Source of the DNA: Eledone cirrhosa
Lineage: Eukaryota
Length of the DNA: 64,000 nucleotides
Direction: 5' to 3'
Assembly (NCBI GenBank): GCA_964016885.1
Contig: OZ024740.1
Location: 339,636,001 to 339,700,000, forward strand
The position numbers and the translations under genes are program-made. A model generated the notes under the pieces. That model did no database searches, was not told the origin of the DNA, and saw nothing but the letters and a program-made list of their open reading frames with translations. This document shows, piece after piece, positions 1-64,000 of this stretch (the stretch's first letter is position 1; every line of letters begins with the position of its first letter).

Positions 1-680
1 AACCACAACTGAATACGAACCCATACAATCACTAATACTCTTTTATTCCTAATTAAACCATTTTTCAACTGTGAACAATTTGTCAGCATTTTCTATTCCG
101 TTTACCAATATATATATATATATATACTTATATATAAAATTAAATTCTTTACTTTTGAAAATTCTTTTAAAATATTTTGCATAACATTTCATTTTAACTG
201 TCATTCCATTTGATCATGTGACAACTCCCATTTCAATCAGTCTCAAAACTTACTGCATCTCCATTATAGTCTTTCACACTCACTTAATTTATTTTCATTT
301 ATTTACTGTCACTAACTGATTCTGTCATTTGACAGCCTCCTACCTCCACAGTATCTCATTTGTGTGAAGGAAAATAAAAACACATTGCAAATGATTATAT
401 GTGAATAACAAAGGTAGAGCAGTGATTTAAATAGTCGAATGTCAGAATAGTTGTTTGCCAATATTTATCTCCCTTTGTGAAACATGACTATACACAGGAA
501 ACAACAACAATAATAATCCTTTATTGCTGCCACTAAGGGGGAAAATAATTGTTTCTACTTTTGGCACAAGGCCAGCAATTACCCAGAGCATTACTGGTAC
601 TTTATTTTATCGACCCCGTAAGGATGAAAGGCAAAGTTAACCTCGGCTGGATTTGAACTGAAAATAATATCTCACTTTAA

Positions 681-893
681 CCCTTTAATGTTCAAACCGG
701 CCAGAAATTCTCTTCCTCTTTCTGTTGAAACTGGCTGTAACTGGTTACTCAAACTGATGTTAAGGTATTGTTTTCAAAATAAATACTTTCAAATTCTCAT
801 AGATTCGATATTATGTGAGATAATTATGTGAGGTAAAGCCTTTACCATGAAAATATAATAGTATATATATAGAGTAATGTGAATGCTAAAGGG
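681..893. mobile_element. piggyBac-like MITE family 1
   Basis: TTAA-CCCTTTA...TAAAGGG-TTAT ends. Homologous to 6629-6838 and 50412-50622. Confidence 0.78.
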
Positions 894-2693
894 TTATTCT
901 ATCATTTTGATAATTAATCACTTCATTTACCATTCTTGTCTACATGATGGACAATCATTTCCTGTGTCTGCACAGCACACATTTTTCTATCAAGCACTTT
1001 GATAGATGTCATTGAGAAGGTGGTGGTGGTGATGGTGGTGGTGGCAGTTGTGGTGGTAGGAGTGGCAACAACTGTACCAATAGTGGTCATGGCAGTGCTG
1101 GAGGTGGTTGAGATATGACTTAGATGGTACATGTTGATGATGATGGCATAATACTAGTGAGACTTAATACCATTGCTTCTTGAAACCACAAAATCTTCCT
1201 TACCTCTTGTACTCACCAACTGCTGGTGGATGGTAAGTGTGAACCCTTATATACACCAAAAGACAAGACATAACACACAACAAATGTTTAAAGGTAATTT
1301 TCCCTGCTAAAGTTCCCATAGGCAGGCTGTCTTAAAATCCACTCTTATGACATAGGATGAGACCTGAGTTCTCAATGCAAAATTCCTTGCTGAAGTCATT
1401 GCTTACCCTTACTTTGTTGACTGTATCTCTATGCATGGTTTCCATGACTCACATAATTTATTGTTTTACCCCTAGTTTTCTTAGTGACTGCCAGACTATT
1501 ATCAAATGCTTTCTTCAGTATAATGAAAACTAGCTCTTAGCTAATAACTTCTGTAGTTGTCTCACTATCAGTGATACTCTGTTTTAATGCAAATTTGAAC
1601 TGCATCTCATCTAAGCCAATTCTGCTGCTAATCAGTTGTGATAAGAGCATTTCAGTTACTGTTGTTGCTTCTTTCTAAAGCATCTCTTTTGCTCATATAG
1701 TAGTTGATAACAGTATGCTACAATGTCAATCATTGGGAAGAACATATTCCTTGGTACTTTACTCACAATGCAAGTGTCTAGCACATTTTACTTGCCAAAT
1801 ATATTTAGAATTTTAGTGATTATCCCTGCTTTCCTTGCCTTTACATTCATAATCATGCTTTTGATCATATAGCTCCCAACTTCAATGGCTGTCCCCTCTG
1901 TTGGTCCTACTTGAAGTAGTCACTCTCTGTTTTGCACAGTCTGTTTATTCAGCAACCTAACATAGTAGTATTTCCTTAATTTGTTTTTTTCTTGGCAATA
2001 ATAGTGCAAACAAAAAGCTATCCTTCTGTACACAATCTCCCCCAACAGTGTTTTGCAATACAGAACACATCTGATCTTCTGATTAACACATCTGATCTTC
2101 TGATCACAAAATATTAGAAAACCTCTCACTTTGAAATTAAATCTTTGTTATATACATCTAATGTCTAATGTCTCATATAGCTTATATTGTTCCTTGCTCA
2201 TGTCATAAAGCTGCATTTGACTGAGGGATCTTTCAGCTTTATGTGTATATATGTAGACACATATGTATAAATATACTATAGCATGAGGATAGTAAAATAT
2301 CTACACACATTAGTACAGGTGTATGAGTAAATATATATTTTTTTGTGTGCATGTATATCGATACTCACACACAAACACATACACACACACATATATGAGT
2401 GTATATGTTTTCTCTGCTACATCTCAGACCAGCCATGTTACAATTATTGTAGATAGCACAGCCTCCAGCAATTCTCCAGAACTTCAATGGTATATACTCA
2501 TACAATCATATATTGAAAGGTTAGAGATATAATGTAAACACAAAAGAAAAAATGAACTGAATGAATCTGTACACCAGCATGGACACAGCTGAATATTGCT
2601 TTAAAAAATAGAAGAAATGTGTGTGTGCATATTTACATTAATTTTTTAATGCAAGCATGTATATCCATATGTGTATTCTTAGTGAAAGATACA

Positions 2694-2869
2694 ATTGTTT
2701 GGCACAAGGCCAGCAATTACCCAGTGCATTACTGGTACTTTATTTTATCGACCCCGTAAGGATGAAAGACAAAGTTAACCTCGGCGGGATTTGAACTCAG
2801 AATGGCAAGGGCCGTAACTCTATGCATCAAAGCATGGCGTCCGACCCTCTACCGATACTGCCAATCCAC
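2694..2869 (-). mobile_element. SINE family A (3' halves also at 547-660 and 6259-6371)
   Basis: Same A/B boxes and core. Confidence 0.9.
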
Positions 2870-4059
2870 ATAGATATAATGGTTTCTAATTCATGGACAT
2901 TTTGGATGGAGGGAAAGTTGATTACATCGACACCAGCACTTGACTGGTATTTTACTTAGATACAGGTATGAATATACATACATACATGTATATATCATCA
3001 TCATCACCACTGTTTAAAATCTATTTTCCACTGTTAAACATTTATTTTCCACTGTTTAACATCTTACTTTATATATGAAAAGTAAGTTAACTTAAGAGTT
3101 AACAGTTACAACACAGGTTTTTTTTTTACTATGAAAGATAGTCTCATGTGTTGAGAATATAAGCCCCTGGAGATAAAAAACGTGGACAGTGTCACCTATG
3201 GGACACAAACTCACACCTGGTGTATACGTTACAGCTGTGCTATCATTACACCAGAGTGTGGCTGGCCACTCCTTTCTGTATTTTAAGCTTTTTATCAATC
3301 ATGCAAAAATGTAAATAAACAATCTGTTTTTAGAAAGATCGAGTTAGGAATTTTTGAAAATTAACTTAGCGTTAACAGCTACAATGTTTGTGCAAGTCAC
3401 CATTTCCCATGTCATGAATGTTATCCAAGGAATCAGAATGCATGGGTCCATAATTGATATTGCAAAGAATCACATACAAGACTACAATAATACAGTGCCT
3501 AGGCCACCAAACTATAAGGGATGAAAACCAATGTAAGCATCAAGATGGCTAGAACTAGTGTGTGTAAAGGAGAGTCAGAATAAATATTGCAAAGCCACCA
3601 CAACAGAACTGGCAATTCATCCTACAAGTTTGCAACCTTACACACACACACATAATATAATCATCACCATTTAACGGCTATTTTGCATGCTTACATATAT
3701 ATGTATATACATATGCACATATAATGTCAGTGTATGTATATATATATATGTACATATGTATAGTATCGTTCTTCTTTTATGACAGTTATGTCAAGGGATA
3801 TATCTCTATATTTTCTACAGATGGCAGCTCTGCTGTCAATACTTGTGATTGAACCTGATACCCCACCCCATACACACATACACTTATGCTGACAGGCAAG
3901 GCTTGAGAATGAAGAAGAGTCTGCTATGACTCATCTTCGTCAAGTAATGTTGTGGTGGATTGTGATGGAATCTGACGAGGTGGGGGGTGGGCATCTGTTG
4001 GCTGTCCAATACTTCTCCACTGGGGAAGAAATGACTATACACCTGATCACATCTGACAG

Positions 4060-4295
4060 TGCTACTACTGCTGCTGCTATTCTGCCACTACTACTATTAA
4101 TGCTATTGTTCTACTACTACTCCTACTACTACTGCTGCTGCTGCTACTACTAATACTACTGCAACTGCTGCTGCTGCTGCAACTACTACTGCTGCTGCTA
4201 CTACTACTACTACTACTACCACCACCATTGCTACTACTGCAATTACTACTACTACTACTGCTACTACTGCTATTGCTACTACTACTACTACTATT
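4060..4295. repeat. (CTA)n/(CTG)n compound microsatellite
   Basis: Direct observation. Confidence 0.95.
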
Positions 4296-5624
4296 CTTGT
4301 TTGTTTTTTTTATGATACCTATAGAAATTCCTTTGTAAAAATGACATTATAATCCTTCATTTGTTGTAAATAATTGCTAAAAGAAACCTCAATTGAACAA
4401 ATCCTCATTAGATTGATTTTTCACAAAATCTGATTCACCACTTGTCAACCCTTGACTATATAACTAACAGCATCCTCGGGGGCCCCTTGTGCCAAAAAGA
4501 CAATAAAATCCTTTAAAAACTTCTTCCATCACAACACACACTTGACAAACCAGGATGTCTTAAATGTACTTTATTTTTAACATTTTGATTTGATTTCATT
4601 TGAATTTATTCACTTAAAGATTTTTCATAATCGTTGAAGCTGAGATATTAAACAGTGTATGTTGTTGTTTTTTTTGTGAAGTAGCTAAAGAGCTGTTGCT
4701 ACTACTACTATTACTTGTTATTACTTGAAGGATTCCCTTCCTAACACCAACCTCATTTACAGTGAGTGCTGGGTGATTTTTTTGCCGTGGCACCTCCACG
4801 ACCACTTTGCAGTGGAATGATATGGACCGCAGTCCCTATCATCTCATTTCTACAGCTGAGTAAACTAGACCAATGTGAAATAAAGTGTCTTGCTCAAGGA
4901 AACAACAGATCACCCGGTCTGAGAATTGAACTCACAACCTTTCGATTGCATGTGCCTCCATAAAATAAGTATTGGGTTCAATATGATCAATTAAATTACA
5001 TGGCATGGACACAGTCCAATGTCTGAAGTGAGTAAAAGAGTTAAATAGTACCATGTCCCCCACCACTATCACTCAAGTTCTTAGAGATCCTCCCTATCAC
5101 ACCCTAGTAGCTACCCTGTGCATTCCCACCCCATCCATGCCCCTTCCACTATCAATCCGTAACTGTTCTCTCCATCACTATCTGCAACCAAATCCCCACT
5201 CAACAGTGAATACTCCATTCCCTTTGCTATTGACCACCCTATGTACATTCCCACCTCTTAGCTATTCTCACCATCACTACTCCCCTTCTATAAATATCCT
5301 GACACACCTATGATTACTTTCTCTACACTTATCAGAGGTCATCCCCTTCCTCCAAATAATGATCATATCAAATCCCTCCACACTTGTCATACATCATGCT
5401 TATCTTCCTTCTGAAAATAATCAAGAATTAGGAGAAGTTGGAGTTTTGAACAGAACTTAAAGAAGGTTCTTACATAAAATTATGATGGAAGGTCTTTAGA
5501 TAAATATAAACACTTTATTAGAAACAGTTTTGTATCATAGAACCATCTCCAATTTCAGATGGTTTGAAATCAAATCTACTGACATTTCTCTCTTTCTCTC
5601 CCTCTCTCTCTTCCTCTCCTTCTA

Positions 5625-5663
<39 letters not shown>

Positions 5664-5670
5664 CTCTCGG

Positions 5671-5701
<31 letters not shown>

Positions 5702-6536
5702 CACTCTCTCTCTCTCTCTCTCCTTGGGTGTTTGTGTTTATATATCATTTCCAACTGACATTGAAACTGATATTCAGAAATGTCATATTAATATTCCATT
5801 CTCATCTTATATTGGCTCAGTAAATTGGACGAGATTGGAGTGGGGGTCTTTGAAAAAGTAAGCATTGTTACATAGTTACTCCAGAACATATTTCTATATT
5901 CAAATGAATAACTACTGTATTTGATGACATATAAGAACCCCATTTCTTCCCAAAAAATGGCTAAAAGAATGTGATATTGATGTATATGGTAGGCTAATAT
6001 GTTTTTCTATTTCCTTATTGAAATGAAGAAGGGTTCTCTTATCTGTCCAGAGGTCCTAAATGTCAACAGATACAGTAACTTTGTTATAATATTGTACACC
6101 ATATAATTCTCTTATTATTTTACTAATATCAGTCATTAGACTGCAGCCATATTAAGGCACTACCTTGTTGGGCTTTAGTTGATCATATCAACCCAAGTAC
6201 TTATTTCTTTTCAAGTTTGGTACTTATTATATTGATCTCTTTTTGTCAAACCACTAAATAATTATTTCTACTTTTGGCACAAGGCCGACAATTATCCCAG
6301 TGGATTACTGGTACTTTATTTTATCGACTTCGTAAGGATGAAAAGCAAAGTTAACCTCGGCAGGATTTGAGTCATAAACAGATACAGACACAGAGTGAAA
6401 ATTATCAACATTCATTGTTGATTAACATCGGTAAATGGTATATATAATATTAATAATAATAACAGTGTTGCTATTATTAGGTATAAACTTTACCAGAGGG
6501 TTTAAACCTTGGTGCAATGGGGTTCACGCAGAGCTG

Positions 6537-6882
6537 ATATATAAAGATTAAGAAGCACCAAAGAGTCAATATGCTTTTAAACTAACATATGTTTCAGCCA
6601 ATATCAGCTGAAACATATGTTAGTTTAACTCTTTAGCATTTAAACTGGCTGTATTCTCTCACCTCTTTCTGTTCAAACTGACCTTAACCAGCTGCTTATA
6701 CTGATGTTAAGGTATTGTTCTCAAAATAAATAATATCAAAATCTTATAGATTTGATATGATGTGTGATAATTATATGAGGTAAAACCTTTACCATGAAAA
6801 TACAATAGTAAATATAAAGTAATGTAAATGCTATAGAGTTAAAAGCATATTGACTCTTTGGTGCTTCTTAATCTTTATATAT
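6537..6882. repeat. Palindromic element (62-bp arms, 8-nt spacer) interrupted by a piggyBac-like MITE
   Basis: 6537-6598 is the reverse complement of 6607-6628 plus 6843-6882. Confidence 0.9.
6629..6838. mobile_element. piggyBac-like MITE family 1
   Basis: TIRs ctctttagcattta/taaatgctatagag and TTAA on both sides. The opposite palindrome arm shows the empty site with a single TTAA. Confidence 0.88.
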
Positions 6883-9800
6883 ATATAAAATAAATCGAAA
6901 TACAAACAAAACATCTCGATTTCATTGTTCTGTAAGGAGCCCAATGAAAATAAGATTTTAAAGAAACCCATTCCAGAGCACACTACCAAATTTGCCTCAT
7001 AAAGCACTTGTCAAACCAAGGTTATAGCAGAAGACACTTACTTGTCCAAGGTGCCATGCAGTGGGACTAAACCTGAAACCACATGGTTGTGAAGTGATCT
7101 CTTTAATCACATAGCCAAATAATATACAAAGATCCACAAAGTTTTGGATAATATAGTTCCTGTAAAGATGTATTATACAAAAATTTGTTTCCCAGTTCTC
7201 CATTTGAAGACGGAAGAAAGATTGATACAATAATTAGGTAATCACTTCAATCTAACATAACTTGCCCCCAACATCATAATCTCCCTTGTCGTATATATTT
7301 TTAGTGTCTGTTTTGATATATTGGGCATGATTCATATGACTCAGCCGAGCCTACAAATGGCTTCTTTACAGCTTTCCCTAGCTTGCTCTATATTTTCTGT
7401 TTAGCTTTAACTTATTATTTTTTCCTTCTTTTATTTTCTATTTTCCATTTTATTATCTAACTCTATTTTATGACTTCTTTTCTTAATGTATTACTTGGGA
7501 GTATAGAAATTGATTCTTATTTTTCCCTGGGCGACATCTGATGCCCACTCTAGTCTTAAAATTAGATTAATATTACCAATCCAGATCCTAGTCATCCTAT
7601 TTCTATTCAGTATTACATTTTATTTTCAATATCCAACATTCACTATCATGCAGTATCAAATAATATTGTATATAGAGAGAATTATTTGACCTTCAATAAA
7701 CAAAGAATTTCTCATCACAATTTGTAATTATTATGTTACAAGAGCCTATCCAAACCCTGTGAAGCAAATTCCAGTTAGACTGTATGATAATATAACTGTT
7801 AAATTGTATACTGGTATCAGGTCAAATCAAATTATCTTTTCCTAATAACTATGTAAACGACCTGTTACATGGTTGGGTCATCAGCAAGTAAATCAGCAAC
7901 ATCATTGTCAGGTCGTACCCTGGTGTGTTGAGGGTAGATGGACACCCTGACAGAACAAAACAAAATATATATCTCCAAACCTACAAATAGATCAGGATTT
8001 CATTAAAGCAGTTTAGTCTAGCTTAGCTAATTCTTTCAGTAACCCATGCAGCCAGTTATTCTCTCATGTAATGGGCTTGTCTTTCTCCTGACCAAGGAAA
8101 ACCAAAGTAAGGGAAAGCGCCTGTTAAGTGTGCGGACCATCCAATATGGCTCGAATCAGCCCTGGCTCAGATTATCATCATTTCATCTTAACTGTCAATT
8201 TCTTCATCCACAGTAAGTTGCAGTGACTTATACAGACTGCCAGTGAGTAATGGCACTCCTGTATTGTCAGTAATGACAGACACATGCCATTCCAAATTGT
8301 ATGTGAACTAAACTACACTTAGCTAAACTGGTAAGAAAACTGAAAGAAACAATAATTTATTAAAATTCTAGCATGCCATCTTATGAAAAGTTCTGGATAT
8401 AAACCCACAGGATATTCTTCCTCTCTTTATGTGGTGAAATGTATGGAGAAACCTTTAAAAGCTAGCCATTACTACTATATAAGCCATAGAAAATGTAATA
8501 GATCTTATTGCAGAAATACAAAAATTAAATCTGAAATATTTCATGAAAATATGGCTGAAGAAATGTTTGGAATGCAATATGATACAATATTATCATAAAA
8601 ATAAATTTCAGTTTTTAGTTAGAAAAATATTTTTATTGTGACATCTCTTCAAATTTGAACACATTTCCATTTTTTGTTTTTTGTTTTTTCATTTCTTTGC
8701 ACATTTTTATGTCCATCAATATTTCTTCACATTTTCATATTTTATAATCCAACATTTCACATCATTTCAGTTATTTTTAACTTCACAAAATTTTAGATTT
8801 TCACAGCTTTCTCACATTTTTTTTGTGGATTTTCTGAAAGCAACAATATTTTGATGTTTAATATGTATATATATATATATATCTGCCTCTCTGTTTTGTT
8901 CCTGTTCAATTTTTCACTATATATATATATATATTGGTTTTTAACTTTATTCCATTCTCAAAGCATTCAACAAAAAGATTAAAATTAAAAACAAAAATAG
9001 GAATGTTTAGTTTTAATTTTTTTTAATCCATCATCAGTTTATTTTAATTTAAAATATAAAGAGGAAATATTCAAAAGTAAACTTCTAACCATATATCTAT
9101 GAAATATTACTGATAGAATCAGTTAATCTGTTGATATTAAGAGTTAAACATACCATTACTTTAACACTCTTCCTACTGTAACATTATTCAGTTGAAAGTA
9201 AATCCAGTTAACATTTTTTCAGAAGGTTTCAGCTGTAGTTTAGTTGTCAGGGTATCCGAGTCCCAATTGTATAACCATGGGTTTGATTTCCTAACTGGGT
9301 GGCTCGTGTTCTTGAGCAAGGCACTTCATTCCATGTTGCTCCAGTCCACTCAGCTGAAAAATCATACCAGCAACATTTGGGGATAAACCTTGTAGCAGAT
9401 TGGCATCTCTTCCAAGGAGGAGATTTGTACTTTCTGTTGCTTAACACCACATGAAACTGGGATAAGCTCTGACTTGATGAGTCTCTAGACTAAAGATTTT
9501 AAAATGTCAACTTTTTTTTAGCTGAATATATTTTTATTTTCCAGCCAAGCCCTCTTATCTCACCTACCTCTCTTTCACCTTATTGTCTCACCTCCCAAAT
9601 CTCCCAATAAATGTTTCATCCATTCTTTCTTCCCTAGACTTACAACCCTCAATAACAATGATTCCCAAACATATTTTGCTAGGGAACCCATATCTATATT
9701 TTACAACCCTCACCACCCTAATTTTAATGCAATTTTTAACAGATTGAGCAACCACATCTTGATGGCTCAAGTTTTGTTTTGATTGGTTGATACATTATTG

Positions 9801-11274
9801 AGTTCAAATCTTGCAGGAGTCAGTTTTACCTTTCATTTTTCAAGGGTTGCTAAAATAATTACCAGTCAATTCAGTTGATTGTACTCCCACCATCCCTGAA
9901 ATATGTGGGTTTGTGACTAAGTTAGAAATCATTATTTTCATTACGTTCTGAGTTTAAATCCTGCTGAGATTTGCTTTGCCTTTCATCATTTTGGGGTCAA
10001 TAAAATAAAGTACCAGTAATGCACTGGGATCGATTTAATCGACTTTTCTCTCCCTTTGTACCTAAAGTATAAACAATTATTTTCATTGCTCCAAATTGTT
10101 ATAAAGGTTTTTACATGTATATGGGCCCTCATATTTAAATACATAGAGTCAAACTAACGAAGGAGGCTTCTATGTGGTCATTAGACCTGCCAGAACTAGT
10201 TGCCAACTTTCTTCCAAACCTTACCTAATCATCATCATCATTTTTAAGTCGGATTTTTTTCCATATTAGCAAAAGCTGGTAGAAACATTTTAAAGCAGTG
10301 TTTTTATGGCAGGGTACACTTCTTAATGTCAAATTTTACTATATTTATAAGTATCGTTTATACCATTCATCTTTGTTGAAATACTACACTGCAGTGCATA
10401 TTATGTAGACATAAATAAATGTCACCAGTTGCTTTAAATGCTGTTGATAAACTGACATGCACAGATACACACACATACATGTTTTGAATATTCAAATGAG
10501 GGGAGAGCATTCTATCTATGATATGAGTTATAAAATGTGAATTCAGAAACATTTGTTCACTTTCTCTTAGTTACTCTAGTCTAAAACAAAAATAGGTTAG
10601 TTGTGGCTGGAACATACTTGATTATAAATCTGCTTTGTCAAGCCTGGGTTAGTTTGAGACTAAACAACAACAGAAATACATATAACTCATATACATAACT
10701 TTAATCTGTAAACCTGAACATACCTCATGCAGGTGTGAACCTTGCAAGCTGGAATGGCTCTTCCAGCAGATCTCCCTCGCCATCCTTCAGGGCCTCCATT
10801 TGCTTATAATAGTGAGAGATAGGGAGAGCAGGAGAGATGGAAGCAGTGACAATGGAAGTTTAGTTCCATTGTGTTCGGACCTAGTGTATATGTATATGTG
10901 GTAAATGATGTATCCTAGTTGGATTGTTTATCAATATAGACGTGAGGGAAAGTCCCTCGTCTATTTACCATGTTTGTAAGTGAGAGGATAGGTACTCCGT
11001 AGAATTATAACAAGTAAGTGGGTGTGTGCGTAAACCAGACAATAACCACAATAAGAGTTATATTCAACAAATGTAAATAATGGTGATGTTTATTTTGTCT
11101 ATCATGTGTTTATTATATTACAAATGAAACATACCAAATATATACGTGATCCAGTTGTAGTGAAGGGGACGTATTACAATTACAAAGGTATTATGGTGTT
11201 TGCTGTTCCCGTGGCTGTTTATCGTTTCGTGGTACAGAGGCCGCCTGCTGTTTGCTGCCTGCTGCTTACCTAAA

Positions 11275-11585
11275 AGGGGTTCTCAACCAGGGGGAGACAA
11301 CTAGGCCTGGTCCATTATCCGCCAGGGGGCGTAAGGCGTCTTACTACATATATATTTATTTACCACGCTACATTAATACTTATATTTGTGTATTTAGAAG
11401 ATTTAATGTTACCAACCGTAGTATTTTAACCTCACATTAATTAGAGTATTCCATTTGTTTTCTCATAATAATTGAAATAGAGTACCATATCTTTGAACTA
11501 TTAATGTTTATTGTAAAGAAACCCTGCACTTATTAAAAGTTATATTGTTGTGTAGTTATGAAGTAATCTGAAGTTTGAAACCTGT
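11275..11585. mobile_element. Possible degenerate hAT MITE
   Basis: Left end aggggttctcaaccaggggg is typical of Charlie TIRs. The right end (agtttgaaacctg) is poorly preserved. Confidence 0.35.
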
Positions 11586-12164
11586 TTGCTTACTTGAATG
11601 AAATCATGTAGCTAAGTGACCACAATAAACAATTGAAACGGATATACAAGGATCCACATTGAGGAAAGAGTTTTGTTGTGTGGAGGGGAGGTATCAGATA
11701 TATAAAATATTCTCTGGTCAGAACCAATAGTCTAAATAGGTCCCAATATGTTAGATCTGACAGTCCGAATGAGGCTCTTACCATGAACAAACAACAGAGT
11801 TTGTAAGTAATTACTCAAGCTACTAGAAATGGCAGCCATATCTCTTAAAATTACACCCTACTGAAAGGGTTTCTAGCCTAGAGTAAATTTAGCCCCAGGC
11901 AGTAAATTTTCAAACAATTCTTGTTTTCAATTATAATTAATAACATTATAATATGAAACTGGGAAGAAAAGTTGAAATAGCCAACGACAACAACCAACAC
12001 TACCACTACAACCAACATGACTATAACTGTCTGTACACCAAATAAACACAACTGTCTCAGATAATATAAAAAAGTAACATTGATTTCGCATTGAAATTTG
12101 AATCATTTTAATTAAGATTTGTAAATGTTCTTTTTCTATTGTTAGTAGAGTGTGTATAATGTAA

Positions 12165-12960
12165 AGAGATGGTGATTGTAGACCAAAGTAGTGATTGTAG
12201 AGCAGGGTGAGTGACTGTAAAATGAGGTGGGTGATTCTAGAGTAGTAGGATGGGTAATTGTAAAGAGGAATGAATTACTGTAATGAAGTCAGTGAGTGTA
12301 GAGCAAGCTTGGTGAATGAAGAGTGTGATAGTTGATTGTAGAGAAGGCTTGGTGAATGTAGAGTGGGGTGGTTGATTGTAGAGCAGACTTAGTGAATGTA
12401 GAGGGAAGTGGTTGATTGTAAAGTGGAGTGAATAATTGTAGATAATCGTAGGTGATTGTATATATAGTGAGGTGCCTGCTTATAGAGCAGGGTAAGTTAT
12501 TGTAAAGGACATCTGTGATTGTAGAATGGGGTGGGTGATCTTAAAGTTAGCTGGTTCATTTTAGAAGTGTGTGGTTAATCTGTAGAGCAAGTAATTATAC
12601 AGCCATCTAGATGAATGTAGGATGAAGTGAGTGATTGTAGAATGGTGAAGTTTATTTATAGTAGAATGATTGTTGAGTAGTCTGGGAAATTCTAGAGGGA
12701 GGTGGATAATTGTAGAGTAAGGTAGATGACTGTAGAGTAGTGTAGTTTATTAATAGTGAAGGAGATGGTTGTAGATTGAAGTGGGTGACTGTAGAGTGTA
12801 GTGGGGGATTATACATCAAGGTGATTATAGAGTGTGGTACTATTGTAAATTGATATCAGTGATTTTAGTATGGTGGTGATTGTAAAGCATAGTGGATAAT
12901 TGTGAAGTGGGATAGGTGAAAAATTGTAGAAAGAGGTGGATGATTGGTGAGTGATTGTTG
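12165..12960. repeat. Degenerate minisatellite, unit about 20-21 bp (gtgattgtagagtggggtgg-like)
   Basis: gattgtagag recurs dozens of times. Confidence 0.85.
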
Positions 12961-13150
12961 CTGCTGCTGTTTAAGCCATGGTCAACCCTGATTGGATAGA
13001 TACCTGATCAAAAGTATGTTCGCCAGGCCTTTACCATCTCTTTTGGGACATTCAGAGCTACATAATTTAATGAGTCTTTCTCACTTTCAAGAGCAGAAGG
13101 AGGTTTTGTGATATTTCTAGCAGGCTCAGCAACCATACAGGGGCTCTTTT
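12955..13150 (-). mobile_element. Unclassified old retroposon with (CAA)n-like tail (fragments also near 10160, 10600, 11815, 13810, 35100, 35765, 36150, 37985, 52235)
   Basis: Recurring motifs tgctagaaatagcagc and tttgatcataggtctg...ggctaaacaacaac. Confidence 0.55.
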
Positions 13151-13488
13151 ACTAGCTCATAGTGTCAGTTATTGTAGTTATTAGTGACTGGACAGTGTAA
13201 AATGTAAATTAAGATGCCATGGGAGTGAAAACCAAACTCCTATTAGATTAAGGTTAAAAGCAGCACTTAGCAGACATACAAGGTAAATGATTTTATTGGA
13301 ATTGGTTGGCATTGTGAAAAGGAGAACATATAACTACAACTTGTGAAATGAACAATAGTTTTTATTTTTATCTAATTAACTTCAGAAAATTTGTAGTGAA
13401 TTCACTGTGGAGTTGGTTGTATTAAAGTGTAGTTGTTACACACATACATTGTATTGACTGCTGATTGGTGATATAGAAGTGTTCAGTG

Positions 13489-13720
13489 GTCAGTGACTGA
13501 CTCGGGGAAGGTCGCTGGTCAATGACGACATTGGAGAAGTCACTAGTAAGTAATTGACTCTAGTGAGGTCAATGGTCAGTAACTGACTCTGGGGAGGTCA
13601 CTAGTCAATGACTGACTCTGGGGAGGTCACTAGTCAATGACTGCTATTGAAGAAGTCACTGGCAAGTGACTGACTCTGAAGAGGTCACTATTCAGTGACT
13701 GACTCTAGGGAGGTCACTGA
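13489..13720. repeat. 29-bp minisatellite, about 8 copies
   Basis: Unit gtcaatgactgactctggggaggtcacta in direct tandem. Confidence 0.9.
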
Positions 13721-14737
13721 TGAGCAGTTCATGTTCTTGGTCTGGAGGTGATTAGTCTTTGATTGTGTTGTTTGTGTTGAGCTGAAGGATTCATGGCCAC
13801 TAAGTAGGTTGTTTGAGGATTTGAGCCTCAGGTCAAGCCTTATTGAGCAGAAATATGATAAAAGTCAATCTAGCCATGACTTTTATAAATCAGGTATTAC
13901 ATTGTCTTTACTTTCTTAAGATGGTTTGAGTGATATTTGCTTGCTATTTTAGTGAATTGTATAGTTAGCTCCTTTGTTGACTTGACCTCTAGTAATTACT
14001 ATGGGTGAGAAAGAGAGAGAGATACAGAAATGTGTGGGGAGATGAGAAATTTACCAACAAAAATACATAGAAAGATAAGTCTGGTTAATAAGTCGGACGA
14101 CCATGTATAAGACTTTGGTTTTTAATGAAGAACAATTGTGAGTAGGAATCACTGATTTGAATATATTAGTAGAGATGATGAAACAGTGTTTTTACAAAAC
14201 TATTTTGTACAATCAGACATGTTATTTGAGAACAAACCACCAGCTGATTATGGTGCCAAAGTAGTTCCAACATTGCTATTAAAACAAACAGTACTGTCAT
14301 ATTTAACAGTCACTTTTCTTTAAATCTCCTCCACACAATCTTATCAACCTACTTATTATTAGTGGGACTATTGTTTATGTTGTGGTATACAAAACTAGAG
14401 TTTACTGCTTCCGATGGGAATTAACTGTCTCTCTTAATATAACCTTTGACATGTCAATTGATGTACAGCTACTGATTCTCAAGTGGTTTCGTCTATACAC
14501 ACACATATATATATACTACACTAATTCTCAGAATTATTAAAAACTTTCAAAAGACAGCCAAGTGTATATTGGAAGTTGTCACCAAATTGGAATTATTTAT
14601 TTCTTTCTTATTAGTTTCTAACCAATAAATTTTTCTGTAAGCTAATATAGATAATTACTAAGTTATTTCTCTGCATTCGTAATGTTGAACACAAACAAAG
14701 AATGTAAATATAAGAGGATGTGTGTATGTTGTATGTG

Positions 14738-14769
<32 letters not shown>

Positions 14770-14939
14770 CAAAAACTGTCTTTGACTTTGCTACAAACTT
14801 TGACCACCCCTATCTAACACTTTACTTCCTCCCCCATCATTCAACTACCATACTATTCACACCACCTTCCAACTCACACCATCACTGTCTGGGTTTTACT
14901 CTGCCACATTATCGGTGGTAGTGGGTAGGGCATTATGAC

Positions 14940-15230
14940 TTCTTCTTGAGATGGTCACAGAGGCAGAGTCATTAAGCATGCCTTCCAGTGGATCCTGTCA
15001 GGAACAACCATCTCCAAATGATCTGACTGGATGCCAAGGAAAGACCAACCAAGCTTATGGATGTTATCTAATCATCTTGCTGATGGCCTACTTCTGGTTT
15101 TGCCTGAAAAATCTGTCCTGCAATTCTTTTCTCAGATATTTTAATCACAAGTCCATAATACAGGAGCTGTGATCTCTCAGTGCAGAAAAGTAGCAGCTCT
15201 ACTTGGAGCAACTACCTGATCCCTGAGCTA
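14940..15230 (-). mobile_element. Decayed LINE (RTE-like) 3' coding end
   Basis: The minus strand reads RPSAR*LDNI...VPDRIHWK, resembling the GRP..W.D...DR..W terminus. Confidence 0.45.
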
Positions 15231-16471
15231 TGCACCCTATTAAGTAACATTACATTATGTGCATTTGTGTAATTACAACACTCAAATATTGATAAAAACG
15301 TTACTTTCAAAGGAGTAAAAACATAGTTATACATGTTGTGTGTGGGGGGTGGGGTGGCGCACGCGCGCGCGTGTGTGTGTGATTACAAGATATTGCTCAA
15401 AAGCAACCATCATCGTCATCATCATCATTTATTTAACTGTTTCACGATCATATATCTAACAAGAATATATACTATTTTTGTGTTTTAATTATCCAAGGTA
15501 ATCAAGAATTACGAGAGGCTTAATGAAATAACTAATTTTCATAATAAATTAATAATAAAGAAAAAATAATTATCTAGTGAAATCTAATATTACGTGTCAT
15601 GTAATAATGAAATTTCAGTCTATGTTTTTCTGTTTATAATTTGAAAAATATAATAGAGGTGGGTTTGAAAGGGTTGGTATTTGAAGGCTTCTAGAATAAT
15701 GATAAAAACTGTACTTTTAAACTTGCTAGTCTTTTGTTTTCTTTCTCCAACTAAAAGGAACATTTCAGATCATACAGAATGTTTATGAATATCATTCAGT
15801 ACATCTGAATGAAAGGCATTTTTGCATAGTTTCTATGGCTGGATACTCTTTCTAACACTAACAACTTTACACAGGTGCCTTTTATTGTGGACCCAATACT
15901 GAGAAGTCACCTCCTTCCAAGACATCGTGATTAATACTGAGAAGGGAGCATAGCTAGGGTGAACAAAGATGGATGTTAATGAGTGTGATGGAGCTACATG
16001 CTGATTCTTGCAAGGAGGTTGAAGAGATAACAGCCTAGAAGAAAGGAGGTGTGAAGGCTCTCAGTATTTCTCTCCCCATAGGGCTTCATCATCCTGCTGT
16101 TGTTCCCCTTCTTTCTAACAAACTATATGTGTACATGTGATATATATATATGTGTGTATGTGTGTGCGTGTAATGCATGTATGCATGTGTGTACATGTTT
16201 GTCTGTGTGTGTGTGTTGGACTTCTGTTGGTTCCAACAATGCATATTCCAGTTGTTCAAACAATGGAACAACGTGCTTGTGAAGTTAGCATGTAAGTGAC
16301 TGATCACTCCACAAACATGCACACCATGGTGGTCCTTTGAATTATAGATACACTGCATTTTTTTCCGGCTCAATGCCCCCCCCCCCCCTCCTTGAACACT
16401 TATTAGCCACACTGCTGAAACATCATAACTATGCTGTAATAAACTGCATAAATAAAATCATATATATAGAT

Positions 16472-16718
16472 ATTTTTCTAGGGAGGGTAAAATTCCCGAG
16501 ATCCATGGACGAGTTCTCTCCAGCGGTCTCTGTCCCTCATTATCGCTGCCATGTCCTGCATCTCCAACAGACCAGTGTCTGTCCTTAGGTCATCAACACA
16601 CGTTAACCTTGGTCTTCCTCTTCCAGTGTGTCCATGTAGGGGCTCCCACAGGAGCACTGAGTGCAATGTCAACTCTGGATGTTGGTGAGCATGTCCAGCT
16701 AACCTCAGTCTCATCTGA
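16472..16718 (-). mobile_element. RTE-type LINE family B 3' end in a (TA)n tract
   Basis: RLRLAGHAHQHPEL...WEPLHGHTGRGRPRL...DTG...RDRDRW; ends gaattttaccctccctag. Confidence 0.88.
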
Positions 16719-16981
16719 TATATATATTTTAAATTGTTAGAATCCCAAAGAAAGAAAATAACTGCAATACCAGTCGATCACTATAGATAATAGTTGAGGA
16801 AATTGGGTAAATTATCCTTAGAGACAGAAAAAGTGAACAGTGGAGATACACACAGATATACACATGCACATCATCATCATCTGTTTTCCCTGCTAGTAAA
16901 GGTTGGATAATATACATCTGACTGGCTGTCTGTCTGTATGTATGTCTGTATGTATGTCTGTATGTATGTATGTATGTCTGT

Positions 16982-17577
16982 ATGGTGCTACTGGTAACAT
17001 GTATCCCAGTACAACCTGTCTCATGGTCGGGTCGTTGGCGACTAAACTGGCAACCCCACCAAGGTTTCTTGGTGAGGAGGGTGACTTTGGACATCCTGCA
17101 GGACTAAAAACAAAACCTGTCAAAGACAAAGGAACTCTTAAGAGTCAATGGCCATCCAAAATCACCGGGAGAGATGACCCCTTAGCCTTTGTCAAGGCAG
17201 AATTCTAGGAGAAGGAAAACTCTGATATAACACCTGCAACCCTGATGGTATCCAATGATGTTGACTTGTTCTTCTTTTTGGTAAATATCATCTTGCTTAA
17301 GAGAGTGGGACTGGCTTTGTGCAGTGCCTTTGCTCACTATAAAAGCTTCACGGCACAGGCATTGCTTTATATCTGGAGATCTCTCTGCACTTGTCGTCAC
17401 ATGGTACCATGGGCCCAGCACTATGTGTCAATAATTGTCACAGTTGTAGTGTTTGTACCAGAGTTTTCAAGTCGCTGGCTGGACTAAAAATTCACACTCG
17501 TTCAGCGCATCGGTGGGGTTCTCCTACATGGATATAAAGTAGTGGCTGTACTCGAAAATGAGTTGGCAGCCACCATG
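16982..17577 (+). mobile_element. Non-coding retroposon with RTE 5'-UTR-like motif and (ATGT)n tail
   Basis: Contains ctaggagaaggaaaactctga. Homologous to 32731-33222 and 61832-62183. Confidence 0.65.
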
Positions 17578-17818
17578 TATGTATGTATGTATGCATGTAT
17601 GTATATATACATGTATGTATGCATGTATGTATATATACATGTATGTATGCATGTATGTATATATACATGTATGTATGCATGTATGTATGTACATATAAAT
17701 ATATACATGTATGTATGCATGTAAGTATATATACATGTATGTATGCATGTATGTATCTACGTATATATATATATACATGTATGTATTTATGTAAGTATAT
17801 ATACGTGTATGTATGTAT
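17576..17818. repeat. (ATGT)n-derived higher-order repeat, about 28-bp unit
   Basis: atgtatgtatgcatgtatgtatatatac repeated. Confidence 0.9.
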
Positions 17819-20255
17819 TAAAAGAATGGTTTTATATAGCAGAAACATATACGAGGATAATTGTTGTAGAGGAGGAATATGTGTGTATGTTTTCAAATCT
17901 GTTTAAATATTCTTCACGAGATTACATTCTGCACCAGACACTCATATAACAACAAACAATAAAGTGATACTATCAAATGTTTTACATAGCTCACTACTTT
18001 GTTTGCAGCTAAAATATATATATTTTCTAGCAGTAGTTTGATATGAACAAATGTTTTTACCAATGTTCTTTGATCTCAAAATTGTGATTATATTCAATTT
18101 GTCTGCTTACCTTCATTTCTCTAACTTCTCCTCTCTTTCTCTCCCTCTCTTTCTTTCTTTCTTCTCCTTCTTCCTTTATCTCCTTATTACCCTCTCTTTC
18201 TCTCTCTCTTTCCCCTCCTACTCATTTCCATCTATTTCCTTTAATCTCTTCCCCCCTCTTCCTCATACATCTCTTCTCCATCTCTTCCTCTTTCCTCTCC
18301 CCTTCTCTTCCCTTTTCCCTCTCCTCCTTCGACCCCCTTTCTTTCCTCACTCTCTCCTTCTTCCCTCTCTCTCTCTCTTTCTCTCTCTCTGCACAATTGC
18401 CTTATCTATCTGGCTGCCTCTCTTTACCCTCCCCCACCTCAATATACCCTCACTTTCCTCCCACTTGCTCCTGTAAACGTAGCATCTGTAAAAACCTTCT
18501 AGAACAAAGCTGCTCTAGAAAACACTTCTATTCTTCTTACAAAGAGCAGTTGTATATACCATTTGTATTAAGTATTGAGTAAATATTAACCAAGTCAAAT
18601 CCATGTCATACCTTATATTTAATAGGATGATAATTTTTATATGTTTCTGTTTGTTTTTCATCATCATCATCACGTCCGTTTTTCTACATTTGCATATAGT
18701 ACCAAATCTGACATACATTCCTTGTTAGAGAAAAATAATAATAATTTTCTTCCATTTTTTGATTATTTGAACTGATTTGATTTTTCATTACTGAGTTTAT
18801 TCAGAAGATAATTTCTAATTTTGATTTTTTTAAAATTTATATATTTTCTAAATCCTTAATACTTTTTACCATCTCTTCCTAGGTGTATATATTTTTTTTC
18901 TGTTCTAATTTATTTCAACTTATAAAACAATTAATTTGAAAACACATGCCTTCAATTTAAATGAATTCTGTTATTGATTTCCCTTTTTTAAACATCAATT
19001 AATTAACAATTTCAGATAAAAAAATAATTCAGCCATTGTATCATATTATTTTCCTCTCATTTGTTATTTTTTAAACGTTTTTGTAACAGCCAAGGATATA
19101 AAATCAGAGGAAATAATAAATATCTAGGAATAAAGAAGTTAGTTAGATTAGTCTAAATAATGCTGGCAGATACTGGCAGATTTGGTAGAGCATCAGTATA
19201 AATGCCCCAGTTTTTGTCCTAGCTTTATGTGTTCAGTGTTCAAATCCTGTCGAGATTAACTTTGCCTTTCATCTTTTTGGAATCAATAAAGTACCAGTTC
19301 AAGGGTGGTGGATTAGTGGAATTGTTAGAGAGTCACATAGGATGCTCTGCAGTGTCTGAGCTCAAATCCTCCCTCTTTTTGTGATGAAATGTAGTCAGCA
19401 TACAGCATCAGCAATAGAAAAAACAATGGAAACATATTTTCCTTAGTCCAACCTGATGGTTGGTTCCTTTCTTTTCTTTAAAAATATATTAATTTTTATT
19501 GTGATGAGTGAGACAACCTCTCTAATGTAGGAGATATAAAATGAACTGACTACATACTGTAAAGCAGTTGATGATCAAAAAGAAACAACATTGGCTAGGA
19601 AGTGCTCTTTACTTTTGTGAAAGACGTGACAACCTCTCTAATGTTGGTGCCACAATAAAATGCACCCAATAAATTCTGTTACATAGTTGCTGCTACAAAG
19701 GGCATTTAGCCATTAAAACCATTACAAAAATTGGAAAATACAAGCAAGACATGGTCTTCCAACACATCAAGAAAAACAGCAACTTCAAATATGAAACACT
19801 TAAACTGTAACAACCCATCCAACCCATAACAGTATGGAAATTAAATGTAAAAAAAAATTACAGTGACGACGATGGTGTGAAATATAAGATTTAATTAATC
19901 TTACATTGTTGCTATTTGAAAGAAATCTTGTCAATACATTAATTTCTGAAATAAAATATTTCATTTTTTTCCCATCTCCTGTTGGTAGGCATGTTAACTT
20001 AGCATGATATTTTACTGTATGCATGGAAATACCTACATCCTTTTATATTACACTGTAATGGCCTATTATTGTCAAAACATTTCCTTTGCAACAATATAAG
20101 CAAGATGGTTATGTTGTTAGAGTTTGGATCTCAAATATTTACATTATGTATATATGTCACACCACAATTTCAATCAGTGATCTTGAGAAAAGTTTTAGAA
20201 ATCTTCACATTCCACTTTCTAGACATATATGAAAACTCTTGTGTGTGTGTGCGTG

Positions 20256-20317
<62 letters not shown>

Positions 20318-21899
20318 CTTGTGTGCGTGTGAGTGGGCGTGTGTGGTGCATTTTTTAATACATGCACTTTAGAAAAAAAGGAATATCTCGAGATTCACTT
20401 ACATATTGAAGATTTATTATCGCAATCTATATTTTCATTGAATTCAGTCTAATAATAAAAAATATTTCATTGAAATTAGAATGAAATCGTCAATAGAAAA
20501 TATGAATGACAGATTTATCTTTTAATGTCAGTATCAGCAATGTGTAAGTCTCTTCAGCAAACTAACTATAACTACATTGTGATGAGTGTAGCTGAGAAGT
20601 TGAAAGTCATAAAATGATTTATTTTCAGTTTTACTGCAATAACCATGTCCTCAATCAACAGGATATTCTATCTGTGCTAGGTAAAAATCTACTTATATTA
20701 TTGGCACTGTATACTGACAGGATTGCTTGCTAGACATAAGACAGAAATCAATGAAGAAGGAACTCAATCTTTCTGAAATATCTCTAGTCATGCTTCAATC
20801 AATTGTCGGTATGACCCTCCCAAAGTACATGTATTATTCTACTTAGGAAGTTAACAACTTTGCAGAAAAATATTTCAGAATAGAATTTAAATTTGTATTT
20901 AGGGAGAACATTTCTATTCTATTTTGTTTTCTTACATTCTTTTGAAATTAGAAACTTGACTTCAAGTATCATTCCTTTCAATTATGGTGGTTATGTTGTT
21001 TTTTTTTTTGTTTTTTTCTTCTTCCATTTTTTCCTCACTGCACTATATTTCATATGGCTGTCATTATTACGATGTTAAACATCTTCTACAGAATCAAAAG
21101 GGTTTTATTTATAACTTGCTGCTTTCTAGAATAGCAAGGAAAAGGTTCTATTTTTGTACATAACTACTATAGATTAAATTTGTTCATCTGCCTCCCATTT
21201 ATAATCTAAATAGCATGGTACATTGCTATATAAAACAGATGATGGTCGTAGTTTTGGCCACAATCATATAGACAATAGACATTCAGATTTGGAACTTGTA
21301 GTTATACAATATATATATCATCCTTTCATCATCATTTTTACATTGATTTTTCCACACTGGCATGAGTAGGACAGGATATTTTGAGGCAATATTTTACAGC
21401 TGAATATCCTTCCTTAACACTAAGCTTTTTAATTGCTTCTGATGACATGCTGGAATATGGTACATTTGTTCTAAGTTGGATACACACACAATATACATAC
21501 ATCTATACATATATGTATGTCGGGTGGTAGTTAATATGCTCCGAAATATCATTAAACGTGTCCGTCAAACCTGCGGGTCCAGAATCAGACAGATCCACAC
21601 AATGATCACGTCTCGAGCTGTCCACCGGTGAAACAATTGTAACACAATAAATTGAGTTCAGATGCATCACTGATTTTTCGTTTTATATTACATCTATACA
21701 TATATATATATATATGTGTGTATGTGTATGTGTTGGGGGGGGTATGTAGGTGCAGGCATGGCTGTGTGGTTAAGAAATTTACTTTACTGGGTTCAGTCAT
21801 GCTGCATGCCCCCATGGGAAAGTGTCTTGGATTGAGCAATGCCCTTAGAGTGGAATCTGGTAGATGGAAACTGCAGATGCCTGTCATATATAGATGAAG

Positions 21900-22335
21900 A
21901 GAATGTTCTGCAGTGCAAAATTGTTGAGGAAATGGACATTAAAGATCAGATCTGTGGGTCTCCCAAAACTGGCAGCTGTATCATGTCATTGCCCCAGCTC
22001 CCTCATCACAGCTGATTGAAGCTTTCTTGGCAAAGAAAGGCATTTCACTCATTTGCCAGGATTCCTATTCTCCAGACATTGGCACCTAGCTGTTCCCAAA
22101 ACTGAAGATACCATTAAAAGGCTCACACTTTTAAGACTGAGAGCCATTCCAAAAGAAGCATTCCAGACATGCTTTGAACAGTGGGTTGAAGAGATTAGCA
22201 ATTGCACCCCATCAAGTATGAAATTTTCTTTTCCAAACCTAAGGGCAGATATTTTTTTGACAGACCTCATATTTTTCAAAATACATTTTTTTCACTGTAT
22301 GGGTGCATCAGCAGGAAAACTTTTGTAACTTGGTA
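21900..22335 (+). pseudogene. Decayed mariner transposase C-terminal fragment
   Basis: Frameshifted remnants AFLAKKGISLI..SYSPD(L)AP, LFPKLKIPLKGSHF, RAIPKEAFQTCFEQW. Confidence 0.78.
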
Positions 22336-22506
22336 TTTTACTTGTATTGCTTTCTAAACATACATAACACACATACATGCATACAAACACATACACATAC
22401 ATATATACATACATCATCCTCATCATCGTTTAACGTCCATTTTCCATGCTAGCATACATACATACATACATACATACATACATACATACATACATACATA
22501 CATACA

Positions 22507-22538
<32 letters not shown>

Positions 22539-22879
22539 AAGTGTCTGTGGGTCTGTATGTGTGTATATGATTGTCAAATTGCTATGCGCTTATAGATAGT
22601 TCTGTCAAATTGAGTATTTGCATGATTCATGAAATATATTATTCTATCAGATGTCACACAGAAACATTGGATGCTTATACGAATAAGTATAAATCCGAAG
22701 GAATTTCTGAACTGAAGCCCTATACACATATACTAAGAAAACTACAACATTATTCATGTGTGATGTTTGACATTTATGGGTATTTTTAGAAATAGTTAAG
22801 TCTAATGATTAGAATAATGTTATTTATATTGTGACTATACATGGCTGCCATTCTATATGTATAATGCTAATGGTTTTAA

Positions 22880-23145
22880 GCCTTTGATTACCATATTTCT
22901 AATGAAAAACACTGCTTATGATTTTAAAATTTCGAAAATAATCAAGAATTTAAGCTGACTTAATAATACAACTAACTTTCTCATTGTTAAGAAATCATAA
23001 TTAAGCTGATATTTGGAACATATCTTAACAAAAGTTCTTACATAAAATTATTACGAATTGCTGGTTAATAAATATAGACACTTTAAAACAAACAATTTTG
23101 TATTGTAGTACCAAGGGCAGTCTCTAGCAGTTTGGTAATAAATGG
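22880..23145. mobile_element. piggyBac-like MITE family 2 (other partial copies near 5410, 24960, 29700, 34690, 38280)
   Basis: TTAA-flanked degenerate (c)cctttgattacc...ggtaataaatgg ends; recurring internal sequence. Confidence 0.62.
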
Positions 23146-24252
23146 TTTAGGTTTAAAATTTGTCTGAAGCCTAGAGACTCATCAAACTCGAGATTATCAT
23201 GGTTCTGCATTAAGCAGAATAGATTACAAAACTCTCTGTTGGATGAAACACTAGTCGGGAGCAAGATTAACTTCAGTTGCTGCTGCTGCTGGGACAGAAG
23301 TTTTCAACTGGATGCACTAGAACAGTTGGAAATGAAGGGCCTTTGTTAAGAACACAACAAACCATCCAGACAATGTAACGAATCTATGATTTTACACTCT
23401 AACCACTAGACTTTTCACTTTCAATATTAATATATAATATTGATGGCTGATACTCTTTGTATATTATTGTTGGCTTCTATACTGTATATAATATGTTATA
23501 ATAGATAGCTGATATTTTGTATAATGGAAGGTACTGGATTGGAAACATCTAAAATGTATGTCTTTTGTTGATTTAAGTGTAGTGTTACATTAGAACAAAC
23601 ATAGATTTAACAATGAGAAACTGAGATTTTGCTTTCATTCATCGTCGTCATCATCATGTACATTGTATAACAAAGTGTATCACTGATGTATCTTTTTGAT
23701 TCTATCAATTTTCCTTAATTACTTTTCTTTGGTACAGTTTGCTGACTTTAGATGTCATCATATTCTTGAAGATATTAATTTATGCCACAAAGATATTTTC
23801 AAAATGATGTTACCCAAGTTTTGTGTAACGATCTGTGGAAACAAAATTAGATTTCTGTCTTGAAACAATAAAATAATCAGTATGTTTTCAATGATTTTCC
23901 TTCCCATTTCCGATATTCCTTCAACTGACATTATTGACAAAAATTCTGAAACTATAATGTAATTCTGAAAATGTTTTCTAAGTGTAGCATTGTAGGATAT
24001 AAATCAATAAAGGAATTTTGAAATATTTAAGTTGATTTCCTCGCAATATGTCTCCCTTTAAGCTGTTTAAAGCTCCTTGTGATCATTGATATCTTCCAAT
24101 ATTCTAGCGAGTGTTACCATAGTGATTCCATAAAAATGGCTTATTGTCAAACTAGAAAATTTTTTTATGAAATATGCTTATATTGTTTATGAGTGTAACC
24201 TATATATATTACATAGAAATAAATCTGTGCTTTCTAAAACTTTTATTATATA

Positions 24253-24628
24253 TCATCATCATCATCATCACTTAACGTCCGCTTTCTGTGTTAGCTACGA
24301 ATGAAAAGTCTACTGTATGATGTCTGTGTGCAAAGTGTGATGCTACATAGTAGTGAAACATGGGCAGTAAACACAGAAGACATGCAAAGATTGGAGAGAA
24401 ATAAGGCAAACATGCTTTGATGGATGTGCAATGCTAATGAGTGAGAACAACAAAGCATAGATGAACTGAGAGAGAGAAATTGGTTATTAGAAGAACCAAA
24501 TATAGTGTGCAGGAGAGAAGACAGCATTGGTATGAACTTGTGATGCCCATGGATGATGATGGCTGGGTGAAGAAATACCAAGTAATCCTAGTGGAGGGAA
24601 GCCACAGTAGAAGACCAAGGTAGACCTG
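24253..24628. mobile_element. Degenerate RTE 3' fragment with internal inversion
   Basis: Minus-strand tail (catcat...ttaacgtccgctttc) fused to a plus-strand coding remnant MKSLLYDVCVQSVMLHSSETWAV...WMCN. Confidence 0.75.
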
Positions 24629-24882
24629 TAAAGGGATGTAACTCTATGCTGCAAAGCATGGTGTCTGACGCTCTACCTATACTGCCAATCCACTGCCTTT
24701 ATTATAATAATAATAATAATGTTTTTACTTTTGGCACAAGGCCAGCAATTACCCCAGTACATTACTGGTGCTTTATTTTATCGACCCCATAAGGATGAAA
24801 GGCAAAGTTAACCTCGGTGGGATTTGAACTCAGAACATAAAGGGCCATAGCATGGTAGCTGATGTTCTACTGATATTGCCAA
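24628..24882 (-). mobile_element. Two adjacent SINE family A pieces
   Basis: 5' part at 24628-24697 and a near-full copy at 24716-24882. Confidence 0.82.
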
Positions 24883-25099
24883 TAATTCTGTTATGAAACC
24901 ATGTTCAAATTTGCTCAGATTCTTCCAAATATTATTTAAGAAAGTCATAAGAAAATATTAACCAAAGTGTCTAGAAGCAACCCTGGTTCTAAAATACAAA
25001 TTTTTTTGTTTTAAAGTGTTCATATTTATCTAGAAACCTTCCAACATAATTTTATGTAAAATCCTTTAAGTTATCTTACAAACACCAGCTTCATCATAA

Positions 25100-28081
25100 T
25101 CAGCATCATCATCATCATCATGGTTTTACGTCCGTTCTTCCACGCTAGCATGGGTTAGACGGATTGTCCTGTTGTGGGCAATGTCTGGTCGGCTGACCAT
25201 GCCTTGCTCATACAGGAACTGATTTGGCTTGATTTCTACAGCTGGATGCCCTTCCTAACACCAACCTCATTTACAGTGAGTGCTGGGTGCTTTTACATGG
25301 CGCCTACACGTCCACTTTACAGTGTGGGCTGGGTGCTTTTTTGTCATGGCACCTCCACGACCACCTTGCAGTGGGAGGGTGTGGGGGCATATTGTTTATA
25401 TGCTTCAGCTTGTACTCATGGGAGGTTGGGTACTCTGTATTACTGCGTGACGCCAGAGGTCACGGTCGTGTGTCATCGCCTTTGAGAGGTGTTTTGGGGT
25501 AAGGTCGGCTTTTATCACCTCATCCCAGGTCATCTTGGGTCTCCCCACTCCACGGTTTCCATCGACTTCTAGTGCTCTGCACCTTTTTATGCAGCTGTCA
25601 TCCTTCATACGCATCACATGTCCATACCAACGCAACCGCCTCTCCTGCACACAGCATTTGATTCCTCTTATGCTCAGTCTCTCTCTCAATTCATTTATGC
25701 TTTGTCGTTCGTGTATATTACAATTACACATCCATCGGAGCATGCAGGCTTCGTTTCTCTCTAATCTATGTAAGTCTTCCACCTTCAGCGCCAAGGTCTC
25801 ACTACCATGTAACATTGCTGTTCGGATACACGCATCATACAGTCTGCCTTTCATTTTGAGGGAGAAGCCTTTTTCAGCTAGCAGTGGTAGTAGTTCCCTG
25901 AACTTCCTCCATCCCGTTCTTACCCTAGTTATTGTACTTTCTGAACACCCACCTCCGCTGCTAATTCGGTCACCTAGGTAGCAGAAGCTGTCCACTGTCT
26001 CTACAGAGCCCTCCCAGAGATTGGTGGTACTTGTTTCCTGTGGCTGTTTGCTGCTTGCTGTCCCAGTACAGCTGCTGCATGTGAAGCCTACATTCTTAAT
26101 TAAGCTTCCTGAGATCCCGCTACATCTCTTGTGTACCCATTGTTTGCATTTGGGGCAGAGAATGGAGTTCCTACCTACACCTTTCCTACATACTGAGCAA
26201 GGCCATTTCCCTGAGGGGATCTGGGTTCTGTTTTCTCGTCTACTTACAAGGACGTTAGTCTTTGTCATGTTGACTTTGAGACCCTTTCTTTCTAGTCCCT
26301 GCTTCCAAGTTTGGAATTTCTTCTCTAGTTCTACCATAGATTCAGCTATAAGTGCAAGGTCATCAGTATACAGGAGTTCCCATGGGCATCCGGTCTTAAA
26401 CTCCTCCGTTATTGCCTGCAGGACTATGATGAAGAGGAGAGGGCTAAGAACAGAGCCCTGGTGGACCCCAACCTGTACGCTAAATTCCTCACTATACTCA
26501 TTGCTAATACTAACCTTGCTGACTGCTCCCCTATACATGGCTTGTACAGCTTTCACAAGCCACTCATCTATTCGTAGTTTTCTAAGAGCCCACCAGATTA
26601 CAGCACGTGGAACTCTGTCAAAGGCTTTCTCGAGATCGATGAATGCCAGGTAGAGTGGCTTACTTTTAGCTAGATACTTTTCCTGTAACTGCCTCACAAG
26701 GAAGAGGGCATCAGTGGTGCCTCTTCCTGGTACAAACCCAAATTGCATCTCATCTAGTTTCACCCGGTCCCTAATCAACTGTGCTATAACTCTTTCTGTT
26801 ACTTTCATGACCTGGTCCATCAGCTTTATACCTCTATAGTTTCCTCTATCTAGTGCATAACCTTTACCTTTGTAGCAGTTGACAATGATGCTACTGCACC
26901 AATCTTTTGGTATGACACCTTCTAGTATTACCTGGTTAACAATACGTGTGGTTATAGTGTGACATACAGACCCAGGTGCCTTCAGCATCTCGGCAGCTAT
27001 ACCCAATGGAACCCTGACTCCAGCCTGACTAGGAGTAGGAAGCTGTCATTCCCTGACGTTATCTCTAGGGATACGGGAATCAGACCGGACCTTGGGGCAG
27101 CGATGGGGGACAGGGGATTCTGGGGCATGAGAGTGAGATCCATCATCTCGACAGTAGTCGACGAGTGATGATGATGATACCCGATGGACCGGTTGCCTTC
27201 CCCATCTTCATATCTTTGATTGCCTTACTTACTACGCTGCTGCTGACTTGTACTGCTGGCCTCTCTATAGGGTCTACTTGGGGTAGGGTCTTTTCTTCCC
27301 ATGCATTCTCCTCATTTAGTAATCTATCATAATGACTCTTCCATGCATCTTTCTTCACAGCACTTGTGAGGGCAAGCTCACCTTTATCATTCCGGATACA
27401 CTTCTCTCCAATGACATCACAATTCTCTCTGACACACTGCCTCGCAATCTTGAACACCTCCTGTTTCTGGTCCTCACGTTGCAAAACATGCTTGAATTTT
27501 CTATCCTCTGCTTCGCTCCTAGCTAAGTATACTTGTCACCTAGCTTCCCTCTTGGTCTCTATGTAATGTACCCTGCTCCCCCAGTTCTTCCATTCTTTCC
27601 ATGCCTGTCTCTTGGCCTTAACGGCCTCATCTACCTTATTGTTCCACCACCAAGTCACTCTCCTCCTGCTTGTGGTCTTACTCCAGCCACAGACCTCATC
27701 CGTCGCCTCTAGTAAGTTATTTTTTAGGAACTCCCAGTTCTCTTCTACATTGAATGTCTATATCTGTTCTTCTTTACTGTCGTAGGCGTTGAGTAAAATA
27801 TCTTTAAATCTGTTATTGGCTGAGGGGTCTTTCAGCTTCCAGATCTTTCTTCTCCAGATTGGCCTCTGTTTCCAGATTCGTCTAGTTCTGACTGTGAGGT
27901 CGCTGACAACTAAGCTATGTTGGGAGGTACATTCCTCACTAGGGAAGGCTTTTGTCTTTACGACCGTCCATCTGTCACGTCCTCTGATGAGGATAAAATC
28001 TACCTGACTGGAATGCTCCCCTGATCTATAGGTGATCAGGTGGTTGTCGGGTTTTTTGAAGTTTGTGTTACATATCGACAT
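25100..28081 (-). mobile_element. RTE LINE family A1, second copy, 5'-truncated and inactivated (YADD to YTDD, stops, nested insertion)
   Basis: Near-identical to 42756-45880. ORFs 27758-28081, 27143-27484 and 25405-27006. (CAT)n tail on + at about 25100-25120. Confidence 0.95.
27011..27176 (+). mobile_element. 3' end of a different RTE-type LINE nested antisense in the A1 copy
   Basis: Encodes ...PDSSLTRSRKLSFPDVISRDTGIRPDLGAAMGDRGFW...* followed by (GAT)n. Flanked by a 12-bp TSD atacccRatgga (26999-27010 and 27177-27188). Confidence 0.88.
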
Positions 28082-28551
28082 GTCATCGACATGTCATCAG
28101 CATGTCATCAGCTTAATACTGAGAAAGTAAATCACTTCATATTAAATCACTTCATATATATATATGTGTGTGTGTGTGCACATGTGAAGATCCATGGCTT
28201 AGTGGGTGGTTAGAGCATTGGACTTACATTCATAAGGTTGTGAATGCAATTCTCGAACTGGATTGTGCATTGAGCATGACGCTTTATTTCACGTTCACTC
28301 ATTTGGAAAAAAGAGTTGTAATATTATTGGTGCCAAGCACTATCTGCCTTTGCATTTTCCCTTGAACAACATTAGTTTCATTGAAAGGAGTGACTGGTAT
28401 GGATGGGTGACTACTGGTCATCCACAAAAACACCTTACCTGAGTTTGTGCCTCCGAGAAGAACTTTCCAGGTGCAAATCCCATGGTCATTCATGACTATA
28501 TATATATATATATATATATATAATCACATAATAAAGAACTCAACATAATTA

Positions 28552-28621
28552 TTCCATTACCAAAGGCTTCAAGAAACTAGACAATCCTTACAGAAACGTC
28601 CAGCCCATTCATCAGATGAAA
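28552..28621 (-). ncRNA. Hammerhead ribozyme motif with one core change (GAAA to GAAG)
   Basis: Minus strand: uuucau-CUGAUGA-augggcuggacg...ugucuaguuucuu-GAAG-ccuuug-GUA|auggaa. Stems I and II pair well. Confidence 0.68.
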
Positions 28622-28692
28622 TAGTTGTTTTGGATATAATTTTTGAAATTGATATCTATTAAAAATGAAAGTGAGGCTTAGTTAAAACAATA

Positions 28693-28736
<44 letters not shown>

Positions 28737-28739
<3 letters not shown>

Positions 28740-28910
28740 ATGGTCAGCTGAAAAGTTCATTAGTTAACCAAGATACTCTCAAGGAATGACCAAATGAGAT
28801 TTATTTTTCAACATAGTCCTGGAAAAAAACAATGCAGTTATTAATAAGAAGAGTTCAAATTAGTGCATGCAAGATTTTACTGCTCTAACATCAGCCTATG
28901 AACTTTTCCT
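28737..28910. mobile_element. Mariner-type MITE
   Basis: Homologous to 48612-48788. Confidence 0.75.
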
Positions 28911-29103
28911 ATTAAAACCATATGCAGTGTCTCTCATTAGAAATGTGGGAATAAAAAGGTTTAGCTTCAGGTCAGCTCTAAAACAATAGACCTATGTTCA
29001 AAAATATTCCAGCTGTGATCATCTCGTCTTTTATTCAGACTTAGCATACTGTGTACATTACTACATTAACCCTTTCTTCATCATATTAATTAGAAATAAT
29101 AAA

Positions 29104-29287
29104 GCGGCGGATTGGCAGTATCGGTAGAGGGTCAGACGCCATGCTTTGCAGCACAGTTACGTCCCTTTACGGACTGAGTTCAAATCCCGCCAAGGTTAAC
29201 TTTGCCTTTCATCCTTACGGGGTCGATAAAATAAAGTACCAGTAATACACTGGGATAATTGCTGGCTTTGTGCCAAAATTAGAAACA
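29104..29287 (+). mobile_element. tRNA-derived SINE family A, full length
   Basis: A box tggcagtatcgg, B box gagttcaaatccc, core gcctttcatccttacggggtcgataaaataaagtacc. 16-bp TSD attaattagaaataat (29085-29100 and 29288-29303). Confidence 0.92.
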
Positions 29288-29413
29288 ATTAATTAGAAAT
29301 AATTTTGAAAATAATAATGAATTTCAAGTGATTTAATAATACAACTAATTTTTCCATTATTAAGTTTGATTATGTTTAGAACATAATTTAACAAGGTTCT
29401 TATATAGAATTAT

Positions 29414-29598
29414 AATTGTTTCTATTTTAGGCACAAGGCCAGCAATTACCCAGTACATTACTGGTACTTTATTTTATCGACCCCGTAAGGATGAAAGGCA
29501 AAGTTAACCTCGGCGGTATTTAAACTCAGATCATAAAGGGACGTAACTCTATGCTTCAAAGCATGGTGTCCGACTCTCTACCGATACTGCCAATCCAC
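29414..29598 (-). mobile_element. SINE family A
   Basis: Reverse complement of 29104-29287. Confidence 0.92.
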
Positions 29599-30460
29599 AT
29601 AATGAAAGGTTTTAAGTAAATATAAACACTTTAAAATAAACAGCTTTGTATCATAAAACCAGACAGTTTGCAATCAAAAGGGTTATGTTCCAGACAGAAG
29701 CTTAATCATGAGAAAGTTAGTTATATTACTAAATCTCTTAAAATTCTTGAATATTTTGAAAAGTATTTTAAAATCATAGACAGTGTCTTTCATTAGAAAT
29801 ATGGCAATAAAAGCATTAAGTTATTCCAATTCTAAACATTCAGACTAAGTCTCTGGTCTAAAAATAATTTCCTTGCTTCCTTTCACTTCCACTCATAAAC
29901 ACCTTGAAAAGTGTTATGATGAATGTTTTTCCTTTACTGACTAAGTCATTAATATATATACAGCTACAACCTTTCATTTTCTACAAATTCTGAACTCTAA
30001 AATCACTGCCAATCTTTATGATAATTATGCATTTAGAATATAGCTATGACTGCTCGACAATGGCTAGATCTTTTCTTTTCCGAGCCAGAAAATAGTTCAC
30101 TTTCAACATTCTGCCCTATATTAGATTACTGCTCACGTATCCGTTGGAGCAACTCCAAAACATGCAGATTTGGTTCACTATAAAAGAAAAACCAATGAAG
30201 GTTTTCCATCAACTTCATGGCATACTATAAGGTTCTACAACGACTAGCGTTCTTTTCCATTGCGTCCACTTTCTGTCACTTAGTTTGTTACTACTATAGT
30301 TTCTGCTAATCGTCTACAATTTAAATTGGCTCTGTAGTTAAGAAGTTTGCTTTACAACCAGTTAGTCCTGGGTTCCAATAGGAATAGCACTTGCTCCACC
30401 GATTAATCAAAGCATACTGTTTTCAATTAAAAAAAAAAAAAACTTTTCATCTTGTGTAAG

Positions 30461-30625
30461 TACAGGCATGGTTGTGTGGTTAAGGAGTTTGCTTCACTAC
30501 CATGTATTTTGGGGTTTACTCCCACTGCATTGCACATTGGTCAAGTGTCTTCTACTTTACCCTCAGGCTAACCAATACTTTATGAGTGAAATTTGGTAGA
30601 CAGAAACTGCAAAAGCCTGCTGTTA
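30461..30625 (+). mobile_element. tRNA-derived SINE family C (also 21749-21885 +, 53240-53362 +, 6960-7116 -, 48843-49005 -, 51905-52045 -)
   Basis: Recurring caggcatggctgtgtggttaag...caagtgtcttctact...tttggtagacagaaactg followed by a microsatellite. Confidence 0.8.
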
Positions 30626-30643
30626 TGTATGCTTGTGTGTGTG

Positions 30644-30675
<32 letters not shown>

Positions 30676-30945
30676 GGGATAGCTGGAGTAAATGACAGAA
30701 TTATCAACCTCAAAATAGTCATAAGCAATAGAATGACAATGTTTATTTCTACTTCTGAGCCACAATCAGGATTAAGCAAAGACCTATGAAGACCTTTTAC
30801 AGCAGATGAAGGGAAAATTTGCTAGAAAAGACCTGTCCATCCTATGCAAGCATGGAAAATGGACATAAAAGAATGATGATGTTATATATATATATGTCTA
30901 TAGGTACCTGTTTGTATTTGCATCATGAAGATGCATGGCTTAAAG

Positions 30946-31404
30946 CAGAGGTCAGCAGCACCCGCGAAAGATTTTTGTCCGGCCCGCCAAAGTTTCAATC
31001 TTAAGCTAAGTGATCCCTAAAAAAGTATTCTGAATTATTTTGGATTAGAATACCGACTATAGCCACAAAACTGACTTTGCTGAATGTAATGTTTTGTGTG
31101 ACATTAACAAACAATCAAACTCGGACAGATAGTATCTCATTAAACAATTTACCATTTCCGTCTGTATTTTATTTGTGGAAAGAAATATCATTAAAGTAAT
31201 ATCACATAAAATTCATTGTTCTTCTTTAAATCCTGAGATTAAGCTAGCAAGGAAGCCTTCTTGACAGAGCAGTCTGAGGTCGAGCAAATTTATTATATTT
31301 TGATATCATGGCCTGCCAACGAGACATTGCATAGCTATGTAGCCCACCGATGAGACACTGTTTAGCAATGAGGCTCACACACCCCAAAAGGTTGTTGACC
31401 CCTG
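30946..31404. mobile_element. hAT (Charlie-like) non-autonomous DNA transposon inserted in a SINE head
   Basis: Ends CAGAGGTC...GACCCCTG with an 8-bp TSD gcttaaag/gcttagag (30938-45, 31405-12). Confidence 0.82.
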
Positions 31405-32490
31405 GCTTAGAGGTTAGAGTTGCAAGGTTGTGGTTTCAATTCATGACAACGCATTGTGTCCACTCACTGTGGCAAAAATGAGCTGTACTTGTAATTCAAA
31501 GGACCGGCCTTGTCACATTCAGTGTCATGCTGAATCTTCCTGAGACCTACATTGAGTGTACATGTCCATGTAATGATCAACTTCTTGCTGTTTTGTTGTT
31601 TGGACAACTGGAACACTTGTCCTCAAAACCATCACAATAATGTTTGATTAGTAAATTAGTGGTTCAAGAAAATGAGATTGTTAAAATAAGTACCAGATAC
31701 GAAAAGTACGTATTGGGGTCGATATGATGCACTAAATCCTTTTAAACCCATGCTCCAGCATGACAGTAGACTGAAACCAGTAATAGAAAGTAAAGCAAAA
31801 GTCATATCTTTTACAGTGAATTTATTTTAAAACCTATTTCTTGCTTTTAGCATTTTCAGAAATTATCAAACATACTTTTTCCAATGGAGACAGAAAATTT
31901 CTAAACTTACTTTTATAGTCCATTATCAGCTCTTACATTGGTGCATTTTTAATGTGAACTAATGTAAATATTGCTTCATATTTTTAATAATGGATATATA
32001 AGTATTTATCTCTATAAAACAAATCCATCTTTCTATTCTGTATAGCAAGTAAATATACTGTATCCATTATTTTTGTCTAAATAGCTCCATGTTAACATTA
32101 AAAAACAAAACAATATATCCATATTATATTTTCCTCTATATGTTCACATAAATTATTTATGGATATGCTTACTTGTGCTATTCTCAATTCTTCACAAATC
32201 TTTTTTTACATTAAACATAAAACAGAAATTCTTGATTTGGAATTTGTGTTAGGAATTAGATTCCAATAAAATCCATGATAGTCAGAGGATTTAAAGATAC
32301 AGTCTCATTCAAACGGACTCAATGATGGCACTTAACCTACCAAACTAAATGCCATATATATTTTTTTTCTCTTTGCTTACCTATTCTCATTGTCATTCTC
32401 CAGCTTCCATAAAATTCCTACTTAATAAAATTATTATATCAGGTATATAAATGTTGCTAACATTTCATGTATACTTAATGTGCTTATATC

Positions 32491-32549
<59 letters not shown>

Positions 32550-32730
32550 GGATGTGTATAATCATAGATACATACACAGTGTGGTATAAATGAAACGTTT
32601 GTGAAATTTATAGACATTATATAATAATTTTATTAAGTAATAATTTCATGAAAACTAGGAAGCAGTAATGAATTATATGCCTGTCTGTCTGTATGCATGT
32701 CTGTCCATCTGTCTGTGTGTATGTATATTT

Positions 32731-33222
32731 ACTTGGTGAGGAAGGTGATTTTGGACACCCTGCAGGACACAAAACAAAACCTGACAAAGGGTGGAAGAAC
32801 TCATAAGAGTCAACGGCCATCCAAAAATGTGTAAATATGTATATATATGTATGCATGTGTGTGTATATGCGCGGAGATATAAAAATAATTGGGCTGGATA
32901 CCCAGTGGCGCGGTTAAACCAACAGGAGTGAAGAACCCCTAGCCTTTGTCAGGGCATTCTTCTAGGAGAAAGCAACTCAGCAAACTGGGATATCTCCAAC
33001 ATAAAACCTGCAGCTCAGTAGTTACCGATGATGTTGATCTTTTTTCTTCTTTTCGAGTTATAGCTACTGTCGCTCAGAGAGTGGGATTGCCTCAGTGCAC
33101 AGTCTTTCCTCACTTTAAAAAAAATCTTCACGCACAGGCATTGCACGATAGCATTAATTGATAATTATTAATAATGTTATATCATGCAAGGGCCATACTT
33201 GATAATGAGGGGACAGCCATCA
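32731..33222 (+). mobile_element. Same retroposon superfamily (a fragment plus an approximately 350-bp copy)
   Basis: 32731-32826 matches 17068-17162; 32870-33222 matches 61832-62183. Confidence 0.7.
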
Positions 33223-36200
33223 TGTATGTATCATGCATGTATGCATGGTTCTCTCTTTTAATTTTGAGTTTATTTTTGACTGGCCACCTTCCTGGTGGCA
33301 AGATCGTAAAGAAAAGGAAATTATTATTATTGTCTCTTGTGTAAGTGTTCCTCTTTTGAATCATAAGAATATTTTTAAAATTTTGAAGGTTCCAGATATA
33401 GTGGCCATTTGTAGCTTATGAATTAAGGAGCTATAGTCTTTCTCTTCAAATCCAAGTTCAGTAATACTTTGGTCTAGGTGGGTTAGTAATAACCTGTAGC
33501 TCCAATAATATGTATGCATGTATATATATATGTATGTATATATACACACACATCATTAATTTATATTCACCTTTCCATGCCAATATAGTTTAAGTAGGTT
33601 GTCATAGTCCTAGTCAACTCTTATTTGGAGTTCAAAGAGCATGTCTTGCTTGTATGTTCTATTTTTTACATATTTTTTACAGTTGGATCCCTTCCAACAT
33701 CCAGCTTCTTTAAAAATTGTACTGAATTCATTTTATTGTGGCACCAACACTGGAGGGGTGCCCTTGTTCCTTTTTAATATACTTTGTCCTTGTTTGTTTG
33801 CCAAATATTTCACAGAATGTCCTGGGTGTGATTTATCTTAGCACCAACACTACCAAAGTTGTCTAGTCTCCTGTATGGTTACAAAGTCTGTTCTACCCTA
33901 TGTTATCTCCATTTATTCTTTCACCAATACTAGAAAGTTGTCCTGGCTCTGATAAGAAGAAAGAAAGTCCTCATTCCTCTGTATTGTTGTCTTTGTATGT
34001 TATTTTTTTTTTCATTTCCTATATAACTGAGTGAAAAAAGGATCAGAGCATAAGAGTAAAAAAAGAGAACCAGAGTGATACAAGAAAAAGAGCATAATAG
34101 ATGAGAGTGTGATGGAGTTATAGATTGTTGGTAAAAAGATAGGAGCAACATAAGCAAGAGGTTGGTGAGTGTGAGAGTGAGAGTGTAATGGATTGTAGTT
34201 GGAGAGAGAGAATGTGAATAAAAGCTATCAATAAAGTAGGGTGGTTGTAAAAGGGGATTGAATATGGACACACCCAATGTGATACAGTTCTTCTTTACAG
34301 AGGTGGCATGAGAGAGAACATATAATAAGGAGACATATTGATAGTTGAAGGAGTGAATGAAAGATGAGAGTAATGGTGTGGGGGACAAAGCAATATACAG
34401 TCAGATGATAAATGTTAAATCAAGCAATTGATTAAGTCTACCATTCAAATAGGCCGCAATGAAATTTGAACTTAGAATATGAAAAGCTGGAACAAATACC
34501 ACAAAGCATCTTGCCCAGTGCTCTAACAATTCCACCAATCCACTTTATTTAGTACCTTCAGAAAGATGAAAATTAAAGTTGGTTGAGGCAGGATTTAAAA
34601 TTAGAGTACAAAGTACTGCAACAAATACTGCAAGGCATTTCATTGTGTGCTATAGCAACCCTGTCAAGTTACCACCAATCATTAGCTGCTGTTTGGATCA
34701 TAACTTAACAAAAGGTTCTTATATAAAATTATAATGGAAGGTTTCAATTTAAATATGAGCACTTTCAAAAAGTTGGTTTTATATAATTGAACCAAAGGTA
34801 GATTTAGGCAGGTTGGCATCAAAAGGAATAATTTACCATGATCTGCTGGTTCTAAATGTCTTCAAAGAAGAAAAGCTAGATTTTCTTCTCAGAGCCAGGA
34901 AATATCTCAGCTTTGAAAAATTACTGACATCCACAAGACACAAGTGTTTATTATATTAAAGTGTTGCTCACATAGGTGAAGCAGTACAGCTGCTACACAC
35001 AAACATTGTAGTCTACATCAGAAGACAAAGTTATCCATGGAATTTGTGAGGCTTCACTAACCAATTTACTTTAACCACAAGAATATCAGGGAGCTGTTAA
35101 CAGAACCTCTACATAATTAATTGTCATGCTAGAAATAGTAACTAAATTTCCTTCAAATCATACTTTAAATGGCATTTGTCTATCTTTTATGACAATACAA
35201 GAGCAACATTACTCATCAGCAATCACTCTATCTAGCCACAATTTACCTCTATGGGAGAAGTGATTGGTTAAGATGAAATGACAATCTTGGCTAGGTCTGA
35301 TTTAAGCTATCTTGGGTTGTCCTTGCATTTATCATGAACTTTCTGTTTTCTGTGTTGCTTTGAATCATAAGAAAGGCAAATCATATTCCACCATCTTAAA
35401 AAAGGAAAGGGAACATTAGATAATGTAAGATCCGAAATCCAAGGAAAAAGTTAATAGAAAATAAATAAATTTGCCAGGGAGAAAAATCTTTCTTTGAAGA
35501 GAAATAATACAAGCAACTACAACAAGCACGTTAAAGCTATTTTCCTTCATAAAGCAGGTGTTAGCCTTCCAGGTCCCATGACAGACTTCATTAAACTCGT
35601 CATGGGGTCTTTTTCATGTGTTAACACTTTTAGTTGCCTCTTAAGACATGCAGAGAAATTGTGTATCTATTCTAAACTGGATACATAAAGAAAGAAAGAA
35701 TATAGAGATTAATACCACAGTTATACGAGATTGAAAATAATGTAGTATTAGATACCTTCTAAAAGACATGATGGTCACAACTGGGATGTCTTTGATCATA
35801 TGTCTGTTTACCAGGAATGACCTGGGGCTAAAAAGCAACAACTGGGATATTAATTTAGTTTTCTCTCTTTCTTTTCTGTTGTCCCTAAACAGTTTTTGTT
35901 CAACTCAACTAACAAGCTGTCATCCGGTTTAAAACTACCATTTGACCCTTTACCAATCAGGTTTCCGGTTTATGGATAGCTCCCCCCTTCCCACTAGTAT
36001 CAGAAGTTTAAAAGGGGCCACAGGTACTGCCCTACCTCCCCGGCTAAATATGCATCTCCAGAACTCATTCCTCACCCATGTTTTTCACTACATACACCAA
36101 CCTTCAGAAGTTCTACCCACACATCAAGTGTGCTCATTTTACCAACAAACAAAGAACCCTCTAGACAGTGGCTCGTTGACTTGCTAGAAATAGCAGCTAA

Positions 36201-36294
36201 AATTCCCTCAAATTATTATACCATACATTTTGGAAATGGAAAGATACATATGAAAACAAACAAAGTCTTAAACATACTTTTCTAAAAAGATTGG

Positions 36295-36690
36295 ATTACT
36301 CTGTTGCATGGTAGTGAGATATGGTTATTGAATACAGAGGATGTGCAAAGTCTAGAAAGAAATAAGATGAGCATACTCTACTGGATATGTAATGTATGAT
36401 AAAACACAGATGAGTTAAGAAAAATTGGGCACAAGAGGAATTGGATATAGTGTGCAAGATAGATTGTATTGGTATGGACTTGTAAGACATATGGATGTTG
36501 GTAGTTGGGTAAAGAAGTACCAGGAAATGCAAGTGAAAGGAAGATGTGGTGAAGAAAGATCAAGAAAGACTTGAACAGAAATGGTGAAAGCTGATCTCAT
36601 GATCATGAACCTTACAAAAGAGATAACAAAGGATAGAAGCAAGTGTACAGAAGTAAACTCATCTAACCTTTGCAAATATGGATGCTATCA
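36295..36690 (+). mobile_element. Old degenerate RTE 3' coding fragment
   Basis: Remnants of LHGSE.W, L.WICN, LYWYG, WVKKYQEM.VKG, with stops. Confidence 0.7.
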
Positions 36691-39600
36691 CGATGTTACC
36701 TCTTGTCTAGTTGGTACCCTGCTCCAGCGACATCTCCCTCGTGGCCCAGAAGAAGTTTTCTCATAGAAACTGCTATAGGTCTCAATCTCTTCACCCCTTA
36801 ACCTTCCCATCCTACATATCACATAGAATTTCTCTGGATTTATATTTAGCAAAGGGATCTTTCAATTCCTCATCTTCATCTCCACATTATCCTCTGTCTC
36901 TGAATCTGTCTATCCCTTACTCTAAAGTCACTAATCAGTAATCTATGTTGGATCATACATTCCTCTGCTGAGGAAAGATTTAGTATTTACAACCATCTGT
37001 CTATCCCATTTTCTAGAGAGTATGAAGTCTATATATCTTATATAAATACAACTATTTTACTCTTCTTGTTCATATTAGAAATGTCACATTCCATTAAAAT
37101 GATATTTTATTTTATCAGGGGAGTTGCTGTGTTATTTAAATTTTATATGTATTTACTTATAAACTGTATCAGCAGATAATTTTATCAAAAACATTTAACT
37201 TTAAAAATAATCTTTTAATGTTATTTCCAAACATCAGACATTTTAATTGCTTATATTTTCAATCATCTCCTCCTATTTTACTTATATCATCAGATTTAAT
37301 TACAATTTATTTATGAACATAACTAAATAACTAAGTTCTCACATAAAAAAAAAACTATTCTTAGCATCATCATCATTTTTACATTTACTTTTCATACTGG
37401 CCTGGGTTGGATGGGTTGTCACAGTCAAAGTCAGTTCTTATTCAAAATGACTGCCCTCCTCGATGGGGCACCTCTTGTTTTTGCTGTCTATTTTTGGCTT
37501 TCTTTCTATAACTGGATACCCTTCCTAACACCAATCACTTTACAATGTATACCGGGTACATTTTTCAAATCTTGCAAGACTCATTATCATCATCATCATA
37601 CATCAGTTTTTCCATACCTGCATGGGTTAGACAAGTGTAAATGCAAAATTATAATTTCAGTTAATGCAAATTTTCCCATCTTTATCCCCCTTTCCTGGTA
37701 CTGTGATTGTTTAAAGCAGTTGCTGAATCAGCTACTTCATCATCATCATCATCATTTAACGTCCATTTTTCCATGCTTGCATGGGTCAGACAGGCTGTCT
37801 GCATCAAGAGACAAGTCGGGCCAGGATTAGCCACACCATATCTTGCTCTGACAGGACTTTAAATTTGAGCAGGGTTTTTACAGCTGAATGCCCTTACTAA
37901 TACCAATCACATTTACAGCCACTTAAAAAAATAGGTACACCGGATAATATTGCCACAGATACACTATGTTACAATAAAGATATGATTGTCATGGCTGGAA
38001 CACCAATAATCATAGATCTGCTTGATCAAGTTTAGCCTCAAGCTAAACTACAGTAACACTATATAGCTTCTGTGGAGAATATTCTATTTATATTTTGGGG
38101 TTGTCAACCCAAGACTATTACATAAGAATCATTTATATAATTCAGACTCCATTTTCAATTTTTCATCAGAAACTAGAATTCTTCTCTCAGTGTTTTCTGT
38201 TAATCTCTCTAAGCTGTTCTGTTAGTGTTGTTTACTTGACAATTTTCCTTTAATTCTAATGGAAGTCTAATCCTTTAAACTCTGACCCATATCTATTTGT
38301 ATAGTCACAACAATGAGCTTCCATGCAACAATCTCAGAAACAATTGGCTCTGGTTCTATGAAACAAAACCACATATTTTAAAGGATTCTTATTTAAATCA
38401 TAATTTTATATATGAACCATGTTAAGCTACTATCTTAGTAATGAAATAGTTAGTAATTTTAGTAAATATTTCAAAATTCCTCAATGATCAATTGAAATAG
38501 AGCATATTTCATTAGAAATATGGTTAGGTAAGGATTACATTGGATTAAAATATAATAAATATATGAACTTGACGAAAACCTCATCAATGCCTGTCAAGCT
38601 TTGACAATGATGTAAAATAATTGATACAACATGTAGAAAACAGTGTAAATAATTGTAGTAAACACAAGTGAACTGTAAAATGGAATACTGGACTGACAAG
38701 ATACAGTCGAAGATTATCAGGACCAGAATACTTGAACACTAGATTCAAAGCATGGCATGAAACAGCTACAAATTACTGACATTGATATCTGCTCTAAAAT
38801 ATATATATATATATATATTTGCTTGATTTAAACATTTCTATATCTGTTTGAGGCAGAAACATCAGACCTTTGGAGGTCGATAACAAAAGTTCCAGTCCAG
38901 TACTGGGAACGTTTCTTCCTCTCTATCTCTTTCTTACTCCTTCACTATCCCCCCTCTCTCTCTCTCTCTCCTTTGTTCAGACATGGAGAGGGATAAGCTC
39001 TGCCAGGTTTTAAAATGCCCATGAAGCACTTTACATCACTACAGGCCCCCCATGACTCCACCAAGAGTTGCATATCCATACATACTTGCATACATATATG
39101 CATGTACGCATGCATGCATCCAAGCATGCACATACATACACATACACACATACACACACACACACATATCTGTTTAACCTTCCAGCTTGGGTTGAATATT
39201 TCTGGATAACATTTCCACAAATTATTGGAGCAAACATTTTGACTGCAGTGATTTCATGCCATCATCCAGTTAATATTGGGTATTTTCCATTCCCATCTAT
39301 TTTGAGGGTATTAGAAAGCCTTGCTCAATGATACATTAAGCTATCAGCGTTACAAACTTTATTCTTTGTTGACTATATAGCTGGTGTCCCTGGGTTTTTA
39401 TCTTTGCTTCTTCCATACCTCAGTCTATTTTTCAAGTTGTCATTCAGTGCTCATTTGCTAAAATCCTATATAGATGTCTCTCAGGTTGTATTAAGATCTA
39501 GAAGTAATGGTTTGCTTTGTATTGTATGATTTGCTGCTGAGGTTTAATAAAACTGGAAAATGCAAGGATTTGTCACCACACTTCCAAAGATTGAACTCAC

Positions 39601-40021
39601 ATCCTTAGAGAATTCTAGTTTGAATTTTAATTGATTTAAATGTTGGGATTGTATCCCCTGCTTGCTTTATTTTTTTTTTTTTTTTACTGGAATTAATATA
39701 TCAGATAACAATTCCTTTCTTTTTCTCCTCACCAAGTATGTAATTTTAATTCATAAGAATTCTTGTCTCACCACATTTAGTACAGTAGCATCCACTATAT
39801 TCTCCGTGTTAGGGATTGGCTCTGTGATGTTTAGGTCACTGGTTTAACTGTTACATTTTTCAGTTGACATACCAAAGATTTCTGTGTATCCATTTAATAT
39901 ACAGGTGTCTAAGAATATATTGTCTAAATATCTATATTCAAGAACCCCCTTCCCTCATGTCGCTATGATTTTTAAATATTTGTACATAATTTCATTAACC
40001 AATATATCTCTTCTTTTTCAG

Positions 40022-40154
40022 CCTGAAGGGAGAATTGTCGGCTTAGCTTCTGATATACATGATGGTCTTCTTTTCTGGTCTGATGTCAGTGAAAGCAAGC
40101 GTGGTATTTATAGATCTTACTTAAATGGTAGTGATGTACGACTAATCTTGAAAG
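40022..40154 (+). CDS. Internal exon of a YWTD beta-propeller (LDL-receptor class B repeat) protein, LRP/nidogen/EGF-precursor-like
   Basis: Pyrimidine tract and acceptor (ctcttctttttcAG, AG at 40020-21) and donor AAAG|GTCAGT at 40155. Encodes PEGRIVGLASDIHDGLLFWSDVSESKRGIYRSYLNGSDVRLILK, matching the class B pattern G-L-A-x-D...L-F-W-S-D...I-Y-R-x-x-L-N-G-S. 133 nt, phase 0 to phase 1. Confidence 0.88.
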
Positions 40155-40246
40155 GTCAGTGAACTATTTCATTTAACTCTCTTTGTTTAACAGAATTTCT
40201 AACACATTTCACCAATGTTTTGTTTTGTTTCACATGTAAACAAATG

Positions 40247-40277
<31 letters not shown>

Positions 40278-40495
40278 ATCATTTAGCGTCTGTCTTTGAC
40301 TGCTAGCAAGGGTTGCAGAGGTCTTCATAGAACTACTGACCGCAAGATGGGCCTGGGAATTACATCTCATTTACATACATTCCTGCTCTTTCTCTTTCAG
40401 CCTTTCTCTCGCTCTCTCACTTTTTTCTCTATATATAGAGAAATATATATATATATATATATGTGTATGTGTATATAAATATATATATGTATATG

Positions 40496-40840
40496 TACGA
40501 TATTAAACAAATGGAAACTATATTTATAAAACCATATTTATTTCATTATACATATTTCATATTACTACCAAGCCAGCCTCCTACCTTAATGGTCGCTATA
40601 TTTATGGTACGTCAAAATTATTTATAAAACTGGTTATATATTGTATTTTATCTGACGAAGGCATGCCATATTTTTAATATGGTATCCCTGAAATATGTAT
40701 AATGAAATAAATATGGTTTTATAAATATAGTTTCCATTTGTTTATTATCGTATATCTACTCCAAAAACTTGTCGAGTGCTTTATATCAGTTATAAAATAT
40801 TTACTTGTTGTAACCCAACAATTTTAAATAAAACTTTTGC

Positions 40841-40842
<2 letters not shown>
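40496..40842 (+). mobile_element. Hammerhead-bearing Penelope-like pseudo-LTR element with inverted arm
   Basis: 40496-40559 is the reverse complement of 40689-40752. (TA)n flanks. The 3' end recurs at 60975-61070 (minus). Confidence 0.72.
40644..40709 (+). ncRNA. Type I hammerhead ribozyme motif
   Basis: uauuuuau-CUGACGA-aggcaugccauauu-uuu-aauaugguaucccu-GAAAU-augu-AUA|augaaaua. 8-bp stem I, 13/14-bp stem II, minimal near-palindromic stem III. Confidence 0.8.
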
Positions 40843-40886
<44 letters not shown>

Positions 40887-40902
40887 GTATATATATAGAG
40901 AG

Positions 40903-41372
40903 AGAGCACTAGAAGTCAATGGAAGCCGCAGAGTGGGGAGACCCAAGAAGACCTGGGGCCGACCTTACCCAGTTGCACTTCTCAAAGGCGATGACACACG
41001 ACCGTGACCTCTGGCGTCATGCAGTAATACAGAGTACCCGACCTCCTATGGGTACAAGCTGAAGCATATAGACAATATGCCCCCACACCCTCCCACTGCA
41101 AAGTAGTCGTGGAGGTGCCACGGCAAAAAAGCACCCAGCCCACACTGTAAAGTGGATGTGTAGGCGCCACGGAAAAAAGCACCCAGCACTCACTGTAAAT
41201 GAGGTTGGTGTTAGGAAGGGCATCCAGCTGTAGAAACCAAGCCAAAATCAGTTCCTGTATAAGCAAGGCATGGTCAGCCGACCAGACACTACCCACAACA
41301 GGACAACCCATCTAACCCATGCTAGCATGGAAGAACGGATGTAAAATGGTTATGATGATGATGATGATGATG

Positions 41373-41374
<2 letters not shown>
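40903..41374 (+). mobile_element. RTE A1 3' fragment (ORF end, 3' UTR, (GAT)n) in a (TA)n tract
   Basis: Matches 45407-45880 with a small deletion. Confidence 0.92.
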
Positions 41375-41421
<47 letters not shown>

Positions 41422-42004
41422 CATAGTAGGACCCCGACGCCTGAGCTCAAGCCGTTTCGACGGGGTCCTACTTGTTCCTATTACCCACTCTACTAGCCTA
41501 AGTATTGAGTACTTTGGTGCGTTATGGTCCATCTGGTTCCTTACCACATTTCCTTCGTTATATATATATACATATATAATAACTAGAAATTGATTAACAT
41601 ATAAATAAACATGAATAATCACAGGAGATAATTTTTACAAGTGTGTAACCACACATAGCTAGGTAGGTAACTAAATAAAGTTGACCAGAACTTCAAAAAT
41701 AGATACCTTATAATATGATTAATCTTCCTTGTATATATTCCATTAAAGAAATATATTTCACCAATTAATCGGATGGTAAACCACGGAAGTGGAGACTTGG
41801 ATTTTCAACAAGGAAGAAGTTCCAGCAATCCGTGTTTACACTTCAAGTTCAAATCAGCGACTGGCCAGCAACACGTGGTATATCTATTAGAAATACACAC
41901 ATCATACTAGCTTCGTCCCAGTGGCGTGAATAGGATTATCGACAACTAGAAACAGCAGTCGAGTCCTTTCAACAGAGTTAGCTCTACAATTAAGGAGCCG
42001 TATT

Positions 42005-42268
42005 TATATATCTATATCCAAAATTAAGATAAATCAAATGAATTTAATCTAAATCAAAATTATGGGTGTCGTGCCAGAAAGACATGCGGCATATTTCCCG
42101 CAAAATAAGCTCTAAGATTCTAACAAGTAGGTCCGAGCATTTTATAATAACAGAATCTTAGAGCTTATTTTGCGGGTGATATGGCGCATGTCTTTCTGGC
42201 ATGACACCCATAATTTTGATTTAGATTAAATTCATTTGATTTATCTTAATTTTGGATATAGATATATA
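42005..42268. repeat. Long inverted repeat (117-bp arms, 30-nt spacer) abutting (TA)n
   Basis: 42005-42121 versus 42152-42268, with few mismatches. Confidence 0.92.
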
Positions 42269-42344
42269 CATATATATATATATATATACATATATATAGG
42301 AACCAGTAAGACCCCGACAGCTGAGCTCAAGCCGTTTCGACGAT

Positions 42345-42369
42345 GTGTATATACATATATATATATATG

Positions 42370-42425
<56 letters not shown>

Positions 42426-42433
42426 CATATATG

Positions 42434-42482
<49 letters not shown>

Positions 42483-42490
42483 GTACATAC

Positions 42491-42521
<31 letters not shown>

Positions 42522-42617
42522 TATATGTATATACATATATATATATATACGTATATACATATATATATATATATATGTATATACATATATGTATATATAT
42601 ATATGTATATATGTATA

Positions 42618-42683
<66 letters not shown>

Positions 42684-42701
42684 TATGTGTATATATATAT
42701 A

Positions 42702-42732
<31 letters not shown>
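42345..42732. repeat. Long interrupted (TA)n (other microsatellites: (CT)n 5585-5722, (TG)n 20240-20345, (TACA)n 22455-22535, (TA)n 46120-46290)
   Basis: Direct observation. Confidence 0.97.
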
Positions 42733-43154
42733 GGGAATTTTACCCGCCTTAGGGTAAAAAACCCGACAACCACCTGATCACCTATAGATCAGGGGAGCAC
42801 TCTAGTCAGTTAGATTTTATCCTCATCAGAGGACGTGACAGATGGACGGTCGTAAACACAAAAGCCTTCCCTAGTGAGGAATGTACATCCCAACATAGCT
42901 TAGTTGTCAGCGACCTCACGGTCAGAACTAGACGAGCCCTGAAACAGAGGCCAACCTGGAGTAGAAAGATCTGGAAGCTGAAAGTCCCCTCAACCAGTAA
43001 CAGATTTAAAGATATTTTACTCAACGCCTACGACAGTAAAGAAGAACAGATAGAGACATTTAACGTAGAAGAGAACTGGGAGTTCCTAAAAAATAACTTA
43101 CTAGAGGCGACGGATGAGGTTTGTGGCTGGAGTAAGACCCCAAGCAGGAGGAGA

Positions 43155-44396
43155 GTGACTTGGTGGTGGAACAATAAGGTAGATGAAGCAGTCAAGGCCA
43201 AGAGACAGGCATGGAAAGAATGGAAGAACGGGGGGAGCAGGGTACATTACATAGAGACCAAGAGGGAAGCTAGGCGACAAGTATACTTAGCTAGGAGGGA
43301 AGCAGAGGATAGAAAATTCAAGCATGTTTTACAACGTGAGGACCAGAAACAGGAGGTATTCAAGATTGCGAGGCAGTGTGTCAGAGATAGTTGTGATGTC
43401 ATTGGAGAGAAGTGTATCCGGAATGATAAAGGTGAGCTTGCCCTCACAAGTGCTGAGAAGAAAGATGCATGGAAGAGTCATTATGATAGATTACTAAATG
43501 AGGAGAATGCATGGGAAGAAGAGACCCTACCCCACGTAGACCCTATAGAGGGACCAGCAGTACAAGTCAGCGGCAGCGTAGTAAGTAAGGCAATCAGAGA
43601 TATGAAGATAGGGAAGGCAACCGGTCCATCGGGTATAGCTGCCGAGATGCTGAAGGCATCTGGGTCTGTAGGTCACACTATAACCACACGTATCGTTAAC
43701 CAGGTAATACTAGAGGGGGCCATACCAAAAGATTGGTGCAGTAGCATCATTGTCAACTGCTACAAAGGTAAAGGCGATGCACTAGATAGAGGAAACTATA
43801 GAGGTATGAAGTTGATGGACCAGGTCATGAAAGTAACAGAAAGAGTTATAGCACAGCTGATTAGGGACCGGGTGAATATAGACGAGATGCAATTTGGGTT
43901 TGTACCAGGGAAAGGCACCACTGATGCCCTCTTCCTTGTGAGGCAATTACAGGAAAAGTACCTAGCTAAAAGTAAGCCACTCTACTTGGCATTTGTCGAC
44001 CTTGAGAAAGCCTTTGACAGAGTTCCACGTGCAGTAATCTGGTGGGCTCTTAGAAAACTAGGAGTAGATGAATGGCTTGTGAAAGCGGTACAAGCCATGT
44101 ATAGGGGAGCAGTCAGCAAAGTTAGGATTAGCAATGAGTATAGCGAGGAATTTAGCGTACAGGTTGGGGTCCACCAGGGCTCTGTTCTTAGCCCTCTCCT
44201 GTTCATCATAGTCCTGCAGGCAATAACGGAGGAGTTTAAGACCGGATGCCCATGGGAACTCCTGTATGCTGATGACCTCGCACTCATAGCTGAATCTATG
44301 GTAGAACTAGAGAATAAATTCCAAACCTGGAAGCAGGGACTAGAGAGAAAGGGCCTCAAAGTCAACATGACGAAGACTAAGGTCCTAGAAAACTAG
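43155..44396 (+). CDS. RTE ORF2 linker and RT, N-terminal part (frame open from 42756; terminated by the duplication junction)
   Basis: ORF track 413 aa with RT motifs through YADD. The stop is created at the junction with the duplicated segment. Confidence 0.9.
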   Translation: MTWWWNNKVDEAVKAKRQAWKEWKNGGSRVHYIETKREARRQVYLARREAEDRKFKHVLQREDQKQEVFKIARQCVRDSCDVIGEKCIRNDKGELALTSAEKKDAWKSHYDRLLNEENAWEEETLPHVDPIEGPAVQVSGSVVSKAIRDMKIGKATGPSGIAAEMLKASGSVGHTITTRIVNQVILEGAIPKDWCSSIIVNCYKGKGDALDRGNYRGMKLMDQVMKVTERVIAQLIRDRVNIDEMQFGFVPGKGTTDALFLVRQLQEKYLAKSKPLYLAFVDLEKAFDRVPRAVIWWALRKLGVDEWLVKAVQAMYRGAVSKVRISNEYSEEFSVQVGVHQGSVLSPLLFIIVLQAITEEFKTGCPWELLYADDLALIAESMVELENKFQTWKQGLERKGLKVNMTKTKVLEN

Positions 44397-44430
44397 GAGT
44401 AGATGAAAACTAGGAGTAGATGAATGGCTT

Positions 44431-45579
44431 GTGAAAGCGGTACAAGCCATGTATAGGGGAGCAGTCAGCAAAGTTAGGATTGGCAATGAGTATAGCGAGG
44501 AATTTAGCGTACAGGTTGGGGTCCACCAGGGCTCTGTTCTTAGCCCTCTCCTCTTCATCATAGTCCTGCAGGCAATAACGGAGGAGTTTAAGACCGGATG
44601 CCCATGGGAACTCCTGTATGCTGATGACCTCGCACTCATAGCTGAATCTATGGTAGAACTAGAGAATAAATTCCAAACCTGGAAGCAGGGACTAGAGAGA
44701 AAGGGCCTCAAAGTCAACATGACAAAGACTAAGGTCCTTATAAGTAGACGAGAAAACAGAACCCAGATCCCCTCAGGGAAATGGCCTTGCTCAGTATGTA
44801 GGAAAGGTGTAGGTAGGAACTCCATTCTTTGCCCCAAATGCAAACAATGGGTACACAAGAGATGTAGCGGGATCTCAGGAAGCTTAATTAAGAATGTAGG
44901 ATTCACATGCAGCAGCTGTGCTGAAACAGCAAGCAAACAGCCACAGGAAACAAGTACCACCAATCTCTGGGAGGGCCCTGTAGAAACAGTAGACAGCTTC
45001 TGCTACCTAGGTGACCGAATTAGCAACGGAGGTGGGTGCTCAGAAAGTACAATAACTAGGGTAAGAACGGGATGGAAGAAGTTTAGGGAACTACTACCAC
45101 TGCTAGCTGCAAAAGGCTTCTCCCTCAGAATGAAAGGCAGACTGTATGATGCGTGTATCCGAACAGCGATGTTGCATGGTAGTGAGACCTGGGCGCTGAA
45201 GGTGGAAGACTTACGTAGATTAGAGAGAAACGAAGCCTGCTTGCTCCGATGGATGTGTAACAGTAATATACGTGAACGACAAAGCATAAATGAATTGAGA
45301 GAGAGACTGAGCATAAGAGGAATCAAATGCTGCGTGCAGGAGAGGCGGTTACGCTGGTATGGACATGTGATGCGTATGAAGGATGACAGCTGCATAAAAA
45401 GGTGCAGAGCACTAGAAGTTGATGGAAACCGCGGAGTGGGGAGACCCAAGATGACTTGGGATGAGGTGATAAAAGCCGACCTTACCCAACTACACCTCTC
45501 AAAGTCAATGACACACGACCGTGACTTCTGGCGTCACGCAGTAATACAGGGTACCCGACCTCCCATGGGTACATGCTGA
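44431..45579 (+). CDS. RTE ORF2 C-terminal part: RT palm, PHD-like finger, thumb and C-terminus
   Basis: QGSVLSP, YADD, C-x2-C...C-x2-C-x4-H-x2-C...C-x2-C, FCYLG, RRLRWYGHV. Confidence 0.9.
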   Translation: MKAVQAMYRGAVSKVRIGNEYSEEFSVQVGVHQGSVLSPLLFIIVLQAITEEFKTGCPWELLYADDLALIAESMVELENKFQTWKQGLERKGLKVNMTKTKVLISRRENRTQIPSGKWPCSVCRKGVGRNSILCPKCKQWVHKRCSGISGSLIKNVGFTCSSCAETASKQPQETSTTNLWEGPVETVDSFCYLGDRISNGGGCSESTITRVRTGWKKFRELLPLLAAKGFSLRMKGRLYDACIRTAMLHGSETWALKVEDLRRLERNEACLLRWMCNSNIRERQSINELRERLSIRGIKCCVQERRLRWYGHVMRMKDDSCIKRCRALEVDGNRGVGRPKMTWDEVIKADLTQLHLSKSMTHDRDFWRHAVIQGTRPPMGTC

Positions 45580-46162
45580 AGCATATAAACAATATGCCCC
45601 CCCCCCCACCGCAAGGTGGTCGTGGAGGTGCCACGGCAAAAAAGCACCCAGCCCACACTGTAAAGTGGACGTGTAGGCGCCACGAAAAAGCACCCAGCAC
45701 TCACTGTAAATGAGGTTGGTGTTAGGAAGGGCATCCAGCTGTAGAAATCAAGCCAGATCAGTTCCTGTATGAGCAAGGCATGGTCAGCCGACCAGACACT
45801 GCCCACAACAGGACAACCCGTCTAACCCATGCTAGCGTGGAAGAACGGACGTAAAACGGTGATGATGATGATGATGATGATATATATATATATATATACT
45901 ATAAATTATGTCCATAGAATCATTTGATAAGATATATACTCCATTTCCTCCCTCTCCCAATTAGCATAATCAACCACACAAAGAAACAATTAAACCAGGC
46001 TATAAGATTAAAAGGCACCTATGAAGAAATAATAGATAAATAAACAACAGCCATCTATTCGCAATCAACAGCCATAGAATATTTACCCAACATATCAATA
46101 GCACGTGGAACTCGATTATACATATGTATATACATATATATATATATATGTATATATCTATC

Positions 46163-46275
<113 letters not shown>

Positions 46276-46813
46276 GTATATATATATATATCTCACTCAC
46301 GTCGGACGGTCTGTAGTCTCTCGCCCATGAAATCCACACAGCTTAAGCTGATCGGACTCCCATGTGCTTGTTTTTTCCTATCTTTGCGTTGCTATCCTTC
46401 TATGTTTGTTTACTTGTCTCACTCGCTTTACGCGATTTACTTGTCCCAATAGCTTTATTTAGCTATTGCTCGCACCAACCGGAGGTATATGATTTTTAAA
46501 GCGATGAAATACCAATGAAGGTTGGAAAATCACTAATGAAGGACTATTTTTATCATATGTAACCCATGTGCAACCACGCAGTATTCTTTCTTCTCATGTT
46601 TTTCATATATATCAGAGAGAGAGAGGAGGTTTCGGGATTGGTATTAATTTCCTCAACATCAAAAAGAAGAAAGGCAAAGTTGACCTAACAGGATTTTGAC
46701 TCAAAACACAAAATGCCAGAACAAATATTCAGGCTTTCAAACTCCTGCACTCTTACTCAGTTCTCTCTGGGTTTTGGGCTTCGTATTTATTATAACTACT
46801 ATATATGTGTGAA

Positions 46814-47067
46814 TGTGCATGGCTTAGTGGTTAGAGCATTGGGCTTGCAATTGAAAGGTTGTGAATTCGCTTCTCGGACCGGATGATGTGTTGTGTCCTT
46901 GAGCAAGACACTTTATTTCATATTGTTCCAGTTTACTCAGCTGTAGAAATGAGTTGCGACGTCACTGGTGCCAAGCTGTATCGGCCATAGCCTTTCACTT
47001 GGACATCCTCAGTGGCGTGGAGAGGGAAACTTTCTAAGTGCAAATCACATGTCAGAAGAGGGTCTTC
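46814..47067 (+). mobile_element. tRNA-derived SINE family B (also 28188-28495 +, 9231-9500 +, 30929-31640 + split, 4800-4960 -, 23165-23410 -)
   Basis: A box tggcttagtggttagagc, B-box-like gaattcgcttc, then gtgtccttgagcaagacactt...actcagctgtagaaatgag. Confidence 0.82.
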
Positions 47068-47512
47068 GATATAAGTATATACATATATATAAATGGTAGT
47101 TTAAGACCAACAAAAAATATACAGCTCCAAACTAGTTTCTTCTATTAATCTTTTGATTAATAGGGATTTTATCCTGAAATATAAGAGCCTATAAAGGACC
47201 CAAAGGTAACAACACCCCAGCATCATTGTTATATTTTTAACATTTACCATCCAATATACATTATGATAGCTTTCCAACAAAGCACTATTTTTTACACTTT
47301 ACATAATGTTTCAAGCAAACAACAAAAACCTCTTCTATATATATAATTAATAATAAGTTAACAAAATCAAAATACCATGGAATGTATGGTACTGCAATAT
47401 CGTACCAGTCACTGTTCTACTCATTGCTATCTGGGTGTAAACAGATGCAGAGTATAGCGCTATGGAATTTGGTAGTGAGGTGGCAAAATATGAACAAAAT
47501 ATATGTGTAATG

Positions 47513-47571
<59 letters not shown>

Positions 47572-47597
47572 CATACATACATACATACATACATACA

Positions 47598-47627
<30 letters not shown>

Positions 47628-47628
<1 letters not shown>

Positions 47629-47944
47629 CATCATCATCATCATCATCACCGTTTTACGTCCGTTCTTCCACGCTAGCATGGGTTAGACGGGTTGTCCTGT
47701 TGTGGGCAGTGTCTGGTCGGCTGACCATGCCTTGCTCATACAGGAACTGATCTGGCTTGATTTCTACAGCTGGATGCCCTTCCTAACACCAACCTCATTT
47801 ACAGTGAGTGCTGGGTGCTTTTTCGTGGCGCCTACACGTCCACTTTACAGTGTGGGCTGGGTGCTTTTTTGCCGTGGCACCTCCACGACCACCTTGCGGT
47901 GGGGGGGGGGGGCATATTGTTTATATGCTTCAGCATGTACCCAT
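47628..47944 (-). mobile_element. RTE A1 3' UTR fragment
   Basis: Essentially the exact reverse complement of 45564-45880. Confidence 0.93.
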
Positions 47945-48230
47945 ACATACATACAAATTTAAGGTATCAAAACATATCAATTATGTATGATATTTGTGCT
48001 TCTCAATAGAAAAGCTCTATGGACATTTGTCCAGAGCATCAGTAATTCAAATTAATAGATATATGTAGATATATAGAGAGAGAAAGGACCATATATCTTC
48101 ATAGAACACAGTATTTTGAATATAAACAAAAAAATTATAATTCCTTATAGCGCTATTTCATGATTTGAAGGACCAGAACTTAAAATCAATCCAAGCAATC
48201 GATCATCGATCAATAGCTATCAATATATAT

Positions 48231-48607
48231 CATCATCATCATCTTCATTTTACATCTGCTTTTCCTTGCTTCCAAGGGTGGGATGGGTTCTATTCAGCAC
48301 AGCATCTCTACACTTGTCACAGTCCTTCGTCATCTCCTCCGTGAGTTTCAGCAATCTGAGGTCTGCTCTCACCACCTCAGCCCATTTCTTTTGTGGTCTT
48401 CCTCTACTGCGTCTTCCTTCTACTGGCATTTCTTGACACTTCTTTACCCAGTGATCATCCTCCATGCGCATCACACGTCCATACCATCGCAGTCTTCTCT
48501 CCCGCACACTACAACTTATCCCTCTTAAACACAGTTTCTCTCTCAACACATCCATGCTCAGTCGTTCATGTACATTGACATTGCACATCCAATGGAGCAC
48601 AGGCATC
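48231..48607 (-). mobile_element. RTE LINE family C 3' fragment
   Basis: ORF WMCNVNVHERLS...RRLRWYGRVMRM...GRPQKKW, short 3' end and (CAT)n on +. Confidence 0.9.
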
Positions 48608-48611
48608 ATAT

Positions 48612-48783
48612 AACTGAAAAGTTCTTAGGCTGACCAAGATACTCTCATGGAATGACCAAATGAGGTTTATTTTCAACATAATCCCAGGAAAGAAACAATG
48701 CAGTTATTAATAAGAAGAGTTGAAATTAATGCATGCATTATTCCTTCATAGTCAGCCTACGAACTTTTCAGCTGATCATTGTT

Positions 48784-48788
<5 letters not shown>
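48612..48788. mobile_element. Mariner-type MITE
   Basis: TIRs ctgaaaagttcttaggctgac/gtcagcctacgaacttttcag; second copy at 28737-28910. Confidence 0.8.
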
Positions 48789-48835
<47 letters not shown>

Positions 48836-49726
48836 TATATATGATGGGCTTCCACACAGTCTGCCTACCAAACTTCACTCATAGGGTAATAGTCAACCCA
48901 TGACTATGATGGTAGATGACACTTTCCCAAGGTGTCATGCTGTAGGACTGAACCTGAAACAATATAGTTATGAAACAAACTCCCTAACACCACACAGCTA
49001 TGCCTGTCAATTTGTTTCTGCTTTTTTTTTTTTATCAAAATAGTTTTAGCATCCAAACATTGGCTAGAATGAGTAAAATAGTAAAAAGACAAGCTTCTAG
49101 AATTGTGAAGAAGTTTTAATGATTTTTCAACAAATATTAATTAGCAAAACAGCTGCTTAGAAGGAACAGTTCTCTATATTTTTCATCTATAGATTTTCTT
49201 CTTTCATTAAAAAAAATATCAAAATAAAAAACCAAAGTAAATGCTCATCTTGTTGATTAGTTTTCAGAACTATTTTCAAGTATGTGAAAAAGCTTTATTT
49301 TGTCTTTAAGAGAGAGAAACACTTCACAAGAATTAATTTGTTGTTAGTGTATTTCTTGAGGAAAAAAAAATGCATATTGACACCTTAAATGATGCATCCT
49401 GGTGGAGAACTGTAACTCTCTCACTCCCTAACTCTTTCTCTCCCCTCCTCTCTCTCACCTCTCTCTCTCACCTCTCTCTCTCCTCTCTCTCTCACCTCTC
49501 TCTCTCTCCTCTCTCCCTCCCCTCTCTTCCTCTCTCCTATCTCCCTCTCTCCTCTCTCACACTCTCTCCTCTCTCACACTCTCTCCTCTCTCATTCTGTC
49601 CCTCTCTTTCATCATTTGAATAATGATTTCTTTTATTGGCCACAAGGGCCCTACTATTTGAATCATAAACATCTTTTGTTTGGGTGTTGGTGGTGACGGC
49701 AGTAGCTGTGATTGTGAATTTGTGGT

Positions 49727-49760
<34 letters not shown>

Positions 49761-50284
49761 ATTTCTATCTTAAAATTGACTTACCTAATTGTCAGAATTG
49801 ATGGTCATCATTATTGTTGTTATTTTGCTTACTGTCATTTTAAATTAAAACTTTTTCCCCATTTCCATTTATTTTTCTGACCTTCTGTCTTATTCAATAT
49901 GTCTGAAATTCTGTTGGAAATTTTTTCTTTCTGTAAATGTCTATGGGGTGTCAGACTATTAATGTTTGTTCTATCAAATATATTTCCTTGAGATGTTAGT
50001 GAGTGTATATGTAAAAATATTTATGCATCTGTATGTAGGCAGTGTGTTGGTAGGTGTATATGTATGCACTTGCATAAACATATTTCTTTATACATTTACA
50101 TGTGTTTGTTTTCTGTCACACAACATTACACTTATATTATTGACCTCCTGGTCTTTCCTTCTTACTGTGAGGAAAACAAGCCCATTGCTGTCATACAGAA
50201 GCAAATCCTTAAACATCTGCCCTATTCAATCCCTAACTACTAATACAGCTGTATCTATGGTAGCAGTTTATATTGTTGTTTAAT

Positions 50285-50735
50285 ATTTTCTTTACCATAT
50301 TTCTAATGACACTGTCTATGATTTTCAAATAATTTTCAAAATAATCAAGAAGTTGTAGGGATTTAGTAAAATCCCTAACTTTCTCGTTATTAAAATGGTG
50401 TTTGTAACATGATTTAAACCAGCCATATCTGGCCAGAATTCTCTCAGCTCGTTATGTTCAAACCAGCTGTAACTAGCTACTTATACTTATGTTAAAGTAC
50501 TGTTCTCAAATTAAATAATATCAAATCTCTTAGTATCAGTATTATGTGAGATAATTAGGTGAGATAAAGACTTTACCATGGAAATATAATAGTATATATA
50601 GAATAATGTAAATGCTAAAGGGTTAACAAAGGTTTTTAAATAAACTTAGGATGGAATGTTTTAAAATAAATATGAACACTTTAAAATGAAAAGGTTTTTT
50701 TTTTTGTCAGAAAGTCAGACAGTTTAGTAACAAAG
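50285..50735. mobile_element. piggyBac-like MITE family 2 with a nested family 1 copy (about 50412-50622)
   Basis: Flanks match 22880-23145. The insert ends aatgctaaaggg-TTAA. Confidence 0.7.
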
Positions 50736-50869
50736 ATCCAATAAACCTATGATCAATGATATTTTAGCTGTGATCATCAAATTAGTACATTATTCTATGT
50801 ACTATACATGCACCTTTGATGAGTTGTAGTGCACCTGAGCACTGTACACAATAATTTTCATTATTATTA

Positions 50870-51047
50870 TTGGCAGTATCGGTAGAGGGTCGAACGCCAT
50901 GCTTTCCAGCATAGTTACGTCCCTTTACGGTCTGAGTTCAAATCCCGTCGAAGTTAACTTTGCCTTTCATCCTTACCGGGTCGATAAAATAAAGTACCAG
51001 TAATGAACTGGGTAATTGCTGGCTTTGTGTCAAAAGTAGAAACAATT
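50870..51047 (+). mobile_element. SINE family A (older copies near 9780-10080, 19170-19370, 34450-34680, 46630-46730, 63850-63960)
   Basis: Matches 29113-29290. Confidence 0.9.
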
Positions 51048-53547
51048 ATTATTATATATGTCTGAAGTCTAATAGGACCAAAATATGTTCATTTATTTAT
51101 TTCACCAGTTTGCTCTAAAGATCCAATTTACACCAATTTGTATTGTCTATATTGTCTAATTTACACCAGTCTGTGTTGCCTACATTGTCTAATAGTTCTC
51201 ATTGCAGTTATTTCCCTTGCTAGTTTTTTTTTTTAGATTTTAAACACCTCTAGATATAGTGTTATCTACTAATTGCTTGGATAATTTCAGTTGATCAAAG
51301 TTTTCAACTCACTTTATTACTTATATGAGACCCTACTGCATTTTCAATTTGTATTTGTTATGCAGACTGCTCATATGAGGTACTTTTATGCCGTATATGC
51401 CATGTTATTAATGTGTGAGCATTGTATATCTCTCTCCCTCTCTCCTTAATAGTATATATATATATATGAATATATATATATGTGTGTGTGTGCACATACA
51501 TACATACATACAATGTAGAATAGTGCTTCCTTTTACAATATGTATATATATTTTAATTAATAATCTTACCATTATTTCTTCATTGGAACCATTAGTGTGG
51601 AACCATAACATAATATCACCCTTCTCTTATACTCTACACCATACATCACTATACATATTATTTTATTGGTTTCAGTCACTGGACTGTGGCCATGCTTGGG
51701 CACCATCTTTAAGCTTTTATTTCAGTCTGGTGCTTATATTATTAATCTCTAAATGTCAAACTGATAAGTTACGCTTATGTGAATATATACACAGACAAGG
51801 TTACATGCACATGTGCACACGTACCCCCCCCCCCCCATACACACACACACATACGTACACCTCACCCCACCCTCACACACACACACACACACTCATATAC
51901 TACAGACTACATCAAGTTTCTATATACCAAATTTCACTCTCAAGTTATTGATCAACCCCAGGCTGTAGTAAAAAATACTCATCAAAGAGTTTGCACAATG
52001 GGGCTGAACCCAGAACTACATGGCTGTGAAACAAACTGTATCCATACCTATATATTGATTTCTCTTCACTAGACATAATACATACCGTTGTAATACAGTA
52101 GTGTCTTACATATTAAATATAATGAGTATTAGATATGTTGAGAAATTTTCATTAACTGAAATTATCTGTGGCAGTAGGAGAGAAAAATTCCCGGCAATAG
52201 TTTCTGTAAGGCTGGAGTAAAATCATTTGGATAGACCTATTGCTAGAAATAGCAGCTAAATTTCCCTCATTCTTGACCCTGCCAAGAAGTGACGATCATT
52301 GTGGGAATGTCTTCAACAACAGGTATGTTTTATCGATGCTTACCTGGTGCTAAACAGCAGCAAAAGTTAATACATATTTCAATGAAGATGGAATTTTGTA
52401 ATGTAGTTTACGATGTGGCAAGATTTGAACACAAAACCAAAATGGAATCTAAATACACTCTGTAAACTAATTGGAGTTAAGAAGGGCATCCTGCCATGTA
52501 AGCCATGCCAAAACTGGAAGATTTGACTGAGACAGGGTCTTCACCCAGCAAGGAGGGCAGTAACTCCAAATATGAACCAGCTTGGGCAGTAAAAATCCAT
52601 ACAACTCATACCAACATGGAAAGTGAACATAAAATGATAATGGCAATAGCGATAGTGGTGGTGGTAGTGGTATGGTAGTGGTGATAGTGGTGATGATGGT
52701 GTTAGCAGTCCAGGTGGTAGTGTATGTGGTGATGAGGATAATGATGATGATGATTATCATTGAGGATGTTTTAAATAACTGTTATATTTGCTGTATGTAC
52801 TGCCCTCATCTACATTATTATTATTATTATTATTATCATTAATGGTTAAGATTTATTACACCTCTTTATAGATTATTGGCCAAAAGTTTATATATTTATT
52901 CTATGGATATGGTTATTAGAGTTAGCACTACTGCAATGATGTTACCATTAATGTATGATATTATGATAGGTTTATGTTACATCAGTGAAATAAGTAACTC
53001 TTTGAACTAACAATGTACATCACTTACAGTTTCCTAATAGCAGCAATAGTTGATATAATTATATTAACTATAATATTTGCATGTTTTTATTGTCTCTGCT
53101 ATATCTAGATCATTCTATTTACAATCACATTCTATTGCGATTAACAAAGCTGGACAAATATAAAACCTGTTGAATTCAAACTTCGATAATATAAGACTGA
53201 TGTGTCACCAATCAAGCAAAGGTCAAAATAGTGACCTATGTGCTCAAGATGTTTGGTTCCTGTGGTTTTGAATCTAGTCTCACTGTCAGTTACCTTCTAC
53301 TGTAGCCTTGAGTTGACCAAAGACATGATTGAAATTTGTGAAATGTAAATTGTGCGGGAGAGCGATCTCATTGAAGAGACCATACCATCATTGAGACATA
53401 GGCATTATTTTAACAAGGGTTATAAATTTATATATACACATTTATATATATACATGTGTGTGTGTGTGTATATATATATATGGGTGTGTATGTGTTCATA
53501 GAATATATAAATGTATATAAATATGTTTGTGTGTGTATATATATATA

Positions 53548-53850
53548 TCATCATCATCATCATCATCATTTTACGTCCGCTTTTCCCTGCTTGCAAGAGT
53601 GGGACGGGTCTTATTCAGCACAGCATCTCTCCACTCGTCACGGTCCTTCATCATCTCCACCGTGAGCTTCAATGATCTGAGGTCTGTTCTTACCACCTCC
53701 GCCCATGTTTTTTGTGGTCTACCTCTACCACGTCTTCCTTCAACTGACATTTCCTGGCACTTCTTCACCCATCGGTCATCCTCCATGTGCATCACATGTC
53801 CATACCACCTCAGTCTCCTCTCCCGTACACTACATTCTATCCCTCTCAGA
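53548..53850 (-). mobile_element. RTE LINE family C 3' fragment
   Basis: LRGIECSVRERRLRWYGHVMHM...GRPQKTW; similar to 48231-48607. Confidence 0.9.
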
Positions 53851-53852
53851 CA

Positions 53853-54088
53853 CAACAAAAAGCATCCAGTCACCACTGTAAAGTGGTCGTGTAGGAGATA
53901 GTAAAAAGGCTCCCAGTCTACACTGTAAATGTGGTTGGTGTTAGGAAGGGCATCCAGTCATAGAAAACCTGCCAGAAACAGTTTTGTACAAGTGAGACAT
54001 GGACTCCCGACCAATCTCACCTCAAGTGGGACAAAACTGTCCAACCCATGCTAGCGTGAAAGATTCACGTTAAATGATGAGGATGATA
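53853..54088 (+). mobile_element. RTE (A2-like) 3' UTR fragment
   Basis: ggttggtgttaggaagggcatcc...ctcaagtgggac...acccatgctagcgtg...gatgaggatgat, shared with the 57000-57200 UTR. Confidence 0.8.
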
Positions 54089-55055
54089 TATGTAAATAAT
54101 AACATAAAGTGAATTATGGGAAACTTGTCTTCATACTCATTATTGCACCTATACTCTATTGTGCACTACCCAAATATTCTCACAGCACGTTTTGTAGATG
54201 CATTTGATGTGGAGTGCTTTATACTGCTTATACCATTATTTATTAGTTGGAGTGTTGCAAACGCAACTGCAATTAATTAACTATTTAATAAGACAATATA
54301 TATATGTGTGTGTGTGTGTGTGTGTAACTACAATTACAGGTGGTGCTCCATTCGAAGCACTCATTGCTGTTACAACATCCATCACTTAGATTGTACTCTG
54401 AGCTGATCCATATCAAAACAATTGTAATAAAACTTGTACATATGCTGCAACACTGCCTTCGATTCTACTTATTCTATATAAGTCTAATAATATTTTAGAT
54501 AGTCCAATATTAAGGCATATGCCCTATTATTAGGCTATTTTCTGCAGTCAATATATGGTGAAAGCTTCTAATTCTATTTTCAAAATTATCAATCACCACC
54601 ATATTCTAATTCACACATGGTTAGATATCATCATCACCGTTTTATGTCTGTTTTTCCTTGCTTGTGTATACATACATATATATACAGAAAGAGAGAGGGA
54701 TGTCCAAGCCTTGTTAGCAGGGAAATAGGACATTAAAACGACTATGATATATATATTGGTTATTAGAAAAACAAGTATTAATAAATGTATCAACAAATGA
54801 ATCTCATTTTTCTAATAACCAATATATACTATATTACTCCATGGATTACTCAATATTGGATCGATTTATCTTGGTAACATAATTCATATCAACCAGGTAA
54901 TAAACAGTTCCATTGATTACATAGACACAACTAAACTGGTAAGTTGTCTTTTCCTTTTTGACTATGCACATCCAAGTCACCCTACAATACAAAAGTGTGA
55001 GGTTGCCTACAAAAAGTGGATACATGTATTTTCTCTCTCATATATATATATATAG

Positions 55056-55875
55056 ATAGATAATTTAATATATCTACTAACATAAGCGCACAGATGTACG
55101 CTAATGCCAGCAAATACACAGGTTATGTCATAGTACCTAGGTGGTTCGATGCAGGAGGATGCAGAACAATAATATAAAAGACGTAAAATAAGAAAATTTA
55201 AAAAAAAATTTTAAAAAATTAACTTACTTACTTAAATTTTCACTCCAACTAATTAGTTTCTGCAATGGGATAAAGACAGTTACGTAATGAACTGTTGAGA
55301 ATTTCATTGCGTCATCAGGGAGGTCTATTCTCAGCCAAGTCTCCAGGCAATGCGCGGACACTGGGGACTCATATAAAAATAATAATAATTCGGTAAATGG
55401 AACAGCTATCGGGGACTGAATTCCAAGCACTGAAAATTCTCGCTGCCGCTGGTCAAATGGCCGATTCTAAAGAATCAATCACGTGACACTGAGGCTAGTC
55501 GGTAGGAATGGGATGGTAAGATGACAGACGCCTACTAACACCCCAAAAAAAAATTTAGTAGTGGTTTTGGCAGGTTTGCTCGACAAATCAGTGATTTGGA
55601 GATAAATATAGATAATTTAATATATCTACTAACATAAGCGCACAGATGTACGCTAATGCCAGCAAATACACAGGTTATGTCATAGTACCTAGGTGGTTCG
55701 ATGCAGGAGGATGCAGAACAATAATATAAAAGACGTAAAATAAGAAAATTTTAAAAAAAATTTAAAAAAATTAACTTACTTACTTAAATTTTCACTAATT
55801 AGTTGGAGTGAAAATTTAAGTAAGTTAATTTTTTTAATTTTTTTTTTAAATTTTCTTATTTTACGTCTTTTATAT
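55056..55875 (-). mobile_element. Non-coding Penelope-like/retrozyme-like element: 552-bp unit, 189-bp terminal direct repeat, about 80-bp inverted copy
   Basis: 55056-55244 is repeated at 55608-55796, and 55794-55875 is the reverse complement of about 55172-55257. Hammerhead motif inside; (TA)n on both flanks. Confidence 0.8.
55243..55322 (-). ncRNA. Type I hammerhead ribozyme motif
   Basis: Minus strand: cucc-CUGAUGA-cgcaaug...cauugca-GAAAC-uaauua-GUU|ggag. Stem I cucc/ggag, stem II gcaaug/cauugc with inner hairpin acaguu/aacugu, palindromic stem III aacuaauuaguu. Confidence 0.82.
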
Positions 55876-56088
55876 ATATATATATATATATATAGTTCAA
55901 GGAGACAACAAACAGAAGTACAAAAAGTCTTATTAGTTTCATGCTTTATATGGAAAGGGGGAAAGAAAGTTTGACATGTTGGACTTAAGCCCTTTTTCAG
56001 GAGTACAAGATAGAAACAGGATCACAAAGGACAAACAAAATTAAAGGAGGTCCAAGTAAAGAAGAAAAAACAAAAATAAAGAGTAAGT

Positions 56089-56130
<42 letters not shown>

Positions 56131-56978
56131 AGAAAGGTAAAGAGAGAGAGCGAGAGAAAGTTTTCCCTTCATTTAAATCAGTGTAATACATGAGGTTTAA
56201 CAAATGTTTATCACTACTGTTGTTAGAAATCAGACGTTTCTGTGAACTGTTGATCACAACAATCTTGATAGTATGACTTCAATATTCTTACCTAAGTTGA
56301 GGAGAACTAAAATGGTGTAATATGCTGCAGATTAAATCAATCAGCTACATAACTTCTGGCAGAAAGAATTATGTGCATAGTAATTGAAAATCAATATTTT
56401 TCAAATAGATAATGTTGTGATTTGATTTTCTTACTAGCCTCACTCAGTCACTCATTTTAAGATCTATCATCAAGCTGTTCAATGCTTGTTTAGATTGGAC
56501 TTCACAGAGACACCATCAGTATTAGTATGAATGCTTCCCAGCAGGGTACAGTGGTTTCAGAAAAAAGATTCCTTTAATGATTTTAGTCATTGAACAACAA
56601 CTATATTAGGGCATAGAAAATGTATTCAAATTTTTTTGTTTTAGTGATATTGGTTCTTGTTCTTATTTTACTGATGTCCATTTATCAAAAGTTTATTACC
56701 TTTGAACATAAAGGGATTCAATTTGACGTATTATTTCACACTGGTATAGGACAAACACATATACACACATACACATGTATATCATCATCGATATCATCAC
56801 CATTTTACGTCTCTCCTCATGCTTGCATGGCTTTAGACAGGTCAAAAGATTGTGTATTGCTCATACATTCCATTTCAGCATAGTTTCTATAGCTGGATGT
56901 CTTTTCCAATGATACCACCACTACCACCTGACAAGTGGACTTTTTTGTGGTAACAGCACTACAATTTTACAGGATGTG

Positions 56979-59546
56979 TCATCATCATCATCATCATCAA
57001 CGTTTAACGTCCGTGTTCCACGCTTGCATGGGTTTGGACGGGGGTAGTCCCACTTGAGGCAAGAGTGATTGTCTTGCTCGCATAGGACTGTCTGGCAGGT
57101 TTTCTACAGTTGGATGCCCTTCCTAACACCAACCACATTTACAGTGTGGGTCTGGGAGGTTTTTACCGTGTTGCCTACACGGCCACATTACAGCGTGGAC
57201 TGTGTGTTTTTTTGTCGTGACACCTACACGATCTCATTTGTTTCGGCCTGGATGGCGCGGCACCAACATAACTTTACATAGAACGGGGTGGTGTGGATGG
57301 GGTGGGGGTGGCGGCGGGAGGGGTGTATTTTGTTAGATATGCCTACTGGCAAGGCGGGTCTTCTCTGTTACTGAGTACCGCCAAAGGTCACGGTCCAGTG
57401 ACATTGTCTTGGAGAGGTGTAAGTGTGTGAGGTCGGAGTTTATCAGCTCATCCCATGTTTTTCTAGGTCTGCCTATTCCGTGGCTACCGTCTATCTTTAT
57501 TGCCCTGCACTTTGTAATACAGCTATCGACTTTCATGCGCATCACGTGTCCATACCAACGCAGCCTTCTCTCGAGTAAACAACATCTGATCCCTCTTATC
57601 TCTAATTTTTTCCTTAGTTCGTTTATGCTTTGCCGTTCACGTATATTACTGTTACACATCCAGCGGAGCATGCAAGCTTCGTTCCTCTCTAGTCTGCGTA
57701 TATCCTCTGCACACAATGCCCAGGTCTCACTACCATGCAACATTGCTGTTCGTATGCAGGCATCGTACAACCTGCCTTTCATTTTTAGGGAGAACCCTTT
57801 AGCAGCTAATAGTGGTATAAGCTCTCTGAACTTTTTCCAACCAGTTCTGACTCTAGCTACAGTACTTTCAGAGCACCCTCCCCCACTGCTGATTTTATCG
57901 CCCAGGTAACGGAAGCTGTCCACTATTTCTATAGAACCCTCTGCGCAATTGAAAGAGCTAGTATTTTGTGGGCACTTGCTGCTACTTATTGCACCAGAAC
58001 ACCGGCCACATGTAAAGTCTATGTTCTTAGTTAGCTTACCTGTGATCCCACTACATCTTTTATGCACCCATACTTTGCATTTAGGACATAAGATGGAGTT
58101 TCTACCTACGCCTTTCCTACATACCGAGCACGACCATTTCCCAGAAGGGACCGCCGCCTTGTTTTCTTTCCTACAAACTAGAACTTTGGTCTTAGCCAGG
58201 TTAATTTTAAGTCCTTTTGACTCTAGGCCGTGCTTCCATGTTTGGAATTTCTTCTCTAGCTCGGCCATTGATTCCGCTATGAGTGTCAGGTCGTCTGCGT
58301 ATAGGAGTTCCCATGGGCAGCCTGTCTTGAACTCCTCTGTTATAGCCTGAAGGGCAATAATAAATAGTAGGGGGCTGAGAACAGAGCCCTGATGGACGCC
58401 AACTTTTACGCTAAACTCTTCACTATATTCGTTGTTAATTCTAACCTTGCTGACTGTTTCTTTATACATGGCTTGTATAGCCCTCACAAGCCATTCGTCA
58501 ACGCCTAGTTTTCTAAGAGCCCACCAGATAATGGAGCGGGGGACTCTGTCGAAGGCTTTCTCCAGGTCGACAAAAGCTAAGTAGAGGGGCTTACCTTTAG
58601 CTAGGTACTTCTCCTGTAGTTGTCGTACTATGAAAAGAGCGTCTGTGGTGCTTTTGCCTGACACAAACCCGAACTGCATTTCATCTAGATCAATTCTCTC
58701 TCTGATTAGTTGCGCTATTACTTTTTCCGTGACCTTCATGACCTGGTCGATTAATTTAATGCCTCTATAGTTACTCCTATCTAGGGCGTCTCCTTTACCC
58801 TTATAACAGTTAACGATGATGCTGCTATGCCAGTCCTTCGGAACAACCCCATTCTGTACGACTTGGTTAACTATGCGGGTGACCATGTTGTGTCCCACCG
58901 TGCCAGATGCCTTCAGCATCTCAGCAACTATTTCCGAAGGCCCAGCCGCCTTACCAGTCTTCATATCCTTGATTGCCTTACTTATTATACTCCCCTCGAC
59001 TAACACTGCTGGTCCCTCTATCGGGTCGATAAGGGGGAGACTGTCTTTCTCCCATTTATTCTCCTCATTTAGTAGCCTTTCATAGTGACACTTCCAAGCT
59101 ACCTTCTTATCAGTGTCGGTGATGGCAAGTATGCCATCATCGTTAAGTACACACTTCTCCCCGACAATATCACGGTTTTCCTTGACGCATTGCCTGGCAA
59201 TCCTGAACACCTCACGTTTTTGGTCATCGCGTTGTAGAACATGCTTGAACTTTCTTTCCTCAGCTTCCCTTCTTGCTAAGTACACTTCTCTCCTAGCTTC
59301 CCTCCTGGCCACTTGATAGTCTACTCTACTTCCCCCATCCCGCCATACTTTCCAAGCCTGCTTTTTGGCCTTAATTGACCCTTCCACCCTATTGTTCCAC
59401 CACCATGTTACTCTCCTCCTGCCTACAGGCCTGCTCCAGCCACAGACTTCGTCTGTCGCCAACAGCAGGTTTGCTTTCAGAAATTTCCACTGTCCCTCTA
59501 TATTGTCCGATTCTAGATGCTCTTCCTTACTGTCGAAAGCATCAAG
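56979..59546 (-). mobile_element. RTE LINE family A2 (diverged relative of A1), 5'-truncated, RT ORF uninterrupted
   Basis: 709-aa ORF 57333-59462 with all RT motifs and the same Cys/His finger. Distinct 3' UTR and (CAT)n on + at 56979-57000. No endonuclease domain retained. Confidence 0.96.
57333..59462 (-). CDS. RTE ORF2 (linker, reverse transcriptase, PHD-like finger, C-terminus)
   Basis: NYRGI, QFGF, DLEKAFD, QGSVLSP, YADD, FRYLG, RRLRWYGHV, GRPRKTW. Confidence 0.92.
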   Translation of the reverse strand: MATDEVCGWSRPVGRRRVTWWWNNRVEGSIKAKKQAWKVWRDGGSRVDYQVARREARREVYLARREAEERKFKHVLQRDDQKREVFRIARQCVKENRDIVGEKCVLNDDGILAITDTDKKVAWKCHYERLLNEENKWEKDSLPLIDPIEGPAVLVEGSIISKAIKDMKTGKAAGPSEIVAEMLKASGTVGHNMVTRIVNQVVQNGVVPKDWHSSIIVNCYKGKGDALDRSNYRGIKLIDQVMKVTEKVIAQLIRERIDLDEMQFGFVSGKSTTDALFIVRQLQEKYLAKGKPLYLAFVDLEKAFDRVPRSIIWWALRKLGVDEWLVRAIQAMYKETVSKVRINNEYSEEFSVKVGVHQGSVLSPLLFIIALQAITEEFKTGCPWELLYADDLTLIAESMAELEKKFQTWKHGLESKGLKINLAKTKVLVCRKENKAAVPSGKWSCSVCRKGVGRNSILCPKCKVWVHKRCSGITGKLTKNIDFTCGRCSGAISSSKCPQNTSSFNCAEGSIEIVDSFRYLGDKISSGGGCSESTVARVRTGWKKFRELIPLLAAKGFSLKMKGRLYDACIRTAMLHGSETWALCAEDIRRLERNEACMLRWMCNSNIRERQSINELRKKLEIRGIRCCLLERRLRWYGHVMRMKVDSCITKCRAIKIDGSHGIGRPRKTWDELINSDLTHLHLSKTMSLDRDLWRYSVTEKTRLASRHI

Positions 59547-59850
59547 TATATATATGTATAATCCATGTTAGCATGGAAAAATAGACGTTAAACAGTAATG
59601 ATGATGATGATGATATATATCAGAAGATCCCGTTAAGGGTTAAAGCAGCGATTCTTTGCTTAAACTTTAATCTGTTATTTTAATAAATATATATACATAT
59701 ATATATATATATACATAAATACACACACACATATATATATATATATACATAAATACACACACACACATATATATGTATGTACATATGTGTGCATGTATAT
59801 GAGTAATGTTGAACAATAAAATAAGACAAGGTTTAGGAGTTGATTAATAC

Positions 59851-59968
59851 ACTGGTTTACGATCGTTTCAGGGGGAAAAAGAAGAGAACTTTTATTGATG
59901 TATTGATTAATTGAGAGCAATCATGCAACTACATACATCAATTCTGCTGCCTGTCCTCAGAAACAAGT
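59851..59968 (-). ncRNA. Type I hammerhead ribozyme motif, long stem II, slightly degenerate
   Basis: Minus strand: acuuguuu-CUGAGGA-cagg...auugauguau...auacaucaau...ccu-GAAAC-gauc-GUA|aaccagu. Palindromic acgaucgu. Confidence 0.68.
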
Positions 59969-60081
59969 TAAAGGGCACCAGAGACAACCAGACTAAGAGG
60001 AAGAAAATACATAATAATATCTATATATGTATATATAAATATATATATATATATATGTAGATAAATCTACCAAGATTTGAC

Positions 60082-60118
<37 letters not shown>

Positions 60119-60214
60119 TATATACATATATAGATATTATTATGTATTTTTTATTTTTATTTTATCTTTATTTTTAATCTTCATTATTTATTTTGTTACC
60201 CTTTTAAATCCTTC

Positions 60215-60249
<35 letters not shown>

Positions 60250-60918
60250 ATGTATGTTTGAAAATTGTAGATATGATGTACATTTATGTGTATATATTGG
60301 TTGAATACCTGTGTTTGTTTCCGATATCAATACACTTACATATGATTTTATTGGTCTATCTATATCTATCTGTGTATGTATGTTTGGTTATGTTGGTATG
60401 AACTTAGGCTTAGATTCATTCAGGTATGTATGTTTTAGAGTATAGATGTACATATGTTTTGTGTATATAAGAATGTATGTTTATATGCACATATATGTGT
60501 ATCTGTGTGCATGTATTTATGCATATATATATATATCATCATCATCATCATCGTCGTCATTTTAACATCTACTTTGCCTGCTAGTAAGTGTTGGATGGGT
60601 CTACATAGACCATGTCAGTACTGAAGTGGTGGATACCGATCTCTCAGACAAGCCAGAAATCTGTATGGTCTCACATTCTCCCTAGTGCACAGGGAAGATT
60701 GTCATGTCTTTGACACAACTGATGGTCCTCCGAAATGTATGTATAATATAGATATATGTGTATGTATAAATGTGTATATATATGTGTGATGTATGATATG
60801 GCTACTCCAGTACCTGGGAGAGGATAGATCTATTTTCTTAATCTGATGATGATGATATCTCAAATATATCTGATTTTTTTAAAAATCTCATTTATAGCTA
60901 TAAATGTGAGTAAGTGTC

Positions 60919-60978
<60 letters not shown>

Positions 60979-61090
60979 AAGTTTTATTTAAATTGTTGGG
61001 TTAACAACGAGTAAATATTTATAACTGATATAAAAGCACTCAACAAGTATTTGGAGTATATTTACGATTTATATTTAATATTTAATATCG

Positions 61091-61135
<45 letters not shown>

Positions 61136-61831
61136 AAAAGCTTTTATTCATTAATATATTATATTTGTTTATTTAATTACTTTTATTTTATTTTTACTTT
61201 TCATTCTTTATTTGGCTGTCCCTTCTTCCTCTTACCCTGATTGTCTTTGGTGCCCTTTTTAAAATAAAATTTCAAAACCCTTGTTTCTGTAGATGGCTGA
61301 CAGAATGGATATATTTTATTTAGGCTAAAAAGTATGGAGTAGCATAATTGCTACTGATTATTTGATACAGTGATAACATTTTTTTTTTTTTGCCCTTTGA
61401 TAGGATTGTTAATCAATGGATTAATTGACTACTACACCTTGTCTTGTTTGATTTCATTGTTCAACATTATATATCTAACTCTGTAGTTTTTTAGTTCTCA
61501 GTGACATGTAATAAGATACCATTTTTCCACAAAAACAAATTTAGCTTTGCTTTGATGGGATATTTATATAAACATTAAATTAAGTTCTAATGGAGTAGAA
61601 TATTTATGAGTATATATATACTTAAATGTATGTATGCATGTGTGTATATGTGTATGTATATATCATCAACATCATCATTGTTTAACGTCTATCTTCCACG
61701 CTAGCATGGGTTAGACGAGAGTTGTCCCACTTGAGGTAAGATCGGTCGGGTGTGTAAATATGTATATACACATGTACATATGTATGTATATGTATATGTG
61801 TATATACATGGGTGCATGTGTATGTATATGC

Positions 61832-62183
61832 GTGGGGACATAGAAGTAGTCGGGCTGGACACTCGATCGCACAGTTAAACCACTGGGAGTGAAGGACCCC
61901 TAGCCTTTGTCACGGCATTCTTCTAGGAGAAGGCAACTCAGGAAACTGGGATAACTCCGATATAAAACCTGCGGCTCAGTAGTAACCGATGATGTTGATC
62001 TTTTCTTCTTTTCGGGTTATAGCTACTGTCGCTCAGAGAGTGGGATTGGCTCAGTGCACAGTCTTTCCTCACTTTAAAAAATATTTTCATGCACAGGCAT
62101 TGCACGATAGAATTAATTAGTAATTATTAATAATGGTATATCATGCAATGGCCATACTCGATAACGAGGAGGCAGCTATCAAC
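61832..62183 (+). mobile_element. Approximately 350-bp non-coding retroposon
   Basis: Colinear end to end with 32870-33222. Confidence 0.7.
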
Positions 62184-62372
62184 ATATATATATATAAGCA
62201 CACACTCACATGTGTGCGCTTGTGTGTGTATATACATATGAAAGACTAGTGTCCGAAATGTTAAAACGCCTTTCCTACTATATCAAGCATTAAACTAATA
62301 TATATATCATTGTACTGTATTGATTGATGGGTTGTTTCTACTTACTTTTCTTGTATATATATATATATATAT

Positions 62373-62818
62373 ATTTCTAGGGCAGGTAAAATTCCAAAGA
62401 TCCATGGATGAGTTCTCTCTAGCAGTCTCTGTCCCTCATTATCGCTGCCATGTCCTGCGTCTCCAACAGACCAGTGTCTGATCTTAGGACATCAACATAT
62501 GTTAACCTTGGACTTCCTCTTCCAGTGTGAGATTGGTGTGGAAGTTGAACCTTCGTAAAGACCTGAAAATCCGCCTCTTCATTGCTGTAGTGGAGTCTGT
62601 GCTGCTGTACGGGTCTGAGACTTGGACACTGACCAAGCAACTCACTCAGATGGTGGATGGGTGCTACACGAGAATGCTAAGGATGGCTCTGAACATTAAT
62701 CAGTATACACTGAGGATGAAAAAGTCAGAGCTGTATGGAAGCCTCCCAAAAGTCAGCTCAAAAGTGACACAGAGGAGACTGAGGTTAGCTGGACATGCTC
62801 ACCGACATCCAGAGTTGA
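62373..62818 (-). mobile_element. LINE family B 3' end with 5' inversion
   Basis: 62378-62527 matches 16478-16630 (minus). 62527-62817 is the upstream coding part on + (KIRLF...LLYGSETWTL...RLRLAGHAHRHPEL). Confidence 0.88.
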
Positions 62819-64000
62819 TATATATATATATATACATATATATATGTGTGTGTGTATATACCATTATCATCATCATTGGAGAGAGAGAGAGAGGGAGGGA
62901 GATAGATAGAGAGAGAGAGAGACCATGTCTGTATTTGTGTTTTTACCAGTCTAGAAATCATGTTACCATGTCCTGTATGTACCTTAATGTAGTGGTTCGA
63001 CAAATAGACATTGATAAAATAAGTAACATACTGAAATCTATACTGGAGTTGATGTGAACAACTTTTGTCCCAGAATTGTATTCGCCAATCTATGCCTACA
63101 ATAGAAGATACTTATATAAAGGGCTGCACAATGGGATCAAACTCAGAACCACATGGTTAGAAAATGAATGCAGTAGTAGTTGCCATTCTTGTCATATTCA
63201 TGGCAGTGGTCATAGTCATCATAGTAGTAATGGCAGTGGTGATGATGTTGATGATGACTACATTTTCAATTTAATTTTATGGAGAAACAGTTGTTAATAT
63301 GATGATGATGATGTTTGTTGATGGTGATAATATTTGTGAGGATGATGATGGTGTTGATGATGATGATAAATTTGAATTTTCAATTAATTTTATGGAGATA
63401 AACGGTCATGATGATGATGGTGGTGGGGAAGGAGCATTCTTTCAGTAGGAGTTTCTAATAAGGTTGTTTTAATGTCCCCCTCTTCATTATTGAATTCCAG
63501 TTTATGAAATTATATCAGTTTTAATAATTTGAAACTAAAAACCCTTTTTAAAAATCCTTAAGAGCTGTCAAAAGAAATACCTATTAAAATCCACTCCCTC
63601 TTGCCCCCTCTTTGTTTACAATATACACTGTCTATTTGAAAACATGTCATCAGTTATGATGTGGGATTTATTTTAGCCGTAGGTCAGCTTTCAATGATAA
63701 ACCTATTAGCAGATATCTCTTATACTTGACCACCCCATCATTTTGATCAAGCATAGTGTTATCTATCTAAGACCTCCATTGATCAGGTCTGCCATGTACC
63801 TGTTCCTGAAAGGTTCCTCTCCAGAGTTCAGGCTTAGGTAAAATATTTTGTTGAAGACTAGCATTTTCTCAAGCAGAAATGTTTGGTATTTTATTTTATT
63901 AACACCTGAAGAATGAAAATCAAAGTTAACCACAATGGAATTTGAACTCAAAACAAAGAGCTGAAAGGAATTTTCTCTTAGACTAATGTTGTTGCAGATA

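Follow-up and report, generated by a model that had tools for sequence, protein, structure and literature searches.

The interval 55056-55875 of the window (the whole 64,000-nucleotide stretch of Eledone cirrhosa DNA analysed here) is a young copy of an abundant non-coding 552-nt repeat. On its minus strand it carries a type I hammerhead ribozyme which is real as a structure and is extended, not minimal, with a predicted cleavage site. The best reading, with a probability of about 0.7, is that of a non-autonomous retrozyme-like element which would have been copied from both ends of a break in (TA)n by a Hydra-clade enzyme, using a template that was uncut or circular.

Anatomy of the insertion and structure of its ribozyme

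The features of the insertion are listed below by coordinates, strand where one applies, and description.

55040-55055: left (TA)n target, with (AT)7 plus AG as a possible 16-bp target-site duplication
55056-55796, minus: long arm, covering 1.34 monomer units of 552 nt and ending on the outside at position 191, counted from the cut site
55056-55244, minus: 3' copy of the 189-bp direct repeat, pseudo-LTR-like
55056-55170, minus: region between the two putative start points; long G·U-rich hairpin, folding on the ribozyme strand only
55144-55167, minus: bulged hairpin A (monomer 80-103), with the outer end of the short arm 5 nt to its 5' side; second copy at 55696-55719
55230-55340, minus: extended type I hammerhead, predicted cut 55247/55246
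Hammerhead core, minus: CUGAUGA 55318-55312; GAAAC 55260-55256; GUU 55249-55247
Hammerhead helix I, minus: Ib 55340-35/55235-30; Ia 55322-19/55246-43
Hammerhead helix II, minus: 55310-05/55267-62; inner hairpin IIb 55295-90/55281-76; C·A mismatch 55311/55261 at the base
Hammerhead helix III, minus: 55257-55/55250-48 (3 bp)
55247-55258: 12-bp palindrome that spans stem III and in which the two arms join
55296-55333, minus: predicted 7-bp pseudoknot, 55333-55327 with 55302-55296 (loop 1 to stem II internal loop)
55452-55494: block common to divergent subfamilies; E-box-like CACGTG, short hairpin; loose ends at 55452, 55464 and 55494
55579-55601, minus: bulged hairpin B (monomer 198-220), with the outer end of the long arm 7 nt to its 5' side
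55608-55796, minus: 5' copy of the 189-bp direct repeat, with the same minority allele as the other copy (G at 55148 and 55700)
55794-55875, plus: short inverted arm; outer end at about monomer 71-75; spans the cut site at 55804/55805; ends in the palindrome
55876-55895: right (TA)n, holding the other half of the possible target duplication at 55880-55895

The initial annotation had reported a 552-bp non-coding unit with a 189-bp terminal direct repeat, (TA)n on both sides, and an inverted copy of about 80 bp starting in the stem III palindrome; all of these are confirmed. The direct repeats (55056-55244 and 55608-55796, period 552) differ by two mismatches, at 55200/55752 and 55212/55764, both inside A/T runs. 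The inverted arm is 82 bp long, or about 0.15 unit, and matches 55172-55257 at 93% with two substitutions and one 4-nt deletion. Positions 55040-55055 are identical to 55880-55895, and the terminal G alone sets this possible 16-bp duplication apart from plain (TA)n.

The longest stop-to-stop frames in 55056-55875 are 71-80 aa, and thus the unit is non-coding. A Pfam search with the three longest element frames gave no match; neither the frame listing nor Pfam shows the RT plus GIY-YIG ORF of an autonomous Penelope-like element within the insertion. The 552-nt monomer folds well (z -3.66 linear, -3.85 circular), and folding of 55056-55170 is confined to one strand (z -4.56 minus, -0.63 plus). 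The block of about 40 bp at 55452-55494 lies 130-170 nt upstream of the ribozyme and is kept in subfamilies with differing flanks; across 55464-55494, record 19 of run X5 has 0 differences to the element. The block may be a promoter.

There is only one complete hammerhead core in the window. A strict type I descriptor likewise has a single match, which is the hammerhead of the element, and one match in 200 dinucleotide shuffles of the window. The order CUGA, GAAA, cut site is that of type I, and the CUGANGA/GAAA/NUH core is present. Core, order and descriptor thus bear out the type I hammerhead first noted on the minus strand with a cut at 55247/55246. It is not a minimal form, and has a C·A mismatch in place of a Watson-Crick pair at the base of helix II (C55311·A55261, invariant in reads), a long stem II insert and a predicted pseudoknot. 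The order of cut site, GAAA, CUGA that marks the non-circularly permuted (SGC) hammerhead is not present, and covariation supports helix II of the observed order. An alternative parse which takes the nearer CAUUACG as the helix II partner, followed by GUAAC, was also rejected; it has no matching helix I and a broken core, and covariation backs the far partner. The covariance-model search suggested in the initial annotation was negative: Rfam finds no hammerhead at E up to 5 in 54000-57000, nor at gathering score in the whole window.

Taken by itself, the ribozyme region shows no folding advantage over shuffled sequence (z +0.98). Pairing probability for stem III is 0.12-0.13, and the active ribozyme fold lies about 4.5-5 kcal/mol above the minimum-energy fold, with the pseudoknot left out of the count. 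The low stem III pairing and high-energy active fold count against activity of the monomer. Pairing of the palindrome with a second copy is worth -10.8 kcal/mol, which fits the published dimer model.

Family copies and ribozyme variation in reads

Parts of the element are found in 15 runs under 12 organism labels; no RNA run is listed among the matching data, which carries no information on expression. The read comparison covered X1, X4, X5, X6 and X8 of these 15 runs, plus the raw-read RAD run X16. In X1, summed contig depth is about 1e5 in the unit and 6.3 in the adjacent unique flank, a ratio that is not a copy number; the unique flank has 0 differences to the window. Most unit bins in X16 hold from several hundred to about 1500 raw reads, compared with 0-8 in the flank, and again these values are not copy number. 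The prediction of further family copies is therefore borne out by abundant reads under several species labels. Most copies are 90-99% alike. Both internal joints, 55246/55247 and about 55607/55608, are deeply covered in X1, which means that the 552-nt unit recurs as such. In an X4 contig, (TA)n abuts 55610 (equivalent to 55058), within 2 nt of the 3' end of the element; this is a separate copy. Over 136 nt, the ribozyme region of X5 differs by one substitution; that of X8 has a single gap and no substitution across 115 nt. Such near-identical regions under other labels could reflect close kinship, transfer or contamination. Metagenome and viral contigs gave 0 matches.

The allele G is found at 55148 and 55700, in both repeats, and X16 reads at 55700 have A in 1099 of 1216 cases. 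The two direct repeats are identical outside the A/T tract and share an allele carried by fewer than 10% of reads, a pattern which fits a single RNA around which copying passed more than once, or an array of uniform sequence as the source. The A/T tract is present in three copies, each with one private change, and thus the short arm is no nearer in sequence to the 3' repeat. Three separate passes fit these changes slightly better than a fold-back copy of the 3' repeat would; later mutation could give the same pattern.

True ends of the element lie in or beside stretches masked in the read alignment (55024-55070, 55190-55237 and 55742-55903). Pile-ups in RAD run X16 at 55251, 55303, 55386/55390 and 55614/55617 were rejected as element ends; all fall on AATT, and a restriction origin is inferred. 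The pile-up at 55251 is potentially misleading, being 4 nt from the cut site and on AATT. RNA editing is not supported here, as no single transition is in excess in X1 (A>G 20, G>A 19, C>T 16, T>C 10; flanks included).

None of the 15 core columns of the ribozyme varies at 4% or more, compared with 17 of the 86 other columns (Fisher p 0.05, weak alone). More telling changes are found in stem II of organism C, in which three contigs were phased by matching depth values, tying changes in the 3' strand to loose 5' strands; in two of the three, the 5' strand is positioned by homology and CUGAUGA is only partly visible. Where the element has GCAAUG/CAUUGC, these contigs have GAAAGG/CCUUUC and GUAAUG/CAUUAC, each with six of six pairs, and UUAAGG/CCUUAC with five of six. 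Stem covariation, which had been named as a check, is thus found in stem II as phased compensatory changes. One organism C contig also has a C-G to U-A swap in the inner hairpin. In the distal helix Ib, G·U pairs change to A-U in 332/738 and 559/737 reads. A one-base deletion in helix Ia gives a 5-bp helix in 237/754 reads, with a wobble version in 209/749. Overall, helix I has one-sided and length variants with pairing kept; helix III, with 3 unvaried bp, gives no covariation information. Wherever divergent loose ends extend as far as the UUCUC that follows helix II, it is retained. Conservation and complementarity point to the predicted pseudoknot (55333-55327/55302-55296), for which no two-sided covariation was seen.

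Summed X1 contig depth is about tenfold higher over the 3' half of the ribozyme (55244-55275) than over the 5' half. Loose ends near 55244-55275 carry several unrelated stem II inserts, as of sister subfamilies on one ribozyme scaffold.

Arm ends, the joint and the mode of copying

Each outer end of the insertion falls within UAUAU and is followed by a hairpin with a 2-nt 3' bulge and GA; this holds for the sense strand only. UAUAU occupies monomer positions 71-75 and 189-193, with the bulges at 98 and 216; either pair is 118 nt apart. A hairpin descriptor based on published Hydra hairpins has three matches in the element and one elsewhere in the window. Its chance rate is 0.0014 per 552 nt and 0.335 per shuffled window, values which are flattering, as the descriptors were composed after the hairpins of the element were known. 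The match elsewhere (48011-48039, minus) is a lone Hydra-type bulged hairpin close to the first hairpin of Hydra-1_Ajap, with no hammerhead core nearby; it is possibly a remnant of another Penelope-type insertion. Among six Hydra consensus sequences of PMC8557442, the hairpin is seen by eye in three (Hydra-2_Amil, Hydra-2_Ajap and Hydra-1_Ajap). Hydra-1_Ajap has it twice, 61 nt apart, and its consensus ends just 5' of the first. The hairpin of Hydra-1_Crog is imperfect, and none was recognised by eye in the consensus sequences given there for Hydra-1_Amil and Hydra-1_Obim.

In one folding context, the lower stems of the hairpins have a pairing probability of 0.02-0.03 and the upper stems 0.76-0.97; both lower stems form in the circular monomer fold. 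Two of 13 variants in the hairpin region break a pair, and a third does so unless its partner also changes. The first bulge is UU, not UC, in most family reads. The gap of 116-118 nt between starts gives a one-sided extension of 116 nt at this one locus, compared with a published tail of 30-40 bp. Initiation just 5' of the twin hairpins likely accounts for the two arms, a reading drawn from one locus.

The joint between the arms corresponds to a perfect fold about the middle of the 12-bp palindrome from which the 6 bp between two ACT repeats are missing. A 3-nt overlap, ACT (55794-55796), is common to both arms; the long arm ends at monomer position 3, or at 6 if the common ACT is given to the other arm. 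The initial annotation had placed the start of the upstream repeat at 55796, 2 nt from the equivalent of the cut, and this is correct only if the overlap is assigned there; otherwise the start is 55793. In the inverted arm, 8-11 nt derive from the 5' side of the cut site. Two intact crossings of this site are present in the insertion, at 55246/55247 in the long arm and at 55804/55805 in the short arm, and hence the template was uncut or re-ligated wherever it was crossed. Going by its sequence, the joint could equally be a run-off at the cut end with 3-nt microhomology, or palindrome annealing with a 6-bp deletion.

These arrangements include traits of Penelope-like elements: a partial tandem with direct pseudo-LTRs, and an inverted 5' copy which overlaps the direct repeat with a palindrome at the joint. 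Palindromes at inverted junctions and overlap of inverted and direct repeats are typical of Penelope insertions (PMC3846280). For Poseidon in vitro, ribozyme mutations had no effect on insertion, and cleavage is unnecessary for copying (PMC11167929). The proposal that the insertion is the cDNA of a ribozyme-processed RNA from a non-autonomous Penelope or retrozyme family is partly supported, as regards family, hammerhead, stem II covariation and Penelope anatomy. The cleaved 5' end does not stand in the same way, as the cut site is crossed twice and the joint can be read in two ways. Release of a 552-nt monomer, also proposed, cannot take place at this locus, which has one complete hammerhead; it could hold only for tandem family members.

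The two arms, the ends 5-7 nt 5' of the hairpins, the crossing of the cut site and the palindromic joint are directly visible, and from these the steps of copying are inferred. Tandem source copies would be transcribed, and the hammerhead would sometimes cut, probably aided by the pseudoknot or by dimer pairing of the palindrome; cleaved monomers would possibly be ligated into circles. A partner protein, the borrowed reverse transcriptase/endonuclease of a Hydra-clade Penelope-like element, would nick both (TA)n strands about 16 nt apart and prime from both break ends, one cDNA starting immediately 5' of hairpin B and the other immediately 5' of hairpin A. The long arm would then extend for 1.34 units and the short arm for 0.15 unit. 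The cDNA ends would join at the palindrome, either by 12-bp annealing and loss of 6 bp, which is narrowly favoured, or, with slightly lower odds, by 3-nt pairing of an end left where synthesis ran off a cleaved 5' terminus. The odds are about even that the template was a circle or an uncut multimer.

Copying from a single primer would produce a similar structure by another route. Synthesis would run off at the cleaved 5' end (55796-55798), fold back on its own cDNA through ACT/AGT, copy 82 nt and join the right (TA)n through ATAT microhomology. In its favour, the long arm stops 2-5 nt from the cut position, where run-off from a cleaved end would place it; the 3-nt overlap needs no deletion to fit exactly, and self-priming has been proposed for palindromic junctions in Penelope (PMC3846280). 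However, the geometry of the short arm and hairpin A is the same as that of the long arm and hairpin B, which is not expected of a copy made from DNA. The short arm is also without the private change of the 3' repeat, and the long arm still crosses one cut site intact. A single primer is for these reasons considered unlikely.

Two further explanations are each given a very small probability. According to one, the element is a satellite-like DNA repeat which was spread and inverted by recombination or palindrome fold-back, and its hammerhead is what remains, inactive, of an old Penelope end. Compensatory stem changes, an unvaried core across divergent subfamilies and strand-specific folding all argue against this, as do ends at Hydra-type hairpins with a possible target duplication; the weak stem III, the negative Rfam result and the other long palindromes in the window are what it has in its favour. 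The other explanation, no more probable, holds that this is an internally deleted Hydra-clade element with a pseudo-LTR, moved as a linear transcript and lacking any tandem or circular retrozyme phase; it differs from the best reading in the circular phase alone. In its support, a single complete hammerhead is present here, the cut site, hairpin A and hairpin B follow one another as at the ends of coding Hydra elements, and animal retrozymes have been argued to derive from pLTRs (bioRxiv 10.64898/2026.07.22.740005). Against it, the unit has no coding remnant and both internal joints are deeply covered in X1.

A more far-reaching form of the retrozyme-like, two-ended reading is tentative and rather doubtful. 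It would make the element a member of a new family of circular ribozyme RNAs of about 550 nt, nearly unchanged across several animal species. A Hydra-clade enzyme would start at two hairpins from both break ends, the stem III palindrome would both pair RNAs and join cDNA arms, and the ribozyme would be a pseudoknot-stabilised type I variant missed by Rfam.

Relation to known elements and the surrounding window

By sequence, the element appears to resemble a Penelope-mobilised non-LTR retrozyme, and would be of a kind already known. As described in PMC7229834 and bioRxiv 10.64898/2026.07.22.740005, non-LTR retrozymes share with it a non-coding unit, one type I hammerhead, many copies, a short palindromic helix III and a structured monomer; 552 is within their range of 51-972 bp. 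Penelope elements are proposed in the same texts as the movers of non-LTR retrozymes. The element differs from them in its inverted second arm and its 51-nt stem II domain with a predicted pseudoknot. It also differs from the definition of an active retrozyme in that two ribozymes are specified and this locus has 1.34 units and one complete ribozyme. The axolotl HHR_Amex2 is listed with a U·U mismatch at the helix II base. Eight of nine Xenopus retrozyme dimers were without in vitro cleavage.

Likeness to the Hydra clade (PMC8557442) includes a (TA)n target, a hammerhead near the 3' end, and a partial tandem plus inverted copy. Insertion into (TA)n and a hammerhead of canonical order, both traits of the clade, are found in the element. 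It should be noted that a preference for microsatellites is not unique to Hydra, since Naiad and Neptune likewise show it. Hydra-clade hammerheads have GUU in 10 of 26 table rows and often a mismatch at the stem II base, U·U in many; the C·A at this position in the element (an extra A before GAAA) is also seen in PLE-X1_cBra. Differences from the clade are the absence of an ORF, starts 116-118 nt apart and a far longer stem II. The clade also has characteristic protein motifs (RWK, DKT and CxCX5C, with no CCHH); the element encodes no protein. Eleven short element motifs had no direct sequence match in the Craig et al. 2021 supplement (PMC8557442).

Other Penelope elements share parts of the arrangement. 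Poseidon_Ac has two internal starts, a one-sided tail, extension on both strands and an AT-rich target (PMC11167929), and in Penelope of A. vaga the inverted and direct pLTRs overlap and their junction holds a palindrome (PMC3846280). Both differ from the element in being coding and in having a 30-40 bp tail, and no twin bulged hairpin is described for them in the accessible parts of these papers. Hammerheads reported in 2011 (PMC3088659) resemble that of the element in a 4-5 bp helix I, a long helix II with an extra base after A9, and a palindromic helix III suiting dimers; about 40% of hammerheads use a stem I-II pseudoknot. To these the element adds an extra A before GAAA, a distal helix Ib and a predicted pseudoknot whose partner lies in an internal loop of an extended stem II.

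Twin hairpins combined with two-ended priming were not found in the literature searched; the supplements of PMC7229834 and the bioRxiv preprint could hold related families. The words ribozyme, hammerhead and retrozyme are all absent from the accessible part of the repeat paper on O. vulgaris (PMC13282606), and a further set of 20 papers contains no mention of hammerhead ribozymes. The origin of direct and inverted repeats in Penelope-like elements, and mobilisation of animal retrozymes by Penelope, are stated as open questions in PMC8557442, PMC11167929 and PMC7229834. Into a protein-free unit of 552 nt the element packs candidate cis signals for such a process, namely two start hairpins, a cut site and a joining palindrome, and the unit could act as a minimal template in vitro. 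It also adds a hammerhead variant which is supported by covariation and which Rfam misses.

The window otherwise consists of microsatellites and RTE-type LINEs. In a Pfam search of 147 of the 197 short window frames (at least 55 and under 300 aa), there was no Penelope fragment and one weak C2H2 match; this is a plus-strand frame at 17343-17534 with a zinc-finger match at E 1.5e-4, below the Pfam cut-off. Three long imperfect palindromes (29109-29596, 32402-32656 and 42001-42272) have arms 77-88% alike and hold no CUGANGA-stem-GAAA core. The arms of the first derive from a repeat with several dispersed copies in the window, and the second is centred on (TA)n. RTE-type LINE copies are present at 25099-28057, 42756-45881 and 57333-59567, with frames of up to 744 aa and an RVT_1 domain; a PHD-type finger is present as well in many relatives. 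Within the copy at 42756-45881, a segment of 352 bp is duplicated in tandem. A second high-copy repeat (55904-56031) begins 9 bp right of the insertion.
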